Shown piece by piece: positions 1 to 64,000 of a stretch of DNA of 64,000 bases. Below the pieces are notes generated by a model, which had not been told where the DNA came from, searched no databases, and saw only the letters and a list, made by a program, of their open reading frames with translations. Both the position numbers and the translations under genes were made by a program. Each line of letters starts with the position of its first letter. Within the stretch, counting starts at the first letter, position 1. This stretch comes from a virus. Its lineage: Duplodnaviria; Heunggongvirae; Uroviricota; Caudoviricetes. Where the stretch lies: the IMG/VR virus record IMGVR_UViG_3300045988_146577; one strand, written 5' to 3'.

Positions 1-66
1 CTCGCTGATTTCTAAACCAGTTTTATCAATGATGTCGCAGGCTAATTTCTGAATTTCGTCTTTCAT
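1..66 (-). CDS. partial CDS, N-terminal 22 codons only (continues beyond window start); unknown product
   Basis: ATG at 64-66 (minus) with AGGAG 5 nt upstream; reading frame runs off the window edge. Confidence 0.35.
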   Translation of the reverse strand, partial: MKDEIQKLACDIIDKTGLEISE

Positions 67-107
67 ACCAACTCCTAGCTAACAGATGAAAGTATTCTTA
101 CAGAAAG

Positions 108-127
108 ATAAGTAATCATCTACTTAT
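108..127 (-). promoter_or_regulatory. class-2 palindrome (TAAGTA..TACTTA family)
   Basis: ATAAGTAATCATCTACTTAT upstream of partial CDS at window start. Confidence 0.4.
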
Positions 128-141
128 TTTAGCGGCACTTG

Positions 142-1395
142 TTACGATAGCGCCTTAATGCCCAAAACCTTGCTTTGCAACTCCAACTGTTTGGTATACG
201 GTTTTGCCCGATAATAGGCTTTGATAATTTGTTCTGGCGTTGCATCGCCTGGGTCGAGTCCTTCCTCGCCCAAACATGCTACTTTGACATTAAGACCAAT
301 ACTGGTCAGTCGCCTGGCTGCGGCCATAGTGTTGCGTATAGCTTGCTTTTCACTATCCCACATCATGATCACATTACGTAATCCACGCGCCTTGAGCGTC
401 AGGAACGCGCCCAACTGATCTTCTGCATCCTGAGTGGTGTTACCAGATAGATGCATCCCGAACGTTCCTATCGGTTCCACGTAATCACGTAATGTTTCTT
501 CATCAAAAATAGCTCGTTTAACTCCCATAACATCGAACGCCCCCTCACAGACAACTACAGTCTGTTTGCCGACCGCATTATGGCCGTTGTAGAGAAACTT
601 ACCTGAAGCTGGAAGCTGCATAGGAAAGAGGTAGCGACGTTCAGCTGTACCGGTAATGTCTCGTCCCTGAAATGTCTTCATTACCCCATCCAGATCGTAA
701 ACCGGTATCAGTATTCGCATATCGAATATCTGTCCTTTAACCTGATCTGTATACGGATCTACATAGGCGTGCTTGCCTTCGACGCAGTATCGTAGGTCAA
801 AATACTTTGCCATTTCAGGCGATATGTTTCGTTCAACCAGATAGTCTGGAAGACGGCCATCTATAGGAAGCTCGTAATGACGAGGGAGTGCAACTGGCCC
901 CTCTAACTCGACTGTGCTTGCAAGCACTATCTCTTCTTTCTTTGGTGCCCACCCCTGGGAAAGAAGGGCGTTCTGCACATATTCCTCGAACTGTCGTCGT
1001 GATTTGCCGCTGTAGTGCTTGAGGAAGACCAGCTTATTGAACTGAATCTCTTCGGGATGATCACCAGCGAAGCATTTACCGACGCCACTGGTCAGATTGA
1101 AATATACCTTCCAGTTGGAGCTGCCACATACCGGACACTCCTTGATATTCACTTCACGACCGCGAGTACTCACGCCTCCACGTCGATAAACGATACCTTC
1201 AGTATCCAACCATTGTTCAAAATCTAATTCGGTAATTAGCTCTTTCAGCTCGCTCACGATAATTCCACTTTTAACAGGCAATATTGTGACCAACCTAAAT
1301 GTTGATATAACATAAAGGCTCATGTGTTTTTCTTTTGTGGTTTGGCAAAAGAAAAGTTGTTTCACCAATGAATCAAGCGTGGAGGTGTTCTCCAC
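142..1395 (-). CDS. DnaG-like DNA primase (zinc-finger + TOPRIM)
   Basis: CPVCGSS...C zinc-binding motif followed by TOPRIM-like acidic motifs (VVVCEGAFDVMGV); immediately downstream of the helicase gene. Confidence 0.75.
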   Translation of the reverse strand: MENTSTLDSLVKQLFFCQTTKEKHMSLYVISTFRLVTILPVKSGIIVSELKELITELDFEQWLDTEGIVYRRGGVSTRGREVNIKECPVCGSSNWKVYFNLTSGVGKCFAGDHPEEIQFNKLVFLKHYSGKSRRQFEEYVQNALLSQGWAPKKEEIVLASTVELEGPVALPRHYELPIDGRLPDYLVERNISPEMAKYFDLRYCVEGKHAYVDPYTDQVKGQIFDMRILIPVYDLDGVMKTFQGRDITGTAERRYLFPMQLPASGKFLYNGHNAVGKQTVVVCEGAFDVMGVKRAIFDEETLRDYVEPIGTFGMHLSGNTTQDAEDQLGAFLTLKARGLRNVIMMWDSEKQAIRNTMAAARRLTSIGLNVKVACLGEEGLDPGDATPEQIIKAYYRAKPYTKQLELQSKVLGIKALS

Positions 1396-1404
1396 GCTTA
1401 TTTT

Positions 1405-2745
1405 TTAGGTAACGTCTAAGATTCGCTCAATGAAGCGCATTTGTTCGAGGTTTTGTTTAACGCGAATGCTGATCCCTCCCTGCTGGTTACGTGAACCAGC
1501 AAAGTAGAGACGAGCCTCTCCTTTCGCTTCTTCTTCTTCGGTTTTGTTGATCGTTATTACCAGGTCAGCAATACGTACTTTTTCGATGTTGTCGGCAGCG
1601 TGCATCATTGTGGCAACTTCTGACGCGCCACCTTCACGGTTTGTCTGCGATGCCGTGATACCAGCAACGTTGTGTTTGTCATAAAGAGCACGTAAGTCGG
1701 TATAGATACTACGTATGTTGGCGCGATCATCACGAAGGTCATAACTGGCACGCATCAAATCTGCATAGTCGACAACAACCATGTCAGGCACCATGCCATT
1801 GGCTTTCATGCTGTTAAGCATACGATCCAGATCTGCCGGTGACATACTTCCTGACGGACGCTCAACAACCCACAAACTACCAATCCCCTTCGTGGCTCCC
1901 AACTCTGCCAACTTACGATGAACCTCATCGCGCCGTTCCACCAGCTTGGACATTTCTGTCTCCGACAATCTTGCATCAAAACGGTCGGATAAAATGGTGG
2001 TGTGAACCTCCAGCGAGAGATACAGAACATTGTAGCCAGCAAGCGTTGCGTTTATGGAAAACTCACCCATTGCGGTCGATTTACCGGATTTAGCGAACCC
2101 CATGAAGAGCACCATTTCGCGCTTTGCCCAGCCTTTTTGGTACAGCAACCTATCGAGCAGAGGGAGTCCAGTTGTAATGCTGTTTGGCACATACTCCTCT
2201 GAAGCCTCATATTCACGCGCTTTCAATCGCTCACTTGCGGAGGTGTAGTAGTCATAGATTCCGGTCGCTTCGTTCGATCCAATCTGCTGAACCTTGGCCA
2301 TGATTGCCATCGCCCCCTGAAAGTCGCCTTTCTCTTTCAGTTCAGCAGCCTTAATCAGAGCATCATCAAACGCTACGCTTTTTGCGAAGGTTGATACCTG
2401 GTCAACCATGTACGAGGTATCGGACAATTTTTCTGCAAGGATGCGCTTAAACGCAGCAACAACATCGGCGAATAGTTCCTCACGGATAGTCTTATCGCGT
2501 TTCGCACGCTTAAGCATATCCAGAATTGCAGATGAAGAGGGCGCGCTCTTGTACATACGGTAATAGCCCGAAACCATATTAACCAATATGGCATTGGCCA
2601 CATTGGCAAATTGGCTAGGCACAACCAGATCTCCCGCACGAGTAAGAAACTCGTGATCACGACAAAAATATGCCGTCAGTCTGTTCTGGAAATCTTCATC
2701 AAACTCTTCGGACAGCCCGCGTCCTGTATGGCAAAGTTCGGTCAT
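1405..2745 (-). CDS. DnaB-family replicative helicase
   Basis: RecA-like core with Walker A GFAKSGKST and Walker B-like VVVDYADL; AAGGA RBS; class-1 palindrome in leader. Confidence 0.75.
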   Translation of the reverse strand: MTELCHTGRGLSEEFDEDFQNRLTAYFCRDHEFLTRAGDLVVPSQFANVANAILVNMVSGYYRMYKSAPSSSAILDMLKRAKRDKTIREELFADVVAAFKRILAEKLSDTSYMVDQVSTFAKSVAFDDALIKAAELKEKGDFQGAMAIMAKVQQIGSNEATGIYDYYTSASERLKAREYEASEEYVPNSITTGLPLLDRLLYQKGWAKREMVLFMGFAKSGKSTAMGEFSINATLAGYNVLYLSLEVHTTILSDRFDARLSETEMSKLVERRDEVHRKLAELGATKGIGSLWVVERPSGSMSPADLDRMLNSMKANGMVPDMVVVDYADLMRASYDLRDDRANIRSIYTDLRALYDKHNVAGITASQTNREGGASEVATMMHAADNIEKVRIADLVITINKTEEEEAKGEARLYFAGSRNQQGGISIRVKQNLEQMRFIERILDVT

Positions 2746-2764
2746 GTGCTTTCCTTTGTTTTTT

Positions 2765-2780
2765 AAACAAATTGTTTTCT
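2765..2780 (-). promoter_or_regulatory. class-1 palindrome (AGAAAACAA-N-TTGTTT) in helicase leader
   Basis: AAACAAATTGTTTTCT about 20 nt upstream of helicase ATG. Confidence 0.5.
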
Positions 2781-2788
2781 AGTATTAG

Positions 2789-3529
2789 TTAATTAGATAG
2801 GGGATCAATAAACCGCCGTGCTTCTTCCAGTTCTTCTGGAAAGTGGGCGGAAATAAGGCGCTCTGGAACGATTTCCATTAGCCAGATAGCGGAGAAAATT
2901 GCGCGTATGCGCTTGCTGCGGGGGATGGTGCGTAAACGCTCCAGAATCCACTCAAAATAGCTTTCCTGAATCGGGTTGAACTGCATGTCTCCCATATGCT
3001 TAAAGCTAACGAGAGAGTCATCCAGACGGGTTGTTGCGCGTCTGGCTAATTTCTCTTCGAATATCTCAATCAGCTCTGGCTGCCACAAATGCTGTGGGCG
3101 CGGCAGCTTGTCCCACAGCCGTCGTGCAGCTGCGGAAAGAACGGTGGAGATAAAGTAGTCGTATGAGCAGCAATAGCGATCCGCAAACTGGCGTGCTTTC
3201 CATAGCGACGTTTTATTGGCAGTCGACAACTCCTGATAAGGCAGGCGTTTTAACCCGGTGGTGAACGGAGCTGTTTCAAAGTGTTCGCGACCGTGCGTCA
3301 GCATGATATTTGAGTACTGACGTTTGTATGCCTCCGTAAAAAGACAGGTGGCCATGAGAGGATGCATGTCGCGGTAATCAAACCACTTCGTCTCGAAGAG
3401 TTCAGCCTCGTCTTTACAGCGCGACAAACCAATGTTTTCAGCGACCCACTTGTCCATAACAGCGGTATTCCACTCTGTCATGAAGTCGTACTGGTCGTTG
3501 TCGATGGTATCGAAAAAGATTTGGCTCAT
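2789..3529 (-). CDS. hypothetical protein (replication-module neighbour)
   Basis: ORF track 2789..3538 (GTG); ATG at 3529 has AGGTGA RBS; no recognisable motif. Confidence 0.45.
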   Translation of the reverse strand: MSQIFFDTIDNDQYDFMTEWNTAVMDKWVAENIGLSRCKDEAELFETKWFDYRDMHPLMATCLFTEAYKRQYSNIMLTHGREHFETAPFTTGLKRLPYQELSTANKTSLWKARQFADRYCCSYDYFISTVLSAAARRLWDKLPRPQHLWQPELIEIFEEKLARRATTRLDDSLVSFKHMGDMQFNPIQESYFEWILERLRTIPRSKRIRAIFSAIWLMEIVPERLISAHFPEELEEARRFIDPLSN

Positions 3530-3540
3530 GTGGCTCACCT

Positions 3541-3562
3541 GGTAGGTAGTTACTTACTTATC
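3541..3562 (-). promoter_or_regulatory. class-2 palindrome
   Basis: GGTAGGTAGTTACTTACTTATC about 15 nt upstream of RBS of 2789 gene. Confidence 0.45.
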
Positions 3563-3645
3563 ACAATGAGCGGATGATAGCGACTGGTGGCAGTTTTTGG
3601 AAGTGGAAACGGAAGGGAGTTGTTCTGGTGGTGTCTTTTAAAAGA

Positions 3646-3700
3646 CCTGCTTCCGTATATATTTAATAAGTTACTTATTATTTATATATACAGAAGCAGG
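3646..3700. repeat. 55-bp AT-rich imperfect palindrome (copy 1)
   Basis: CCTGCTTCCGTATATATTTAATAAGTTACTTATTATTTATATATACAGAAGCAGG; near-identical copy at 35258-35312. Confidence 0.6.
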
Positions 3701-3805
3701 CTCCTAATGGATACCAAGAACAACATAATTTGACTCCAACCCCAGATGCTATGTCATTGACAGATTTATCAAGGGAGATCATGTTAGAATCAGTGTTTTA
3801 GCCTC

Positions 3806-4879
3806 GTGGATATTGTCACCATGCGCATGAATAGACTTCCAGGATATGGCCTTACCGAACTGGCTTTTTGGCCTCAGCCTAAATATGAACGGAATAAATG
3901 GTCGATGTTCTGTCTGAAACTCCGTAATGATGGAACCCTTGCTTGGTATCGGCGATATGTTGATCGTGGTATGCCAAACCACGCTTTTGATGACGACTAC
4001 GATAACTATCCTGAAGCAAGAAAAGCGGCATTAGAGCTGAATAAAAACGTGAGCTTTGACATTGAAAAACTTCCTCTATCTATGTTTCAAAAGAAGTCAT
4101 TGCGTTTGAAAGTTGACAAAGCACTCAAAGCCAAATCACGTCTCATGGATGAAGAGCATATAATGCTCAACGAAGCAATTAAGGCACACGCCAACGATCC
4201 GCGAGTGACATTAAATGAGTTAATAATTAACCCAGATTACGAAACTTTGCGTCAACCCCTTTTTGACGTGCTAAGCGAGATGCCTTACTTACATTTTGTT
4301 TTTCTTCCCAAATTCCAAGTTTCACTTCAACTCGTTGCTCCTAACACTTGGGAATGTTCATATAACAACAAAGCTAAGACAGCGAAGATCTGCTACCAAG
4401 AACGCATAGCCAGAGGTTTTGGTTTATCAGGCGCTGCACATTGGGGAAAAACAAAAGCGACTATTCGCTCAATGCTTCTGCCGCGTGCTAACCGGTTACT
4501 GCAACTCGCCAGCGTAAAAAGAATGCTGGATGAAGCTCTCAGGAATGGGCAAAAGGTACTGGTTGTTGGCAACTTTGTTTTCTGGTTTGAGGACAAAAAT
4601 CAGGTAGGTTGGAGTGTTAAAGTTGCTAGCGAAAGCGAAACCACCTCAAGAGGCAATACGCTCTGGAAAGAAGGAACTATCATTTCAAAAAATCACGGTC
4701 GAATTGTCGTGCTGCCGTATACAAAAGAAAACGGTAAACATGTAAAAGGTTATACCAAGAATGCCCCTAACGACGGCAACGCAATTCCGAGACATAAGGA
4801 TGAGTATGTCGAGTTGCCCTTTGAAATTTTGGATGGTGACTTGATGTTCAGTCTGTTCGGTGAGCTTAACTACGAATAG
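3806..4879 (+). CDS. hypothetical protein (357 aa)
   Basis: Long ORF divergent from replication genes; GTG start per ORF track; no recognisable domain. Confidence 0.45.
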   Translation: MDIVTMRMNRLPGYGLTELAFWPQPKYERNKWSMFCLKLRNDGTLAWYRRYVDRGMPNHAFDDDYDNYPEARKAALELNKNVSFDIEKLPLSMFQKKSLRLKVDKALKAKSRLMDEEHIMLNEAIKAHANDPRVTLNELIINPDYETLRQPLFDVLSEMPYLHFVFLPKFQVSLQLVAPNTWECSYNNKAKTAKICYQERIARGFGLSGAAHWGKTKATIRSMLLPRANRLLQLASVKRMLDEALRNGQKVLVVGNFVFWFEDKNQVGWSVKVASESETTSRGNTLWKEGTIISKNHGRIVVLPYTKENGKHVKGYTKNAPNDGNAIPRHKDEYVELPFEILDGDLMFSLFGELNYE

Positions 4880-4939
4880 CTTTCATAGAACGAAATATTT
4901 CTAAGGCTGTCCAATGCAGACCAGCCTTAGAGATTTATA

Positions 4940-5299
4940 TCAACCTTTCTTCATCAACTCTCGTTTGATTTCATCGGTACGCATCGTGACATCGGCAGCG
5001 GTGATCGCCTCATTCAATTTCACGATGTCCTCGATTTCCTGCGGTGACTTCTCTGCCAGATGGAAAATGGCTGCTCGAATCACGTCAGAACGAGTGAACT
5101 TCTCGAAGCGAGGGATGAACTTCATCATCTCCAGCAGTTCGAAGTATTCGTCCTCCAGTGACATTGTGCGGCTTTTAATTTTCTCTTTGCCACGAGTCGG
5201 GCGTCCCTGTGGTCTGACTGGTTGGCGCAAAGGAGTTGTGTTCTTAGCCGGTGCATCAGGCTCTTTGCGCTTTGCTAGGTCACCCATTTTCATGGACAT
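4940..5299 (-). CDS. small basic protein cotranscribed with ParA; candidate centromere-binding partner (ParG/ParB-like role)
   Basis: Start overlaps parA stop (5299); Lys/Arg/Pro-rich N-terminus then predicted helices; position-based inference. Confidence 0.4.
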   Translation of the reverse strand: MSMKMGDLAKRKEPDAPAKNTTPLRQPVRPQGRPTRGKEKIKSRTMSLEDEYFELLEMMKFIPRFEKFTRSDVIRAAIFHLAEKSPQEIEDIVKLNEAITAADVTMRTDEIKRELMKKG

Positions 5300-5967
5300 T
5301 ATTCTTCTTCCTCCAGACTCAACAGATAATCTACAAATTCTTCAAACTCGGCTTCCGCCTTTTTGTCGCGCTCGCTACCGGTCATTTCAAAGATAGAACG
5401 ACCAGACTCTTCCGCATCATCATAGACGTTGCGGTTATATAGATTGACTGGCGCAGACTCGATTCCAAACGTCTCAACAATCTCTTTAGCCGCCAGAATG
5501 CGAGACACTTGTGATGGCAAAGCCGGGCACTGGTTCATGACCGCGCGGACCTTCACTTTATCGTTTACATTGCGAACATTGTCGATAATAGGATCGATGT
5601 CACGTAAAGATTTCAAATCACGACGCTTAGGACGCAGCGGGATAATGATAACGTCAGCCATCAGCATCGCTTGTCGCTGAATTTCGGAGTCGAAGCCACC
5701 AGCATCTACCACTACAAACTCAGCTCTACCCTGAAGCGATTTTAGGTGCTTAATGATGTCATCCTGAACGTATGCAAAAGGAATCAGCTCAAGGTCTTCG
5801 TTCTGTCGACGGTCTTCACACCAGCTCGTTGTCGTGCGCTGAATATCTATATCGGTAATATAAACCTTCTTCTTCTTTTTGACTTTCATGCAAACGGCAA
5901 TTTGCTGGGCAACGGTGGATTTGCCAGGCCCGCCCTTTGTGCCGCCAACCACAAAGATCTTGGTCAT
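5299..5967 (-). CDS. parA: ParA-family partition ATPase (small, type Ib-like)
   Basis: Deviant Walker A VVGGTKGGPGKST, 222 aa; class-1 palindrome about 36 nt upstream of start. Confidence 0.8.
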   Translation of the reverse strand: MTKIFVVGGTKGGPGKSTVAQQIAVCMKVKKKKKVYITDIDIQRTTTSWCEDRRQNEDLELIPFAYVQDDIIKHLKSLQGRAEFVVVDAGGFDSEIQRQAMLMADVIIIPLRPKRRDLKSLRDIDPIIDNVRNVNDKVKVRAVMNQCPALPSQVSRILAAKEIVETFGIESAPVNLYNRNVYDDAEESGRSIFEMTGSERDKKAEAEFEEFVDYLLSLEEEE

Positions 5968-6002
5968 TGGAGAGTTCCCTTTGCGTATATAATTATCGTC
6001 TG

Positions 6003-6018
6003 AAACAACTTGTTTTCT
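6003..6018 (-). promoter_or_regulatory. class-1 palindrome in parA leader
   Basis: AAACAACTTGTTTTCT about 36 nt upstream of parA start. Confidence 0.5.
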
Positions 6019-6285
6019 TATATGTGATATAGCCTAAATGCCTACGGCTGCGGTGTAAAGGTTAAATGGTAGGTTGTGATTAACAATTGGCAATCATAGC
6101 TTGTATTTGTCTGTTGAAAAAAGTAACAATGACCTCTATATTACAAGTACGGTGATATGCCGTACACAATTTGATAATGCACACGTAATGGGCTATAGCC
6201 TTTTAAAGTAATTTTTGAGTCGAAAACTCAGTTTGAACAGAGGAGATTGATGGCCTTCCTACATCACGGCCATCAGGAGGAATAC

Positions 6286-6555
6286 ATGTCAGCACTAAAA
6301 AAGCAGCGCATCGATTTGAGATTAACCGATGACGATAAAAGCATCATCGAGGAAGCTGCCGCAATGTCTAACCAGAGCATTACTCAGTTTATGGTTAGCA
6401 GTGCATCTGAACGTGCCGTGAAAGTTATAGAGCAACACCGTAGACTAGTTCTGAATGAAGAATCCTGGAATCTGGTTATGGACGCTATAAGCAATCCTCC
6501 GGCACCGAACGACAAGCTGAAACGAGCTGCTGATCGTCTGAAAAGCATGGAGTAG
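6286..6555 (+). CDS. DUF1778-type antitoxin (TacA/KacA-like)
   Basis: About 90 aa ORF immediately upstream of GNAT toxin; AGGAGG RBS 7 nt before ATG at 6286 (ORF track starts 6247). Confidence 0.7.
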   Translation: MSALKKQRIDLRLTDDDKSIIEEAAAMSNQSITQFMVSSASERAVKVIEQHRRLVLNEESWNLVMDAISNPPAPNDKLKRAADRLKSME

Positions 6556-6562
6556 TTTACTC

Positions 6563-7084
6563 GTGAGCAATACAACGATAGAGATTTTCTCTGGAGAGAA
6601 AGATTATGATCTAAACGGTTTTGATTGCGGCGAAGAGTCACTAAACGCCTTTTTAGCCAACCACTTAAAAAGGCAGCATGAGGGAAAAATTCTTCGTGCT
6701 TATGTGCTTTGCACTCAAGAAGAAAGGCCAAAAGTGTTAGGATATTACACTTTGTCAGGTAGTTGTTTTGAAAAGGAGTCCTTACCTTCAAGAAGCAAAC
6801 AAAAGAAGGTTCCTTATCGGAATGTTCCAAGTGTTACTTTGGGTAGGCTGGCTTTGGACAAGTCCCTTCAAGGTCAAGGATTTGGCTCAATGCTTGTAAC
6901 ACATGCAATGCGCGTTGTGTACAATGCATCTCTTGCTGTAGGCATTCATGGACTTTTCGTTGAGGCGTTAAATGACAAAGCCAAGGCGTTTTATAAAAGT
7001 TTAGGCTTTATCCAGCTGGTTGGTAACAACGAGCGTTCTTTGTTCTATCCTACAAAATCTATCGAAAAATTGTTCGAAGAATAA
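6563..7084 (+). CDS. GNAT-family acetyltransferase toxin (TacT/AtaT/KacT-like, aminoacyl-tRNA acetylating family)
   Basis: 173 aa GNAT fold with GQGFGSML motif; GTG start 8 nt after antitoxin stop; classic antitoxin-toxin order. Confidence 0.75.
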   Translation: MSNTTIEIFSGEKDYDLNGFDCGEESLNAFLANHLKRQHEGKILRAYVLCTQEERPKVLGYYTLSGSCFEKESLPSRSKQKKVPYRNVPSVTLGRLALDKSLQGQGFGSMLVTHAMRVVYNASLAVGIHGLFVEALNDKAKAFYKSLGFIQLVGNNERSLFYPTKSIEKLFEE

Positions 7085-7116
7085 TGTGTTCCCCTCATTT
7101 GAGGGGAACTTCGACA

Positions 7117-7302
7117 TCACCAACCACAAACCCTCTCTCCCATCGTATTGTGAAAAAGGATTTGGCGTTCGGTTTCTTCAGTCATTACATCATTATTGCT
7201 GATATAGATAGGCTCAGCCCCATCGCAGAACAACACGCTGGCTGTTTGTGGTTTAATGACGCACCCACTTATCATACAACTCACGATGAACGGCAGAAGC
7301 AT
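7117..7302 (-). CDS. putative o-spanin (Rz1-like lipoprotein), overlapping Rz in another frame
   Basis: Signal peptide MLLPFIVSCMISGC with lipobox-like ISGC; embedded in the 3-prime end of the i-spanin ORF; start moved to M11 of track ORF 7117..7332. Confidence 0.4.
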   Translation of the reverse strand: MLLPFIVSCMISGCVIKPQTASVLFCDGAEPIYISNNDVMTEETERQILFHNTMGERVCGW

Positions 7303-7504
7303 CTTTCTGACGTATTTTACTGCTCGTCTCATTCACCACTTTCACTGTGTTTTGAAGTCGTTTTCTGTCTTCCTGTTTTGCCTTCTCTTCCATTGCTCGT
7401 CGCGCCGCATTCCCGCCCATCGTGTAAGCGCCGACAAGAACGAAAAGAACGGCAGCCAGCGTAATCAAAGCAACTTTTAGCTTTGTCATCAGGCTGCCTA
7501 GCAT
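7253..7504 (-). CDS. putative i-spanin (Rz-like)
   Basis: N-terminal transmembrane helix then charged coiled-coil segment; directly downstream of putative endolysin. Confidence 0.5.
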   Translation of the reverse strand: MLGSLMTKLKVALITLAAVLFVLVGAYTMGGNAARRAMEEKAKQEDRKRLQNTVKVVNETSSKIRQKDASAVHRELYDKWVRH

Positions 7505-7505
7505 A

Positions 7506-8225
7506 TTAGACCATCCCTTTCTGGTGTTTTCTTACCTGCGACCAGGCAATGAATCCTGCCACAACAATAGTGGCAATACCGAAGATGATGCGTACTGTAT
7601 CCCCGCTAGAGATATGACCTTGTGCTTTATCCATAGCAGCGGAAACCTGCGGCATAACATCGGCCAGCTGCGCCAGACCAATACCTGCTGTAACAGTTGC
7701 GCCTGCGGTTTCTTTAGTTACAGGAACAGCCTTCACGGTTTTCACCGGCTTAACAACGCCAGCTCGACGCAGACCTTCCTCAATAACTTCTGCCGCATAC
7801 CAGGTGTTCAGCGTTTTTAGCGGACCTCGCCCATTCTCATGGCGAATGATTGCCTCAACCAAAGGTCGAAGAATGTCGTAATCATGCAGATCGATAATCA
7901 TGTCTGCGGTTACACCAACGGCTTTAGACACCTCATTAATGTAGGCGTCAGTATTATTTTCATTCGGCGGTGCCCAGCGTTCAATAACTTCACGAATGGT
8001 ATCGATACTTGAGCCGTCTTTTGCGCGACGTTTGTCGTGGTAGGTAATTAGAGTCACCGCCAGCGCACGAATCCCCCAAACAGGGTCTTTAAACGTGCAA
8101 AAGCGCGGTTCGTCTGGATTCGCAACCAGACCTTGCCACGGTGATCCTTTATCAAGATTACCGGGGTTATTATTACGAATGCCTCTCGGAGTCTTCATCC
8201 TTGATCTCCTGTTATTGCAGTCCAT
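7506..8225 (-). CDS. putative lysis-cassette protein (possible endolysin; C-terminal transmembrane helix)
   Basis: Position between holin-like and spanin genes; conserved-looking GIRNNNPGNL motif; C-terminal hydrophobic helix. Function is position-based. Confidence 0.4.
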   Translation of the reverse strand: MDCNNRRSRMKTPRGIRNNNPGNLDKGSPWQGLVANPDEPRFCTFKDPVWGIRALAVTLITYHDKRRAKDGSSIDTIREVIERWAPPNENNTDAYINEVSKAVGVTADMIIDLHDYDILRPLVEAIIRHENGRGPLKTLNTWYAAEVIEEGLRRAGVVKPVKTVKAVPVTKETAGATVTAGIGLAQLADVMPQVSAAMDKAQGHISSGDTVRIIFGIATIVVAGFIAWSQVRKHQKGMV

Positions 8226-8547
8226 TTTTTACGCCATACGCGGCTAACCCCAAAAGCAGTGCAGTAATAATGAACGACGTTATTTTAGAAACAATGCCGC
8301 CAAAGAACCCACTGGAGATGGAATCTAACCGGTTAAGGAGTTTGTCCAGATTGGAGTGTTGAATACTATGTTGCGCCGGGGTCATATCACCAAAGTAGGT
8401 TTTCAGCTGATCATTGACCTCCTGGCCAATTTCTTCACGTAGCTCTTTACCTAATTTACCAACAACCTCCCGAGCAACGATCGCGGCAATACGCTCAACT
8501 TGCTCTGTTGTAACGCCCGCCATCTCGTTCGACATGTTTTCCTCCAT
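8212..8547 (-). CDS. holin-like small membrane protein
   Basis: 111 aa, single C-terminal TM helix, first gene of the lysis cluster, preceded by a terminator and a class-2 palindrome. Confidence 0.35.
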   Translation of the reverse strand: MEENMSNEMAGVTTEQVERIAAIVAREVVGKLGKELREEIGQEVNDQLKTYFGDMTPAQHSIQHSNLDKLLNRLDSISSGFFGGIVSKITSFIITALLLGLAAYGVKNGLQ

Positions 8548-8597
8548 GAAAAGTCAAATCGGGATGGCGGATTTATATCACATTTCACCCTTTTGTT

Positions 8598-8620
8598 GTA
8601 GGTGTGTACTTACCTATCTA
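8598..8620 (-). promoter_or_regulatory. class-2 palindrome upstream of lysis cassette
   Basis: GTAGGTGTGTACTTACCTATCTA, downstream of tail-fibre terminator hairpin. Confidence 0.45.
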
Positions 8621-8737
8621 TGTATATACCGTTTAACGGCTGTTCAAATTCGTATCTAGTAACTCACTAATATATCCCTATGATTGCGGCTGTGAGATCG
8701 CATTTTAAACCTCACAGCCATATAAATAATGTCTAAA

Positions 8738-11700
8738 TCAGTTACTTGTTGCCCCAACAGTACCGGCAAATTTCAGCCATTGACCTGACGGACTTCTATT
8801 ACTGCGGTAGTGATAAACGAGGATTGCGTTTGTCACTCCACCGTAATCAGCTTTATGTGACGTTGTTAAACGAATTGTATAATCACCGTTAGGTAGATTA
8901 AAAACTTCGATTATAGATTCTGCTAATTCTACAGCACCAAATCCCGTTATATTGTTGATACTGCCAGCATTGAATCCCATAGCATCGCCAAAGCCAATCC
9001 AATATCTTTTGCTAAACGCCCCATTTGATTTAAGGTGGCTAATGAATGTGGACAAACTCATGCCCATATCCCCACCTGAAATAGAGGAAGTTCGCACAGT
9101 CATGCTTGGAAGAGCACTGCTCTTCACATAGGAACTTAGAAGATTCGTTACCTCTGTTTTCGTATAAGCATTAAGGTTAGCCGCAGTCAAAGTAATATCG
9201 GCAGAGCCATCAAACGCCACACCAGCAATTTTCCTTGCTGTCTGCAATTTTGTGGCGGTTGCAGCATTACCAGTAGTGTTCTGGTTCCCATCTGCATTCA
9301 CACCTGGGATGCTGTCTTTTTTAGTATATATCTGAGTCCAGTCCTCTTCGAACCCATAGCCATCACGTGATGAACGGTAATACAATCCACCATTTTTATA
9401 ATGCGCTCGGATTTGGAGAGTCCGACAACTACCTACGCCTATATAAAAATTTGCAACGATATAAGAATCCCCGGAGCGTGTAACATTATACGCACCTGAT
9501 TCGGCATTCCACGGGACCGCACCACTAGTATCGGCATAAGTTCCAGTAGCGCGTCGAGCAAAAGCAGATACATTTGCAGCTGTTAGTGTTATATCAGCAG
9601 AACCATCAAAAGACACGCCGCTTATTTTTCTAGCAGTTTGCAACTTCGTAGCTGTTGAAGCATTACCGTTCAAACTACCATTTACGCCACCAGTAACATT
9701 TAGTCCATTACCAATGGACACAGCACCGCTGGTATTATTAATTGTAATAGGTCGCAAACCGTTCCATGAACCTAATGTGTTTCCTGATGCTGTTAGCATG
9801 AAATATGTGTTCGATCCATCATTACGGATAAAGAACCCAAAGCTACCGTAAGCAATGCGGAAACCATTTGCATATTTTGAAACGATCTCACCAGAAGACG
9901 TTAATCCGCCAGTTAACGCTCCTCCAGATAGTGGTAAAGCTCCGACATCAGCCGCAGTAGGCTTGTTTTTAGTGTTATACGCTCTGCGCCATCCTGGTGA
10001 ATAGCTCGTCCCGTTAAATACATAGATAAACTCCGCATTAGTGAGAGCACCAGAGACACTCGTCGTTGTGGCCGTTGTTATACGGATCGTATAATTGTTT
10101 GAGCTACTACCGTTATTAAATACCTCAATAACTGCGCCAGCCAGTGGAATAATGCCGCATCCTGTTTCGCTGTCTGGTATGGATGCACTATTTGCATACG
10201 CCCAAGCACAACGCGCTATCCATGCCTTTGCATTAAAAGCACCATTATTTTGCAATAACGTCACTAACTGTGCTGTTGTTATTGCTCCGCCATTACTTCC
10301 TGTAGTTAACCAACCAGTAGGAGATGCCGGGCAACCTATATTTGTTGGCGACAAGGAAATATTTGCCGAGCCGTCAAACGACACCCCATTGATAGTACGC
10401 GCAGTCTGCAACTTCGTAGCAGTAGCCGCGTTGCCCGTTGTATTCTGATTACCAGTCGTATTAACACCTGGCAAATTAATATTCGCAGTACCATCAAAGC
10501 TCACGCCGCCGATAGTTCTTGCCGTCTGAAGTTTTGTAGCAGTTGCAGCATTACCAGTGGTGTTCTGATTACCCGTAGTATTTACACCTGGAAGGTTGAT
10601 ATTTGCAGAACCGTCGAAACCAACTCCACCGATAGATCTTGCCGTCTGCAATTTCGTTGCTGTACTTGCATTACCATTTAATGTTCCGGTGATCCCACCA
10701 GTAACAGACAACGGACCTGAAACTGTTCCTCCGGTTGTTGGCAGTGCTCCAATATCTAACGGCGTCGGTTTCTGATGTGTGCTATACATCGTATAAACAA
10801 CACCATCGGTAACGCTGGAAGGCTTACTAGCTGAATATGTTGGCGATGTATAAATAGAAACTGTCGCATTTGCAGTACAATCCCAATGGATATTTACACG
10901 AGTCGCATAATTGCCAATCTCAACGTAAATATCATATGTATCGCCGGATGTGTTGATCCAGGCGAAATTCGTTAATCCGACAGCTGTACGCTTCCACAAA
11001 GCACCTGTAATCCCTTTGGGGTTTCCATTGCCTGCTCGTAGAACCAGTTCTGAAATGCCTGCCTGATGTGGGGAGCCGACGTTGTAACCAGCGCCACCAA
11101 TCAATGCGATGTAAACGATGGAACTCGCTTGTGGCATTGTAACAGTAGCCAGTTTGAACCACCCGGCCCCGCCAGAGAAAGACATCGTTATTGAATTTAA
11201 AGTACCAATATCTTTCGGCGTTAATGTGATATCCGCAGTCAGTGCTTTACCGTTAACTTTTCGGTTAGATGGCACCCTGCTATTCGCATTGTCATTGGCT
11301 GCTTTAACTGCTTTTGGCGTTGCGGCCAGCGATTCACTGGTGCTATCAACAGCACTGCTAAGTTTCACAACACCTTTAGTTGTAAGGCTTGCGTCTTCCA
11401 TCGCAACTGCACCGGCAATCTCTTCAGCACGATCAGCAGCAGCTTCCGCACGGGTCGCAGCGGATTCAGCAGCAGTTTTGCTCTGAGATGCTGCCGTCGC
11501 ACTGCCTGCCGCCTCTGTCGCCTTCGTGGATGCTGTCGTGGCGCTGCCCTTCGCTGCGGACGCTTGTCTGGTCGCCTCATCTTTTGAAGCAGACGCCGAT
11601 GATGCCGATGACGCCGCCGAACTGGCGGACGATGCGGCAGCCGTTTTTGAGGATTCTGCGCTGGTTTCCGACGCTTTCGCGTTCGTTTCGGATGTCTTCG

Positions 11701-12763
11701 CTGCGGAAGCTGACCTCGCTGCTGCGCTGGCCTGTTCAGTGGCTTCGCCAGCCTTCGTTGTGGCTGTTGAAGCGGATGATGCGGCGCTTTCTGCCGATTT
11801 TCCGGCGGCGGTGGCACTGGCTGAGGCCTGCCCGGCACTTGTTGACGCGGCACTGGCAGACGACGCAGCCGCTGTTTTTGAGCCTGCCGCAGCTGAGGCG
11901 CTCTGTCCCGCTGCCGTCTCAGAAGACCTGGCGTTCGCCTCGGACTTTTTTGCCGCCTTCGCGGAATTTCCTGCCGCCGTTGCCGAGGAAGCGGCACTAC
12001 TGGCGCTCGAGGATGCGTTCGTTTCTGATGATTTCGCTGCCTCTTTTGAGGCCGCCGCATCCCGGGCTGAGGTGGCAGCTTCTGACGCCTTCGTGGTCGC
12101 GGTGGATGCAGAAGTGGCTGCAGATTTTTGTGACGCTGCAGCATTCGTTTCAGACGTTTTCGCGGCACCGGCACTGGTGGCCGCCGCGCTTTTTGAGGAC
12201 TCTGCAGCGGATGCACTTTGAGACGCTTGAGAGGCTTTTTCTCCAGCGGTATTGGCGCTTTCTGCTGCTGCGGCAGCACTGGCCGCCGCCTCACGAGCTT
12301 TGTCGCCAGCAGCATCAATCGCGTCAGTGTTATTTTTATACCACTCAACGTTTTCGTTGTGCTCGTTGACGATCTGCATTAGCGGCTTAACGGTCACTTC
12401 TGTACCGTCTTCACGCTCGATTGTCACCTCATCCAGAGCAGTCAACCAACTGCGCATGGACTTGGAATCAGCCGACATACGCGACATTAGTGCTGTAAAG
12501 CGCGCGCTAAACTGTGTTAAGTCGCCTTCATAGGTCGTAATGATTCGGCACGGAACTTCAGACTGAGTTTCGCCGGTATAAGGTTCTGAGAGAACAATGT
12601 TCGTATCGCTTATTACGCGCTTGATCTCATACAGCTTATTGTCGGGGCCAATGACGATCATCCCCGGCAACACACCATTAGCTGTTACGTTCCAGGCTGT
12701 CCCTGCCCCAACCAGAGTATTGCTACCCTGTGTAAATGTGATAGTACCTTCCCTGTACCACAT
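8738..12763 (-). CDS. tail fibre protein with repeated GNAATATKLQTAR (phage tail-fibre repeat) units and a long Ala/Ser-rich low-complexity segment
   Basis: 1341 aa; at least 5 copies of NTTGNAATATKLQTAR-type repeat; directly downstream of J-like gene. Confidence 0.8.
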   Translation of the reverse strand: MWYREGTITFTQGSNTLVGAGTAWNVTANGVLPGMIVIGPDNKLYEIKRVISDTNIVLSEPYTGETQSEVPCRIITTYEGDLTQFSARFTALMSRMSADSKSMRSWLTALDEVTIEREDGTEVTVKPLMQIVNEHNENVEWYKNNTDAIDAAGDKAREAAASAAAAAESANTAGEKASQASQSASAAESSKSAAATSAGAAKTSETNAAASQKSAATSASTATTKASEAATSARDAAASKEAAKSSETNASSSASSAASSATAAGNSAKAAKKSEANARSSETAAGQSASAAAGSKTAAASSASAASTSAGQASASATAAGKSAESAASSASTATTKAGEATEQASAAARSASAAKTSETNAKASETSAESSKTAAASSASSAASSASSASASKDEATRQASAAKGSATTASTKATEAAGSATAASQSKTAAESAATRAEAAADRAEEIAGAVAMEDASLTTKGVVKLSSAVDSTSESLAATPKAVKAANDNANSRVPSNRKVNGKALTADITLTPKDIGTLNSITMSFSGGAGWFKLATVTMPQASSIVYIALIGGAGYNVGSPHQAGISELVLRAGNGNPKGITGALWKRTAVGLTNFAWINTSGDTYDIYVEIGNYATRVNIHWDCTANATVSIYTSPTYSASKPSSVTDGVVYTMYSTHQKPTPLDIGALPTTGGTVSGPLSVTGGITGTLNGNASTATKLQTARSIGGVGFDGSANINLPGVNTTGNQNTTGNAATATKLQTARTIGGVSFDGTANINLPGVNTTGNQNTTGNAATATKLQTARTINGVSFDGSANISLSPTNIGCPASPTGWLTTGSNGGAITTAQLVTLLQNNGAFNAKAWIARCAWAYANSASIPDSETGCGIIPLAGAVIEVFNNGSSSNNYTIRITTATTTSVSGALTNAEFIYVFNGTSYSPGWRRAYNTKNKPTAADVGALPLSGGALTGGLTSSGEIVSKYANGFRIAYGSFGFFIRNDGSNTYFMLTASGNTLGSWNGLRPITINNTSGAVSIGNGLNVTGGVNGSLNGNASTATKLQTARKISGVSFDGSADITLTAANVSAFARRATGTYADTSGAVPWNAESGAYNVTRSGDSYIVANFYIGVGSCRTLQIRAHYKNGGLYYRSSRDGYGFEEDWTQIYTKKDSIPGVNADGNQNTTGNAATATKLQTARKIAGVAFDGSADITLTAANLNAYTKTEVTNLLSSYVKSSALPSMTVRTSSISGGDMGMSLSTFISHLKSNGAFSKRYWIGFGDAMGFNAGSINNITGFGAVELAESIIEVFNLPNGDYTIRLTTSHKADYGGVTNAILVYHYRSNRSPSGQWLKFAGTVGATSN

Positions 12764-12807
12764 GTTGAATATGCTCCTTGATTTGGCGGGCTATCCTTGC
12801 CCGCCAT

Positions 12808-12826
12808 TAAGTAAATACTTACCTAT
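12808..12826 (-). promoter_or_regulatory. class-2 palindrome upstream of tail fibre gene
   Basis: TAAGTAAATACTTACCTAT followed by hairpin and AAGGAG RBS. Confidence 0.45.
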
Positions 12827-12856
12827 TTTTACCGATATAAAATTTTTTTTCCACCA

Positions 12857-15800
12857 TCACAGACGGCCAATTCTTACTCGTAGGACGTTGTTATCGTCAT
12901 AAACGTCAATCCGCTGACCATTTATAACCAATCGCCCATTGCCGCCGCTATTACCGTTGATCTCAAGCGTTCCATTTTTGCCGAACCGCCATCCAGATCT
13001 ACCGCTAACAAAATTGGTAGATTGCAGATCGCCTACTTTTGCATTGGTGATTGTGCCATCCTTGATATACGCTCCATTCATATAGGCGATACTGTTTTCG
13101 ATAACAAATGGCGTTGTGATCTTCCCGTTAACAGAGTTGACCAAACCAAACCTGTCCGCCTGAACCAAAAACTGAGATAGCCCAGTGGTGTCAATACCAA
13201 GAGCAATACCGGCAACATACTTCTGCCCTCCGCTCGTTGAAGTCTCCATTTTCAACGTCCACGCGGTTGAGACTTTTTTGTTGGTATCAGCAATGGCTGT
13301 TGCCTGCTGTTGAATTGTCGCGGTATTTCCATCCACCTCTGCTTTCAGAGTATCGATTCGCCCACTTAGAGCATTATCTGCCTGCGTTCTCGCTGTCGTT
13401 TCAGTTGTGACCGCCGCAGAAATGTTGGCTGCCGTTTGAGACTCTAAGTTTGTGATTTGAGTCGCCAGTGCCGCATCTTGCTCTGTACGCGTTTTCGTTT
13501 CGGTTGCTACAGCCGCTTTAATATCCTCTTTGTATTGAGAGGTCAGCTTGGTGATCTGAGACGACAACGCCGAGTCAGCATCAGTTCGAGCCTGCGTTTC
13601 AACTGCAACGGCCGCACTAATATCTTTCGCAGTCTGTGCTTTTAAACTTGAAACCTCTTTTGTTAAAGCGGTATCACCATCTGCACGAGCCGTTGTTTCT
13701 CTGGCAAGAGATGCCTCAAGATCATTAGCTTTTGCTGTAAGAGACGTAATCTGAGTGGACAATGCACTATCGGCATCAGTCCTTGCCTTTGTCTCTACAG
13801 CAACCGCTGCGGCAATATCAGTTCCGGTCTGTGCTCGCAGGCTGTTAATTTCTCGTGAGAGCGCCTGGTCAGCACTTGCCCTGGCCTCCTGCTCCTGAGT
13901 GATGGCAGCGGATATATCACCGTCAACCTTTGACTGAAGCTGGTTTATTTGTTTGGCTAACGCAGAGTCCCCGCTTGCTCGAGCCTCCTGCTCACTACGT
14001 ATTGCAGCAGAAATATCATCATCAACCTTTGCCTGAAGTTGTGTGATCTGGCTTGCCAGAGCCGAATCTTCCGTTGCTCGGGCTTCTTGCTCTTCCTTAA
14101 TAGCTGCGACGATATCGTTGCTTACTTTCGACTCAAGCTGAGTGATCTGTGTCGTCAGAGCTTCATCGGCAGATGTACGAGCCTCCTGCTCTGTACTAAT
14201 CGCCGCGCTGATATCTCCTTCAAACTTAGATTGCAGCTGAGTGACACGCTTTGCCAACGCTTCATCGCCATCGGCACGAGCGGTGGACTCTTCCAGAATA
14301 CTGGCCTTAATGTCTTCGCCAATTTCTACGCGAATTTCCTCAACCTTCGTGGCCATTGCAGACATATCATCAGCAAAGGTTTTCTGTGTTGTTGCGATCT
14401 TCGCGTTATTGACCATCTGCTTGTGCTGGTCTTCATCTTGACGAAGAGCCAGGTCAATATTTGTTTTGGCCAACGCCTCAATGTTCGTAGTCAGTTCTGC
14501 ACTGGCACGATCGACCTCTGCAACCGTCTTTTTCATTTCTTCAACGGCAGCGGAGCTTTCCTCTACCGTTGACTGCAACACTTCCAGTTGTTTAGCGTTT
14601 GCAGCATCGCCTTCAACACGAGCCTCGCTTTCCTTAGCAATAAGAGCCGCCGCTTCATCTCTTGCAGCCTTTATTGCCTCGACTGTATTAGCGAGAGCTT
14701 TATCGTGTTCAGATACGGTGTTTTCGATTTCAACAATTGCAGCATCAGTAGCATCAATTTTTTCAAACGCTTCATTGACCTTGTCGATCGTTGCCGAAAC
14801 CTCACCTTTAAGCTCGGTTTGTGCGTTCTCCAAAGCATCGCTACGCTCGTTGAATTTTATTTCAAAATCCGCGAGGTTATCGCTGAACTGCTTATCTAAT
14901 TCAGCTATATCTTCCTTAACGTCGTTTACCGACCCCTCCAAAGATTCGACGCTCTGGTTGATATGCTCATTTAACTCGTCAACTGCTTCTTGAGAGGCTT
15001 TGCTGTTGATGTCCTCAAGCAGAGCCTGACCAAGCTCGGAAGATGTAATTTTGCCAGTCAGGAACGACAGTACATCGCGAGTTGTCGCCTCTGTACCCAA
15101 GTTTGAGTTCGGAGGACTTAACATACCTCGCTTGTTCGATGCTCGAACCCAGTAATACCACGTTTCGCTATCCCCAAGACCAGCATGTGTAAAGGTGGTG
15201 CTTGCAGACTCTGCGATCAGTTTCGCCGTATCCAGATTGTTGGTCTGGGATGCGTAAACATTAATGTGATCAAGGTCTACCGAATCTGGATTAACCCAAT
15301 TCAGTATCACATTACGATAGTCTCCAACGGCCGTTAATGACGTTGGTGCATCCGGCGGTGTCATTGTGCCCAGCACCTGATAAACGGCACTGATAATTTC
15401 TGTTTTTTTACCGTTGAATGAAACCGCATACAGTTGGAAGTCGTAGCGTCCATTCTCCGCGACATTAACGATTTCGTATTGCTCTTCGGTTACACGCGCC
15501 GATTGCCAGTTCGATACATTGTTTTCATCAGAACGTCGCCAACTGATCCAATACTCTGGAGATTTCCCTTCCCATGTTGCAGTCAGTTTTACTGACAGGT
15601 TGCCAGGGCTTGAGAGATAAGTCCCTTCGGTGATTTGCAAATTAGACGGCTTGGAGTAAGTCGGGTCCAATACCGTCGTATTTTGCGGGATAAGCGTTGC
15701 ACCATTGTCGATCGCCTCATATTTAGACGGATTGTTCTCAACAGCGGTGATGTCAAAGCTACCCGGCGTTTCCCCCTGCGCGATGTTAACGATGCGAACG

Positions 15801-17590
15801 CGCATAGGTTCGAGGTCTGGTTCTGTAATAGTCCAGACGCCGTTCAAAACAGGCGTTTCAGCCGAAGACAGGGATTTTGAAAACGTAACTTTTGTTATAT
15901 TTTCGCCAGTTTCAAGAACATCGCGTTCAACGATTTTGCCTTCCTGATTCAGTATTCGAATAAAGCAGCCGCCTTTGGCTAACGACACCGGCGCATCGAG
16001 TGTGACGCTGTTTTTGGTAAACGCCACAATTCGACCTGAGTTACGTTTGCCTGCGCGATATTTGTTCTGAATCAGAACGGTTTCACCAGGCATCAGAAAT
16101 GACGCGTCTAAGCCGGCAGTAAATGTAATTACATCCGACTCCATTCTGGCGGTATATAAAAGCCACAAACCAACTCGGTGAGCCTGCCCTCGGCTTGTAC
16201 AGCCAAATGCTACGACTTCTGTCTTACGCTCACCATAACGGCGCATTGCGTCCTGATCTTCAACGTACTCGATGTTTTGCTTATAACCGTCCTCCTTGTT
16301 GTTGTAGGTTACGAGCGCAACGGATGGGCGATCTTTACGCGCAGAACCTTTATAGGTAAACAATCCATCTTTGACGTTAGAGTTGGTAAACATCATTACC
16401 GGATCTGATGGGCTATCCTGCATGATGTTAACCATCCCACCAGCCCAAAACACCATGCCGCGGAATGCTCCAGCAATATCCTGAATTAGTCGGTATGCGT
16501 CCTGTCGACTGGTGATCTGCGTATTGATTGCAAAGCGTTTCTCTTTGCCACCAAAGCCATCATCGACCTCTTCGTCACAATATCGACCAATCTGGTACAA
16601 CTGGCCAAGGTCAATCATAGATTCCGACACATACTGACCAAGGCCATATCGAGCATTGGTCAGCAAATCAAAGAGAATCCACGCGGGGTTCGAAGAAGAC
16701 AACAGCTTAAAAGTGCCATCCCATACCCCAGCGTAAGTGTTACTGGACTCGTTATAGTTTGAAGGTACTCGAATTTTTAGGCCACGCACCAGATAAGAGC
16801 GAGATGGCATGGTGCTGCCGAATTGCTCAGAGTTTACCTTCAATCCAACTAAAACAGAGTTTGGATAGTTCATCGGTGTATCGACAATTTCCCCGATTGA
16901 ATCCACCCATGTATCGTTATAGAGATACTGGCTACTGTTATCATCGGTAATACGGACTACACGAACCTTGTATGCGCGTCCAGGCTTAGGCAGCTTCAGC
17001 TCGTAGCTACGGTAATAAACGCCGGTCTTCTTTGCTGTTAGCTTAATGCCAACGCTTTTTTCACCTTCCGCGACCACATCTACAAATGTTGAGTCGCCAT
17101 TTGCTATCTGGAACTTGTACTCAACAGTCGTACCGTTCGTGTCACCAGTTTTTTTATCTATGCTTCGCAAAGAAGGAAACTTCATGATGACACGAACCCG
17201 ATCAGCTTCATCGTTATCGATTGAAACCGTTACATAATGTGTTTTTTTTAACTGGATATTGACGGATTTAGGCGTTTCAACGAAATCAAAGCCAGACATT
17301 GGAGTTTGGTCTTGCGAACCGTCGCGAAAATCCCATGTGATTCCGCTGAAGTTGGAGGAACCGTCTTCATTTACAATCGGCAGATCGTCGATAAAAATAG
17401 ATCTTGCGCCATTTACCAAGCCGCCAATTACACCTTCCCCAAGAAGATCGAGGATAGCGGCCATTGCACGAGAATTTACGGTATCGTCGGCTTCAACCGG
17501 TGTACGGCTAGAGCTTTTGCTGCTTTTTTTACCACCCGCACCTGCAATAAACAGCGGTAACTTTTTCTTCTTGAACTGTTCCATGTTCAA
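12857..17590 (-). CDS. lambda gpJ-like central tail fibre / host-specificity protein with long coiled-coil tandem repeats
   Basis: N-terminus resembles lambda J (GSSK...AILDLLGEGVIGGLVNG); about 500 aa of Ala/Glu-rich 29-aa periodic repeats; 1577 aa. Confidence 0.85.
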   Translation of the reverse strand: MNMEQFKKKKLPLFIAGAGGKKSSKSSSRTPVEADDTVNSRAMAAILDLLGEGVIGGLVNGARSIFIDDLPIVNEDGSSNFSGITWDFRDGSQDQTPMSGFDFVETPKSVNIQLKKTHYVTVSIDNDEADRVRVIMKFPSLRSIDKKTGDTNGTTVEYKFQIANGDSTFVDVVAEGEKSVGIKLTAKKTGVYYRSYELKLPKPGRAYKVRVVRITDDNSSQYLYNDTWVDSIGEIVDTPMNYPNSVLVGLKVNSEQFGSTMPSRSYLVRGLKIRVPSNYNESSNTYAGVWDGTFKLLSSSNPAWILFDLLTNARYGLGQYVSESMIDLGQLYQIGRYCDEEVDDGFGGKEKRFAINTQITSRQDAYRLIQDIAGAFRGMVFWAGGMVNIMQDSPSDPVMMFTNSNVKDGLFTYKGSARKDRPSVALVTYNNKEDGYKQNIEYVEDQDAMRRYGERKTEVVAFGCTSRGQAHRVGLWLLYTARMESDVITFTAGLDASFLMPGETVLIQNKYRAGKRNSGRIVAFTKNSVTLDAPVSLAKGGCFIRILNQEGKIVERDVLETGENITKVTFSKSLSSAETPVLNGVWTITEPDLEPMRVRIVNIAQGETPGSFDITAVENNPSKYEAIDNGATLIPQNTTVLDPTYSKPSNLQITEGTYLSSPGNLSVKLTATWEGKSPEYWISWRRSDENNVSNWQSARVTEEQYEIVNVAENGRYDFQLYAVSFNGKKTEIISAVYQVLGTMTPPDAPTSLTAVGDYRNVILNWVNPDSVDLDHINVYASQTNNLDTAKLIAESASTTFTHAGLGDSETWYYWVRASNKRGMLSPPNSNLGTEATTRDVLSFLTGKITSSELGQALLEDINSKASQEAVDELNEHINQSVESLEGSVNDVKEDIAELDKQFSDNLADFEIKFNERSDALENAQTELKGEVSATIDKVNEAFEKIDATDAAIVEIENTVSEHDKALANTVEAIKAARDEAAALIAKESEARVEGDAANAKQLEVLQSTVEESSAAVEEMKKTVAEVDRASAELTTNIEALAKTNIDLALRQDEDQHKQMVNNAKIATTQKTFADDMSAMATKVEEIRVEIGEDIKASILEESTARADGDEALAKRVTQLQSKFEGDISAAISTEQEARTSADEALTTQITQLESKVSNDIVAAIKEEQEARATEDSALASQITQLQAKVDDDISAAIRSEQEARASGDSALAKQINQLQSKVDGDISAAITQEQEARASADQALSREINSLRAQTGTDIAAAVAVETKARTDADSALSTQITSLTAKANDLEASLARETTARADGDTALTKEVSSLKAQTAKDISAAVAVETQARTDADSALSSQITKLTSQYKEDIKAAVATETKTRTEQDAALATQITNLESQTAANISAAVTTETTARTQADNALSGRIDTLKAEVDGNTATIQQQATAIADTNKKVSTAWTLKMETSTSGGQKYVAGIALGIDTTGLSQFLVQADRFGLVNSVNGKITTPFVIENSIAYMNGAYIKDGTITNAKVGDLQSTNFVSGRSGWRFGKNGTLEINGNSGGNGRLVINGQRIDVYDDNNVLRVRIGRL

Positions 17591-17602
17591 AAAAATCCTT
17601 GT

Positions 17603-18196
17603 TTACATTAGCTGGTCAATCGTGATTGAAGAACTCACAACCTGTGAGCCAACCAGAATTTCCTCGCCGTAGATAAGTTGTACTGGGTTTCCCTGGTTTT
17701 CTGTATTTTGAGGGCCGTCGAAATAATATGAGTTCGAATTATCCGCTTGCCTCACACTTTCGTTAGTGGCTTGCGGCGATATGATTTGTGATATACCGCC
17801 CATCATCAGTGACAAACCGAGAGGTGCTAAAGCAGGCATCATTACCGCCGATACAACCAACAAAGCGGCCCCTACTACCGTCTGAAACCACCCAAAAGCA
17901 GATCCGCCGCTCCCTCGCGGAACAGGGGTAATGCGTATTTTGGCAATGTTGTCAGACTGCCCCATCATCTGATATTCACTCTCGTCCACAGACCACTTGT
18001 GACCCTGTTTATTGGTGATCTGGATGTGGTATCTGTCATAGGTTTTGATGTTGCGCTTCATCCATGCTTTAAACCCAGGCTTGTTAGCCTCAATTAAATC
18101 CAGAGCCTGTTTTGTATTACGCACCTTTAGATGCCAGTGGCGGCCAAAATGTTTGGCCATAGGGCCGCCAAGCTGCACATGAACTAACTCAGACAC
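17603..18196 (-). CDS. lambda gpI-like tail assembly protein
   Basis: Size and position (between K and J); hydrophobic central segment as in gpI. Confidence 0.65.
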   Translation of the reverse strand: MSELVHVQLGGPMAKHFGRHWHLKVRNTKQALDLIEANKPGFKAWMKRNIKTYDRYHIQITNKQGHKWSVDESEYQMMGQSDNIAKIRITPVPRGSGGSAFGWFQTVVGAALLVVSAVMMPALAPLGLSLMMGGISQIISPQATNESVRQADNSNSYYFDGPQNTENQGNPVQLIYGEEILVGSQVVSSSITIDQLM

Positions 18197-19008
18197 GTCT
18201 CATCTCCCTTGAGCAAGTCTCTGTGACGCAAGTGATGCGTCGTATGTTTCTGATACATTCCGCCGTAATAAGCACGACAACTAAGGCGGTCGATCTGGTG
18301 ATGAAGAATCATTCCATCGCCGATATAAACCGCGCAGTGGTCAGGCATTTTCCCGTATTGGATAAAGAAGATGTCCCCACGTTGAGGCTCTGTTCCGGGC
18401 GCAAGACGCACCAATCCCTCGTTACGGTAGTTCTGATCGAGAATGTCGTTATCGCCGGTGTACCACGATGGAATATGCAGGTGTGCGTTCGGGTTTAGTT
18501 CGACGTTAAACTCACGCTTCAAATAGTCCCGACACAACATCCAGCAATCGAATACGCCAAATACATACGGTCTGCCCAGATATGGCATTTCGAAACCATC
18601 AGGTGTGATCACATTCATCTCGCTAAAATGGAAAGGGGCATCTCCCTCAACATTCTTGCGAATAGCCAGAATCATCCACGGAACTTCCGTCGCTTCGCAG
18701 CCTGCACGATCGGCATCAGATGCTTCTGCTGATTCATCAGTATGTGAATGCCAGATTGCGATAACATCACCCGCATCCTCTGCCGCCATAATGTCGTCAA
18801 CGTGCATTACAAAAGTGTTCTGCGGGTTCTCCGAAACATTCCGCGCTTCCATAAAGCGATATTTGTCGCCATTAGTTCTAACCAGAAAGCCACACGCTTC
18901 ATTAGGGTAGCGATTTATGGCGCAGAGATAGATTTGCTGCATAACGTCAGAGCCAAGCTCAGGGATTGCTTTATTACCCATACCGCGTAGCTCCAATAAA
19001 TCCGCCAA
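18184..19008 (-). CDS. lambda gpK-like tail assembly protein (MPN/JAMM + NlpC/P60-like)
   Basis: HSH..D JAMM-like motif (IAIWHSHTDESAEASDADR) and Cys/His NlpC-like region; synteny L-K-I; true start may be an internal Met. Confidence 0.75.
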   Translation of the reverse strand: MADLLELRGMGNKAIPELGSDVMQQIYLCAINRYPNEACGFLVRTNGDKYRFMEARNVSENPQNTFVMHVDDIMAAEDAGDVIAIWHSHTDESAEASDADRAGCEATEVPWMILAIRKNVEGDAPFHFSEMNVITPDGFEMPYLGRPYVFGVFDCWMLCRDYLKREFNVELNPNAHLHIPSWYTGDNDILDQNYRNEGLVRLAPGTEPQRGDIFFIQYGKMPDHCAVYIGDGMILHHQIDRLSCRAYYGGMYQKHTTHHLRHRDLLKGDETCLS

Positions 19009-19672
19009 AATGGATCACACCGTCGGCAAAATAATTCCGACGCGCATTACAGGCGTCATAACGTTTTGTGCAGTAATCCGCACCAGACATAGACGTCTGC
19101 TGGTTATTTTTGTCGAAATATGGACCGGTATAGCCGCATTCTGGCCCTCGGTATTTCCACGGGCAGGTGTTTTTAATGATCTGACGATACGGCAGTTGCA
19201 CCCCCATCAAATCGAACACACTGGACAATTCAAACTCGACAACCTGATGAGTTTCGAGAGTTTTCTGTTCGATAAACCACATTTCATCCGGGAAATGTTG
19301 GTTTGGATCTGCTGTTGGGTTGCCATCTTTAAAATTAACGGCATCGAGGAAGCGAGCCAGCGTCATCTTGCGAATAATGCGGCAGCCAACAAGATCGTCG
19401 TTTGCCTGAACTTCCGCAGAGACAGTTCCGGCAAAGTTCGATACCTGAATTTTTGGACGTGGCAACGTTCCCTGGCCAGTTTTGTCAAAGCCTGATGCTT
19501 TGATTGGCCACGGCTCGTATGTCACTCCTTGCCAGACGACCGGTTGCATCAGTTCGTTTGTTCCGGCGTGGAAGAATAGCTCCCCCCCTGAAGTTGTGTT
19601 CGACATATCCAGTACGAACAACTCAATGAGTGCAGAGGGAGATAAGCTCTGAATATCAGCTTTAATTCCCAT
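18974..19672 (-). CDS. lambda gpL-like minor tail protein
   Basis: ARFLDAVNF and CPWKYRGPECGYTGP match lambda L signature; AAGGA RBS before M12 gives 232 aa (ORF track 18974..19705). Confidence 0.85.
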   Translation of the reverse strand: MGIKADIQSLSPSALIELFVLDMSNTTSGGELFFHAGTNELMQPVVWQGVTYEPWPIKASGFDKTGQGTLPRPKIQVSNFAGTVSAEVQANDDLVGCRIIRKMTLARFLDAVNFKDGNPTADPNQHFPDEMWFIEQKTLETHQVVEFELSSVFDLMGVQLPYRQIIKNTCPWKYRGPECGYTGPYFDKNNQQTSMSGADYCTKRYDACNARRNYFADGVIHFGGFIGATRYG

Positions 19673-19723
19673 TGTTTCATCCTTGAAATAAGTAGGCGCT
19701 AACATCCTGTCAGCGCCACAATG

Positions 19724-19746
19724 ATAGTAAATTAGTACTTACTTAT
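19724..19746 (-). promoter_or_regulatory. class-2 palindrome upstream of gpL-like gene
   Basis: ATAGTAAATTAGTACTTACTTAT. Confidence 0.45.
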
Positions 19747-19754
19747 CCAGATAC

Positions 19755-20090
19755 TTAAGCCTCAAATACTTGTCTGAATGTAGCAGTTAAGACACAGTAC
19801 CCCTGATATCGCTTGACCGTATGACTGTCACATACAACTACAATCCGTTTTCCTCTTGGATTAACCCAATAGAACGACTCAACGCCTGCTCGCTCAGTCA
19901 GGAAGTCATCGATTGCATTAATTTCGTTGTATGATCTGGTAAAGGTTAACGACCATTCTTCTTTAATACGATTAAGACCTTGAGCCTGTCGCTGCTCGTA
20001 GTCATCACCAAAATTAAGTATCGTTACATTCGGTTTTACGCTTTTTTCAGATTCGTAATCTGGATACCAATTAAACGTTTGTCTTTCCAT
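19755..20090 (-). CDS. lambda gpM-like minor tail protein
   Basis: 111 aa ORF between tape measure and L; position and size. Confidence 0.65.
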   Translation of the reverse strand: MERQTFNWYPDYESEKSVKPNVTILNFGDDYEQRQAQGLNRIKEEWSLTFTRSYNEINAIDDFLTERAGVESFYWVNPRGKRIVVVCDSHTVKRYQGYCVLTATFRQVFEA

Positions 20091-20132
20091 CTCACATCCT
20101 TGTGAGACTGCCCCGGTCGGGGCAGTCGATAG

Positions 20133-23100
20133 TTAGTTACGTTGAGTGTTTGGGTTGAGTGATCCGCCAGGGCGTTTCTCTTGAGCGATAGTCTCAAGCG
20201 CGATTGCTTTCATCCGTTGAGCGGCATTGTTCCATATGCTTTCTGTATCGCCGGATTCAGTTGCGCTACCGTCACTATGGACGTTGATCTCAATTGATAC
20301 CGGAGAAAGAACATTTCCTCCTCCACTCATGCCATCGGTACTGAGCGTTACAGGGATTGTTCGACCATCAGGCAATGGAACATACGCCTCATTCATATCG
20401 CCTTCCCCAAACAACGCCAATTGAGGTGAGTTGGCGATACCGCCTTTCTGGTATGCCCGGAGCGGGATCACGCCGTCTTTTCCGAATATGCCACCATTTG
20501 CAAACTTCGGAATTGCAGGAATACCATTCGTGCCATCGGCAGCAGAACTGGTCAGATTGTTGAACCCGGAAGTTGAACCAGAAGAACCGGACATCAATCC
20601 ATCGAATCCACCACTAGCCCATACTGAAACCAAACCAGATGCAACTGTCGCGCCGAAATTCAACCACTTATTACCAGAGCCGGAAGCATTAGCTCCAAGC
20701 ATTGCAAACGCGGCAGACAGCGCGCCGGTAACAGAACTGAGGTTCTGCATCGAGAAGATGGAGTCCTTCACGGCTTTTGTCTCGGCATCTTTGGCTTCAG
20801 TGCTATCAAATAGCCCTGATACCCAGCTACCAATCGCATTTGTTGCAGTGCCAATTGCGCTGGTGGTCTGCTGTGTTGTTTGCCCCAATCCAGTTACCGA
20901 ACTGGACGTCTCCTTCGTGGCTTCTCCTACCGACTTGTCGCCATTAACAGTGTTGCTTATGCGCACACCTTGATTGGCAACTGCGGAAGCAACCCCGGTG
21001 AGCAAATTACCACTCTGTGAACTACCAGCTGCGGTGGCTCCCATCCCCAACATGTTCATTAGAGGCAGCGTGATTTGCGACTTCACGACCATATTGGTGA
21101 TATCTTTCAAAATGGACTGAGACAGGCTGGAGAAGCTCATCTTCCCGTTAATAACGAAATCAGTCAGGACATCAGTTAAGCCACTAAACAAATCAGTCCA
21201 GGTGCTTTCGATCTGCTCTGCCAGGTTTTCGTATTCCAGTGCCAACTTCTGCGTCGCAGTCCCCGTCTCTTTAATAAGCGCGGTATTGCCAGCAGCAATC
21301 AGTTGATTGATTTTCTTTGTATAAAGCGCCACAACTTTAGGATCAGACGCCTTATCACGAAGTTCTATCAACGCTTTGAGATTGCGGTTGTAGGTGTCTT
21401 CGAAATCAGCAACTTTATCTTCGCGAGACGGCGTATAGCCAGCACTAATAATGGAATCCGCCTTCGGTGCCCAAGTGGAGATCATCTGCTCAACATTGCG
21501 GCGATTAAACATCTCGCGATATTCAGGTGTCGCATTTTTGAGGTCTTCAAGACGTTTTTTCGCCTTGTCGATCATCTCTTGAGTGATGAACTCGTTAGGA
21601 ACCGCATTAGCCAAATCTGTCAGCGATTTCGTTGTATCGCGAAGAGACTGATCAAACGATACCGTAGCCTTAGAGCTTTCACCCATTTGCCCCATAAGCT
21701 GATCGGCTTTATCCAGAGCCTTCTGGTATCCGGCTGCCAGTTTCTGTTGCGCTGCCTGTTCCTTCTTGGCCGCACGCTGCGAGGCGTTAGCTGATCGTTG
21801 GGCTGCTTTCTCGGCAGCTGCTGCATCCTGTTCACGAGCTTTAGTCAGTGCAGCAATGGCTGCGGCACGCTCTTCATCGCTCATTTTCTCCAGAGAGCTG
21901 GCACTGGATGCTTTCTGCAAATTAAGCTGCGTCTTGAGTTGTTTAGGCCCAATAATCGGCTTACCTTCGAAGTCCATCATCGGAGTGCCGTCAGGCAGAG
22001 TACGCTGATAAGTCGCAGAATCCATCTGGTTTCGCATATATTGCGCCAGCGCCTTCTGAGCTGCTTTATCAGTTGTACCTAACCCCAGAACATCTCCATT
22101 GATTGACACTAAGCCATTACCACTTTTGGCCGCGTTATCCCTCTTAAACTCTGCCTGAGTCAGTTCCTGAGCGACGACTTCCAAATTCTCCTGATAACCA
22201 CGAATACTGCCTTGCAGTTTCTTGATCTGCTCGGTGTTTCCTTCCCTTTTCGCTTTTTCAAGCTGATCATTAAGAGTGGCTATTTGCCCCTCGACAGCAT
22301 TCTTACGAGAAGAAAGTGAATCAACCAATTCTTGCGCTGGTTTCAGATAGCTTTTGTTTACCGTTTCACGTAACGGTGCCAATAGCTTGTTCTTTTCGTC
22401 ATCTGAAAGTGAACCGTCATCCTTGATTTTCTGAATCTTCTCCAGAGCCTCCTGACGAGATTTAACGAATGTTGCCGCAAAGTCTCTATTCTCTTCGAGT
22501 ATTTTCTCTATCTGTGATTCTGCCGCATCTTTTGCAAGACGTTTTGCAACAGCTGTGTCTCCACGTTCAATAGCCCCAGTAGTTTTATCGAGTTCCTTAC
22601 GAAGATCATTTAACCCAGTTTCTATTCGCTTCCGTTCATCCTGATCAATCTTTACTGTGGTTCCAGCCATACCCGGCCCATAAACCACCTTTTCGCCAGA
22701 TTTTAACTGTTGTTCCTTTTGCGTGATTTGTTGCTCGAGACGCGCTTTATACTCCGCCATCTGTGCACGTTTGGCCGCCGTCATCGCTTCTGGTATTTTC
22801 CTAATCTCGTCAACGACCTTTGAAGTTTCGCTACGAAGCATGGTCATATACGTGATTAAGCCAGCAACAGCGGTCATTGCAGCAGTGAAAACAAAACCTA
22901 TCGGATTCGCCGCAATAAACGCAGTCAAGCCAGCAAAAGCGCCTTTAAGCCCCGTAATCGCCCCACGGATGGCGAAAATAAGAGAGGGGATCGGAGCCAG
23001 CCCCATACGTGCCGCACGATTGAATCGGGTTACTGCTGTAGCGCCGAGGTTAAATGGAGTCTGTATGGCGGTCGCCATCGTGGCAAAGGTGCTAACCATC

Positions 23101-24731
23101 TGGCTGCCTGCGCCAACTACCCCCATGATCCCTGCTCGCATCAGTTTGAACGCAACCATCGCGGCCACGACCTTACCGAGATTAATTACCAGCTCTTGGT
23201 TCTTTGCTAACCATTGAGCAAGCTGACGCAACCCATCGATTGCCGTTGTTAACCCCGAACCTAAAGAATTGGCAAACGAAATCCCTTCGGCGCTATTCAT
23301 GATTGAAGCCAGTTCTTTCATCCCCTTCGATAGAGAATCCAGATATCCGGCCTGACCAACCCGATCAGCAAATAACGAGAATGACGTCTGAAGTTGCGCC
23401 AGCGCACCTGTGTAGGTTTGCATCATGTCTTTCGCTGCGTTCTCATTCTCCGCACGCAGACCAACAAACATCAGAGACAACGCCTGTTTTGCCTCAACCA
23501 TACCGCTGGCAACGGCTTTAGTCAGTTCCCCCATAGTGATGCCTGCGGCGTCTGCCATTGCCTGCATCGCGTTAGGAACGGCTTCACCTAATTGCTGACG
23601 TAGCTCTTCCATTGACACAACGCCCTTACCGGACATCTGCTGAACGGCCACAGCCGCACGTTTCAACAGCTCACTATCACCACCAAAACGAGCAACGGAG
23701 TCCACCAGCGCCTTCAGAGAACCATCGGTTGGATCTAAGCCAGCAGAACGAAACTTCACGAAGGAGTCTGTTAACGCCTGCATCGCGAACGGCGCATTTT
23801 GAGCCATGTCTACGATGTACTTCATATCATCAGCGGCAGCCTGGCCCGGGTTGGACTTCTCCTTATTCAACCCTCGAAGCATCACCCGCATACGTTCCAT
23901 TTCGGCCGCAGCTTCAACAATAGGCTTCTGCCACCCAAACATGATGTCAGTAACCGTTCTGGCTGCATCTCCGATCTCGCCAAGCAGGAAAATGTTGCCA
24001 CGAAGGCCAGAGAACATACCTCCTTCGTTACTTTTACCGCTATGGCCAGAAGCGCCGCTACGCCGCCCGCTACCACCATCGCCACTTCCAGATGTACGAA
24101 CGCGTACCGGCTTGCTAATCAGTTGCTGACGTCCGATAACTTCGTCCATCTGCTCACGAACCTTTTTCAGTCCCTCGGCAGCCTGACTCGTTGTGACACC
24201 CCAATTACTGAGTCGCTTCGTCGTGGTATTAAGGCGCGTATTCATGCCACTCACGGACGCAGAGGCTTCTTTGACCTCCGTACCAAAGCGGCTTGCGCTT
24301 TTGCTTGCATAGGTCGCCCAATCAGAGAAATCATTTAGCTCTGATTGCACTTTACGTAATGACGCGGTGAGTTTATCTACTGAAGAAGTTGTCGTATCGA
24401 CGCGCTCAATCAGGGCTTTAAGACCAGAATTGAGGCTGGTGATGTTGCCACGCATTTTACGCGTAGCATCTGAAGCAAGCTCAAAACCGGCAGCTACATC
24501 CTGTAGTTTATCTGCCGTAGAATCGAGCTTGCTTTCCAGAACGCCAATGATACGGGCGACCGAACCCAAAGAGCGTTCAAAGGTTTGGATTTTTTGAGCA
24601 GGCTTTGTTACCTGCTCACCAAATCGAGTAAGCAGTTTCCCCGCACGATCGATTGACGCTGTAAACTGTTTGTCTTCCAGCGACAGGATAAACTCTACGT
24701 TTTGTGACATTCCCTTGTCATCCTCTGCCAA
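20133..24731 (-). CDS. tail tape measure protein
   Basis: 1532 aa, coiled-coil-rich, Gly/Ala-rich hydrophobic segments; between G/GT and M. Confidence 0.85.
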   Translation of the reverse strand: MAEDDKGMSQNVEFILSLEDKQFTASIDRAGKLLTRFGEQVTKPAQKIQTFERSLGSVARIIGVLESKLDSTADKLQDVAAGFELASDATRKMRGNITSLNSGLKALIERVDTTTSSVDKLTASLRKVQSELNDFSDWATYASKSASRFGTEVKEASASVSGMNTRLNTTTKRLSNWGVTTSQAAEGLKKVREQMDEVIGRQQLISKPVRVRTSGSGDGGSGRRSGASGHSGKSNEGGMFSGLRGNIFLLGEIGDAARTVTDIMFGWQKPIVEAAAEMERMRVMLRGLNKEKSNPGQAAADDMKYIVDMAQNAPFAMQALTDSFVKFRSAGLDPTDGSLKALVDSVARFGGDSELLKRAAVAVQQMSGKGVVSMEELRQQLGEAVPNAMQAMADAAGITMGELTKAVASGMVEAKQALSLMFVGLRAENENAAKDMMQTYTGALAQLQTSFSLFADRVGQAGYLDSLSKGMKELASIMNSAEGISFANSLGSGLTTAIDGLRQLAQWLAKNQELVINLGKVVAAMVAFKLMRAGIMGVVGAGSQMVSTFATMATAIQTPFNLGATAVTRFNRAARMGLAPIPSLIFAIRGAITGLKGAFAGLTAFIAANPIGFVFTAAMTAVAGLITYMTMLRSETSKVVDEIRKIPEAMTAAKRAQMAEYKARLEQQITQKEQQLKSGEKVVYGPGMAGTTVKIDQDERKRIETGLNDLRKELDKTTGAIERGDTAVAKRLAKDAAESQIEKILEENRDFAATFVKSRQEALEKIQKIKDDGSLSDDEKNKLLAPLRETVNKSYLKPAQELVDSLSSRKNAVEGQIATLNDQLEKAKREGNTEQIKKLQGSIRGYQENLEVVAQELTQAEFKRDNAAKSGNGLVSINGDVLGLGTTDKAAQKALAQYMRNQMDSATYQRTLPDGTPMMDFEGKPIIGPKQLKTQLNLQKASSASSLEKMSDEERAAAIAALTKAREQDAAAAEKAAQRSANASQRAAKKEQAAQQKLAAGYQKALDKADQLMGQMGESSKATVSFDQSLRDTTKSLTDLANAVPNEFITQEMIDKAKKRLEDLKNATPEYREMFNRRNVEQMISTWAPKADSIISAGYTPSREDKVADFEDTYNRNLKALIELRDKASDPKVVALYTKKINQLIAAGNTALIKETGTATQKLALEYENLAEQIESTWTDLFSGLTDVLTDFVINGKMSFSSLSQSILKDITNMVVKSQITLPLMNMLGMGATAAGSSQSGNLLTGVASAVANQGVRISNTVNGDKSVGEATKETSSSVTGLGQTTQQTTSAIGTATNAIGSWVSGLFDSTEAKDAETKAVKDSIFSMQNLSSVTGALSAAFAMLGANASGSGNKWLNFGATVASGLVSVWASGGFDGLMSGSSGSTSGFNNLTSSAADGTNGIPAIPKFANGGIFGKDGVIPLRAYQKGGIANSPQLALFGEGDMNEAYVPLPDGRTIPVTLSTDGMSGGGNVLSPVSIEINVHSDGSATESGDTESIWNNAAQRMKAIALETIAQEKRPGGSLNPNTQRN

Positions 24732-24987
24732 ATATTTGCATCAGTTGCTCTTTGGCGTCAGGGTCTGCCTTATCCTGGCTTGGATCGTAGACTTTATCTG
24801 TTACGACTGGTCTTCCAATCCTGAGTTGCAAACCCTCCATGAACGCCTTCACAGCCTCGCCATCCGCCTGGGACGCACGAGCGACTTGTAAGTTGCGGAC
24901 ATCCTCTTCCGCACGCAGACGGTCTATATTGCGACTGAGCATCCAGAACATCGTGAGAGGAACGTTCAGTAGCTCTAATGGCGACAC
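24718..24987 (-). CDS. T-domain of tail assembly chaperone, probably expressed as G-T fusion by programmed -1 frameshift
   Basis: Frame is -1 relative to the G ORF and stays open upstream into the last ~12 codons of G; lambda G/GT analogy. Confidence 0.5.
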   Translation of the reverse strand: MSPLELLNVPLTMFWMLSRNIDRLRAEEDVRNLQVARASQADGEAVKAFMEGLQLRIGRPVVTDKVYDPSQDKADPDAKEQLMQIFGRG

Positions 24988-25067
24988 GGCGTAGTGAGCA
25001 ACTACACGACTGAAATAGAATCCGAGATCTATTGAGACGGTCCTTGTCCCGGATTCATCGCGGGAAA

Positions 25068-25385
25068 TTACTTTGCCCCTTCGCCAGCCGCTTTTTCGTT
25101 TTCTTCATCAATCACTTCCATAGCGAAGGTGAAGATCTGCTGGAGTTGCGGAACAGTCAGTTTTTCAAGAACTTCGTCAGGTACTGAAGGGATAACCTTA
25201 CGAACCAGATCTGCATAAGCTGTCACTTGCTCAACAGGAGACATGTTCATGAGATCTTTGCCTTCCATCTGCTTGATGGAAACGAACAGACCTACCGTCA
25301 TTTCAACGATGGGATATTCCTGACCGCCAAATTTGATGCTTTTCTTCGGAGGCAGAATGGAATCGAGATCGAGTAATTTGGTCAT
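25068..25385 (-). CDS. lambda gpG-like tail assembly chaperone
   Basis: 105 aa acidic protein directly upstream of tape measure; overlapping -1 frame ORF downstream. Confidence 0.6.
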   Translation of the reverse strand: MTKLLDLDSILPPKKSIKFGGQEYPIVEMTVGLFVSIKQMEGKDLMNMSPVEQVTAYADLVRKVIPSVPDEVLEKLTVPQLQQIFTFAMEVIDEENEKAAGEGAK

Positions 25386-25440
25386 TGGTTAAAATCCTTT
25401 TAAAAGAGAGGCCCATCCTGAGCCTCTGCTTAATTACTGA

Positions 25441-26187
25441 TTAATCTGCGGGGTTAATCGTTACTGACTTAGTTGCCTTCTTACCACCGCTATTGCTGGT
25501 GAAGGAAATATTTGTAGAACCCTGCGCCACACCACGTACCAGACCCGTTTGATCTACCGTGGCCTTTTCCTGGTCTTCGGATTCCCAAACACCGGTTTTG
25601 TCTGCGGCATCAGCTGGAGTGATTTCGGCTGTCAGTTGCACAGTTTCTCCAGCTTTTACGGTTGGAGATTCCGGTGAGATCGACACAGTTTTTACCGGTT
25701 TAGGACCGCTCATTTTGCCCAGAACGCCTTCATCATCCGGGTATGCGCTGAACTGAACAGAGAACACACGAACATCATCAGACTGGTAGGTCATAGTGAA
25801 GTTGCCCGCGGTTGCCGCTTTCGGGATGGTCAACACATAGTCGGTGGTGTCCTGCGGAGTCAGAACCAGCTCCTTCGCCACATCAATCAGGTTAACGCCC
25901 TGTGCAGATGTGATCGTGACAGAGTTGTCATCTTCGCTCAGAGTAGAACCAGGCATCAGGTCAACCATGTTTTGGAGTACAGACTCAGCCAGAGGCGCGG
26001 TGATGGTAATGTTGCGCCCCTGAACTAATTCGGAAATTACGGTCTGCCCCAACTGATCGACGGTGACTTTCAGCGTTTCAGTGGCTACTTCAACCTGAAC
26101 ACCACCTTTGGTGTAACCCAAATCCACACCACCAAACGACACCTTACAGGCACCAAGTTTGATGTTTTTTACATGGGTATTAGACAT
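25441..26187 (-). CDS. major tail protein with C-terminal Ig-like (Big_2) domain
   Basis: Big_2-like C-terminus (VSISPESPTVKAGETVQLTAEI...); AAGGAG RBS before ATG at 26187 (ORF track 26223). Confidence 0.75.
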   Translation of the reverse strand: MSNTHVKNIKLGACKVSFGGVDLGYTKGGVQVEVATETLKVTVDQLGQTVISELVQGRNITITAPLAESVLQNMVDLMPGSTLSEDDNSVTITSAQGVNLIDVAKELVLTPQDTTDYVLTIPKAATAGNFTMTYQSDDVRVFSVQFSAYPDDEGVLGKMSGPKPVKTVSISPESPTVKAGETVQLTAEITPADAADKTGVWESEDQEKATVDQTGLVRGVAQGSTNISFTSNSGGKKATKSVTINPAD

Positions 26188-26235
26188 TGATGGAAAACTC
26201 CTTTTTCCGTTAATTCTACGCATTCATTGCGCTAA

Positions 26236-26255
26236 TAGTAAGTATATACTTACTA
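26236..26255 (-). promoter_or_regulatory. class-2 palindrome (perfect) upstream of major tail gene
   Basis: TAGTAAGTA-TA-TACTTACTA perfect dyad. Confidence 0.5.
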
Positions 26256-26261
26256 ATTGAG

Positions 26262-26618
26262 TTAATTCAATAAATAGCCAGCAAATTCAACAGGAATGCC
26301 TGCTTCTATTAATGCCCCATCATTTTTGGGATAAATGATTGGCATCGCCATCGGTCGTACAAGTCGAAAATAAACACCACCAGATTCCGTTTCCTCTACT
26401 GGAAACATCTCAATGATTTTATTGGCTTTCTCAACCGTCGTAGTAATTGACGAACCACGCACAATGATTGTGAATGATTCGAGATAAAAGCCCTGTAGCT
26501 CATGATCGATGCTGATACCGGTATTTGGGTTAATAAGCAGGACGCCAGATTTCACATTGGCAGGCAAGTAGTGACAGAAAATGTCAGTCCCGACCGTGCC
26601 AATCTTTGCCTTCTGCAT
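26262..26618 (-). CDS. putative tail terminator / tail completion protein (position-based)
   Basis: Small ORF directly upstream of major tail gene; start chosen at internal Met to avoid a 120-nt overlap (track 26262..26768). Confidence 0.35.
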   Translation of the reverse strand: MQKAKIGTVGTDIFCHYLPANVKSGVLLINPNTGISIDHELQGFYLESFTIIVRGSSITTTVEKANKIIEMFPVEETESGGVYFRLVRPMAMPIIYPKNDGALIEAGIPVEFAGYLLN

Positions 26619-26646
26619 CAAACTTGCAAACGCTTCAATAAACACA

Positions 26647-27120
26647 TTAACCTCTCGTAAATCCGGCTTTTCTGGCAGCCTCAAGAATCGCTTCTGAGAA
26701 CTGCTTCTCGCTAATTTCCACCGCTCTTTCCAGAAAGTGTGGCCCAACACGGGGTTTAACACCGGCAATTGGTGGGTTTGTCACGTTCTTCATTCGAGAA
26801 AGATAACCGAGTCGGTATTTACCCAGCTCCATGTACTTAGCATAGTCACCTACTTCTACGCCCGGATGCCCCTGACGTGGTTTTGCTCCAGACACAGAAA
26901 GCTCAATACGCAGCCCTGAATAACCTTCTTTAATCACCCTGGCAAAGATGGCTGTCTCCAGAGATCCGGTTTCCAGCGGGGCCATTGCACGGCTGAGACG
27001 CTCAACCAAACGCGCCAGCTTTTCCATGTCCCGAATAAGATATCGCTTAAATGCTTTCTGGCTGTTGTTGAGTCGATTCCCCGCACGTTTGAACTGATGC
27101 GCATCGTATTTCAGACCCAT
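26647..27120 (-). CDS. putative tail completion protein (HK97 gp10-like by position/size)
   Basis: 157 aa in the neck/tail-completion position. Confidence 0.4.
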   Translation of the reverse strand: MGLKYDAHQFKRAGNRLNNSQKAFKRYLIRDMEKLARLVERLSRAMAPLETGSLETAIFARVIKEGYSGLRIELSVSGAKPRQGHPGVEVGDYAKYMELGKYRLGYLSRMKNVTNPPIAGVKPRVGPHFLERAVEISEKQFSEAILEAARKAGFTRG

Positions 27121-27551
27121 ATATTCGCCCCTACTTCAAGATGCCCAGGTCTTCCTCGTAGCCCCCAGCGGCGATGAACACTGGACACCTTTAATTTTTG
27201 ACCTTCAAGGATCAGTACATCATCAAGTTGTACAGCCGCTTCCAAAGGGACAACTAACACAGCATCAAACAGCTCCAGACTCGCCTTACCACGACTACCA
27301 GAGCTATCAGCACGAACTGACGATTTCTCATTACTCTGTTCGAACTTAACCACGCCGACATTCGTCTTCCTGACGAATTGTAATTGCGCCTCACCGTAAA
27401 CGTTCTTTGCGCCAAAGCGGTAGATCGCAATTTCTGTTTGCCATGAAATATTCATGCTCTCTCCCTGTTGTTGTCGGTCGCTCTCATTACTGGCCAAAAA
27501 CCCTTTAGACCAAAAGTAAATAATGCGACTGGCGTTACGCACGGCGAACAA
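27111..27551 (-). CDS. putative head-tail connector/adaptor protein
   Basis: Position between head and tail genes; real start may be internal Met (MNISWQT). Confidence 0.35.
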   Translation of the reverse strand: MFAVRNASRIIYFWSKGFLASNESDRQQQGESMNISWQTEIAIYRFGAKNVYGEAQLQFVRKTNVGVVKFEQSNEKSSVRADSSGSRGKASLELFDAVLVVPLEAAVQLDDVLILEGQKLKVSSVHRRWGLRGRPGHLEVGANIWV

Positions 27552-28368
27552 TCATACGGTTGTTGATGTAACTGACCAGCAAGCGCCAGGTACTACGAGC
27601 CACATGCACGTTTGCAGCTTTACCGGTACGGTACATATTGGTTGTTTCACCGATGGACTCTGACAAAATGCCATCCTCTCGTGCTGCGGCTACATCATTG
27701 CCATTTGCGATCTCACACGCTTCGTTGACAACGGCAAGCATCAACGCTTCTTTGAAGTAGTCAGGGAACTCTTCAAACTTCTCCTGCGTCATCTTTTCCC
27801 AATCGACTAAATCATGCCGGTACGCTCCATCTGCTCCCCACGGAATGTCATACACATTCAGCATATTTTGAGGGCGATCGTATCGGTCAAAGTCGATACG
27901 TAGAATTTTGCGGATTGAGAACGGTAAAGTTTTAATTCGTCTGGTAGCCTCAATGAGACGCTTGCGCATTAAGCCTTCACCATCCGACAGCAAAGTGTCC
28001 CCATTCAGCATATCGATCGCCTGCATTTGAGCATCAGCGACAGTTGCAAACGACTGTTCTGGTATCGACAGTTCAAAACTATTCAGCAGAACATACATTT
28101 GCCGCTCTTCATGCGTCAGACCCGATGCAACAGCCTTCACAATGACGTACCGCAGATCGCGTTCTTTCTCAGAGAGCTGGTTATATTCAGCCGACACGAC
28201 AACCGGAATCGACATTTGACCGCTGGTAATTTCTAGCGGCTCGCCATCAACGAGAATAGCCCCGGTGCTGTCCTTTACTGTGTAGGTAGCAGATTCGATA
28301 TCCAGCACGTTGAAGGCAAATGAAAGGGAAACAGCTTCACCGCTACGATACGAGTCGATCTGCGCCAT
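27535..28368 (-). CDS. virion morphogenesis protein, unknown function
   Basis: 277 aa ORF in the head-completion region; no motif recognised. Confidence 0.35.
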   Translation of the reverse strand: MAQIDSYRSGEAVSLSFAFNVLDIESATYTVKDSTGAILVDGEPLEITSGQMSIPVVVSAEYNQLSEKERDLRYVIVKAVASGLTHEERQMYVLLNSFELSIPEQSFATVADAQMQAIDMLNGDTLLSDGEGLMRKRLIEATRRIKTLPFSIRKILRIDFDRYDRPQNMLNVYDIPWGADGAYRHDLVDWEKMTQEKFEEFPDYFKEALMLAVVNEACEIANGNDVAAAREDGILSESIGETTNMYRTGKAANVHVARSTWRLLVSYINNRMIVRRA

Positions 28369-28802
28369 TACTCACCGCCTTGTGCTTTCAGGATGCCTTC
28401 AATCATCTCGACAATTCCTTTCGCTTTGACACCAACCTGATTACCAATCACACGTAGACCGGCAATGCCTTCATTGTCTGCAATTGACTCCAACTCTTCT
28501 CGTGTGAAAGTCTGGATCTGTTTGGCCGGTTCATCTGGTGTCCCACGTTTCATTGGCACAATGTCAGGTGCTGCTGGCTCGGTAATCAGGTCTGCGGTCA
28601 ACTCGCCACGATCACTGTATGCGGCAGACGGAGAAACATTTTTGCCCTCGACTGTTGATGCTCGCATTGAGGCACAAATCCTTTGCTGATCGATAAAAGG
28701 CAACTCCGCTACGGACACCCCGTTCTCGAACTGAACGCCGCACAACATTCCCGAATAACCGGAAAATTGCGGTTCTAATAAAACAATTTTTGCTGGTTTC
28801 AT
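28368..28802 (-). CDS. virion morphogenesis protein, unknown function
   Basis: 144 aa ORF translationally coupled to the downstream gene. Confidence 0.35.
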   Translation of the reverse strand: MKPAKIVLLEPQFSGYSGMLCGVQFENGVSVAELPFIDQQRICASMRASTVEGKNVSPSAAYSDRGELTADLITEPAAPDIVPMKRGTPDEPAKQIQTFTREELESIADNEGIAGLRVIGNQVGVKAKGIVEMIEGILKAQGGE

Positions 28803-28846
28803 AACGCATTCTCTCTACATGGGCGGCTTTCGCCGCCCAATATTGA

Positions 28847-29767
28847 TTATTCCTGTGCAGCAGTGACTTCTACAGTTGCTGTCGCTTTGTGGCTACCATC
28901 TTGGGTAGTAACCTCGATTGTGGCAGTACCAGCCGCAACACCAGTTACAACACCGGTTTCGCTGTCAACCGTTGCAAACTCGGTATTTTTGGATTCCCAA
29001 GTAACGGTTTTATTTGTGGCTCCTGCCGGCTCGACATTTGCGGTCAGCTGAACAGTTTTGTTTGCCTCAACGGTTGTGCTATTTGGGTCGATTTCGACGG
29101 CGGTAACAGCCACAACAGGCGCAGTTACTTCCACCGTTGCAGTTGCCTTTTTGCTGCCATCTTGGGAAACGATCTCAATCGTCGCAGTGCCAACTTCTAC
29201 ACCAGTAACGTTCCCGCTCTGGTCTACCGTTGCCTTATCTTCATTTTTTGAAGACCAGGTAACAGCCTTATTCGTCGCATTTGACGGCTGAACATTCGCT
29301 TTCAGACTGACTGATTTCCCTTTCTCAACAGAGGTTGAGTCTGGCGTTACCGTTACGGATTGAACGGCTACCGGATTTACGGTGACTTCCACTGACGCGG
29401 AAAGCTGGGTTTCCTGATCAGTTGCAGTAATTTTTACTTTGCCTGGTGCTACACCAGTTACTAATCCAGTGCCGTTAACGGTTGCAATTTGATCATTCGC
29501 TGACTTCCAGGTGAATGAACTGGCACTCTTACCCATACTAATACCTGCACTAAGTTGAACAGTTTTCCCAACCAAAACTGACGGTGAAGCCGGGGTTATG
29601 TTTACGGATTGGGAGAGGGGAACCGCCTGCAAACAAGCAGATAGCTGACTTTGTTGCCGCTCGGTTAAAGGTTCATCGGAGATAGAATTGGTAAATCCGG
29701 CGCGGCACATATGCCCCGTAAAATCCGAAAATGCCTCTTCCGTAATCTTCATCTTTTGTTCTGGCAT
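28847..29767 (-). CDS. Ig-like (3x Big_2) capsid decoration / surface protein
   Basis: Three tandem Big_2-like domains (TV.P.S.TV..GKTVQL.A.V.P..ATNK.VTW.S); directly after capsid gene. Confidence 0.6.
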   Translation of the reverse strand: MPEQKMKITEEAFSDFTGHMCRAGFTNSISDEPLTERQQSQLSACLQAVPLSQSVNITPASPSVLVGKTVQLSAGISMGKSASSFTWKSANDQIATVNGTGLVTGVAPGKVKITATDQETQLSASVEVTVNPVAVQSVTVTPDSTSVEKGKSVSLKANVQPSNATNKAVTWSSKNEDKATVDQSGNVTGVEVGTATIEIVSQDGSKKATATVEVTAPVVAVTAVEIDPNSTTVEANKTVQLTANVEPAGATNKTVTWESKNTEFATVDSETGVVTGVAAGTATIEVTTQDGSHKATATVEVTAAQE

Positions 29768-29781
29768 TTCTTGCTCCTACA

Positions 29782-29810
29782 AAAAGGGTGGGCGTATAGC
29801 CCACCCTTTA
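29782..29810 (-). terminator. hairpin downstream of capsid gene
   Basis: AAAGGGTGGGC-gtata-GCCCACCCTTT. Confidence 0.55.
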
Positions 29811-29813
29811 ACA

Positions 29814-29832
29814 TAGATAACTACTTATCTAC
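29814..29832 (-). promoter_or_regulatory. class-2 palindrome between capsid and decoration genes
   Basis: ATAGATAACTACTTATCTA next to terminator hairpin 29782-29810. Confidence 0.45.
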
Positions 29833-29840
29833 TACACTGA

Positions 29841-30716
29841 TTAAATTTTTACATTGGTCAGTGCAGCGATAGCCTTATCATGCTTATTCGCCAGAGAGCA
29901 GTACCACTTCACACGGGTACGTACTGCGTCTTTGTTCTGTACAGTGCCAATGTTTTCAACAACGATACCTGCGTTGTCGCCGCCATACAGACCAGTAACG
30001 CCGTTCTCTTCTGACAGGTGCAGGCAGTAGATGCTTGCTTTGCCAGAATCGGTCGGGATGAAGTCGTTGATGATGAACGGAACGCCGTTATGACACAGCA
30101 TCGGACGACCGAAGTTCTCCATCATGATTTCAGACGGGCCTACGTTTACTGTACGCAGCAGCGCACGGTAAGCACGCAGGTGCTCTGAACGCATCATGAT
30201 GCAGTCAGCACCAAGATCTTTCACCGCATCGACCAGTTCGTCGAACATAGAGAAAGTCATAGATGCACCGGCGATATCGATCTTCTGATCTGCGTGCATC
30301 AGGCGTGGAATGCCGTCAAACGCCTTGTTGTTGGAGCTGGAGTCACCCAAAATCAGGTTGCGACGGAACGCACGAGCCAGACCTTTAACTTTCTGACGAA
30401 CCTGAATAGCCAACTGGTTGTTGGTGTCGGCCATAGTGGTCGCCAGGAATTTATCAACGTCTACGTCACCAGCCAGAATACGCAGTTTCGCAACGCATTC
30501 TTCGAAGGTTGCTGCACCTTCAGGGATGGTGTCGTTAACGTCGATGAAGGTAGCTTCACTCAGCGTTTTTTCACGGTTGTACAGATATGCCTTTGAATTA
30601 ATTTTCATAAAAGGCAGGATGGCAAACAGGTCATCGCGATCGATGATGGTTTCAATCACGCCCTGTTCAAGTTCGTTGTTAGACAGCTTTTCAGCTTCTT
30701 CACGCAGTAATGGCAT
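29841..30716 (-). CDS. major capsid protein
   Basis: 291 aa, position after scaffold, followed by strong terminator hairpin. Confidence 0.65.
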   Translation of the reverse strand: MPLLREEAEKLSNNELEQGVIETIIDRDDLFAILPFMKINSKAYLYNREKTLSEATFIDVNDTIPEGAATFEECVAKLRILAGDVDVDKFLATTMADTNNQLAIQVRQKVKGLARAFRRNLILGDSSSNNKAFDGIPRLMHADQKIDIAGASMTFSMFDELVDAVKDLGADCIMMRSEHLRAYRALLRTVNVGPSEIMMENFGRPMLCHNGVPFIINDFIPTDSGKASIYCLHLSEENGVTGLYGGDNAGIVVENIGTVQNKDAVRTRVKWYCSLANKHDKAIAALTNVKI

Positions 30717-30741
30717 CTATCAATTCCCTTTGATTTAGATG

Positions 30742-31629
30742 TTACTTAAGTCCAATTTTCCCCAGACCGGAGGCCAACTTATCCATAGTCGACTTGTTCT
30801 TCGGTTGGGATATTGTGTAGGTCGATTTGGAATGTGAGCCTACACCCTGCTTGGCTTCGCTACGCATCAATGCGTCAGCTTCCGGATCTGCCCGCACAAT
30901 GCGTTCAATCGCGGATTCAAACGGCAACGGCTTACCTTCACCGTCAACCAGAACAGCTCGTTCTTTATGACCTGCCGGTTTGTCATAACCCACTACGCTA
31001 CCGTCTTCACCCACTTCAAAATGAGAACCGTAGATCACGCGGGCTTTTGCCGGAGTCATCAGAACTTTGTCACGTAGGAAGAGAGAGTTACTGAAGGAAG
31101 CGCCCACGGTCATCTCGACTAATTGAGATTTCAGTGATGCGTTTTCACTTTCCAGTGCTGCATAACGTTCGTCACGCTGTGCCAGCTCTGCCTGGTGTGC
31201 TTCGATCATCTGTTTTTTAACAGCATCGAACTCACCACGACGCTCCAGTTCAGCTTGCTCCGCCTCACGACGTGCGTTTTCTGCGGCCTGTTCAGCTTCT
31301 AAAAGCTGGCGAGCACGCGCCGGGTCGATATCACCGTACTGAGCAAGCTGATCGGCCAATGTGCGCTCTTTCTCTTTGCGCTTCATGTTCTCTTTCAGCA
31401 GTTCAGCACCAGCTTTCTTGGTTTTGCGAAGTTCGGCCAGTAACTCTTCATGAGTCATGCCAGCGTATTCGTCATCACCCTTCGGCTGCTCTTTTTGTTC
31501 ACCCTGTTTGTCAGGATCTTGTGTACTCTGCTCATTATCAGCAGCTACACCGCCAGCGCCTCCACGCTCATGCGCTTCAGCAACACCCATCAGACCACGA
31601 CGGGCCAAAAGCATTTGCCACAGTTGCAT
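30742..31629 (-). CDS. head scaffolding protein
   Basis: Coiled-coil, Glu/Ala/Arg-rich central segment; between portal and capsid. Confidence 0.55.
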   Translation of the reverse strand: MQLWQMLLARRGLMGVAEAHERGGAGGVAADNEQSTQDPDKQGEQKEQPKGDDEYAGMTHEELLAELRKTKKAGAELLKENMKRKEKERTLADQLAQYGDIDPARARQLLEAEQAAENARREAEQAELERRGEFDAVKKQMIEAHQAELAQRDERYAALESENASLKSQLVEMTVGASFSNSLFLRDKVLMTPAKARVIYGSHFEVGEDGSVVGYDKPAGHKERAVLVDGEGKPLPFESAIERIVRADPEADALMRSEAKQGVGSHSKSTYTISQPKNKSTMDKLASGLGKIGLK

Positions 31630-31650
31630 AAAAATTCCCTTTGTTACTTA

Positions 31651-33225
31651 TCACTCGTTCTCTTGAGTAGATGAGTCCCCATTCCCTCGGGGTTGATCTT
31701 GCCCGCTTTCTTGGGCTGCGCCTTGATCATAAGTAAGTACTGACTTATTTTCAAGAGTATTTAGATCATTTTTTGGCGGAAAATTCAAGAGATCTTTATC
31801 AAATTCCTTCTTCATCGCCTCAGTGATGTTCGGGAAAATCTTCTCAATCAGCATTTCCATCTGGTGACGACGTACAGAGTCCGGTGCCTGAAGTAACGAC
31901 AGTTTCTCGGCAACAGAAAATTCATCAGTAAGGCCACGAATATCGAAACTTTCTGGATACGCAATTAATGAGTGGTCTTCGTCCAGATCTACCCCCATCC
32001 ATTTCGCAACCAGTAGCATGATTTGGCGTTCAGCCCTTTCCAGACGCTCTGCTTTTGTGACAAGCAAGCTATTTACACGCTGGAAGTCATACATTTTTGC
32101 GGCACCAGATGAGTTATCGATTCCCTGTGCGTTGTCCTGCTTCGTTCGCTCACCAGCTACACCAACTGAATGGTAGATTTCGTTAATCACCGTCTTAATC
32201 GTAGTGATGATCATCTGAGCTTGTTTCGGGTCTGGTGACAGATAAAACGGCTGGTTTCCACCTTCAGAATCGTAGGTGAAGACTCGCTTTGTGCCCATTT
32301 CAAGCACTTTAGTGTGGTTTTCATCACCAGGTAAAAGCGACTGTACCGGTATAGCCAACTGGCTAAATGTCTGATCCTGAATAATGGCATCAAGGTTTGA
32401 CAGATAGTTTGCAACCGCACGATCAAGATAAGCGATATCATCGATCAACGATGGGCTGAAATACGGTGATTCACTTTCTCCAATACAATCAACAGGAAAC
32501 ACAGGAACTACGCCGAGATTATGCTCACCGCTATCCTCTAAAATAACTTTTGCCTGACGGCGACCTGCTCCACCAGCGCCCTTCTTCACTTCCTCACGGA
32601 ACAGATACCACTCGTTTTGTGTCCACAGACGATAACGTTGGTATTCCTGACCTGTAGAAGTAAAAGGATCTGCGTCATCACGAGCGACTTCCACAATTAA
32701 CGCCCACAACATATTCCCGTCGTCGTCCCATGCCACATCCAGCATTTGCTGAGGTGAAATCCAGTAGGCGTAGGCGCGAGCATCTTTCTTTTTCTCGTCA
32801 GCTACTGACTCAACATCACCACTCATCGTGCTATCGACAACAACCCATATGCGACCGTAAATAGACGACTGCAAATCAATAGCGGCCATAAATGAGTCAA
32901 TAGAGGCATTCTGGCGAGTCGCACGTTTCCAGAAATTGCGGATCTGCTCTGGTGCCTCTTCGATATTTCTATGAATGTCTTCTTTAAAGAGATATTTGTT
33001 GATGAGGTTTACCACCTCACGAGTGTGGTTGAAGCGATAAGCACGCTCAACTCGCTCCTTAAACTCCTGATCTCCCTCTTTAAAGTAACGAAAGATATTG
33101 TCTGTAAACCAACCACGCCCGCCAGCGTAAGTGCTGGCGAGGAAGTCCCAATGTTCTTTTTTCTTTTCGTATTCCGGGTGGCGTCGCGCCACCAGATCCT
33201 TAATTTGTTTGTCGTTCAATTCCAT
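31651..33225 (-). CDS. portal protein
   Basis: 524 aa immediately downstream of large terminase; acidic C-terminus. Confidence 0.75.
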   Translation of the reverse strand: MELNDKQIKDLVARRHPEYEKKKEHWDFLASTYAGGRGWFTDNIFRYFKEGDQEFKERVERAYRFNHTREVVNLINKYLFKEDIHRNIEEAPEQIRNFWKRATRQNASIDSFMAAIDLQSSIYGRIWVVVDSTMSGDVESVADEKKKDARAYAYWISPQQMLDVAWDDDGNMLWALIVEVARDDADPFTSTGQEYQRYRLWTQNEWYLFREEVKKGAGGAGRRQAKVILEDSGEHNLGVVPVFPVDCIGESESPYFSPSLIDDIAYLDRAVANYLSNLDAIIQDQTFSQLAIPVQSLLPGDENHTKVLEMGTKRVFTYDSEGGNQPFYLSPDPKQAQMIITTIKTVINEIYHSVGVAGERTKQDNAQGIDNSSGAAKMYDFQRVNSLLVTKAERLERAERQIMLLVAKWMGVDLDEDHSLIAYPESFDIRGLTDEFSVAEKLSLLQAPDSVRRHQMEMLIEKIFPNITEAMKKEFDKDLLNFPPKNDLNTLENKSVLTYDQGAAQESGQDQPRGNGDSSTQENE

Positions 33226-33236
33226 TTGAATAACCT

Positions 33237-33255
33237 TAGATAATTACTTACCTAT
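33237..33255 (-). promoter_or_regulatory. class-2 palindrome between terL and portal
   Basis: TAGATAATTACTTACCTAT overlapping terL stop, 12 nt from portal start. Confidence 0.45.
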
Positions 33256-34508
33256 CGAGAGCCACCAAGAATAACACGGTTTTTGACTGGATACCTACGA
33301 TGTACTGGATAGCCCAATGCGTCTGCACTATGCTCAATGCCACCTGTCTTATCCATATCTCGTGTTCCAGGCTTGTAGATGACTTTTTCCAGTGAATCAA
33401 TCAAATGCTTGCACTTCGGATCGATATACAGCCGGATATCTCCAGATGCGGTCATCAGCATTCGGTTAACAGCATTAACACGATCCGCAATTGGCGGGTG
33501 CTTTTTCGAATAATCGACACGTAAGAATCCCTTCTCTTTGAATATGTCGACGTCAGACTCCCCGCGAGCATGTTGGCGATAAGCACCTGCCGGATCTGGA
33601 AATACCGTTATCTGTGATTTCCAGCGCCAGAAGCGTCTCTCAAGCTCATCACAAACCTCTGCCGTGTTAGAGGAAAAGAGCACCAATTCATCAATTGCCC
33701 ATAGCTCACCATTTGGCTGAGGTTGCAAAATTACTGAAGACATCGGGTCAATGTTGAAGTCCTGCCCTACCCATATAGGCAACCGAGGGTTGAACTGAAG
33801 CGGTTTTACATGCACGTTACGATCGAACGGGTAGTAAACGCGCCCGGACATGTTCTCAAAGCTCGCCAGGTACTCCTGAGCGAACGATTTCGGGTCCATA
33901 TCGTTCTTAGCAGCTTCAATTTCCGCCGTAGGTACAAACGGAGAATCGGCAGTTACAAACTGCCAGCTCTTCCACTGTCCCTTTCTTTGCAGCTCTACGT
34001 TCTGGCCTATAGTCCACAGTTTGTGAAATTCCGAGAAGCCTTTTGGCGTACCAATGATCAGTGCACCGCCGCGTGTCGATGAAAGAGTAGGTCGTAACAC
34101 CTTGTACCAGGTGTCAGCCTTCATATCCTGAAATTCATCAAGCACTACAAAATGCAACGCTACGCCGCGCAGAGTGTCAGGCTTATCAGCACCTTTGAGG
34201 GCGATCTCCGAACCGTTCTTCAACACGATTGTCATCGTGGTGTCGTTCTTTCTCCTAACCCACTTACGAGGCAGAACTTCCTGTAGATCGTCCCACAAAA
34301 TCTGGCGAGCCATCTGGTAAGTAGGAGCGACATACCAGACCCTTTGCTTTTTTTCCTTTGCCGCCGCACGAATAATAGTGGAGATCGACAACCGGGATTT
34401 TCCCCAGCGTCGACCAGCACAAACAACTTTAAATCGATGCGGAGACTGGAAGACTTTCATCTGTCCAGAATGCAGTTGCACAAGACTGAGCGAGGACGGG
34501 ATTGCCAT
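33252..34508 (-). CDS. terminase large subunit
   Basis: Walker A-like GRRWGKS, Walker B-like FVVLDEF, C-terminal nuclease-like acidic residues; 418 aa. Confidence 0.85.
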   Translation of the reverse strand: MAIPSSLSLVQLHSGQMKVFQSPHRFKVVCAGRRWGKSRLSISTIIRAAAKEKKQRVWYVAPTYQMARQILWDDLQEVLPRKWVRRKNDTTMTIVLKNGSEIALKGADKPDTLRGVALHFVVLDEFQDMKADTWYKVLRPTLSSTRGGALIIGTPKGFSEFHKLWTIGQNVELQRKGQWKSWQFVTADSPFVPTAEIEAAKNDMDPKSFAQEYLASFENMSGRVYYPFDRNVHVKPLQFNPRLPIWVGQDFNIDPMSSVILQPQPNGELWAIDELVLFSSNTAEVCDELERRFWRWKSQITVFPDPAGAYRQHARGESDVDIFKEKGFLRVDYSKKHPPIADRVNAVNRMLMTASGDIRLYIDPKCKHLIDSLEKVIYKPGTRDMDKTGGIEHSADALGYPVHRRYPVKNRVILGGSR

Positions 34509-35140
34509 TATTCGTCCTCCCCTTCACTTCCATCATCTGTCGCATCAAATTCGCTTAGAGCTTCTTCTTCCAACGTCTCAAGCAATTCGTCATCGATGAT
34601 TTCAGGCTCGTCGTCTTCCTGACGTAATTTCGCCACCTGGGAAGGCGTAAGCTCACCAAATACCAGGTTCGGAATTTCTTCCTCGTCATTTTCCGCATGA
34701 TCCATGCCCAATGCTTTGGACGAAACTTCAAAGCATTTTGCAAGGGTATTACTGGCTCTCTGTAAGCTCTTGAGAGAATCCTCAATCGCCCCTAAAGGCT
34801 TACCCTCACGTTTGGCCGTAGTGACTTCGACCATCACCATCTGCCCCAACGCATACGCCCAGCCGTCATAACGTGTACGACGTTCTTCTATCTTTTCCGC
34901 ACGGGCTTTAGCGCGAAGCTCTGCGTCAGATTTAAGAGACTCACGAACCATCTTCCCAACAGAGTCCGCGCCTTTCTCTAATCCTCGCTTTTTGAAATGT
35001 CTGGAGAGTGTTTCACGACGAATGCCGTACTCTTCCTCCAGCTTTGAGAGTGTATATTCGCCTGACGTCCATTTGGCTTCAGCTTCGGCCCACTCCGCTG
35101 GTGTCAGGCGAGTTTTTACCTCGTCTTTTTCGACCGTCAT
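34508..35140 (-). CDS. terminase small subunit
   Basis: N-terminal HTH (TLSKLEEEYGIRRETLSRHF), acidic C-terminus, stop overlaps terL start. Confidence 0.6.
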   Translation of the reverse strand: MTVEKDEVKTRLTPAEWAEAEAKWTSGEYTLSKLEEEYGIRRETLSRHFKKRGLEKGADSVGKMVRESLKSDAELRAKARAEKIEERRTRYDGWAYALGQMVMVEVTTAKREGKPLGAIEDSLKSLQRASNTLAKCFEVSSKALGMDHAENDEEEIPNLVFGELTPSQVAKLRQEDDEPEIIDDELLETLEEEALSEFDATDDGSEGEDE

Positions 35141-35205
35141 AGATCCCTCTAAAACACACAGAGCGCGTCCATGCGCTCTAAAACAACTTGTTTACTGCAT
35201 CTTCT

Positions 35206-35221
35206 AACCAACTTGTTTTCT
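35206..35221 (-). promoter_or_regulatory. class-1 palindrome upstream of terminase small subunit
   Basis: AACCAACTTGTTTTCT; degenerate second copy at about 35181-35196. Confidence 0.45.
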
Positions 35222-35257
35222 GGGGTGTTTAATTAGGTCTGGGCATGTCTTACTAAG

Positions 35258-35312
35258 CCTGCTTCCGTATATATTTAATAAGTTACTTATTATTTATATA
35301 TACAGATGCAGG
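35258..35312. repeat. 55-bp AT-rich imperfect palindrome (copy 2)
   Basis: Same sequence as 3646-3700 with one substitution; about 120 bp upstream of terminase small subunit. Confidence 0.6.
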
Positions 35313-35336
35313 TCTTTAAATAAGCTCCCAGACCGA

Positions 35337-35603
35337 TTACATCACCAGTAACTTCGCTTTGGCTCGACCTAAAGTGGTTAACCCAAGAGTTCGGCGGTGA
35401 TAGCGATTGTCACTGCGTTGGCGCGTATGCCCTTTCTCCACCAGCCCCTTTTTTATCAGAGCGCGAATTGAGAACTGGATACTTTGCTTGGTTGTCTTGT
35501 ACGGCAAAACTTCAAGCAATTCGTCCAGATCAAGTAGATGACCTCGCTCATAACCGAGATTGAGCGTTTTGATGATGTCCTTTTGTTTATCGGTTAACGT
35601 CAT
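35337..35603 (-). CDS. small winged-helix DNA-binding protein (candidate transcription regulator)
   Basis: 88 aa, basic, helix-turn-helix-like segment; first gene upstream of terminase operon. Confidence 0.45.
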   Translation of the reverse strand: MTLTDKQKDIIKTLNLGYERGHLLDLDELLEVLPYKTTKQSIQFSIRALIKKGLVEKGHTRQRSDNRYHRRTLGLTTLGRAKAKLLVM

Positions 35604-35612
35604 GGCAAATCC

Positions 35613-36503
35613 TTATGCCGGTAAAGCAATTTCTAACGGTTTATCCAAAGGTTGTTTGTCGAATGCCAGCAGTGGCAGCGTGTCAGGCAGTCGACGGCCA
35701 AAGTCAGGGTTTCGGTACACACCATACAACGGAGACGTAAAGCTCAGGTTGTGAATGTCCTTGAGCAGCTTCACAATGCTGGCCTCGTCCACCAGACTGT
35801 CGGCAATGTCCTGAATCGTCGTGCCACGATTCCGCCCAGCTTTTGCCAGGGAACTGTTCTTGTGGTAGTCCGCCACCAGATCACGCAATGCACGGCGACG
35901 ACGAGACTCGCTCATTGCGAACAACTCTTTGACGATCGCCTCGTTATCACCCGGGTCGGAACGGAAATGGCGCTGGAATACACGCAGTGCACTTTCATAG
36001 CTCTTCGGTCGCTCAGGGCGGATGAACTTAAACCCTGCTTTCATGGCGAAGGGATTGTATTTGCTCATCGAGGACTGGATCTCAATGATTGGCCGGTCAT
36101 GCATCCTGCTAACCAGGTTAATCATTCGATAAGAGACGCCTACGCCACGATACTGAGTATCCACAACTGAGCGACTGATCACCGCAAAGTTGTTATTCAC
36201 GTACCGACCCCAGTACTGGTTAGCCACGGTGGTATTAGTGGTTGGTTTCAACTTAGGAAACATGCGGTGGCGAGGTGCCAACAGTAGTTTCGGGTAAGCC
36301 ATAACCACGACGCCCACCAGACGGTCATCAAGTTCGCAGCGATAGTAAGTTGGCGCGAAAGGTTTGCCGTCTGTTTTGTAGTGAAGCGACTTAAGAGCGT
36401 GCCAGTCCTCTACAGTTCCCTTTGTGACAGTCATTCGCTCCAGAAAGTCCAGATGACGCGGAAACTCTTCAGGGCGGTAGCGTTTAATGATGATGTCCGT
36501 CAT
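35613..36503 (-). CDS. hypothetical protein with GNAT-like motif
   Basis: VISRSVVDTQYRGVGVSYRMINLV resembles GNAT motif A; otherwise unassigned. Confidence 0.3.
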   Translation of the reverse strand: MTDIIIKRYRPEEFPRHLDFLERMTVTKGTVEDWHALKSLHYKTDGKPFAPTYYRCELDDRLVGVVVMAYPKLLLAPRHRMFPKLKPTTNTTVANQYWGRYVNNNFAVISRSVVDTQYRGVGVSYRMINLVSRMHDRPIIEIQSSMSKYNPFAMKAGFKFIRPERPKSYESALRVFQRHFRSDPGDNEAIVKELFAMSESRRRRALRDLVADYHKNSSLAKAGRNRGTTIQDIADSLVDEASIVKLLKDIHNLSFTSPLYGVYRNPDFGRRLPDTLPLLAFDKQPLDKPLEIALPA

Positions 36504-37165
36504 AAATGAACCTCATCATGACTACCATTGTGATATTCCACCTTCACGCGTTCTTTGTAGTGCTTGGTGATCTGCATATCCGGGCGCAGCGCGTTCTTCA
36601 GGTCTTCGTGAGTCGTCGCCACCATTACCGTTGCACCAACCTTTCGAGCGGCACGCTGGAGGTTAGATGCCACAACCTGAGCGGTTACACGGTCTAGAAC
36701 AGCACCGAACTCGTCAGCAGCCCACACTTTAGCGCCTGACTCAATCAGTTTGGCAATCTTGAGACGATATTTCTGACCGTCTGACATTTCAGAAGGCTTG
36801 CGAACAAACAGATATGCATCGTTCAGACCAGCCATAGATAACAACCCAAGCGCATCGCTGGTCGTTTTGCCCAACTGATCGATGACGTTAACCTCATTAT
36901 CGAAGGTAAAATCATCGATGGAGGCTACAGACAGCCCTTCATCCTTCATCTGTCGTTGCAACTCGCGCAGCACAACGGATTTGCCGGAACCGGATTGGCC
37001 GGTGATGTACACCACATCGCCCTGCTTCACTTCCAGCTCCAGATTGTCGTAAAGCGTCCACTCTTTTTCGTCCAGGCCAAGCCCGAACGACTCAGCGATT
37101 TCCAACGTGCGAGTGGTTTTATTTACGCGTGTCTGAAACGATACGTTGATGATGTATTTGCTCAT
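36500..37165 (-). CDS. ABC-type ATPase (stand-alone nucleotide-binding domain)
   Basis: Walker A GQSGSGKS, signature-like MSDGQKYRL, Walker B VWAADEFGA, H-loop TTHEDL. Confidence 0.65.
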   Translation of the reverse strand: MSKYIINVSFQTRVNKTTRTLEIAESFGLGLDEKEWTLYDNLELEVKQGDVVYITGQSGSGKSVVLRELQRQMKDEGLSVASIDDFTFDNEVNVIDQLGKTTSDALGLLSMAGLNDAYLFVRKPSEMSDGQKYRLKIAKLIESGAKVWAADEFGAVLDRVTAQVVASNLQRAARKVGATVMVATTHEDLKNALRPDMQITKHYKERVKVEYHNGSHDEVHL

Positions 37166-37863
37166 GCAGCCATCTCCCCGGAAGAGATCTTCTCCGCATA
37201 TGCCACAAATGCGTCTACCCCGCTTTCTCCCGTCATTTCTTCCATGTGGGCAAGCAAATCACCAACAACAATGGCAGAGCCAGCAGGGAGCGTTTTAAAG
37301 CCCAATACGTCGACAACACGTACTTCTTCCGCTGCAACTTCACGACTGATCTCGGTGTGTTCATCCTTCTGTCGTTTAGTTTCTTCGCCAAGATCGATAA
37401 CTAGCGAGTCGGTGTCCATTTCTTCTGTCATGCTGCCAACGAGAACATTCAACTCACGCTCTTCAAAGCCGAAAACCTCGATATCGTCCAGAACAAGCGA
37501 CTCAAGCTCTTTCTGTAGCTTAATTGCATCGTAATCAATGCTGGCAAGTCGGTTATCTTCAAGGCGCTTCGCACGAACCTCGTCATCACTGAGATCATCG
37601 CGAACAATAACCGGTACGCGCTCAAGTCCAGCAAAAATTGCAGCCTCACGGCGGCCGTGGCCAGTAATAATTACGTCGTTCTTATCGACCGTAATTGGCT
37701 GGTCAAATCCGCGCTTTTTAATGGCTGCGGCCAGATCTCGGATCTGCTGTTCATCATGCTTTTTGGCATTCATCTCATAGGGAATAAGATCTGCCGGGTC
37801 GCGATATACGATTTCAAACTTTTTGGTCATTACATACGCTCCTTGTAGTAGTCGACCAGCCAC
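37162..37863 (-). CDS. ParB-like nuclease-domain protein
   Basis: ParB/Srx N-domain motif VIITGHGRREAAIFAGLERVPV; acidic C-terminus. Confidence 0.65.
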   Translation of the reverse strand: MAGRLLQGAYVMTKKFEIVYRDPADLIPYEMNAKKHDEQQIRDLAAAIKKRGFDQPITVDKNDVIITGHGRREAAIFAGLERVPVIVRDDLSDDEVRAKRLEDNRLASIDYDAIKLQKELESLVLDDIEVFGFEERELNVLVGSMTEEMDTDSLVIDLGEETKRQKDEHTEISREVAAEEVRVVDVLGFKTLPAGSAIVVGDLLAHMEEMTGESGVDAFVAYAEKISSGEMAA

Positions 37864-38528
37864 ACCAGAGCCTCACCAGCGTTCTCCATTTCATTACCGG
37901 TGTTAATAGCCTGCTCTTTGATGATGTTTTTTATGGTTTCTGCAACACGATCTGACGCATCGAAAGTTACTTTGAAGCGCATGGTCTGATGTTCCGCACC
38001 CACACGTTCGGTTTTCTCTCGTTTGTCGGTATCGACAGGCTCATCACTACCACGAGACAACGCCTCCAGTGCTTCAAGGTCGATTGCCGCCTCTTTTGCT
38101 AAAACCATCGAGATTTCGTCGTCATACGGGGCGATTTCAGACAGTTGATAGTCAAGTTCTGACTGAATTTCTTCAATGAAGCGTTGCAATGCGATTTGGT
38201 CGTCTTCACCGTATCGCTCGTTGTCCACCAGTGACATCTGTTTAGCTACGACATCGCTAATTTTGCCCACAGAAAGCACCGGAACCGTTGAAATTCCTTG
38301 CTCAATAGCAGCACGCCAGCGATGTTCGCCGCCGAGGATTTCAAAAAATCCATCTTCAAGTTCACGAGCCAAAATTGGCTTAAAAAAGCCCAATTTTTCG
38401 ATAGAACCTTTCAGTTTTTCAAAATTCTGCGCACCAACCGAATTGGTGTTCCAGGTATTCGGGCGAAGGTTGGCAACATCAACCTGCAAAATCGTGATTT
38501 TTACATCCATTTTATTGCTACAATCCAC
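37830..38528 (-). CDS. ParB-like nuclease-domain protein (second paralog)
   Basis: ParB/Srx N-domain motif FEILGGEHRWRAAIEQGISTVPV; GTG start per ORF track. Confidence 0.65.
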   Translation of the reverse strand: MDCSNKMDVKITILQVDVANLRPNTWNTNSVGAQNFEKLKGSIEKLGFFKPILARELEDGFFEILGGEHRWRAAIEQGISTVPVLSVGKISDVVAKQMSLVDNERYGEDDQIALQRFIEEIQSELDYQLSEIAPYDDEISMVLAKEAAIDLEALEALSRGSDEPVDTDKREKTERVGAEHQTMRFKVTFDASDRVAETIKNIIKEQAINTGNEMENAGEALVWLVDYYKERM

Positions 38529-38548
38529 TAAGTAATCACTTACTTATT
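38528..38548. promoter_or_regulatory. class-2 palindrome in divergent region between ParB-like gene and helicase
   Basis: CTAAGTAATCACTTACTTATT adjacent to TATAAT hexamer (38548-38553). Confidence 0.45.
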
Positions 38549-38592
38549 ATAATAGCCAAATAACATACAAAAGGCACTAAGGAAAGAGGTTT

Positions 38593-40152
38593 ATGACTGT
38601 TCGGATTGTATCTAACGCAGTTAATGCGCTTATTTCTGGCGCAGATGACAAGGTAAAGCAAATGGTGCAACAGATGTTGAGCTACGAAGTCGAGACTGGC
38701 GACTGGAAGGGCACAAGCACGATGTTCAACTGGAGTAAAAACTCGTTCCCTGCTGGCTTTGCCAAGCCTGTAGCGGCGAACTTGAACAAGGCGGGCATAA
38801 AATGTGTTCATATCCGCAAAGACAAAGCCCCGGCGCTTGGTAAACCAAATCCGGCGGTTAACCCATTCCCATGCAATCCTGATTATGCGTATCAGGATCA
38901 GACTGTGGAAACACTAGTTCGAGAGGGAATGATGATTGCGCAGATCGCTACTGGTGGCGGGAAATCTAATGTTGCCTGCAAAGCAGCTGCACGTATCGGT
39001 CGAATGACATTATTTTTAACAACCCGCTCTGTTCTGATGTTTCAGATGGCCGAAAACTTCCAGAGATCCATCGACTACCGCGCCGAAAATGGCGAACCGT
39101 GGTTAAAAGACCAAAAGGTTGGAGTCATTGGCTCGGGTGAGTTCCAGGTATCACGACATATCAACGTCGCTACAGTTCAAACTCTTGCAAGTTTCCTCGA
39201 AGAACCACCACGCGATGCAACACCAGATAAGAAAAGCTTCCACCTCAAACGTCGGGAGTTGGTGAAACGCTTCCTTTCAAGTGTCTCTCTTCTTATTCTG
39301 GAAGAGGCGCATGAGTCTTCAGGCTCAAATTTCTATGACATTGCCAGATTATGTGTGAACGCAGACTATCGTCTGGCACTTACGGCCACGCCGTTCATGA
39401 AGGATTCTACAGAAGCCAACATGCGTCTGATGGCTGTGGCTGGGCGAATTGAAATCAAAGTCACAGAAAAGTACCTGATTGATCGAGGCATTCTGGCAAA
39501 ACCGTACTTCCTTTATCATAAAGTTGCCTACAAGCCAGACGAGGTCAGAATAAAGGCGGAACTTGCCAACAAACACCTCAATTTTAGAGTTGGTATGAGC
39601 ACCGCCTACCAAAAGGCTTATCAGTTGGGGATCGTGTATAATTTGGGACGTAACGAGGCCATTGTGCGCGAAGCATTGCTCTATAAGCAACATTCTCTCA
39701 ATTGTATGACTCTGGTTCGTCTTAAACGCCACGGGCAAATCCTGATGGAAATGATGAAAGAGTCCGGCCTTAGAGTTGACTTCATTTATGGGGAATCGAA
39801 CCAGTCGACAAGGCAAGCAAAGCTGAACAGTTTAGCGTCTGGTGAAATAGATGTTTTAATAGGCTCGACTATTCTGGATGTTGGTGTTGATGTGCCAAGC
39901 GTTGGTGCGGTCATTCTTGCTGGTGGTGGGAAAGCAGAAGTTGAAATGAGACAGCGTGTCGGTCGTGGCTTACGAGCCAAGAAGAATCAGGCAAACGTGT
40001 GTTTTATCACTGATTTCATTGACATTAGCAACAAATACCTGTTGTCTCACTCTTATGAGCGAAAACACATCATCGACACCACACCTGGCTTTGCAGAAGG
40101 TGTATTGCCTATTGATGGCGCATTCGATTTTGGAGTTCTGAAACGAGATTAG
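38593..40152 (+). CDS. SF2 (DEAH-like) helicase
   Basis: Motif I ATGGGKS, motif II LILEEAHE, motif III TATP, motif VI QRVGRGLR; AAGGAAAGAGG RBS. Confidence 0.8.
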   Translation: MTVRIVSNAVNALISGADDKVKQMVQQMLSYEVETGDWKGTSTMFNWSKNSFPAGFAKPVAANLNKAGIKCVHIRKDKAPALGKPNPAVNPFPCNPDYAYQDQTVETLVREGMMIAQIATGGGKSNVACKAAARIGRMTLFLTTRSVLMFQMAENFQRSIDYRAENGEPWLKDQKVGVIGSGEFQVSRHINVATVQTLASFLEEPPRDATPDKKSFHLKRRELVKRFLSSVSLLILEEAHESSGSNFYDIARLCVNADYRLALTATPFMKDSTEANMRLMAVAGRIEIKVTEKYLIDRGILAKPYFLYHKVAYKPDEVRIKAELANKHLNFRVGMSTAYQKAYQLGIVYNLGRNEAIVREALLYKQHSLNCMTLVRLKRHGQILMEMMKESGLRVDFIYGESNQSTRQAKLNSLASGEIDVLIGSTILDVGVDVPSVGAVILAGGGKAEVEMRQRVGRGLRAKKNQANVCFITDFIDISNKYLLSHSYERKHIIDTTPGFAEGVLPIDGAFDFGVLKRD

Positions 40153-40154
40153 TT

Positions 40155-40433
40155 ATGAGCGAAAAGAAAACAACTTATTGCCAAGTGGCATTGTCTGATA
40201 AGGCCAATGAAAAACTTGGAAAATTCCAAATAAAACTCAAAGAGAAAAAAATCAAGATGTCTAAGGCTGAAGTTATCAATGCCATTCTGGAGACGATGAC
40301 TATGGCTGAATTTGACAAAGTCACATCTGCCGTTGGGGTTTCCGCTAAGACGCGTGAGAAAATCATGCGCATCTATGAAAACTCCAATATGACAAAAAAA
40401 GATCTAGAGGAAATACTGAGCAGGTTGCCGTAA
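40155..40433 (+). CDS. hypothetical protein (92 aa)
   Basis: ATG 2 nt after helicase stop. Confidence 0.4.
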   Translation: MSEKKTTYCQVALSDKANEKLGKFQIKLKEKKIKMSKAEVINAILETMTMAEFDKVTSAVGVSAKTREKIMRIYENSNMTKKDLEEILSRLP

Positions 40434-40498
40434 CATTTCATATTTACCCCCTATCTACTAATTCTATGATGTGCTCACTTGTTAGAAAGGAGCACATC

Positions 40499-41065
40499 AT
40501 GAGTTGGTTAAAAGAATTATCATTTGTTGACACCACTGGCGCTAAGAAAAATCATTCTTTCTGGAAAGTCAGCGATCCTTCTGATTTTCTTGTTGGTGCT
40601 AATGCTGCTTTTGAATTGCTTAACTTTTATCAACGTTATCCAGAAATGAAACACAGTCCACTCCTGTACAGAATAACAAACGATATGAATAGGTCTGGTT
40701 TATTATCAAGTGAGTCAGCGAAAGGCTTTTTTAGCAAAATTACGCCACACATATCATTCGATGCTGCAAACGAAATTGATTATCTATCCACGAAACCTCA
40801 AGAACAATTATCTGTACCACCTGAGAAAAAAGAAAGACGAATTGCCAGCATTGAAAATATATCGAAAGAGCTTCGCACAACAACGTTGAGGCTGCTGAAC
40901 TTTCTTACGCTGCTTAATTGGATAGATGATCAAACATTGATTCCATCAACAGATGCGTTGGATAACAGAGTCCTTAGGCTGAACAAAAAATCGCAATTTG
41001 GTTTTGTGTTCACCAAAAAAGGTGAAGATTTAATCAAAAGAAAATATAGATTATTGAATGATTAA
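40499..41065 (+). CDS. hypothetical protein
   Basis: AAGGAG RBS before ATG at 40499 (track 40466); RBS lies in an inverted repeat GATGTGCTC/GAGCACATC; terminator hairpin at about 41084-41110. Confidence 0.4.
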   Translation: MSWLKELSFVDTTGAKKNHSFWKVSDPSDFLVGANAAFELLNFYQRYPEMKHSPLLYRITNDMNRSGLLSSESAKGFFSKITPHISFDAANEIDYLSTKPQEQLSVPPEKKERRIASIENISKELRTTTLRLLNFLTLLNWIDDQTLIPSTDALDNRVLRLNKKSQFGFVFTKKGEDLIKRKYRLLND

Positions 41066-41449
41066 TAGTCTACATGCAGGTGTATGAGAGCACCTGCATG
41101 TGACATTCATCACATTTTTGAATGTATATACCTTCGGCTGAAAAAGATCTTGATAGGCTGAATGATATTTGTAGGCTTCGCCTCCGAAGAAATTCGGAGG
41201 ATATATGCGACAATTTATAAAAACGTGTGACCTAAGAAATATAGTAGATGATATTGCATGTGATGAAATTAGCAAAAAAGAGAAGAACAAAAACGCCAAT
41301 TAACGCTATCTACCTATAAATCTGAAGAGTTCAATAGGATGCATATCTGAAACACGCCCTCGACAATACCAAAAAGATTTGTCGAGGGCGTCGGGCTTTC
41401 CCTATGTCTGAACGATTAAATTTTACAGCAATTAAATATTTTGTATATG

Positions 41450-42250
41450 TTATTCTTCTGGTGGCACGACAAAATCATCGAGCTTATTCTTTTCGTCTCG
41501 AAGCAACTTGATTTCTTCTTCTGTTATACATTTGTCATAATCTGTTTGTTCAGAATGGCACAGTGTAACCGCGAATGGATAGCCGGTATAAGACAGTCCC
41601 CTAACAGGTTCTAGTTCACCGTTGTCTTTTTTCCTAAATTTGTAAAAGTCAGGAGTGTCATAATTGGTGACGCTAACAAGAGCATATTTATCATTTTCTC
41701 TTGCATACACTTCACTAACACCTCTCGATTCGCCCAACTCTCTACTCACATATGTCGAATCACTTGCAGCATCAAACACAGCCTGACCTAATGGAGTTTT
41801 TTTTAAATCATCTATTTTCTCTTTTTCCTTCCTGATTTTAGATTCGTTTTCCAGATAAAGTTTCACACCGTTTTCTTTGCATGCTAGATTTTGGCGTTCA
41901 AAACGTAATCGTTCTCTTGCCGAGTTGGTACTTTTATCCATTGTAACGAATACAATCGGGTTACGTTCACGAACATCAAAGATGTGCGCATTGAATGCGG
42001 TCGCACCTGTATAGGCATTCAAGACGTTTTTGCCATTCACTTCTCCACATACCATATATGAATAGCTATTTTCACCTAACTGAATAGCTCGCATATTCGT
42101 GAACCGACCAGCATCAGGATCTAGCAGTGTAGAGCGAATATCCTTTTCAACTAGATCTATGGCTCGCTCTTCATCAGAATCACAACCTGTTAATAGTAAA
42201 GCCGCTATTAACAATGCTAATGAGTATTTTTTATTCACCCCATTCTTCAT
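41450..42250 (-). CDS. lipoprotein (AT-rich moron)
   Basis: Signal peptide plus lipobox LLLTGC; low GC; own terminator hairpin downstream. Confidence 0.6.
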   Translation of the reverse strand: MKNGVNKKYSLALLIAALLLTGCDSDEERAIDLVEKDIRSTLLDPDAGRFTNMRAIQLGENSYSYMVCGEVNGKNVLNAYTGATAFNAHIFDVRERNPIVFVTMDKSTNSARERLRFERQNLACKENGVKLYLENESKIRKEKEKIDDLKKTPLGQAVFDAASDSTYVSRELGESRGVSEVYARENDKYALVSVTNYDTPDFYKFRKKDNGELEPVRGLSYTGYPFAVTLCHSEQTDYDKCITEEEIKLLRDEKNKLDDFVVPPEE

Positions 42251-42352
42251 GAAACTTATTCCATAATCAATTTTTGGTGGAATGTACGGTTAGTCTGTCT
42301 ACGCATCATAGAGATGTATATAATGACCAAAAAAGACTTAAAAAGGTAGACT

Positions 42353-42874
42353 ATGGTTAAAGACATCACCTACGGCATACCGGCTGAAGTATGGCCGCGA
42401 GACTACGAACATGCTGAACGCACCTTGCTCTTCTGGCGGAGAGCTAAATTTCCTGTAAGAGTCACTCTCGAAGACGGCCAAGTGTTTTGCATGTACGTTT
42501 ATGGTCTCATGTCATCTCGTAACAAAGTTGACCTTTGTCCAACTCCATTTGACAAAGAAAATCGTATAAGGCTCCCACTTGAGCGCATTAGCACAATTGA
42601 ATCAGGCGTAATTGATGGCATTGATTACGATTTCAAAGGGAGACTAACAATACACCCTGACTATGTAGACAACCAGCCATCACGTCGTGACTTTTTTAAG
42701 ATATGTCGTCAGGCTTACCAAAACGGCAAATCTATAAGGGTCTACATGGCAGACGGTCGCGAAATTGAGGGAACGTCAGATGGCGTTGACGCCTGTCTAG
42801 TCACACTTAAGTTGGAAGACGGTAGAAAAATACTTATTTTCTTCGATTGGGTTGAACGAATCCTTCCGTTTTAG
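42353..42874 (+). CDS. hypothetical protein (173 aa)
   Basis: ORF with ATG start; no motif recognised. Confidence 0.4.
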   Translation: MVKDITYGIPAEVWPRDYEHAERTLLFWRRAKFPVRVTLEDGQVFCMYVYGLMSSRNKVDLCPTPFDKENRIRLPLERISTIESGVIDGIDYDFKGRLTIHPDYVDNQPSRRDFFKICRQAYQNGKSIRVYMADGREIEGTSDGVDACLVTLKLEDGRKILIFFDWVERILPF

Positions 42875-42883
42875 GATATTGAT

Positions 42884-43183
42884 ATGAAAACTGTAGCAGC
42901 ATTCACATTCTTAACTTTCATTTTTAGCTCTTCCGCATTTCCTCAAGAAAATAGCATTGAACGAGTGCAACGTGTCTCTACAGAGTTGTGTTCAAAGGCG
43001 GAAGACTACGATTTGTGCATGTTAGACCTAAGCATGGCTTTAGGCGCTGCATATCAAGATGGACTGATCGTTGCGGGATGCAAGTTGGGACTTGATGAGC
43101 CTTCGAAAGACAAATGCGAAAACTCGGAGCGTTTTCAGGAATATATAATAAAAGAAATCAGGAACTATGCAAAAAAGATGTAA
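42884..43183 (+). CDS. small secreted Cys-containing protein
   Basis: N-terminal signal peptide MKTVAAFTFLTFIFSSSAF; 4 Cys in mature part. Confidence 0.45.
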   Translation: MKTVAAFTFLTFIFSSSAFPQENSIERVQRVSTELCSKAEDYDLCMLDLSMALGAAYQDGLIVAGCKLGLDEPSKDKCENSERFQEYIIKEIRNYAKKM

Positions 43184-43378
43184 ATTCCTATAAGGGTAAT
43201 AACCGGCTAAGTCCGGTTATTATTTTACATGCCATTCGTTTAACACTCATTCAATTCTCCCCCGTATAAATATATATAAGGTCAAAAGCCGGAATTTATT
43301 ATTTATTTAGGGAACACCTTCGACGATCTCGCTTTTATTTCTAGGGCTTTCATCCCTGCAAAAAACTTAAAAAAATAC

Positions 43379-43406
43379 TTGCAATCTTTTTTCGCGTGTC
43401 GATAAT
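43379..43406 (+). promoter_or_regulatory. sigma70-like promoter
   Basis: TTGCAA -N16- GATAAT about 60 nt upstream of ATG at 43467, in AT-rich spacer. Confidence 0.45.
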
Positions 43407-43466
43407 TGGACTCATCGAAAGCGAAATTGCTAACGATAATTAAATTTTATACTAAGGATTGAAATC

Positions 43467-44117
43467 ATGACTAACATTATCATTTCTAAAAAATCCATCA
43501 TTGAAGCTGCTGCCATTGTATCCGACGAGCTGCGCGAAAAAGCAGATCTGGCAACTCAAACATATAACGAACATTATAAAAATGGTACGCACACAAAAGC
43601 AGACAAAGCAAATATGCAAGCTGCGACCACCAAACTTGCTTACTTCATCAACAACGTCGTAAACGCAGTAGAAGACGAAAAATTGTGCTCTGTTTTCTAC
43701 TATGCGATCAAAGCAAGCAAACAAGCGCCAGAAGTATTTTTCCGTGATGCAATGACTAATAGTTATTCTCTGGAAAAACTGGTTTATCTGGTTAAATCCA
43801 TTAAAGCTGGAAAGTGTGTTTATTCCGTCGCTGATATGTCCGGATCTCGTGTATTCGCATTAATCGATATGATTAACGACGAGATCGAGACGTTCACAAA
43901 TGGCGCTGTTTTCGATTTAATGAATGAAGCGAAAAAAGCCAACGAAATAAAATTAGACGCAGGATACACTCAAGCCAACCAGCTTATCAATCTTTGCGAA
44001 CGTCTTGGACTTGTTGAGAAAGTCAAAGGAATGGGAAGCGCAAAAGCTGGTACGCAGCAATATCGCTTTATTAAAAATGATTTCTATAACTATCTGGCTG
44101 ATGCTTTCAAAGCGTAA
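43467..44117 (+). CDS. hypothetical protein (216 aa)
   Basis: AAGGA RBS; own promoter and terminator. Confidence 0.45.
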   Translation: MTNIIISKKSIIEAAAIVSDELREKADLATQTYNEHYKNGTHTKADKANMQAATTKLAYFINNVVNAVEDEKLCSVFYYAIKASKQAPEVFFRDAMTNSYSLEKLVYLVKSIKAGKCVYSVADMSGSRVFALIDMINDEIETFTNGAVFDLMNEAKKANEIKLDAGYTQANQLINLCERLGLVEKVKGMGSAKAGTQQYRFIKNDFYNYLADAFKA

Positions 44118-44130
44118 TTAATGGAATCTG

Positions 44131-44150
44131 GCGCCCACTATGGGCGCTTT
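44131..44150 (+). terminator. rho-independent terminator
   Basis: GCGCCCA-cta-TGGGCGC hairpin followed by TTTT. Confidence 0.6.
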
Positions 44151-44164
44151 TAAGGAGCTTAATC

Positions 44165-44395
44165 ATGTTTATTCTTATCGCTGGCGTTAACGTGCGCAAT
44201 GAATATTTTGTTAATCGCATCGCTGGGATCGCTGGTTACGCTGGGCGCGCAGTCGAGCTTATAGATGAAACGACGCGCAAAATTGACTTATTGAGCGACC
44301 AGGAGCGAAAAAAAGCAGACGTGAATGACGCTGATATATTTTTAATGTTAAAAGCGTTTGTAGAAATGGGATTTGAAATCAGTTTACATAAATAA
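44165..44395 (+). CDS. hypothetical small protein (76 aa)
   Basis: AAGGAG RBS; flanked by two identical terminator hairpins. Confidence 0.4.
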   Translation: MFILIAGVNVRNEYFVNRIAGIAGYAGRAVELIDETTRKIDLLSDQERKKADVNDADIFLMLKAFVEMGFEISLHK

Positions 44396-44401
44396 AATCG
44401 A

Positions 44402-44424
44402 GCGCCCACTATGGGCGCTTTTTT
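44402..44424 (+). terminator. rho-independent terminator (duplicate of 44131 hairpin)
   Basis: GCGCCCA-cta-TGGGCGC followed by TTTTTT. Confidence 0.65.
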
Positions 44425-44449
44425 CGTTTCCAATACTTCCACCATAACG

Positions 44450-44472
44450 CGCCAATGATGGCGCTTTTTTTA
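44450..44472 (+). terminator. rho-independent terminator
   Basis: GCGCCA-atga-TGGCGC followed by TTTTTTT. Confidence 0.6.
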
Positions 44473-44884
44473 TTGTCTTTGACTCAAGCCAACAACATAA
44501 AAATAAGCGCCAAAATAACGCCATAGACGCGCTTTTATATCCTTACCAGTACATACCCATTACTTAGCGCATTAACGCGCTTAAATCGCGTTATATTGCG
44601 TTATGGTGTATGGTTAATCATTGGCTTTTATTCTTGCTATGTGATCCGCGTTTAATTGTCGGCGCGGATCGGCATTTTGTTTTGTTCCGTATCCGCTCGC
44701 GTATTATGTGCGCGTGATTTTTCACATAATCACACCACTTAATCACATATGTGATTACGCTACGAAAGAAATCTGGATGTCTCAGGCGACGAAAGTCATC
44801 ATAATTTTCCCCGCTCACCTGTCCGACAACCGCTGGTTGGATTCCACCAGCTTCCCGATGTTTTTTCTATATAAAGGCGAATGC

Positions 44885-45002
44885 AGCCGTTTCCCGAAAA
44901 AATCCTGGCCGTTTCCCGTCGGCTCATGAATACGTTCCTCGCCGTTTCTGAAAATTTCCCTGCGGCAGCTGGTGGCTATATAGAAAGGGCCGTTTCTGGC
45001 CC
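44885..45002. repeat. iteron-like cluster 1: four degenerate copies of GCCGTTTCC(C)GAAAA
   Basis: Copies at about 44885, 44907, 44940, 44988, spaced 22-48 bp; each contains small dyad TTTC..GAAA. Confidence 0.55.
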
Positions 45003-45011
45003 TCTTCTCAG

Positions 45012-45494
45012 TTACACGCCATCAAGGATGTGGATGCGGTTGCTTGCGTATACATTCAGCATAAAGTTAGCGCAAAACAGTTTCCATGTATCAACGCCAG
45101 CGGTATACGTAATGTTTTTGCATTTAATCGCATTGTTGGCGATCCGCATCCCCTGCGATACTGCTTCATCGTCGGAAAATTTGAACGACGATTGAGTTTT
45201 AATCCAGACAGAAATCTGCGTAGCGAACTCAATCAGCTTGGACTGGCAGAATCGCCCGGAGCGCACCGGAAAGACGAACGTTCCGAATCCAGAATTTACC
45301 ACATACGCTTTCTCAAATACCCGCGAGTAACGACGATTGCCAATGATGTCGCGTGCAATAATGCATTTTTCTTGTGCTGACAGTTCTACCGTCTCATTGT
45401 CGCGCCATGCACCAAGTACTCGTTTTTCAATGTCAGAGAACGTTACAGCGATATTGCCATGTGCGGGTGCGTTTACAGTAGCGATAAAATTCAT
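45012..45494 (-). CDS. hypothetical protein (160 aa)
   Basis: AAGGAA RBS; class-1 palindrome in leader. Confidence 0.5.
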   Translation of the reverse strand: MNFIATVNAPAHGNIAVTFSDIEKRVLGAWRDNETVELSAQEKCIIARDIIGNRRYSRVFEKAYVVNSGFGTFVFPVRSGRFCQSKLIEFATQISVWIKTQSSFKFSDDEAVSQGMRIANNAIKCKNITYTAGVDTWKLFCANFMLNVYASNRIHILDGV

Positions 45495-45515
45495 GATTAA
45501 TTCCTTATCGTAAAT

Positions 45516-45530
45516 AACAAATTGTTTTCT
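45516..45530 (-). promoter_or_regulatory. class-1 palindrome
   Basis: ACAAATTGTTTTCT followed by TGTTGGTGTTAATTATCG. Confidence 0.5.
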
Positions 45531-45580
45531 TGTTGGTGTTAATTATCGTTGTACGAATAAGGCGTCAAAGTGGAAAGTTG

Positions 45581-45669
45581 CGGTAGCCGGACGGGAACAG
45601 GTGGGTTTGTCGGTTGCCTGGAGGTAAGAGGTTGGTGTTTTTAGCCTGCGGGAAACAGGATGGTCATTT
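45581..45669. repeat. three tandem degenerate ~30-nt repeats (CGGTAGCCNGG...AGGTGGGTnTTT)
   Basis: Direct tandem units read on + strand; paralogous copy at 49207-49290. Confidence 0.5.
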
Positions 45670-45698
45670 AAGGCCACCAGCATTGGTGGCCTTACTCT

Positions 45699-45980
45699 TT
45701 AGTGGAGCAGACCGATGTCGATGGTATCCCCTGAATCATCCACACGGATCATCAGCATGGCGAAGGCGTTTAGTGGATAGCTTGCGTGCCATTCAGGGAA
45801 GCGGTCATCTCGCATGAAGTCGGCAATGTCGTAAACGCAGCCCTCAAAGTGGAAGAATCGCGTGCTTACCTGCTCGTCATATTCCACATGATCCATTTCT
45901 TGCTGTTCTGTTTCCGGCAAGTCCAGCCATGATTCAAGGAATACATTTTGTGCTTTAGGGGTAATGGTGAAATCAGTCAT
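45699..45980 (-). CDS. hypothetical small acidic protein (93 aa)
   Basis: GAGG RBS before ATG at 45980; track ORF 45699..46112 reads through the leader motif. Confidence 0.45.
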   Translation of the reverse strand: MTDFTITPKAQNVFLESWLDLPETEQQEMDHVEYDEQVSTRFFHFEGCVYDIADFMRDDRFPEWHASYPLNAFAMLMIRVDDSGDTIDIGLLH

Positions 45981-45999
45981 GAGCATATCCTCACTGCGT

Positions 46000-46015
46000 A
46001 AACATATTGTTTTCT
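46000..46015 (-). promoter_or_regulatory. class-1 palindrome
   Basis: AAACATATTGTTTTCT followed by TGTTGGTGTAATTATCG. Confidence 0.5.
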
Positions 46016-46315
46016 TGTTGGTGTAATTATCGCAGTGTAGATAAGGCATAAAAGAAGTTAATACAGGCTGAATACACAAGAAAGGTTCTGGAAGTTGATA
46101 GCCAGGTTTCAAACTAACCTTCGGTTATTAAAAGTCATTTAAGACCACCAATGCTGGTGGCCTTAATAATTATCGCCCGATTACGCTAAGGATCTTTTCC
46201 TCAACTGATTTGTTGTTGCGACTAAACTGCCTTGCGTATCTGATGACAGAAGAGGCGTTTTGCTTTCTGACCATCTCGACTCTTTCCTTCAGGCGTTTCT
46301 TGAAATCGCCCATAT

Positions 46316-46690
46316 TTACCACCAGGCGCAGAAGGTCAGTCTGTTATTGTGAAAGTCGTGGTTCTTAATCAGATCTTCCACAAGCTCTTTCAACTCCCCC
46401 ACATCATGCCAGTAACCTTCATCGTACTCCTGACTGCCGAAGAAAAAACCTTCCCGGGTAGGCAAGTACTCTTCGCAATTACTTTCGTTTATGTGCATCA
46501 AATGAGCCTTCAGAAAACAAATGTCATTCATCGTTAATTCTAAAAGCTCACAATTTTCGACTTCACCTACGTTGCGCTCCATCCACCCAACGAGCGCATT
46601 GAACTTACGGAAGTAAGCAACCTGCTTTCTGGATGCCTCGTTATTCAGATCGTTTTTAGGCTGTGTCTCGATATAGATATCAAGTCCCAT
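46316..46690 (-). CDS. hypothetical small acidic protein (124 aa)
   Basis: AAGGA RBS before ATG at 46690 (track start 46732 is GTG). Confidence 0.45.
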   Translation of the reverse strand: MGLDIYIETQPKNDLNNEASRKQVAYFRKFNALVGWMERNVGEVENCELLELTMNDICFLKAHLMHINESNCEEYLPTREGFFFGSQEYDEGYWHDVGELKELVEDLIKNHDFHNNRLTFCAWW

Positions 46691-46746
46691 GATGGTTTCC
46701 TTATTAAGTTGCTTCAGTGAAATCATTTTCACAAATCAGATAAGGC

Positions 46747-46762
46747 AGAAAACAAATTGTTA
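46747..46762 (+). promoter_or_regulatory. class-1 palindrome, inverted orientation, adjacent to terminator
   Basis: AGAAAACAAATTGTTA next to hairpin 46775-46799. Confidence 0.4.
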
Positions 46763-46774
46763 TCGGGCATAATA

Positions 46775-46799
46775 AAATGGCGCGGTTTGCGCGCCATTT
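46775..46799 (-). terminator. rho-independent terminator
   Basis: AAATGGCGCG-gtttg-CGCGCCATTT hairpin followed by U-rich tract on minus strand, after stop of 46808 gene. Confidence 0.6.
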
Positions 46800-46807
46800 A
46801 AAGAGGA

Positions 46808-47203
46808 TTAAGCGAATACGCTTTCAGGGATTAAGGTGTCGGCAGGAATGCCAGAGGTAATGCGCAGACCGTACTGGCCAATCCAGGTGGTGCTGGTGTT
46901 CAGGCTGGAGGCGAATACGGTGTTAACCATATTCATCATGGTTTCAAACACCTCTTCATCAACCTGGCGGAAGTAGTTCTCGATTTTCAGCAGCAGAGGG
47001 TCAGTTGCATCGAGAATGGACTGGTATTGAGTCGCGTACTCGCCGCCGGAGGCATCACCTTTACGCACGATCGTACTGGCCTGGACTTCGGCACCAGTTT
47101 CGGTGTTGTACGTAACAACGGTGATTTTTGCCACATTCTTACCTTCGGCGGTTTCAGAGGCATAGTAAACATCAACTGTCAGTTTTTCGCGTTTAACGGT
47201 CAT
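46808..47203 (-). CDS. hypothetical protein (131 aa)
   Basis: GGAG RBS before ATG at 47203; class-2 palindrome and terminator upstream. Confidence 0.45.
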   Translation of the reverse strand: MTVKREKLTVDVYYASETAEGKNVAKITVVTYNTETGAEVQASTIVRKGDASGGEYATQYQSILDATDPLLLKIENYFRQVDEEVFETMMNMVNTVFASSLNTSTTWIGQYGLRITSGIPADTLIPESVFA

Positions 47204-47245
47204 TTCACTCTCCGTAGTGTTTTGGTTATTTTTATATTCTATGAT

Positions 47246-47263
47246 CGTAAGTATGTACTTACA
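47246..47263 (-). promoter_or_regulatory. class-2 palindrome
   Basis: CGTAAGTATGTACTTACA just downstream of terminator hairpin 47272-47298. Confidence 0.45.
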
Positions 47264-47271
47264 ATACAAAA

Positions 47272-47298
47272 AAGCCCCGTAAGGATGGCGGGGCTGTC
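47272..47298 (-). terminator. hairpin terminator
   Basis: GCCCCG-taaggatgg-CGGGGC downstream of 47330 gene stop. Confidence 0.5.
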
Positions 47299-47329
47299 GT
47301 ACTGTCGACTAATTACCACTTGCACATTA

Positions 47330-47641
47330 TCAGGCTATTGCCATCACTGATGCTCTCTGAATTTCTTGCTGGGCCACGCGGTTAACTTCCATCAAAGCCA
47401 GTTCGAGCTGATGTTCCGGCCACATTCTTTGAAATGCCATCCAGCCTTTTCCACGCTGGCGACGAACATTCATTACATAACGAGTAAAGGTGTTTTTATC
47501 GAAAGACACCGCTGTTTCACGGAACAGACGAATAGAGGTTCCATTGGCAACGATGTCCAGCAAAGTTAATTGAGCAACCAGCGCAGGCTTCTCTTTTCTC
47601 TTCTGGTCTTTGTCCAGACCAAGAACCAATGATTTTTTCAT
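47330..47641 (-). CDS. hypothetical small basic protein (103 aa)
   Basis: GGAG RBS before ATG at 47641; class-1 palindrome in leader. Confidence 0.45.
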   Translation of the reverse strand: MKKSLVLGLDKDQKRKEKPALVAQLTLLDIVANGTSIRLFRETAVSFDKNTFTRYVMNVRRQRGKGWMAFQRMWPEHQLELALMEVNRVAQQEIQRASVMAIA

Positions 47642-47652
47642 CACAACTCCGT

Positions 47653-47668
47653 AAACAACTTGTTTTCT
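47653..47668 (-). promoter_or_regulatory. class-1 palindrome
   Basis: AAACAACTTGTTTTCT about 12 nt upstream of RBS. Confidence 0.5.
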
Positions 47669-47794
47669 CAATGGCGTAAATAATACCAGTAAGAAAACGG
47701 CTACAAAGCATATTGATCAGGTGCATGAGCGATATGCAGGTTCTTCCCTGCGGCTATAGAGAAATTAAGCCAGCAATGCTGGCTTTGGTTGGGA

Positions 47795-48124
47795 TTACTC
47801 GAATACTTCAAGAAACTCCTGAACGTCCCAATGCTGGACGAGGTGAAGATAGACCTTAGAAATCACGTCATTTTCGCTATCGCATGTGAAGTAGTACTTC
47901 TGGCTGCGGTTGTATGTGTCCACACAAAATTCGCTCATATCCATAAAGTCAGCATCTTCACCCATGTCGCAAATCATCAAAGCAGGTGCGTCATCACGAG
48001 TCATCAGCTCAAGCACCCACCGCGAATTGATCAGAGTGGAAGACCAACCTTCCAGCTCATAGAACTGGTCAAACTCTTTTTGAGTCAATTTCTTGATTTG
48101 GTTGATGTCGATATGTGCAAACAT
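47795..48124 (-). CDS. hypothetical small highly acidic protein (109 aa)
   Basis: AAGGA RBS before ATG at 48124; track start 48145 lies inside class-1 palindrome. Confidence 0.45.
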   Translation of the reverse strand: MFAHIDINQIKKLTQKEFDQFYELEGWSSTLINSRWVLELMTRDDAPALMICDMGEDADFMDMSEFCVDTYNRSQKYYFTCDSENDVISKVYLHLVQHWDVQEFLEVFE

Positions 48125-48136
48125 AAAGCAATCCTT

Positions 48137-48152
48137 AAACAACATGTTTTCT
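48137..48152 (-). promoter_or_regulatory. class-1 palindrome
   Basis: AAACAACATGTTTTCT followed by TGTTGGTGTTATTATCG. Confidence 0.5.
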
Positions 48153-48485
48153 TGTTGGTGTTATTATCGCAATAACGCACAGGCGAAAAAGGATTTTATT
48201 CCGGTGAATGTGGTTTTGGCAGTGAGTTTTCAGGTTCAGTACCGAGTACACTTTTTACATTATTCTGATTTAGTGGCCGAAGGTGGCTGGTGGGCAGAAT
48301 AATCATCTCCCCGAAAACCTACTGAAATCGATTGTGACCCGTTGGCTGTCTGGCACAATTACGCTGTAACTGGGCATTCAGAGGGAATCCAGCGGTAAGT
48401 AAGTTCGCCTGCACGTGAGCGCCTCTCTTCTTCCCGCACATTACAGGTGGGTAGCCGCAACTCTCCCTCTCGCTATACCGGTACG

Positions 48486-48617
48486 CCGCCGTTCCTGAAC
48501 CGGCATCGAGCCTTTTCCCGAAATCCACACAGGCAACTCGACCGTTTCCCTGAAAACCTCCAGCCGTTCCCCGAAGGCAACCCAGCCGTTTCTGTAGCGG
48601 GATGCAGCCTTTTCCCT
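48486..48617. repeat. iteron-like cluster 2: six degenerate copies of GCCGTT(T)CC(C)(T)GAA
   Basis: Copies at about 48486, 48510, 48540, 48562, 48584, 48605; 22-30 bp spacing. Confidence 0.55.
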
Positions 48618-48649
48618 GTATGGACCGAAGGCTGACCGTAGGGGTGTTA

Positions 48650-49600
48650 CGGGGGGGTAAAATCAGGAGTTGAATAAATACGAAAAAGGAGGCGACACCC
48701 CTCCTTCCCTCCCCACTTATACATACCTGTCTTGTTCGCTATACATGTTGTGTTTTCTTCGTGTTTTATCTGTCTCAACCTCTCTATAGGCGTTAATGCT
48801 CACTCCTTCCAGAACGTTCTATACGGCGACTATTTCTGTTGGTGAATTGGGTGTGTTGTTTTCTCTGTCGGTGTATGTAGTTTCATTAGTTTTGCGGTGG
48901 TTCTTCTATGGGGTGTTCTCGTCGTTTTGGTGATTGTTCTTCTCCGTGTATGGAGTAATGACAGGTGGGCGATTGCTTTCGTTATTGTGTTTGAGTTGTT
49001 TGTCTGGAGTGTGAAAGGCTTTTGTAGTTATTCGTGTATTGGGTAATGGCGTTTCCCGTGATTGTTATGTTTCGTGTCTTTTGGGATTGAGAGAAACCTT
49101 GCGGTTACAGGCTTCGTTGGGGTTTCAGTGATTCTGATGTTTCTTCGCTGTTTGGGTAATGGCGTGTCGTGAGTATCGCGCGTATGGAAGTTTCGAATTG
49201 CCTGTGAAAGTTAGGTTGGTTGTCCGGTAGCCTGGGAAGAAGAGGTGGGTCTTTTCGGTAGCCTGCCATAAAGAGGTTGGTTGTTTTGGGAATGGCATAT
49301 GTGTTATTTAGTTGTTTTGTTATGCCTGAAAATAAGTTGTTTATATGGTTATGTAACGCAACGGGAACGATTTTGAGCGTGTGTTTTTGTTGGTAGTGTG
49401 TTGGGTCGTCTGTGGTGAAAATTGGACGCTGTGGCGCTGTCTGCTGCGTAGAATTACGGGTATAAGCTGTGATGTGTGGAAACGTCAATTTTTTAGACCA
49501 AATCGGGTGAAAGCGTTGATGTTTCGTTGATCTGTTATTCAGTTGTTTTCTTGATTGTATAAACAACTATAACTTATTGATATTTAAGGATGTGATTGCG
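48650..49600. other. ORF-free, strongly G+T-skewed (on + strand) region with internal degenerate repeats; candidate non-coding RNA or origin-like region
   Basis: No plausible ORF on + strand; only minus-strand ORF is low-complexity; repeats TTGGGTAATGGCGT at about 49035 and 49151. Confidence 0.4.
49207..49290. repeat. tandem degenerate ~30-nt repeats, paralog of 45581-45669
   Basis: CCGGTAGCCTGGGAAGAAGAGGTGGGTCTTTT then CGGTAGCCTGCCATAAAGAGGTTGGTTGTTTT. Confidence 0.5.
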
Positions 49601-49676
49601 GGTATGGAAGGGGAGTAGTGGCGATCAACGGATTCTTATAGAAAAGAATCAAATTGTGACCGCCATTATCAATGTT

Positions 49677-50411
49677 TTACTTAGTTTTGTTTAGCAGAGA
49701 GAGAATTTCATCACTAATTTCACTCGCCTGTTTGATAGCCAATGCAGTTACCTCTTCTATGGTTGGTGACTGTTGATGCTCATGTTTGGTTTCAGTTATG
49801 ACAATGTGTTCTTCACCTGAATTTGCGCATAGTGCCGCATTGACTATAAGGTTTGAGTAAGAATTTAGCAGAGCACTGTTGATAAACGCTTTCACGGTAT
49901 TACTGTCTGCACCAAATACATCTTTTCTGACCGCTTCAGCCTCACAGCGAACCCCTGCAGCAACATCGTGAAGAACATGTATGGCCTTGGAGCTTGTTTG
50001 TTCACAGTACTCAATCATTATTGTCGAATTGTTCTGTTCAACAAATGATCTGATGCCTGACGATTCACCCATAGCATCGAAGGCAGCGTGACTCGCACTA
50101 GTAGAGATATCTTCATAGAGTTCTTCATCGCTATCTTTTTCTTCAGGTGTCGAGGTGTCTTCATCGTCGTAATAGATATTGCCTTTAATCAGTGTTTTGG
50201 ATACTTGATATAAACAATAAGAGACAAGATTTAAGCATTGGATTTTAGCTGTATTGTCCTTTGTCGCCTCGCTCTTCAGTTCTTTCGCTTCTTCAGTAAG
50301 GCTGTTGATAAGACTTTGTATTTTTTCCAACGCGTTAGGTGCACACTCCGCGTTGTCCATAAAGAATTTATAACCAGTTCCAGGGATTTCTAAACTTTTC
50401 AACTTTTTCAT
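49677..50411 (-). CDS. hypothetical protein (244 aa, AT-rich, acidic)
   Basis: ORF with ATG start; low GC relative to neighbours. Confidence 0.45.
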   Translation of the reverse strand: MKKLKSLEIPGTGYKFFMDNAECAPNALEKIQSLINSLTEEAKELKSEATKDNTAKIQCLNLVSYCLYQVSKTLIKGNIYYDDEDTSTPEEKDSDEELYEDISTSASHAAFDAMGESSGIRSFVEQNNSTIMIEYCEQTSSKAIHVLHDVAAGVRCEAEAVRKDVFGADSNTVKAFINSALLNSYSNLIVNAALCANSGEEHIVITETKHEHQQSPTIEEVTALAIKQASEISDEILSLLNKTK

Positions 50412-50456
50412 TTCTTTGATAATCCTAAAAACAAACTACCAATGCTTTAATATCTG

Positions 50457-50756
50457 TTACCAGTTCCAGCACTCAAGCCCTTCAACGACCGGTGCACCAC
50501 AATCAAAATGTACAGAGTCAAAGCCTACATCAAGTACTTTCTGAATGTTAGCAATCGCGCCTTCGGATATACCATATCGACGCAAGTCGTCTTTCCAGAC
50601 ATCATCCTGTAACCCGGCGTGGACAATACAACCGCCATCAATTTGTGAAACCCAATCCAGCTCATTGCTTGCGATCATGAATCGGCGAGCATCTTCCTCT
50701 GATGTATGAGATGAGCTGATCAATGCCACCTGGTAGGCTTGGGTAATGTTCAACAT
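50457..50756 (-). CDS. hypothetical small acidic protein (99 aa)
   Basis: GGAG RBS 9 nt before ATG at 50756; class-1 palindrome immediately upstream. Confidence 0.45.
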   Translation of the reverse strand: MLNITQAYQVALISSSHTSEEDARRFMIASNELDWVSQIDGGCIVHAGLQDDVWKDDLRRYGISEGAIANIQKVLDVGFDSVHFDCGAPVVEGLECWNW

Positions 50757-50769
50757 TTCAACCACTCCA

Positions 50770-50785
50770 AAACAAGTTGTTTTCT
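50770..50785 (-). promoter_or_regulatory. class-1 palindrome
   Basis: AAACAAGTTGTTTTCT immediately upstream of RBS of 50457 gene. Confidence 0.5.
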
Positions 50786-50817
50786 TATGTGGTTTATTAT
50801 CTCCATCAACAAAAGGC

Positions 50818-50834
50818 AGAAAACAAATTGTTTT
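50818..50834 (+). promoter_or_regulatory. class-1 palindrome, inverted orientation, about 40 nt from metG terminator
   Basis: AGAAAACAAATTGTTTT. Confidence 0.4.
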
Positions 50835-50874
50835 AGGTACTGTGTAAATCAGAAGGGATTGTGTCTATATGAAA

Positions 50875-50897
50875 ATGCCCGGCGTGTTGCCGGGCAT
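50875..50897 (-). terminator. rho-independent terminator of metG
   Basis: ATGCCCGGC-gtgtt-GCCGGGCAT hairpin followed by UUUUCAUAU on minus strand, about 20 nt after metG stop. Confidence 0.65.
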
Positions 50898-50917
50898 TGC
50901 GAAGAGAGGTTGTTTAA

Positions 50918-52951
50918 TTACTTAACCTGGTGGCCAGGTTTAGCACCAGCATCCGGGCTTAACAGGAAGATATCTTTCCCACCGGGGCCAGCAGCCATCA
51001 CCATACCTTCGGAGATACCGAAGCGCATTTTACGCGGAGCCAGGTTAGCCACCATAATGGTGTGACGACCAATCAGTGCCTGTGGGTCTGGATAAGCAGA
51101 ACGGATGCCTGAGAAGACATTGCGTTTTTCACCACCTAGATCCAGCGTCAGACGCAGCAGTTTGTCAGAGCCTTCAACAAACTCCGCGTTTTCAATCAGC
51201 GCCACGCGCAGGTCAACTTTGGCGAAGTCATCAAAGGTGATGGTTTCCTGAATCGGATCGTCTGCCAGCGGGCCAGTAACTGGCGCGGCAGTGGCTTTCA
51301 CTTCTTCTTTAGAGGCTTCCACCAGTGCTTCAACCTGCTTCATGTCGATGCGGTTATACAGTGCTTTGAACGGATTAACTTTGTGCGCCAGCAGCGGTTG
51401 CTGGATGCCATCCCAGGTCAGTTCCGTATTGAGGAATGCTTCTGCACGCTCGGTCAGTTTCGGCAGTACCGGCTTCAGGTAAGTCATCAGCACGCGGAAC
51501 AGGTTGATGCCCATTGAGCAAATTGCCTGCAGGTCGGCATCGCGGCCTTCCTGTTTCGCCACCACCCACGGAGCCTGTTCATCGACATAGCGGTTAGCCA
51601 GGTCAGCCAATGCCATGATTTCACGGATAGCTTTACCAAATTCACGGCTTTCCCATGCTTCGCCAATCACTTCAGCGGCATCAGTAAAGGTTTTGTACAG
51701 TTGCGGGTCAGCCAGTTCGCTTGCCAGCACGCCGTCAAAACGCTTGTTGATAAAGCCTGCATTACGAGAGGCCAGGTTAACCACTTTGTTCACGATATCG
51801 GCATTCACGCGCTGAACGAAATCCTCCAGGTTGAGATCGATATCATCAATGCGCGAAGAGAGTTTCGCAGTGTAGTAGTAACGCAGGCTGTCAGCGTCAA
51901 AATGATTCAGCCAGGTGCTGGCTTTAATAAAGGTGCCGCGAGACTTGGACATCTTTGCGCCGTTCACCGTCACATAGCCATGAACAAACAGGTTGGTCGG
52001 CTTGCGGAAGTTGCTGCCTTCCAGCATGGCAGGCCAGAACAGGCTGTGGAAGTAAACAATATCTTTACCGATGAAGTGGTACAGCTCGGCGGTGGAGTCT
52101 TTCTTCCAGTATTCATCGAAGCTTACGCTGTCGCCGCGCTTGTCGCACAGATTCTTGAAAGAACCCATGTAGCCAATCGGTGCGTCCAGCCAGACGTAGA
52201 AATATTTGCCCGGCGCGTTCGGAATTTCAAAACCGAAGTAAGGCGCATCGCGGGAGATATCCCACTGTTGCAGGCCGGATTCAAACCATTCCTGCATTTT
52301 GTTCGCCACCTGCTCCTGCAACGCGCCGCTGCGGGTCCATGCCTGCAACATTTCGCTGAAAGAAGGCAGATCAAAGAAGAAGTGTTCGGAATCACGCATT
52401 ACCGGGGTAGCGCCAGAAACCACCGATTTCGGCTCGATCAATTCAGTCGGGCTATATGTTGCGCCGCAGACTTCACAGTTATCGCCGTATTGATCTGGCG
52501 CTTTACATTTCGGGCAGGTGCCTTTCACAAAACGATCCGGCAGGAACATGCCTTTTTCCGGGTCGTACAACTGAGAGATAGTGCGGTTTTTAATAAAACC
52601 GTTCTCTTTCAGGCGAGTATAGATAAGCTCAGACAGCTGGCGGTTCTCTTCGCTGTGCGTCGAGTGATAGTTGTCATAGCTGATGTTAAAGCCTGCGAAA
52701 TCAGTCTGGTGTTCCTGACTCATTTCGCCAATCATCTGCTCCGGAGTGATACCAAGCTGCTGAGCTTTCAGCATGATCGGCGTACCGTGGGCATCGTCGG
52801 CACAGATGAAATTAACCTCGTGGCCGCGCATTCGCTGGTAACGAACCCAGACATCAGCCTGGATGTGCTCCAGCATATGGCCGAGGTGGATTGAGCCGTT
52901 AGCGTACGGCAGCGCGCACGTCACCAGAATTTTCTTCGCGACTTGGGTCAT
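50918..52951 (-). CDS. metG: methionyl-tRNA synthetase
   Basis: 677 aa; class I HIGH (GSIHLGH) and KMSKS motifs; Zn knuckle CPKC...CEVC; C-terminal tRNA-binding domain; start at MTQVAKK (track ORF extends 43 codons upstream). Confidence 0.95.
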
Positions 52952-53108
52952 AGTAGGCATTACTTCTTTGTAGTGAAAAGGGGCTTGATAGTAACAAAAT
53001 GGCCTTATGTCTGCCATGTGATAACAGCATTTCTCATAAATGATTAAATGTCGTAGCTGGAGTACACTACAAGGCGACAATTGCGCAAATTAAAATAAAG
53101 GAGACGGG

Positions 53109-54209
53109 ATGAGCGAGTCCAAATCGCCGGATGCCCTGAGAGCAATGGTAGCCGGTACGCTGGCTAATTTTCAGCACCCAACCCTGAAACACAACCTGAC
53201 TACGCTTAAAGCGTTACACCATGTTGCGTTGATGGATGACACACTGCATGTCGAACTAATCATGCCTTTCGTGTGGAATAAGCCTTTTGAAGACCTGAAA
53301 GAGCAATGTAGTGGTGATCTGCTCCGTATCACTGGCGCAAAGGCTATTGACTGGAAGCTGTCGTACAACATTGCCACGCTTAAGCGCGTCAAAAACCAAC
53401 CAGGCATTAATGGCGTTAAGAACATTATCGCCGTCAGCTCAGGCAAGGGCGGCGTGGGTAAATCCTCCACGGCGGTAAACCTGGCACTGGCGTTGGCTGC
53501 TGAAGGTGCGAAAGTTGGTATTTTGGATGCCGATATCTATGGTCCATCAATTCCAACCATGCTGGGCGCGGAAAACCAACGTCCAACCTCACCTGACGGT
53601 ACTCACATGGCACCTATCATGTCTCATGGCCTGGCAACCAACTCTATTGGTTATCTGGTCACCGACGACAATGCAATGGTGTGGCGTGGACCGATGGCCA
53701 GCAAGGCGCTGATGCAGATGTTGCAGGAAACTCTATGGCCTGATCTGGACTATCTCGTTCTCGATATGCCGCCGGGCACTGGTGATATTCAGTTGACGCT
53801 GGCGCAGAACATTCCTGTAACTGGTGCGGTTGTGGTAACTACGCCGCAAGACATCGCGCTGATCGATGCGAAGAAAGGCATTGTGATGTTCGAAAAAGTC
53901 GAAGTGCCGGTACTGGGTATCGTCGAAAACATGAGTGTGCATATTTGCAGTAACTGCGGTCATCACGAGCCAATTTTTGGCACCGGTGGCGCACAGAAAC
54001 TGGCCGAGAAATACAACACGCAGTTGTTAGGCCAAATGCCTCTTCATATCTCTCTTCGTGAAGATCTGGATAACGGAACACCAACCGTTATTAGTCGTCC
54101 AGATAGTGAATTTACGGCTATTTATCGTGACCTCGCAGATCGCGTTGCTGCCCAAATGTATTGGCAAGGTGAAGTAATACCTGGCGAAATCGCATTCCGC
54201 GCAGTGTGA
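53109..54209 (+). CDS. apbC: Fe-S cluster carrier ATPase ApbC/Mrp
   Basis: Deviant Walker A SGKGGVGKSS, CxxC (CSNCGHH); AAGGAG RBS; divergent from metG as in enterobacterial chromosomes. Confidence 0.9.
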   Translation: MSESKSPDALRAMVAGTLANFQHPTLKHNLTTLKALHHVALMDDTLHVELIMPFVWNKPFEDLKEQCSGDLLRITGAKAIDWKLSYNIATLKRVKNQPGINGVKNIIAVSSGKGGVGKSSTAVNLALALAAEGAKVGILDADIYGPSIPTMLGAENQRPTSPDGTHMAPIMSHGLATNSIGYLVTDDNAMVWRGPMASKALMQMLQETLWPDLDYLVLDMPPGTGDIQLTLAQNIPVTGAVVVTTPQDIALIDAKKGIVMFEKVEVPVLGIVENMSVHICSNCGHHEPIFGTGGAQKLAEKYNTQLLGQMPLHISLREDLDNGTPTVISRPDSEFTAIYRDLADRVAAQMYWQGEVIPGEIAFRAV

Positions 54210-54215
54210 TAAAAA

Positions 54216-54234
54216 GGTGGTGCATTGCACCACC
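54216..54234 (-). terminator. hairpin terminator (for HumD-like gene; overlaps apbC 3-prime end)
   Basis: GGTGGTGCA-t-TGCACCACC hairpin followed by UUUUUAUCA on minus strand. Confidence 0.5.
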
Positions 54235-54246
54235 TAAACAGTTCTC

Positions 54247-54636
54247 CTACATCACAGGACAATCATCAAACTCGCCACTTCTTGCGTCGTTGATAATGTG
54301 AGTGATCACACCAAACACGGCATTGCTGCCCGTGCATCCATCGTCATCCTTTGGCAATGCTTCCTTCTTACCGGTTCTTAAATCCTCCAGATGCTGACGT
54401 GGGTACTTCCGGTATCTTTTTACGCGATATTCCCCATCCAGAGCGCATACAAGCAGAGAACCATCAACCGGGGTAAGTGAGGAATCGACCACCAGCAATG
54501 CACCCTGTAATATTCCCTCACGATGATGGCTGTCAGCCGCTCTCATGAAGTAGGTCGCTGAAGGATGTCTAATTATCTGCTGATCAAGAGAAATACGGCT
54601 CTCAGCATAATCCGCCGCAGGAGAAGGGAAGCCCAT
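54247..54636 (-). CDS. UmuD'-like S24 peptidase-domain protein (HumD-like, lacks N-terminal cleavable arm)
   Basis: Starts MGFPSPAADY, matching UmuD just after its autocleavage site; Ser (DSHH) and Lys (RVKRYRK) catalytic dyad positions conserved; LexA box upstream. Confidence 0.8.
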   Translation of the reverse strand: MGFPSPAADYAESRISLDQQIIRHPSATYFMRAADSHHREGILQGALLVVDSSLTPVDGSLLVCALDGEYRVKRYRKYPRQHLEDLRTGKKEALPKDDDGCTGSNAVFGVITHIINDARSGEFDDCPVM

Positions 54637-54652
54637 AGCGTTTTGCCCTCAA

Positions 54653-54672
54653 TACTGTTCATTTATACAGTA
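54653..54672 (-). promoter_or_regulatory. LexA (SOS) box
   Basis: TACTGTTCATTTATACAGTA = CTGT-N8-ACAG consensus, about 17 nt upstream of HumD-like start. Confidence 0.75.
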
Positions 54673-54755
54673 TACATGAAAGAAGCTCACTCAGTGCAAC
54701 TGATCGGTACATAGCACCAGACAAAGGAACGTTATTTTCTCGAACAAGAAAAGGT

Positions 54756-54771
54756 AGAAAACAAATTGTTT
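54756..54771 (+). promoter_or_regulatory. class-1 palindrome fused to terminator hairpin (54772-54792)
   Basis: AGAAAACAAATTGTTT + AAGGCCAC-aacta-GTGGCCTT. Confidence 0.45.
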
Positions 54772-54808
54772 AAGGCCACAACTAGTGGCCTTAATGGAGA
54801 AGGGATGC

Positions 54809-55372
54809 TTATTGGCTATGGCTAAAAATCAAATGAGACACTTCATTTGGTTGTAGCTCGTCAAGATCCGGGGCCACAAAACCTTTTCCGAAAGACTTCA
54901 CAAGTGATTCACCAGCCGCATCATTGTCACCTATTACGCGAAAGTCATACGGCAGCATTGCCAGTTGACGACGTAATCCTGCTGAGAAAGTCGAACCTAA
55001 CAGCGCCCACGAATTTCCGCCCGCGTTGTGCACTGCTGCACTTTTAAAAATCGACTCAGTTATCCATATCGGTCCATCTTTTAAAGGAAGATAGGTTCCC
55101 CATAGTAGCTGTCTGCCGTTCGCTCGTGTGAAATACCGGGCCATCTTCGGATTGCTATGCTGCTTAGGAGCGCCTGGTCTGTATGTCTGATACCCGGCCA
55201 ACATCCCATCAAACCTGTATAGAGGGAACGTAACAACTCCTTCGCTTTCATCGATCCACTGTCTATATGGATGCACATCATGGCGGTAGTTACGAGTTAG
55301 CAAATGAGCTTCCAGCTTTCCATATTTGGTCATAACTTCGCATCCCTCATAACACTTCCCATTTATCACCAT
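54809..55372 (-). CDS. hypothetical protein with TOPRIM-like acidic motifs
   Basis: ITESIF ... GDNDAAGE resembles Glu / DxD TOPRIM signature; start may be M14 (55333). Confidence 0.35.
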   Translation of the reverse strand: MVINGKCYEGCEVMTKYGKLEAHLLTRNYRHDVHPYRQWIDESEGVVTFPLYRFDGMLAGYQTYRPGAPKQHSNPKMARYFTRANGRQLLWGTYLPLKDGPIWITESIFKSAAVHNAGGNSWALLGSTFSAGLRRQLAMLPYDFRVIGDNDAAGESLVKSFGKGFVAPDLDELQPNEVSHLIFSHSQ

Positions 55373-56201
55373 ATTTCTCCATAGCTCTTAGCCAGTAAAC
55401 ATGGCCACTAGGCATAGTGATGTGAGGCTCGCCAAACTCTTCTCCATGCACATCAAAGATGTCCCCAACAGAGAATTGGGGGATTTCTACGCCGTTTTCA
55501 CCTATATGCGTAATTCGTATACGTTTCGGTTGAGATTCTCCCCCTTTGAGCGAGTTGTTCACTGCTCTGGCAATCTTCTCCCGCAATTGCTGCGTTCCGT
55601 GGTACTGAACCGCAATATCCCTCAACTCATTCACCAGTTCTCGAATCTGGTGATCTTTAAGCTCATTATTTGAGTGATGGGTAACAACTCTGGTTAATTC
55701 ACCCTTGTCTTTTGCTCTTACGTATGCAGCTCTTGTGCATTCGACCCATGTATTACCGCCTACATTAACTTCGTAGATTAGGCTGGACTTATCTGTCAAT
55801 TCGGAACAAATACGGACCGTGGTCTGGCAACTAGAGCATTCGCAGTTATCGCGGAAACCGTGGTCTACTGGCTTCGGTTTCACATCATCAACTTTTTCTA
55901 CCCTATTGGAATTTAAATACTTCGAAGCCTTGCTATGCCAATCGCTGGTTTTAGGATCTTGTCCATCCATCAAACGCCAGGCTTCAGCGATTAACTCATA
56001 ACTAGTGACTGTAGCTTCCTGCGCATCACCAATAAGTCGTGTAATCTCTCTTTCAAGCCGACCGCCTAGCTCTGTTTTAGTGCAATGTTCTGACCAATCG
56101 CCAGCCTCAAGCAGCGCGAGAATGCTTAAAATATCGTCCAATAGAACGGTAGTATTATCGACTTCCTTCTGAAACTCACCGGCTACTGATTTATGCATCA
56201 T
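55347..56201 (-). CDS. hypothetical protein (284 aa, Cys cluster CECSSCQ)
   Basis: ORF overlapping upstream and downstream genes (operon). Confidence 0.45.
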   Translation of the reverse strand: MMHKSVAGEFQKEVDNTTVLLDDILSILALLEAGDWSEHCTKTELGGRLEREITRLIGDAQEATVTSYELIAEAWRLMDGQDPKTSDWHSKASKYLNSNRVEKVDDVKPKPVDHGFRDNCECSSCQTTVRICSELTDKSSLIYEVNVGGNTWVECTRAAYVRAKDKGELTRVVTHHSNNELKDHQIRELVNELRDIAVQYHGTQQLREKIARAVNNSLKGGESQPKRIRITHIGENGVEIPQFSVGDIFDVHGEEFGEPHITMPSGHVYWLRAMEKYGDKWEVL

Positions 56202-57274
56202 TCGTCATCCTCATCCGAGTCATCCTCATCACAGGATGAGAGTAGTGGGTTAGTCATTCGCCCTACTTGAGTGGCGTAGCCACGCCGACAGAGATTGCGC
56301 AGCACACTGTATATTTCGAACATCTCGGTTCGTTCATCGCCAACATCAAGCTCAGATGCTATAGCGTGGCATTCAGTCGCGAGAGCCGATATTTTCTGAA
56401 ATAACTCTGCATTATTCACTGTTCGACTCCTGCGGCGTTCTGGTAGTGACATCCAGTGTGTGACATTGCTAATCAGACCATATTCATTAGTTTGAGGATG
56501 GTTGCCGTTAGCGTCTCCGTATTTAAGACTCTCCATAAAGCCATAATGCCTATCACCATTAACGCTCACAAAGCCGTAATAAGCAGGTATAACGCCGATC
56601 TCACACGTAACCAGTAAAGGAAAACTAGTTCTCCAATTTAGCTCGCCAATTACAGGCATTCGCTCACTACAGCTTATCCAGCTATCCTTAATGCCACTAT
56701 CTTGACTCTGAAGCATGGCGGCGCGGCAGGCGTTCCATGCTCTCCAGTTGCGTGACTCAATCCCAGCTGGATAAGGGTCAGAGCTTCCTACGATGCACTT
56801 TTCATCCTCAACCATCCACCGTTCAAAATCCGCTCGGAACTTATCGTTGTCAACCACCGCTGGCTGCGGTAACTTTGGTTCCATCAGTGACTCCAGTTCA
56901 GCAATGCGCTTCTCTGCGGCTTCCAGCTCAACGCGCAGCTTCCCAACCGTTAGCGCAATATCCTCGTTCTCCTGGTCACGGCGTTTGATGTATTGCTGGT
57001 TCCTTTCCCGTTCATCCAGTAATACCAGCACAGTAGCCGGGTTGGCTGCGGCGATGAATTCAGCATTGGCCTGCTGCTCCATTTGGAAATCTTCATCGAA
57101 ACCGCTTTCAGGATGCGCTCCTTCAATTCTGCAAATGGGAATATATCCAGCAGCCTCGCGATGAATTAGTGCATCATCACCATCAAATCTGCCATCTCCA
57201 TATTCTAGCGACCACTCGCCACACGTTGCTTTCTCTGCCTTTTCACGCAGTGCCTGATAGTCAATCTTGCTCAC
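56198..57274 (-). CDS. Ea22-like early prophage protein
   Basis: N-terminus MSKIDYQALREKAEKATCGEWSLEYGDGRFD and DUF551-like C-terminus typical of lambdoid Ead/Ea22-family proteins; acidic tail. Confidence 0.55.
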   Translation of the reverse strand: MSKIDYQALREKAEKATCGEWSLEYGDGRFDGDDALIHREAAGYIPICRIEGAHPESGFDEDFQMEQQANAEFIAAANPATVLVLLDERERNQQYIKRRDQENEDIALTVGKLRVELEAAEKRIAELESLMEPKLPQPAVVDNDKFRADFERWMVEDEKCIVGSSDPYPAGIESRNWRAWNACRAAMLQSQDSGIKDSWISCSERMPVIGELNWRTSFPLLVTCEIGVIPAYYGFVSVNGDRHYGFMESLKYGDANGNHPQTNEYGLISNVTHWMSLPERRRSRTVNNAELFQKISALATECHAIASELDVGDERTEMFEIYSVLRNLCRRGYATQVGRMTNPLLSSCDEDDSDEDDE

Positions 57275-57822
57275 TGGTTGCCTCCTTTGCGAAGCTGTTC
57301 AGCAATACTTACGCATATCTCTGCGCCTCTAATCAGCCCCGGAACGTTCTTGTTTGGCCCAACTTCACCATCAACAAAATCAATCATCGCGTTACGAGCC
57401 ATATCCACGCCCTGCGCACGTACTTCAGCCAGAAAAGCATCGGTGGCTGGAGTTTCTATGCACTGCATTTCATGCAATGTCTGCATGTCCATAAAATCCC
57501 CGTCAGGCTCTGTGATAGTGGCGTTATATGCCGAGTAAATTTTTGACGCTTCATGTGCCAGTTCCGCAGCCTTAGATCGCAATGCCACATTCTCCGCCGC
57601 TAATGCGTCTCTCTGCGCCCGCAACTTCTCAATTTCGGCAGCCATGTAGTAACCAACCATAGCGAAGACGGCAAAAGAGTTGTCTGCCTCATCAGGCGAC
57701 ACTGAGGCCATTAGCAGGCCATCGTAAAAATCGTGACTCCCATTGGTGATCGCCACCGCATAGGAGTCGTGGTTCTCGCGCTTGTGAATGAGAACTACGG
57801 GATTTTCGATTTTGTTACTCAT
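57271..57822 (-). CDS. hypothetical early-region protein
   Basis: 183 aa, coiled-coil middle; translationally coupled to Ea22-like gene. Confidence 0.45.
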   Translation of the reverse strand: MSNKIENPVVLIHKRENHDSYAVAITNGSHDFYDGLLMASVSPDEADNSFAVFAMVGYYMAAEIEKLRAQRDALAAENVALRSKAAELAHEASKIYSAYNATITEPDGDFMDMQTLHEMQCIETPATDAFLAEVRAQGVDMARNAMIDFVDGEVGPNKNVPGLIRGAEICVSIAEQLRKGGNQ

Positions 57823-57893
57823 GTGTTTTTCTCTTCTTTGCTGTTACATAAGCACTACCAAGTGCTGGTTATTTTTCACAAATAAGAAAAGGT

Positions 57894-57909
57894 AGAAAAC
57901 AATTTATTT
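57894..57909 (+). promoter_or_regulatory. degenerate class-1 palindrome fused to hairpin (duplicate of 54756 module)
   Basis: AGAAAACAATTTATTT + AAGGCCACAACTTATGGCCTT. Confidence 0.35.
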
Positions 57910-57960
57910 AAGGCCACAACTTATGGCCTTTATTTATTCATGCCGAAGGATTTGTAGCGT

Positions 57961-58341
57961 CTAATTGCCGGATAAAATGGGGTGAGGTGCTTGCCAGTAG
58001 GCTCCACCGGTCCATGTGAACCCCATGCGAATAAGAGTGTTTATTGCGGCTTTGGTAGACTCCGATTCGACACTGGCTTTTCGAAACTCTTGAACCTCTT
58101 TCGCCAACTTGTATGTAATTGTGCAGGGGACGATTGCAGCCCAGCCTTTCTCATGACTGTTAATGACCATCTGGATGTGACCATCCAGAATAGGTTGATT
58201 AGGCATGTTATTGAAAATGTCTGCCTGTTTTTGAATGTGAAGAAAAAGCCTTGCCAGCTCCATTTGCTCACTACGAGACAAGGGATTATCAAGAGGGCTT
58301 TTTGCAAAAGCGGCTACACGCTGTGCGTCAATGCCAAACAT
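57961..58341 (-). CDS. hypothetical protein (126 aa)
   Basis: ORF coupled to upstream gene (shared boundary 58341). Confidence 0.45.
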   Translation of the reverse strand: MFGIDAQRVAAFAKSPLDNPLSRSEQMELARLFLHIQKQADIFNNMPNQPILDGHIQMVINSHEKGWAAIVPCTITYKLAKEVQEFRKASVESESTKAAINTLIRMGFTWTGGAYWQAPHPILSGN

Positions 58342-59045
58342 CAGCGCACCTCACCATCTTTATGGCTGGAGTTAACTTCCGTCATTAAATGTCTGACGTA
58401 ATCGACAAGAGAGCCGCCTGGTGGAATCTGGCATTCCTCAACTAACTGGAAGTAGATATCCGCTGCATTACGTGTATTGCTACCCGCGCATATTCTTTCT
58501 TCCCGAAGTGCATGAAGCTCGTTGATCAAACGGTCACACTCTCCGTTACGCTGATCCACAACGGCCTCAAGCTCTGCGACGCGTTCACCTGGCGTCTTAC
58601 CTTCTTTGTGTTGGATGGTAACGACGAAATCGCCAATTGCAGGGACGTTGTAATCCAGCTCAAGGTAGTTTTTGGCACCGCTGCGGACGAACTCACCCGC
58701 GAACATGGTGGCGAACATCGCAGAGGCCACTTCGCCGTTGAAAAGTGACTCCAGATCTAACGGAGTCCCGGCATCAAGAGCCTCTTTTGCTGTATCCATT
58801 GCATCCATGAACCGATCAAACTCATTGGCGCGCTTTTCCAGGTTTTTCCATTGCTCGCTCCAACGTTTGGCAACGAAGTCTATGAATGTTTTCGCGGATT
58901 CATCAAAATCCCCCTCAAACTTAACGATGCCTTTATCAATAATGATCTGGCCTACCGCATCCTCTGCATAACCTTTCAATGTAAACTTGAAAGGAAAATC
59001 AGAATGGCCTGTGACGTTAAAATGCTCTAACTGGAGGTTGTTCAT
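58341..59045 (-). CDS. hypothetical protein (234 aa)
   Basis: ORF preceded by class-2 palindrome. Confidence 0.45.
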   Translation of the reverse strand: MNNLQLEHFNVTGHSDFPFKFTLKGYAEDAVGQIIIDKGIVKFEGDFDESAKTFIDFVAKRWSEQWKNLEKRANEFDRFMDAMDTAKEALDAGTPLDLESLFNGEVASAMFATMFAGEFVRSGAKNYLELDYNVPAIGDFVVTIQHKEGKTPGERVAELEAVVDQRNGECDRLINELHALREERICAGSNTRNAADIYFQLVEECQIPPGGSLVDYVRHLMTEVNSSHKDGEVR

Positions 59046-59086
59046 GTGTTTTTCTCTTATCGTTTAGTAACTACATTCTTACACAA

Positions 59087-59109
59087 ATTAGGTAAGTATT
59101 TACCTATCA
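59087..59109 (-). promoter_or_regulatory. class-2 palindrome
   Basis: TTAGGTAAGTATTTACCTATCAT between MTase stop and next gene start. Confidence 0.45.
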
Positions 59110-60792
59110 TTTAACGCGTTTGAAAACGTATACGCTGACTGTGATCCCTGTGTCTTCAAACTCGTTGGTAAACGACTTCCCTCTGGCATAAACGTAATTA
59201 TCCATCGTCATCCAGTCCAGTATTGGCGCAGTGCCCGGCAATACTGCTACAAGACGCCCGCCGACTTTCAGATGCCCCAGCGCAGCCAGCGTGTGCTCTC
59301 TATGACGACCAAGCGAGTACGGCGGGTTCATAACGATTTTGTCGAACTGATAACCTGCGTTGTCCTCAGACCACTTTATGAAGTCGCAGCAAATCGTGTT
59401 CGTATACCCTTTTCCACGCAGGATATCAGCGAAGAGAGGTGCGATTTCTATGCAGGTAACATCTTCCAGATCGGCGTTAATATAGGCCAGAAGATCCCCA
59501 CGTCCGGCTTGAGGCTCCAGCAGCTTCTCACCAGGCTTCAATTCAGTGGCTCTGGCAACGTACTCAGCAATCAAGCGTGGGGTAGGGTAGAACTGGTGTG
59601 ATTTTGTATCCGGTATTAAACCGGTAGCCACAATCGTATTTAGCGTATGGCCGATGTCATACGGGAACTGCCAGTGCTTTTTCTCCTGCACGCCGCCAAT
59701 GAAGCTCAGTGTGCGCTCAAGCTCTTCCACCTGCGACTTCTGGAGAGCTGAATCAGAGAAGTACCATACGCCTTTGTCTTTGCTCAATCGCCCGTCACGA
59801 AGCGCAGTGCGAACCGGCACGGAGATCGTCTTCTGGATTAACCCGAACTGCTTTGGTGCCCGTGTTTTTGGCGCAGTTCGGCATGGCGCGGGAATTGCAG
59901 CAGGCATACTGTAAGCCAGCACCTCATTCAACTTCCAGGCCACGTCAGGATGTATTTCAAAGTGAACGTTGCCGTTCTTGAACATCTTCACGCGCATCAG
60001 ATTTCCATCGACGTTCATCCAGTCACCGGTCTGGCAGTCGTTTGCCCGATACGCAGCTGATAGCACCTCAGCAGTGCGGTTGATGGTAATAAATTCTTTG
60101 TGCGCGAAGAAATGAAGCAAGACACGCAGATCGTCGATGTAGTCCTCTTTGCGATAGTTCACGCTAACGCTGTCCCGCCAGAAATCAGAAATGCAGTCAG
60201 CGATTATCAGACGCTCGCTGAAACCGTTTGTCTTATTTGTCTTGTGCGCAGGACTCAGCGCCTTAAACAAGCCATACACGCGCTCAGAGAGATATTTGTG
60301 CCTGTCATTCAGCAAATTAAGCATCGTGGGTATGACCGTTTCTGCTTTGAACTCCGGTACACCAACGAACTCTTTAACCTTCATCTGGTAGCCGGTTCTG
60401 TCAGTTTTGATGACTTCCTGTTTGCCCTCTATAAACTGCTCGCGCCACTCATCTCGACGGGAAGCTGGCATGATCAGCAAAACGTTAGTCATGTCCGTGA
60501 CCTTCCTCCAGTACTCGGCCCAAATATTCTGTTTCACCCATTCCAGATCGACTTTATCCAACCAACCTCGATTTAAACGCGAGCGATCTTCATCTGGTCG
60601 ATGGTTTAGTCTCAGCAGGCGATTAATCATGTTGTGGCGTTCGTCGCCATAAACGAAGTCGTGAACCTGATACATGAAGGCGATCTCTTTCTCGCACTCG
60701 GCCACAATTTCGTGGATGACGTTCATTTCCTGCCGATAGTCGATAGCAGTGTTTGAGTTGGCATCGTCGATGATGGAAAGGGCTGTATTCAT
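59107..60792 (-). CDS. N6-adenine DNA methyltransferase (C-terminal MTase domain, N-terminal unknown domain)
   Basis: Motif I-like LEPQAGRGDL and motif IV NPPY (IVMNPPYS) in C-terminal third; 561 aa. Confidence 0.75.
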   Translation of the reverse strand: MNTALSIIDDANSNTAIDYRQEMNVIHEIVAECEKEIAFMYQVHDFVYGDERHNMINRLLRLNHRPDEDRSRLNRGWLDKVDLEWVKQNIWAEYWRKVTDMTNVLLIMPASRRDEWREQFIEGKQEVIKTDRTGYQMKVKEFVGVPEFKAETVIPTMLNLLNDRHKYLSERVYGLFKALSPAHKTNKTNGFSERLIIADCISDFWRDSVSVNYRKEDYIDDLRVLLHFFAHKEFITINRTAEVLSAAYRANDCQTGDWMNVDGNLMRVKMFKNGNVHFEIHPDVAWKLNEVLAYSMPAAIPAPCRTAPKTRAPKQFGLIQKTISVPVRTALRDGRLSKDKGVWYFSDSALQKSQVEELERTLSFIGGVQEKKHWQFPYDIGHTLNTIVATGLIPDTKSHQFYPTPRLIAEYVARATELKPGEKLLEPQAGRGDLLAYINADLEDVTCIEIAPLFADILRGKGYTNTICCDFIKWSEDNAGYQFDKIVMNPPYSLGRHREHTLAALGHLKVGGRLVAVLPGTAPILDWMTMDNYVYARGKSFTNEFEDTGITVSVYVFKRVK

Positions 60793-60832
60793 AATTGCAC
60801 CATTAAGAAGTGATTTGTTTAATGGTGCAATT
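60793..60832. promoter_or_regulatory. perfect 13-bp inverted repeat abutting the methyltransferase start codon
   Basis: AATTGCACCATTAA -N12- TTAATGGTGCAATT directly 5-prime of the ATG. Confidence 0.5.
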
Positions 60833-60895
60833 ATTTCAAAAATGAAAAGGTACTAAATAGAAATAAACAGGCAATCCTTCAAATAAAGGCATTGG

Positions 60896-61510
60896 CTAAT
60901 CATACTTGGAGGTATTTATCACCAGAATTTTGTTTGTATAAATCTTCTTAATATCCCATGTGACATTACCGGAATACCATTGACCGTTATATACTTGGTT
61001 TCCAGTTGCACCTGTCATTGTTACATAGACAGGTCTGTCGTAATCGGTTCGTCTATAGTTATATACCCCAACCATAGCAGGCATTACCGCACATGGATAC
61101 CCCATATCTATTGTAAATTGAGGGTCAGAAATAGTGATAAGTTTCGCATCAAGGGGCATCATCTCACCGTGATACACCATTGCGCCTGCGCTGTTATACA
61201 TGGCAATGCCATAGCCAGAATGTGGTAACACCATATCAGAAAAAGCATAAACTGTTATTGTTCCGGGGCTACCATTTACCTGATGCAATCTGAGAGCATT
61301 GTATCCGTTACTATGCTCATGAATAAACATCATGTTCGCCTTATTACTGCTTTTTATGAAAAAAAAACATGATTTGTTTGATGGGATTGATGTTTGAAAA
61401 ACAGAACCTTTAGATGTAGACATTGTCCCTTTATTAATCAGATTTTGCGGAGTAAATTCTGGACTCATCCACAAACTTCCATCTGATTGAGTAATTGACA
61501 TCCCGAACAT
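60896..61510 (-). CDS. hypothetical Asn/Tyr/Gly-rich protein (AT-rich moron)
   Basis: GGGGA RBS; ATG 2 nt after upstream gene stop; track ORF 60896..61567 overlaps upstream gene. Confidence 0.4.
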   Translation of the reverse strand: MFGMSITQSDGSLWMSPEFTPQNLINKGTMSTSKGSVFQTSIPSNKSCFFFIKSSNKANMMFIHEHSNGYNALRLHQVNGSPGTITVYAFSDMVLPHSGYGIAMYNSAGAMVYHGEMMPLDAKLITISDPQFTIDMGYPCAVMPAMVGVYNYRRTDYDRPVYVTMTGATGNQVYNGQWYSGNVTWDIKKIYTNKILVINTSKYD

Positions 61511-61512
61511 AA

Positions 61513-61794
61513 TTATCCCCAGTATGTGTATATGTAAGAACCAAGCCCCGTATATAAATTTGACCAACTAACCGTATTTCCATTAATAGTAACATTTGGA
61601 ACAGGTAAATTGATGTAGTTGTCGTTGTTAAGAGGCATTAATGACCACACGGCATGTAGTGATTTACCCGGTGGCGGATTAGAGTACGTCTTAGAGCCTG
61701 ATGACGCCGTAAATCGATCAAGAAAAAAAATAGGTGTAAGGAAGCCAGTAACGTTAATTCCTTTATTGTTGTAAATCCCTGTACCGTATGCCAT
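61513..61794 (-). CDS. hypothetical Asn/Tyr/Gly-rich protein (AT-rich moron)
   Basis: 93 aa ORF, low GC, terminator hairpin upstream. Confidence 0.4.
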   Translation of the reverse strand: MAYGTGIYNNKGINVTGFLTPIFFLDRFTASSGSKTYSNPPPGKSLHAVWSLMPLNNDNYINLPVPNVTINGNTVSWSNLYTGLGSYIYTYWG

Positions 61795-61848
61795 TTTTCA
61801 CCCTTGTTTTTATCAACACAATATGGCCGATCATGCGGCCATATCAGA

Positions 61849-62418
61849 TCAATTAGAGCTTTGAAAGACTTTGTGTGGTTGTGTTGCGAGGTTATGTCGA
61901 TGGCTTAACTCACGCATCATGTCTTCAAGGCGACTCTTTGTGTCGTCGAGTTGGTCGGCCATTGCTCCCAAAAGCTGACGAACGGCCATCGGATCATCGC
62001 TGTTTAGTGATGGCATTTTATAACCCGCCTGAGAAGACATAAGATTGAACGCAGACATCAACATCGTTAGAGAGGATTTAAGCCCAGCAATTTCACGATC
62101 TTTGCTGGCAATAATCGCCTCACTCTTGTTAGTGTCATCAGTTCGTTGAGTCTCGCTCACCATATCCAAAGTCGCCTGCAACTTATCAGCGCGCTCTTTT
62201 TCAGCAAGATAATGAACACCGAAATGATGTGCTAAAGCTACAACCTGAGTTGGCTCTTCAAAGGTGGACTCAAAATTAAGTGCTGTAACCACTCTCTCAA
62301 ATATGGAAACGTCTTCTATTCCTCGAAGAATGGCTAACATTTTGACCAGCTCATTAGCATCCATTTCTTCGAATAAGGCGTTTTGTTCATCAGCTATCGC
62401 TTTGCATTTCTTGCACAT
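61849..62418 (-). CDS. hypothetical protein (189 aa)
   Basis: AGGAAAAACAC-ATG leader; class-1 palindrome upstream. Confidence 0.45.
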   Translation of the reverse strand: MCKKCKAIADEQNALFEEMDANELVKMLAILRGIEDVSIFERVVTALNFESTFEEPTQVVALAHHFGVHYLAEKERADKLQATLDMVSETQRTDDTNKSEAIIASKDREIAGLKSSLTMLMSAFNLMSSQAGYKMPSLNSDDPMAVRQLLGAMADQLDDTKSRLEDMMRELSHRHNLATQPHKVFQSSN

Positions 62419-62436
62419 GTGTTTTTCCTAATGCTT

Positions 62437-62452
62437 AAACAAGTTGTTTTCT
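62437..62452 (-). promoter_or_regulatory. class-1 palindrome
   Basis: AAACAAGTTGTTTTCT about 18 nt upstream of ATG. Confidence 0.5.
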
Positions 62453-62557
62453 TATTGGCTTTATTGTGATGTGGCATAAAAGGGGAGCAAGCTAAACGTA
62501 AAGGTGCAAACTCTCTATTTCGGTCAACGAAACACAAGGGCCATTTGGCCCTTGTCA

Positions 62558-62714
62558 TTAACACGTTGCTTTACGGACTAGCGGATAAGCGAAGTAGATC
62601 GCCAGGCCAATGAGGACGCCATCAGAAATGACAGACATCATCTTTCCCGTAAAATCCACCAACACCGCCATCACCAGAAGAGCAATGACGGCCACAAGCC
62701 GGAATCTCTCAAGC
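62558..62714 (-). CDS. small hydrophobic peptide (about 52 aa, two predicted TM helices), translationally coupled to TerB-like gene
   Basis: ATG overlaps TerB-like stop (TAATG); below ORF-track size cutoff; followed by terminator hairpin near 62536-62555. Confidence 0.3.
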
Positions 62715-62715
62715 A

Positions 62716-63141
62716 TTAGAGATAAGCATCCAGTGACAACTGAAGCGCCTGGGCGATCTTTTTCAGTGCCTGCTCTTCTTGTTCACCAATGCCATCCTGA
62801 TCGGCAATATCAAGGCACAGACACAGAACATCGACCGCCTCTGGAGTACCCGCAATATCAGACAGCTCACGAATAGCCTGTGCATTAGCAGAACGAGGGG
62901 ACGCTTCGTAACGAGCACGGATATTGGCGCTCATTTGGGCAATTTCACCAGCAAACGGAGAAAACGCAGGCAGAGCTGCAATTGTCTTCTCAAGAATGGC
63001 AATTTCTTTTGCGTCACATGTGCCGTCGGCATAGGAGATCATGTACGCGCCCCACACGGTGGCCTCAACCGCATCACGGTTCTCCATTTTTTTGACTTCA
63101 ATAACAGCTTTACGAGTTTTCTTTTTGAAGAAACCTAACAT
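62716..63141 (-). CDS. TerB-like (tellurite-resistance TerB fold) protein
   Basis: Two ADG....E...L..iA.L repeats (ISYADGTCDAKEIAILEKTIAAL; IADQDGIGEQEEQALKKIAQAL). Confidence 0.6.
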   Translation of the reverse strand: MLGFFKKKTRKAVIEVKKMENRDAVEATVWGAYMISYADGTCDAKEIAILEKTIAALPAFSPFAGEIAQMSANIRARYEASPRSANAQAIRELSDIAGTPEAVDVLCLCLDIADQDGIGEQEEQALKKIAQALQLSLDAYL

Positions 63142-63165
63142 GTGTTTTCCTTTTATTATTTGTCA

Positions 63166-63181
63166 AAACAAGTTGTTTTCT
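63166..63181 (-). promoter_or_regulatory. class-1 palindrome in TerB-like leader
   Basis: AAACAAGTTGTTTTCT about 25 nt upstream of ATG. Confidence 0.5.
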
Positions 63182-63234
63182 AGTTTCATAAATTGCTTGC
63201 GCAAAGATGGTCAATGCATATGCACTAACAACCG

Positions 63235-63423
63235 TCAGAAATAACCAAGTACCGAACCAACTGGAAAAACAAAAATCCCAACTACACGAGCCAAGGTCAT
63301 GCCAGCCTGAAACTGGAGATCACCAGAGCAAACAAGTTTTATAATGTTCGATACCCAACCGGCGGCCATGAGGGCCAGAATTGCCAGCCAAATTTTTCCA
63401 AAGTGATTTGAAAACCAGTTCAT
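63235..63423 (-). CDS. small membrane protein (62 aa)
   Basis: Two hydrophobic helices; ATG start. Confidence 0.3.
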   Translation of the reverse strand: MNWFSNHFGKIWLAILALMAAGWVSNIIKLVCSGDLQFQAGMTLARVVGIFVFPVGSVLGYF

Positions 63424-63638
63424 ACAACCGCCTTAGTCACAACATGATCCTGAGTAACTGGATGAACTTGAGGTATCGCATCCACCGTCATCCCATCCAG
63501 AGTGACAGGACGCTCTACTGGAGTGGTGGTAATTGTCGTCGACGGAGGTGTGGTGATGGATGAATCCGGCATCAAAAGGCTCTGGCCGGCTGGAACAGCT
63601 ACCGTCGCCAGTGAAACTATAATGAGAACGTAGGCCAT
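63420..63638 (-). CDS. small secreted Thr/Pro-rich protein
   Basis: Signal-peptide-like MAYVLIIVSLATVAVPAG; overlaps alternative 164-aa frame. Confidence 0.3.
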   Translation of the reverse strand: MAYVLIIVSLATVAVPAGQSLLMPDSSITTPPSTTITTTPVERPVTLDGMTVDAIPQVHPVTQDHVVTKAVV

Positions 63639-64000
63639 TGGTTTCAGCCTCTTTCTTTGAAAATTTTCCATTCGAACTGTCCTTGTTGTTTTTCTCCTTC
63701 ACTAAAGGCCGTGCATTTTTCGCTTGGTGTGAAGAACCAGAGGTAACAATCGCCCCCACGTTCGCAACAACTGACGCTTGCTTATCTAAACGTTCATTCA
63801 GCAACCGAACGGTAGTCTCCAGTTCATCAAGACGTGACAGAACACGACCGCTAAATAATTCGGCCAAAATTTGACGTAGTGAACGAGGACGTTTAGTTGC
63901 AGAAGTGAAATAGGTTTGACGTGCCATGTGGACTCCATCCAGTGTCAGAAAGAGTTGCGGCTGGCGATTGCCAGGCCCCCCTTTTCGTTCTGAGGCCGCA

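Follow-up and report, generated by a model that had tools for sequence, protein, structure and literature searches.

A short gene in a 64,000-nt stretch of tailed-phage DNA (hereafter the window) raises the question of whether a mobile element that carries no gene for a UmuC-like polymerase can nevertheless supply its host with a UmuD′ subunit that needs no processing. A sequence-only reading had described this gene as a stand-alone, SOS-regulated relative of HumD from phage P1, placed directly after apbC. We examined the locus, the element that carries it, its regulation, the expression of the gene for an identical protein, and the protein family to which it belongs.

Location and transcription unit of humD

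The 129-residue open reading frame proposed for positions 54247-54672 is present, but it lies on the minus strand and converges with apbC instead of running in the same direction. According to the ORF list, the humD coding sequence occupies 54247..54636 on the minus strand (129 codons plus stop), with its ATG at 54636..54634 and its TAG at 54249..54247, while apbC occupies 53109..54209 on the plus strand (ApbC equivalog in NCBIfam, 759 bits). On direct reading, a Shine-Dalgarno sequence, GAGGG (54646..54650, minus strand), is found 9 nt ahead of the humD ATG. The stop codons of humD and apbC are separated by 37 nt, and a terminator scan combined with RNA folding placed a predicted intrinsic terminator of humD in this gap (54215..54235, minus strand), with a 9-bp GC-rich stem and then UUUUUAU, read along the humD strand, and a folding energy of -15.3 kcal/mol (z = -2.67). 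The same scan found a terminator-like hairpin at 54770..54794 on the minus strand, 3′ of the upstream toprim gene and between that gene and the humD unit, so that humD looks like a single-gene transcription unit. No gene diverging from the LexA box in the manner of P1 lxr was found, the only ORFs at that place having at most 49 codons, and an Rfam scan of the whole window gave no matches at gathering thresholds.

The upstream neighbour of humD (54809..55372, minus strand) encodes a 187-residue protein made up of a toprim domain alone, similar to phage DNA primase profiles just in their central part (PHROG 849, positions 143-333 of 435). The 3′ part of this gene (54728..55021) is ~90% identical to P7 DNA located beside an IS903 insertion, from which it follows that the P1-like module of the element reaches past humD. 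On the other side, the window carries a divergent metG-apbC(mrp) pair (50918..54209) in the arrangement seen on the E. coli chromosome, with 89% nucleotide identity to K-12 over 3.3 kb and protein identities of 99% for MetG and 94% for ApbC. The protein identities exceed the nucleotide identity, pointing to strong purifying selection on this captured housekeeping pair, and the apbC gene of phage Cyrano (CYRAN_99) has been listed as a lysogeny-expressed moron (PMC9928086). Further upstream of humD, a 358-codon ORF (56198..57274, minus strand) encodes an Ead/Ea22-like domain fused to DUF551 at a place where a related plasmid, pMRY16-002_2, has several separate small genes; the stretch 56458..57866 is a hot spot of mosaicism and includes lambdoid (HK140-like) DNA.

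An SSU5-like phage-plasmid without umuC

The window is collinear with positions 27185 to 91583 of the E. coli plasmid pMRY16-002_2 (NZ_AP017612.1, 108,986 bp) at 93-98% identity, and the annotation of that plasmid gives the same metG-apbC-humD-toprim order. pMRY16-002_2 carries genes for RepB, ParB, terminase, portal, capsid, tape-measure and tail proteins together with genes for RecA, DnaE, helicase, primase, ligase, NrdAB, ThyA and DfrA51. Judged by its sequence relationships, the element is a phage-plasmid of the SSU5/pHCM2 type. The best phage match to the window is Escherichia phage Cyrano (OV696614, the same as pLF82), an SSU5-like phage-plasmid of the adherent-invasive strain LF82 that is inducible by ciprofloxacin, by 39-fold (PMC9928086).

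The earlier statement that umuC is missing was borne out beyond the window itself. A tblastn search with K-12 UmuC returned only noise (E of at least 2.8) from both the window and the whole 109-kb pMRY16-002_2, whereas K-12 UmuD found the humD ORF at 8e-21. Similarly, no Y-family polymerase appears in the PGAP annotation of the complete pMRY16-002_2. With no umuC on the window or its relative, humD is a stand-alone gene, as it is in P1. Outside the stretch that corresponds to the window, pMRY16-002_2 has genes for a RecA of its own and for a Pol III alpha subunit of the DnaE type (plasmid positions 7523..8596 and 11573..15091); the presence of RecA and a pre-cut UmuD′ on this plasmid, with UmuC absent, makes an odd partial Pol V toolkit.

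A perfect LexA box precedes humD

The consensus LexA box reported upstream of humD is perfect, although the gap that separates it from the ATG is 16 nt and not ~17 nt. This SOS box (54653..54672, minus strand) reads TACTGTTCATTTATACAGTA in the window and TACTGTATAAATGAACAGTA on the gene strand, so that the order along the gene strand is TACTGTATAAATGAACAGTA, then TTGAGGGCAAAACGCT, then ATG. It is the only match to TACTGT-N8-ACAGTA in the 64 kb, and none of 100 shuffled sequences contained one. The shorter pattern CTGT-N8-ACAG occurs a second time at 47512..47527 (CTGTTTCACGGAACAG); this copy, with its GC-rich spacer and its position within overlapping ORFs, does not exceed the 0.9 expected by chance, and it is probably not an SOS box.

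All 20 nt of the humD box are identical to the annotated LexA site of P1 and P7, which the P7 record labels "LexA; regulation of humD expression" and the P1 record labels "LexA binding site in the regulatory region of lxr and humD". The layout also matches that of K-12 umuD, in which the box TACTGTATATAAAAACAGTA lies 19 nt before the ATG, and LexA boxes precede the homologues in N15, phiKO2 (where the box is annotated) and HK639. When Cyrano (OV696614, 1320..1500) was compared with the window (54637..54820), similarity began only ~37 nt before the humD ATG, and the sequences further upstream were unrelated. Cyrano humD nevertheless has a perfect box of different sequence, TACTGTATGTGTATACAGTA, at the same distance of 16 nt, with TATACT retained at the box edge. 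By this comparison the promoter region is swapped between the two elements and the operator preserved, and the occurrence of a perfect box at 16 nt despite unrelated upstream DNA argues that the operator is under selection.

A putative humD promoter (54669..54699, minus strand) consists of a -35 element TTGCAC (54699..54694), a 19-nt spacer and a -10 element TATACT (54674..54669), which overlaps the LexA box by its last four bases. TATACT is common to P7 and Cyrano, and TTGCAC is common to P1 and P7 at an equal distance. This assignment leans on conservation with P1, P7 and Cyrano and is tentative, since a consensus scan called no sigma-70 promoter upstream of humD and the 19-nt spacer makes a weak consensus match.

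Expression of humD in Cyrano and LF82

The window protein is 100% identical to CYRAN_98 of the E. coli phage-plasmid Cyrano (pLF82), and transcript levels of CYRAN_98 are available from RNA-seq of LF82 (GSE154648, as re-analysed in tables S1 and S4 of PMC9928086; all values below are log2 fpkm from that source), the promoter-proximal sequence of Cyrano being different from that of the window. CYRAN_98 stood at 7.44/6.94 in stationary LB culture, 9.56/9.89 in condition B1 and 9.14/9.03 in condition B6, and reached 11.37/11.30 after 1 h and 12.12/12.31 after 6 h in macrophages. Between stationary LB culture and 6 h in macrophages, host umuD went from 5.2-5.5 to 8.8-8.9, umuC from 3.4 to 6.4, sulA from 7.1-7.2 to 9.85 and dinI from 7.3 to 10.1-10.2. 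CYRAN_98 was thus up ~30-fold in macrophages alongside host umuDC, sulA and dinI, while its neighbours CYRAN_97, CYRAN_99 (apbC) and CYRAN_100 (metG) were flat and did not follow the humD pattern. At 6 h in macrophages, the CYRAN_98 transcript exceeded that of host umuD ~10-fold and that of umuC ~50-fold. Macrophages put genotoxic stress and SOS on LF82 (PMC9928086), and because CYRAN_98 rises with the SOS genes under these conditions, the gene for the identical protein behaves like an SOS gene. CYRAN_98 is also appreciable outside macrophages (log2 9-9.9 in B1 and B6), which may mean that repression leaks or that further signals play a part.

A HumD-family protein that begins at the UmuD cleavage site

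The assignment to HumD was supported. The protein matches the NF051876 equivalog model ("HumD family translesion DNA polymerase") at 219.8 bits against a cutoff of 120, over positions 1-129 of its 129 residues, and the proposed alignment with UmuD and HumD gave 92% identity to P7 HumD and 44% to K-12 UmuD; amino-acid identity to P1 HumD is 91.5-92%. It also matches PHROG 811, "UmuD-like protein", at 2.7e-54, and Pfam Peptidase_S24. In a three-way alignment Met1-Gly2 falls on UmuD Cys24|Gly25, confirming that the protein starts at the equivalent of the autocleavage product. The UmuD subfamily model NF007621 scores 87 bits, below its cutoff of 110, and the protein has no cleavable N-terminal arm, only Met1 preceding Gly2. 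To describe the family we counted residues in 120 cluster representatives that are at least 67% identical, with counts that total 121; exactly one residue precedes the cleavage-site Gly in 110 of these 121 sequences.

The best sequence matches in the PDB are to UmuD′ (1UMU at 6.7e-23, 1I4V and 1AY9; E from 1e-17 to 1e-23), and 8GMT, UmuD on the RecA filament, is matched as well. An AF2 model built from a diverse alignment has a mean pLDDT of 75, with a core above 80, and its top Foldseek matches are 1UMU and 1AY9 (TM 0.76), with the C-domains of LexA and lambda CI ranked below UmuD′. An earlier model built from 96 homologues at least 67% identical reached a pLDDT of only 41.5 and was discarded. 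The predicted fold is of the S24 peptidase/UmuD′ type.

The acidic C-terminal tail

UmuD ends 10 residues before the end of HumD, and HumD differs from UmuD′ by an insertion of 4 residues and an acidic C-terminal extension of 10 residues. This extension, SGEFDDCPVM, is encoded by codons 120-129 (54250..54279, minus strand) and is of low confidence in the AF2 model, in which it has no secondary structure. Residues 122-129, EFDDCPVM, recur in the family with counts of E 118, F 117, D 118, D 113, C 109, P 117, V 110 and M 95 out of 121, and on these alignments the motif is the best-conserved feature specific to the HumD family. In a more diverse set of 66 representatives, taken from a library clustered at 50% identity and comprising 34 N-extended and 32 pre-truncated proteins, an acidic tail was present in 21/32 pre-truncated and 0/34 N-extended proteins. 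Its variants include EFDDVPVM, EFDDTPF, EWDDLPVI and FEFHDNLPF.

The HumD tail resembles the C-terminal tip of E. coli SSB, MDFDDDIPF, which is a well-known protein-docking motif (PMC5872125, PMC7913777); we found no literature on the HumD tail or its likeness to the SSB tip. It is a speculative and rather unlikely possibility, prompted by the resemblance of the two motifs, that the tail is an SSB-tip-like short linear motif that docks onto SSB-partner sites or onto UmuC or RecA. If it were true, HumD would go beyond an armless UmuD′: it would be a subunit rewired to recruit, or hijack, replication and repair factors of the host during SOS.

The tail also bears on a different account of the gene, according to which HumD is induced by SOS but has a main job other than Pol V mutagenesis, acting as a modulator that biases replication and repair towards the phage-plasmid during induction. 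Its contacts would then be the RecA filament, Pol III alpha or beta, heterodimers with host UmuD, or the partner proteins of SSB, made in the manner of UmuD′ or through the tail. The most conserved family-specific feature is indeed this acidic tail, which is predicted to be flexible, and not the protease site, and it occurs in none of the full-length UmuD-like proteins examined. The transcript level in macrophages, far above the UmuD′2C stoichiometry when set against host umuC, the RecA, DnaE, helicase and primase genes of the relative plasmid, and a CRISPRi screen in which P1 humD was non-essential for the phage, being dispensable for lytic growth, point the same way. Against this stand the high conservation of the UmuD′ core with its GFPSPAADY N-terminal arm, and the P1 GenBank record, in which HumD, 92% identical to the window protein, is entered as "DNA repair; functionally complements E. 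coli UmuD'"; PMC7092418 is in agreement that P1 HumD complements UmuD′. An alternative partner has no support in the data, and we regard such a modulator as decidedly unlikely.

Selection on humD

Comparison of the window humD with those of P7 and P1 gave a dN/dS of 0.045-0.048 at a dS of 0.87. These values are a sign of old divergence under strong purifying selection, and not of a recent transfer or a decaying fragment. We therefore reject the view that the gene is a functionless, 5′-truncated remnant of umuDC in the course of decay, to which the lack of an adjacent umuC and the degenerate GDSM protease motif might have pointed: it is effectively refuted by the selection across that distance and by the strong, regulated transcription in Cyrano, and the start exactly at the cleavage-site Gly, the gene's own Shine-Dalgarno sequence and SOS box, and hundreds of homologues of 126-130 residues with the same start and tail likewise make it highly improbable.

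The Ser/Lys dyad

Both positions of the catalytic dyad are retained in the window protein, as had been noted from the sequence: in the alignment Ser36 corresponds to UmuD Ser60 and Lys73 to UmuD Lys97. The surrounding motif has changed, the GDSM of UmuD reading ADSH with a one-residue deletion. Across the HumD family position 36 is Ser in 76/121, Thr in 43/121 and Ala in 2/121 sequences, while Lys73 is retained in 118; N15, phiKO2, HK140 and HK639 all have Thr at position 36, and HK639 also has Met in place of Lys73. The diverse set divides along the same line as for the tail. The motif G-[DENH]-S-M is found in 28/34 and the Lys in 30/34 N-extended proteins, whereas among pre-truncated proteins G-D-S-M is found in 0/32 and the Lys in 16/32, the others having R, C, V or F. 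These alignments suggest that the Ser/Lys dyad is probably vestigial in HumD. Such decay is the pattern expected once self-cleavage is not needed, and whether or not a protein keeps the dyad is therefore a poor guide to the function of HumD. The sequence-only reading had held that loss of catalytic residues would speak against a HumD role; this does not apply, because the dyad varies across the family and is unneeded in a protein that is made pre-cut.

An active S24 self-cleaving protease, or a repressor of the LexA or CI kind, might be read from the Pfam Peptidase_S24 match, from Ser36 and Lys73, and from the labels 'LexA-like peptidase' and 'LexA family transcriptional regulator' in Cyrano and some RefSeq entries, but this reading is scarcely credible and was rejected: the LexA model TIGR00498 gives 27.2 bits where its cutoff is 110.95, the protein consists of the S24 core only and has neither an N-terminal DNA-binding domain nor a cleavage-site region upstream of Gly2, and the dyad is variable, in the family and in the diverged pre-truncated homologues alike.

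Relatives and distribution of humD

The window gene is like humD of P1 and P7 in its length of 129 codons, in the MGFPSP start and the EFDDCPV(M/I) end of its product, and in its presence on an element that has no umuC. The ORF and box together (54248..54683) are ~86% identical to P7 at the nucleotide level. The settings differ. In P1 the carrier is a myovirus, whereas the window element is an SSU5-like siphovirus phage-plasmid; humD lies between apbC and the toprim gene in the window but between lxr and phd-doc in P1; and the divergent lxr gene with which P1 humD shares its operator belongs to 1.1 kb that is absent from the window. The distance from box to ATG is 16 nt in the window as against 19 nt in P1, the box itself being identical.

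With E. coli UmuD′ the protein shares 44% identity over the whole UmuD′ core, the same predicted fold and an SOS box at a similar distance. Unlike UmuD, HumD is made short, with neither the 24-residue arm nor the cleavage site, and its gene is not part of a umuC operon. N15 gp26, phiKO2 gp23, HK140 gp28, HK639 gp28 and genes of Citrobacter prophages are closer, at 62-71% identity, and are stand-alone genes whose products have the same pre-truncated start and tail. UmuD-like morons of temperate phages differ from the window humD in lying at prophage ends, after tail-fibre genes and often divergent from a dinI homologue; in Citrobacter prophages the homologue is at the prophage end beside a divergent dinI, with no umuC. 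This frequent companion, dinI, is absent from both the window and pMRY16-002_2. Plasmid operons of the mucAB, impAB and samAB type likewise place SOS-regulated accessory subunits of the UmuD family on mobile elements (PMC7092418, PMC11541004), but the A subunit of these operons is full-length and cleavable and their B subunit is a Y-family polymerase of their own, whereas the window has neither a cleavable arm nor a polymerase gene of this kind.

Of 5426 complete E. coli genomes, 777 contain a match to a 601-nt humD region, at 706 places on plasmids and 113 on chromosomes. Most of these matches are 80-90% identical (P1-like), and the full SSU5-type context is found in 24 genomes. Homologues were found by tblastn in 92 phage records, including P1, P7, D6, RCS47, SJ46, N15, phiKO2, HK140 and HK639.

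Discussion

The gene in the window is very probably humD, a LexA-controlled gene for a pre-cut UmuD′ that is carried on an SSU5-like phage-plasmid and would work with the UmuC of the host. The analysis establishes that the protein belongs to the HumD family and has a pre-truncated start, that its gene has an SOS box, is not accompanied by umuC and is under strong purifying selection, and that the Cyrano counterpart shows SOS-like induction. That HumD partners UmuC, and that it affects mutagenesis or the tolerance of damage, is proposed by analogy with P1. The non-essentiality of P1 humD in the CRISPRi screen makes a benefit to the element less certain.

In the mechanism that we envisage, which draws good support from the homology to P1 HumD and from the transcript levels in Cyrano, host LexA would bind the SOS box, part of which is shared with the likely -10 element, and would keep humD expression low in an undamaged cell. 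Upon DNA damage, RecA would be activated, LexA would cleave itself, and humD would be transcribed with the SOS regulon of the host. As its product begins at the equivalent of UmuD Gly25, it would skip the slow RecA-mediated processing by which UmuD becomes UmuD′. HumD, made devoid of the UmuD N-terminal arm, would be expected to dimerise and to bind host UmuC, giving a Pol V-like translesion polymerase.

The gene is not new, as near-identical E. coli plasmids already carry it in RefSeq under the product name "HumD family translesion DNA polymerase", and it is an ordinary, catalogued member of the HumD family on a known type of phage-plasmid. The annotation of some copies nevertheless calls for correction, the identical protein of Cyrano/pLF82 being labelled 'LexA-like peptidase S24' and proteins elsewhere 'LexA family transcriptional regulator'. 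By analogy with P1, widespread phage-plasmids of clinical E. coli would supply an SOS-induced, pre-activated subunit of Pol V. Some of these carriers bear resistance genes, and one is the plasmid of LF82, a Crohn's-associated strain in which the humD transcript inside macrophages stands ~10-fold above that of host umuD; this could raise stress-induced mutagenesis in the host.

Follow-up and report, generated by a model that had tools for sequence, protein, structure and literature searches.

A 64-kb stretch of viral DNA (the window) contains an open reading frame (ORF) on the minus strand whose start codon lies in a perfect inverted repeat. Which reaction does the product catalyze, what does it serve, and does the repeat govern its expression? 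The original prediction was an orphan N6-adenine methyltransferase with an anti-restriction or epigenetic function, possibly gated by a protein-bound operator or a 5′ hairpin. The features of the locus are collected in Table 1.

Table 1. Features of the methyltransferase locus, in positions of the window.
Feature	Position	Strand	Basis or remark
Orphan DNA methyltransferase ORF, ATG start, 561 aa	59107..60792	-	DUF4942 + methyltransferase family
Rossmann-fold SAM methyltransferase domain, aa 395-561, gamma-class motif order	59110..59608	-	Foldseek, profile, PADLOC, hhalign
Motif IV NPPY, aa 489-492, predicted catalytic; gtacggcgggtt on the + strand	59317..59328	-	Read directly
Motif I LEPQAGRGDL, aa 425-434, SAM-binding loop	59491..59520	-	Homolog alignment
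Motif X QFYPTP, aa 400-405, 'TP' helix cap	59578..59595	-	Invariant in homolog alignment
N-terminal region, aa 1-394, no recognised fold	59609..60792	-	AF2 model, PDB search
Pfam DUF4942 match, aa 140-295	59908..60375	-	Profile match
Perfect inverted repeat, 16-bp arms, 12-nt loop	60791..60834	-	Predicted RNA stem-loop, -19.1 kcal/mol
Probable Shine-Dalgarno GGUG, 5 nt 5′ of AUG, in 3′ arm	60798..60801	-	Sequence
Candidate extended -10-like motif TGAAATAAT	60830..60838	-	Overlaps first 5 nt of 5′ arm
Weak small stem-loop 3′ of upstream gene	60868..60893	-	Folding + terminator scan

Host element and locus

The window is part of an SSU5-like phage-plasmid of E. coli. Its DNA is 99-100% identical to pEC7518-111k and phage Cyrano, and likewise to about 240 E. 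coli plasmids. The whole element comprises about 112 kb; the 48 kb beyond the window were taken from pEC7518-111k. The lysogen setting of the original prediction had to be abandoned, as the element is extrachromosomal and no integrated prophage. A comparison of lysogen and cured strain is therefore to be taken as one of plasmid-bearing and plasmid-free cells. In clinical Enterobacteriaceae, phage-plasmids of the SSU5-like type are frequent, and resistance genes can be among their cargo.

The methyltransferase locus is a cargo hotspot, and a type I restriction-modification (R-M) system is sometimes found in place of the gene. This alternation at the same locus would represent a defence/anti-defence exchange point in SSU5-like elements. 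The gene is disrupted at about 14 of 68 sampled loci and is thus dispensable. The claim that no restriction endonuclease lies adjacent holds as far as the profile libraries detect. No nuclease family was found among the ten flanking ORFs, which match only Ead/Ea22, DUF551, TerB, primase-fragment and membrane-moron families. Beside the IncHI1, IncHI2 and Pseudomonas-phage homologs, no nuclease partner was found either.

Methyltransferase domain

The ORF belongs to PHROG 6263, the profile of which covers its full length (E 1e-299), and is named 'DUF4942 domain-containing protein' at NCBI (WP_001090447). Methyltransferase motifs had been located in its C-terminal third. They are found there as QFYPTP, LEPQAGRGDL, the motif originally described as 'FxGxG-like', and NPPY. 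All three are invariant or nearly so among 28 homologs with identities down to 34%; N489, P490 and P491 are invariant in this alignment. The catalytic residues, on whose presence in an alignment the original prediction had been made to depend, are kept. The 'TP' helix cap is characteristic of EcoKI/TaqI-like methyltransferases (PMC5512222). The order of motifs X (xxTP), I (ExxxGxG) and IV (NPPY/F) on a Rossmann fold is that of the gamma class.

In the PDB, sequence and profile searches alike rank M.TaqI first (profile E 4e-4). The PADLOC mad2 model matches the ORF (1e-15), as do PADLOC Type II methyltransferase models, and hhalign aligns it with aa 81-228 of P1 DarB (probability 94.9%, E 4e-8). 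The C-terminal domain of an AF2 model (pLDDT 82) superposes on TrmN, M.TaqI and HsdM in Foldseek. A C-terminal target-recognition domain is absent; the chain ends about 40 aa past the last Rossmann strand, and the extra mass is N-terminal. Motifs, profile matches and modelled structure together give good support to the predicted function, a SAM-dependent enzyme of the EcoKI/TaqI/DarB (gamma) type that stands alone and methylates adenine in DNA at N6.

N-terminal region and family distribution

About two-thirds of the protein have no match to any known fold. Whole-protein Foldseek searches were dominated by the Rossmann domain, and the N-terminus was hence modelled on its own. The separate AF2 model of aa 1-395 (pLDDT 82) yielded nothing better than E 0.24 in Foldseek against the PDB, and a profile search against the PDB gave no N-terminal match. 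The DUF4942 profile (PF13708) matches with 74 bits at a cut-off of 25. H183, T185, N186, D221, R223, D262, H277, H281 and N289 are invariant polar residues within this match. Residues from about 90 to 395 always accompany the methyltransferase domain, and aa 328-395 align to the pre-methyltransferase region of phrog_9133. The first 90 residues or so differ between lineages. Neither the Pfam, NCBIfam and PHROG profiles nor the fold search with aa 1-395 detected a nuclease family or fold in the ORF. On these grounds, and for want of a C-terminal target-recognition domain, a Type IIG/IIL single-chain R-M enzyme was rejected. With no C-terminal recognition domain of the usual kind, the protein presumably relies on its N-terminal module for DNA binding or target choice.

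A search with the N-terminal region retrieved 612 representative clusters, nearly all of 500-580 aa and with the region in the same position. The family architecture is fixed at about 540 aa: an N-terminal DUF4942 region is followed by a DarB/EcoKI/TaqI-like methyltransferase domain. This two-domain layout is identical in the phages MR13 and Dolphis and in IncHI2. Members are present in 2,745 PLSDB plasmids, IncHI1 and IncHI2 included, in phages of Pseudomonas, Vibrio and Aeromonas, in integrative and conjugative elements (ICEs) and in many proteobacterial chromosomes. The gene is of an ordinary kind and its family widespread. A literature search on DUF4942, the SSU5/pHCM2 methyltransferase and methylomes retrieved no characterised family member; one methylome experiment would provide an annotation for thousands of genes.

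The methyltransferase domain is permanently joined to a module of about 300 residues that contains DUF4942. Judged from family and context, the enzyme most likely methylates the DNA of its own element and that of the host too. The methylation would either protect from restriction on entering new hosts or set an epigenetic mark. An anti-restriction or epigenetic role is plausible in view of the distribution on mobile elements and the kinship with DarB. If the methylase pre-protects SSU5-like DNA, it would help to account for the crossing of strain and genus barriers.

Inverted repeat at the start codon

The repeat is real, but its length had been given as 13 bp in the title and 14 bp in the text of the original prediction, while the perfect arms comprise 16 bp. 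It does not merely abut the ATG (60790-60792) but overlaps it by 2 nt. The arm ATAATTGCACCATTAA at 60791-60806 corresponds to the 3′ arm of the mRNA, its complement at 60819-60834 to the 5′ arm. For loops of 20 nt or less, this is the longest perfect inverted repeat in the window. None of 200 dinucleotide-preserving shuffles reached 16 bp (longest arm 14 bp), and the best inverted repeat in the remaining 48 kb of the element has 15 bp.

GGUG pairs with CACC at 60824-60827, and the predicted stem, with its -19.1 kcal/mol (z -5.3), encloses GGUG together with the AU of AUG. The hairpin persists when folded in 161 nt of context, and the predicted unpaired probability of the Shine-Dalgarno (SD) sequence stays below 0.005 up to 75 °C. 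According to this prediction, SD and start codon are base-paired in a stable local helix, as in a mom-type stem-loop. Several other identities of the hairpin were rejected. No U-tract follows the stem and a terminator scan found no intrinsic terminator; the predicted stem survives beyond 70 °C, at variance with an RNA thermometer; Rfam returned noise and no meaningful match; no GTTRRRY core of an integron attC site is visible. Two short ORFs were considered as a leader peptide or as a means of translational coupling: one of 18 codons, closing 2 nt short of the stem in the window, and one of 20 codons that runs across the 5′ arm in SSU5-type sequences. Both are unconserved within and between lineages, with loss of starts and gain of stops, and this model was rejected.

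The reading favored here, with moderate confidence, is an orphan methylase that serves self-protection or epigenetic marking and whose translation the RNA stem-loop keeps low. In an mRNA with both arms, CACC would sequester the SD sequence and the AU of AUG would be enclosed, so that ribosomes could not load. Expression would then require removal or opening of the 5′ arm. Speculative candidates for a bypass are a transcription start inside the arm at the -10-like promoter, RNase processing, and a trans-acting factor. The -10-like motif reads TGnGATAAT or TGnGAAAAT in relatives and is conserved in upstream alignments, as read by eye, with TGn(G/A)A(T/A)AAT as its general form; a -35/-10 consensus scan detected no canonical sigma-70 promoter in the window or SSU5. 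If the motif is a promoter, transcripts starting from it are without the 5′ arm and unable to fold into the hairpin.

Stem and dyad in relatives

Of 23 distinct upstream variants, 20-23 retain the core pairing CACCA/UGGUG. In the upstream alignment, 79% of the cells pair, compared with 27-50% with a slid partner; 18-30 of 500 shuffles do as well, a modest covariation signal. Three pairs show double changes, some of these variants being located 5′ of dead genes. Before intact genes, a G-C pair is replaced by A-U in the L091-type locus, a C-G pair by A-U in the L126 locus, which also has a U.G pair, and a C-to-U change gives G.U in the L103-type locus. The 'compensated' U-A to A-U variant of locus L154 precedes a 58-codon gene remnant, and all six C-to-U variants reading CACUA precede truncated or frameshifted genes. 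With these variants before dead genes, templated quasipalindrome correction or decay fits as well as selection.

Neither SSU5 itself nor most of the Klebsiella and Salmonella relatives possess the long stem (dG about -6, z about 0), so the family functions without it. The IncHI homologs do not share the hairpin; they show an ordinary terminator, a promoter, an AAGGA SD sequence and no repeat. Stem length is graded among the relatives (5, 12, 14 and 16 bp), and three separate lineages have long stems of different sequences. SSU5-like elements appear to have inherited the core CACCA/UGGUG pairing from their ancestor, with the long perfect stem as an elaboration in some E. coli-associated lineages.

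These data divide the proposed gating by operator or hairpin. For the hairpin, a very stable structure buries SD and AUG in any transcript with both arms, and pairing is kept by double and wobble changes; the long stem is, however, not family-wide, and one variant stands before a dead gene. For the operator, no additional sites were found. A scan of the window and of the other 48 kb of pEC7518-111k showed the half-site to be unique, which led to the rejection of a regulon of operators. With up to 2 mismatches, one further match occurs in the 112-kb element, and it is intragenic. Scanning IMG/VR for the 14-mer gave scattered single chance matches only.

A DNA operator is unlikely but has several points in its favor. 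A dimeric repressor, possibly the methyltransferase itself acting through its lineage-specific N-terminal helices, would stop transcription by binding to a dyad that spans the -10 region, start site and ribosome binding site (RBS), as in autoregulated M.SsoII/M.EcoRII-type enzymes and C-protein systems. The dyad does overlap the conserved extended -10-like motif, covering about -12 to +30, and the symmetry-preserving changes suit a dimer site no less than a hairpin. A strong terminator closely follows the upstream gene in SSU5 and the Klebsiella relatives but not in the window; in the SSU5-type relatives, the gene therefore needs its own promoter within a 90-nt stretch. Besides the lack of further sites, neither a helix-turn-helix (HTH) nor a C-protein gene was found among the ten flanking ORFs, and the N-terminus has no recognised DNA-binding fold. 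SSU5 and the Klebsiella relatives conserve the 3′ half with the RBS but not the 5′ half-site. The C-to-U variant before intact genes breaks the DNA dyad while RNA pairing is kept.

Rather improbable is a functionless, tolerated quasipalindrome that arose by intrastrand template switching from the short ancestral CACCA/TGGTG complementarity. The graded series of stem lengths would fit such an origin, as would the frequent loss of the gene and the L154 double change, which lies beyond selection on methylase translation. However, an intact and conserved gene cannot be indifferent to a stem of -19 kcal/mol over its SD and AUG, and the full 561-codon ORF is retained behind the stem in 9 of 11 window-type and 10 of 12 L091-type loci. 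The occurrence of long stems with different sequences in three separate lineages also speaks against a tolerated by-product.

Alternative functions of the protein

A further, improbable reading starts from the N-terminal module, which models confidently, has no PDB relative and carries clustered invariant His, Asp, Asn and Arg residues. Instead of a passive recognition domain, the module would be a second catalytic or effector domain, and the ORF would encode either a bifunctional anti-defence enzyme or a methylase of relaxed specificity, toxic enough to require the translational lock, with promoter choice as the switch. Only transcripts starting inside the 5′ arm would bypass the lock, and the switch would lie between a silent read-through mRNA and a translatable short mRNA. 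The whole family, present in more than 2,700 plasmids and in numerous phages and ICEs, would then consist of bifunctional anti-defence or toxic relaxed-specificity enzymes.

It is very unlikely that the protein is no DNA methylase, that is, a modifier of RNA or protein, or a bifunctional enzyme with a second N-terminal activity such as a nuclease, resembling a single-chain R-M or anti-defence effector: the NPPY/Rossmann core is common to RNA m6A/m2G (tRNA/rRNA) and glutamine (release-factor) methyltransferases, TrmN is the top Foldseek match of the ORF model and weak NCBIfam matches point to Erm and KsgA, but QFYPTP, motif I and NPPY, arranged in gamma order, mark DNA enzymes of the EcoKI/TaqI type, every one of the best sequence-level matches is a DNA methyltransferase, and the family is distributed purely on mobile DNA. 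A second activity would be consistent with the many invariant polar N-terminal residues, unusual for a mere recognition domain, and with the occurrence of DUF4942 in a protein without the methyltransferase domain; it is opposed by the nuclease searches described above.

Comparison with known systems

A TP-capped helix, motif I and NPP(Y/F) also characterise the methyltransferase module in P1 DarB and further 'polyvalent' proteins (Iyer et al., 2017; PMC5512222). As with DarB-type enzymes, the gene is borne by a mobile element without a cognate nuclease, and its methyltransferase domain matches PHROGs of giant phage proteins of 1,200-3,900 aa. In the DarB-like dyad, the methyltransferase sits between LPD36 on its N-terminal and an SF2/SNF2 helicase on its C-terminal side. 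The ORF has no SF2/SNF2 helicase and no giant multidomain context; it ends at aa 561. Its N-terminal partner of about 300 aa contains DUF4942 and is not clearly LPD36. DarB aligns over the methyltransferase core only, and a methylase-helicase dyad was rejected. Motif IV reads NVPF in DarB and NPPY in the ORF. The ORF gives no sign of packaging into the virion either.

M.EcoGIX and M.BceJIII are orphan, promiscuous m6A methylases with specificity for single strands, encoded in plasmid leading regions. In their native host these enzymes are silent, and they shield incoming DNA against restriction (PMC7736820). In function, they are an analog of an anti-restriction methylase under tight repression. 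Kinship was rejected, since those enzymes belong to the beta class with DPPY (PMC7736820), while the ORF has gamma order and NPPY. They act on conjugative single-stranded DNA, whereas SSU5-like elements enter as phage double-stranded DNA.

Autoregulated Type II methyltransferases and C-protein R-M systems have an inverted repeat at the methylase promoter and start, as does the ORF. In contrast to them, the locus has no HTH domain, C gene or nuclease gene, and the 5′ half of its repeat is unconserved in relatives.

Phage Mu carries in mom a potentially harmful DNA-modification gene, the translation start of which is locked in an mRNA stem-loop. A small zinc-finger activator, Com, opens this stem. 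The present locus differs in that neither a Com-like gene nor a binding site could be identified and leader ORFs are unconserved. Being easy to mutate, its stem-loop would lend itself to a clean test of the way in which a mobile element silences a potentially harmful DNA-modifying enzyme.

Methyltransferase and N-terminal module

The core of the protein is a conserved gamma-type methyltransferase with intact catalytic motifs. PHROG 6263 ('DNA methyltransferase') covers it end to end. The sole Pfam match above threshold is DUF4942 (aa 140-295, E 2e-20); a match to N6_Mtase stays below threshold. Across 28 aligned homologs, with identities as low as 34%, QFYPTP (400-405), EPxAGxG (426-432) and NPP(Y/F) (489-492) are invariant. 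The motifs come in the gamma order (X, I, IV), with a 'TP' cap. This cap has been described in adenine methylases of the EcoKI/TaqI type, among them the DarB clade (Iyer et al., PMC5512222). Sequence and profile searches of the PDB both rank M.TaqI first, ahead of other DNA adenine methylases and HsdM. In PADLOC, the MADS mad2 methylase and Type II methyltransferase models score best, and profile-profile alignment places aa 394-524 on residues 81-228 of P1 DarB (94.9% probability). The C-terminal 130 residues also match PHROGs of giant phage proteins (1,200-3,900 aa). In an AlphaFold2 model (pLDDT 82), the C-terminal Rossmann domain superposes on TrmN, M.TaqI and HsdM. The chain stops shortly past this domain and therefore lacks the usual C-terminal recognition domain.

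The ten ORFs flanking the gene gave no match to a nuclease or DNA-binding regulator family. The original prediction of an orphan N6-adenine methylase agrees with this finding, with the invariant gamma motifs and with the M.TaqI, PADLOC and DarB matches; DNA adenine-N6 would be the target. Identity as a methyltransferase is highly probable, and much firmer than either the gene's biological role or the way in which the repeat at its start acts, both of which stand evenly balanced.

The N-terminal module is fixed in position and its fold is without a known relative. Modelled alone, the first 395 residues reached equal confidence (pLDDT 82) and matched no structure in the PDB (best E 0.24). A full-library phmmer search matched them to 612 representative clusters. 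Nearly all matching proteins comprise 500-580 aa and carry the region N-terminally as well, which therefore marks the module as an obligate partner of the methylase domain. The two-part layout recurs in Pseudomonas phages MR13 and Dolphis and in IncHI2 plasmids. A stand-alone DUF4942 protein occurs on other plasmids (hit H64). Nine polar residues of the module are invariant in the 28-homolog alignment (H183, T185, N186, D221, R223, D262, H277, H281, N289).

Features of the methylase region and of related loci (L-numbers denote loci compared with the window; L003, SSU5; L284, pSCMY1)
Feature	Coordinates	Strand	Remarks
Methylase ORF	59107-60792	minus	ATG start, 561 codons
N-terminal module, aa 1-394	59609-60792	minus	confident model, no PDB fold relative
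Inverted repeat	60791-60806 and 60819-60834	minus	two 16-nt arms, perfect complementarity, 12-nt spacer (repeat finder)
Stem, window type			16 bp
Stem, L091 type			12 bp, A-U in place of G-C
Stem, L126			14 bp, additional C-G to A-U change, U.G pair
Stem, L154			16 bp, A-U in place of U-A
Second inverted repeat	41354-41391		13-bp arms, 12-nt spacer
Four-codon ORF	60781-60795	minus	ATG GTG CAA TTA TGA
187-aa ORF	54809-55372	minus	phage DNA primase family
apbC/mrp and metG	53109-54209 and leftward region	plus (53109-54209)	host-like housekeeping genes
Upstream terminator, SSU5	L003 4826-4843		AGGGGGCGAAAGCCCCCT, then T-run
Dam-like methyltransferase	L002 15778-16371; L279 1833-2426		few kb past the right end of the window
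R-M replacement loci	L284 12001-19000; L146 1501-3343; L283 3501-6894		equivalent to window ~54700-60320

Inverted repeat at the methylase start

Immediately 5' of the start, the mRNA strand has the sequence AUAAUUGCACCAUUAA-ACAAAUCACUUC-UUAAUGGUGCAAUUAU-G. The repeat noticed earlier exists, but its arms measure 16 bp, not 13 or 14, and extend over the first two bases (AU) of the start codon. No other perfect inverted repeat in the window is as long (loop up to 20 nt). The longest arm in 200 dinucleotide-preserving shuffles was 14 bp, and the other 48 kb of the same replicon reach 15 bp; chance does not account for the repeat. Another perfect inverted repeat of the window has the arms ACGCCCTCGACAA and TTGTCGAGGGCGT.

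In RNA, a 16-bp stem with a 12-nt loop is predicted (-19.1 kcal/mol, z -5.3 against shuffles), and it is retained on folding in 161 nt of context. GGUG, five bases 5' of the AUG, is the sole plausible Shine-Dalgarno (SD) sequence; it lies within the 3' arm and pairs with CACC of the 5' arm. Most lineages have the four-codon ORF, which overlaps the methylase start (ATGA) and is probably just another reading frame of the SD and start region.

Upstream regions were compared among 71 related IMG/VR loci and phage records. The 3' arm, being the ribosome-binding site (RBS), is kept everywhere, unlike the 5' arm. SSU5 and most Salmonella and Klebsiella relatives form CACCA/UGGUG and a short inner ACAA/UUGU helix alone (~-6 kcal/mol, z ~0). 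Several groups with distinct sequences have long stems, and G.U pairs arise from two single C-to-U changes. In a 23-sequence alignment, 79% of cells pair versus 27-50% with a slid partner, and three stem pairs show double changes; 18-30 of 500 column shuffles do equally well. L154 and all six 'CACUA' variants stand upstream of truncated or frameshifted genes, so selection for methylase translation cannot explain their changes, which would fit template-switch 'correction' of a quasipalindrome equally well. A very stable predicted stem encloses the SD and start codon, and comparison with relatives supports it in part.

The stem would work in RNA and keep methylase translation low, and expression would require some event removing the 5' arm. 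A DNA operator, also named in the original prediction, is the alternative reading of the repeat; its half-site, however, is unique in the whole element, so this reading gains nothing, and site searches add no support. A thermosensor is ruled out, since the predicted SD pairing holds up to 75 C (unpaired probability <0.005), and a terminator role was rejected by a terminator scan. No known RNA family matched the stem.

Candidate promoter and predicted transcripts

In SSU5, a strong intrinsic terminator precedes the methylase start by ~100 nt, with equivalents in Klebsiella relatives. The methylase therefore probably has its own promoter in the short interval below it. The best candidate is an extended -10-like motif, TGn(G/A)A(T/A)AAT, which overlaps the first bases of the 5' arm and is kept in nearly all lineages irrespective of pairing. 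From this candidate promoter, transcripts would start inside or past the 5' arm with the SD free (-2.4 kcal/mol), and the stem lock would be limited to read-through transcripts. The strong terminator is absent in the window-type lineage, the one with the longest RBS-masking stem; this absence would make a read-through lock useful there. This two-transcript logic is offered as a hypothesis.

Element and cargo exchange

Over 2.1 kb around the methylase gene, the E. coli plasmid pEC7518-111k is 100% identical, the phage records Cyrano and CMS-2020a 98.7-99.1%, Salmonella phage SSU5 ~90% and Klebsiella phage-plasmids 82-89%. Of the 253 matches to this region in complete E. coli genomes, 251 are plasmid-borne. 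Because of these relatives and matches, the element is classed as an SSU5-like phage-plasmid and not as an integrated prophage.

Genes in this part of the window lie on the minus strand throughout. The methylase is surrounded by Ead/Ea22-, Eaa- and Eae-like accessory genes, a primase fragment, membrane 'moron' proteins and TerB/TciA-like genes. The 187-aa ORF matches an internal part of its family alone (positions 143-333 of 435) and looks like a gene fragment adjoining the variable accessory region. The apbC/mrp and metG (methionyl-tRNA synthetase) genes are annotated identically in Cyrano and pEC7518-111k. A small Dam-like 'phage N-6-adenine-methyltransferase' is encoded on the same element.

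In pSCMY1 and a dozen IMG/VR contigs, the methylase is truncated at codon ~157 and a complete type I hsdR-hsdS-hsdM system replaces the downstream Ead/Eaa/Eae genes. A Klebsiella relative is cut at codon ~71, likewise by hsdR. The gene is disrupted in about a fifth of the sampled IMG/VR loci (about 14/68). Judged by these replacements, the locus is a hotspot for exchange of defence and anti-defence cargo in SSU5-like phage-plasmids of E. coli and Klebsiella.

Family distribution and relation to known systems

The family occurs in 2,745 PLSDB plasmids (1,487 conjugative), in chromosomes across Proteobacteria and in phages of Pseudomonas, Vibrio, Aeromonas and others. IncHI1 and IncHI2 plasmids carry full-length copies (roughly 31% identity) with a Dam-family methylase near and no nuclease beside them.

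A DNA adenine methylase that would protect or mark the phage-plasmid, with an RNA stem holding its translation down, is judged slightly more probable than not as a composite reading. The earlier observation of an orphan phage-plasmid adenine methylase with a hairpin-masked start was correct overall. Experiments appear worthwhile on the target sequence, the N-terminal module of a widespread family and the readily testable stem-loop.

A phage-plasmid methylase with a hairpin-masked start is of a fairly ordinary kind; this member is uncharacterised so far, and no characterisation of the DUF4942 methylase family was found in the literature searched. M.EcoGIX/M.BceJIII is a beta-class DPPY enzyme (PMC7736820) and therefore belongs to a different family from the gamma-order NPPY methylase described here. 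It nevertheless provides a useful analogy, as an orphan enzyme, silent in the native host, that shields incoming DNA (PMC7736820).
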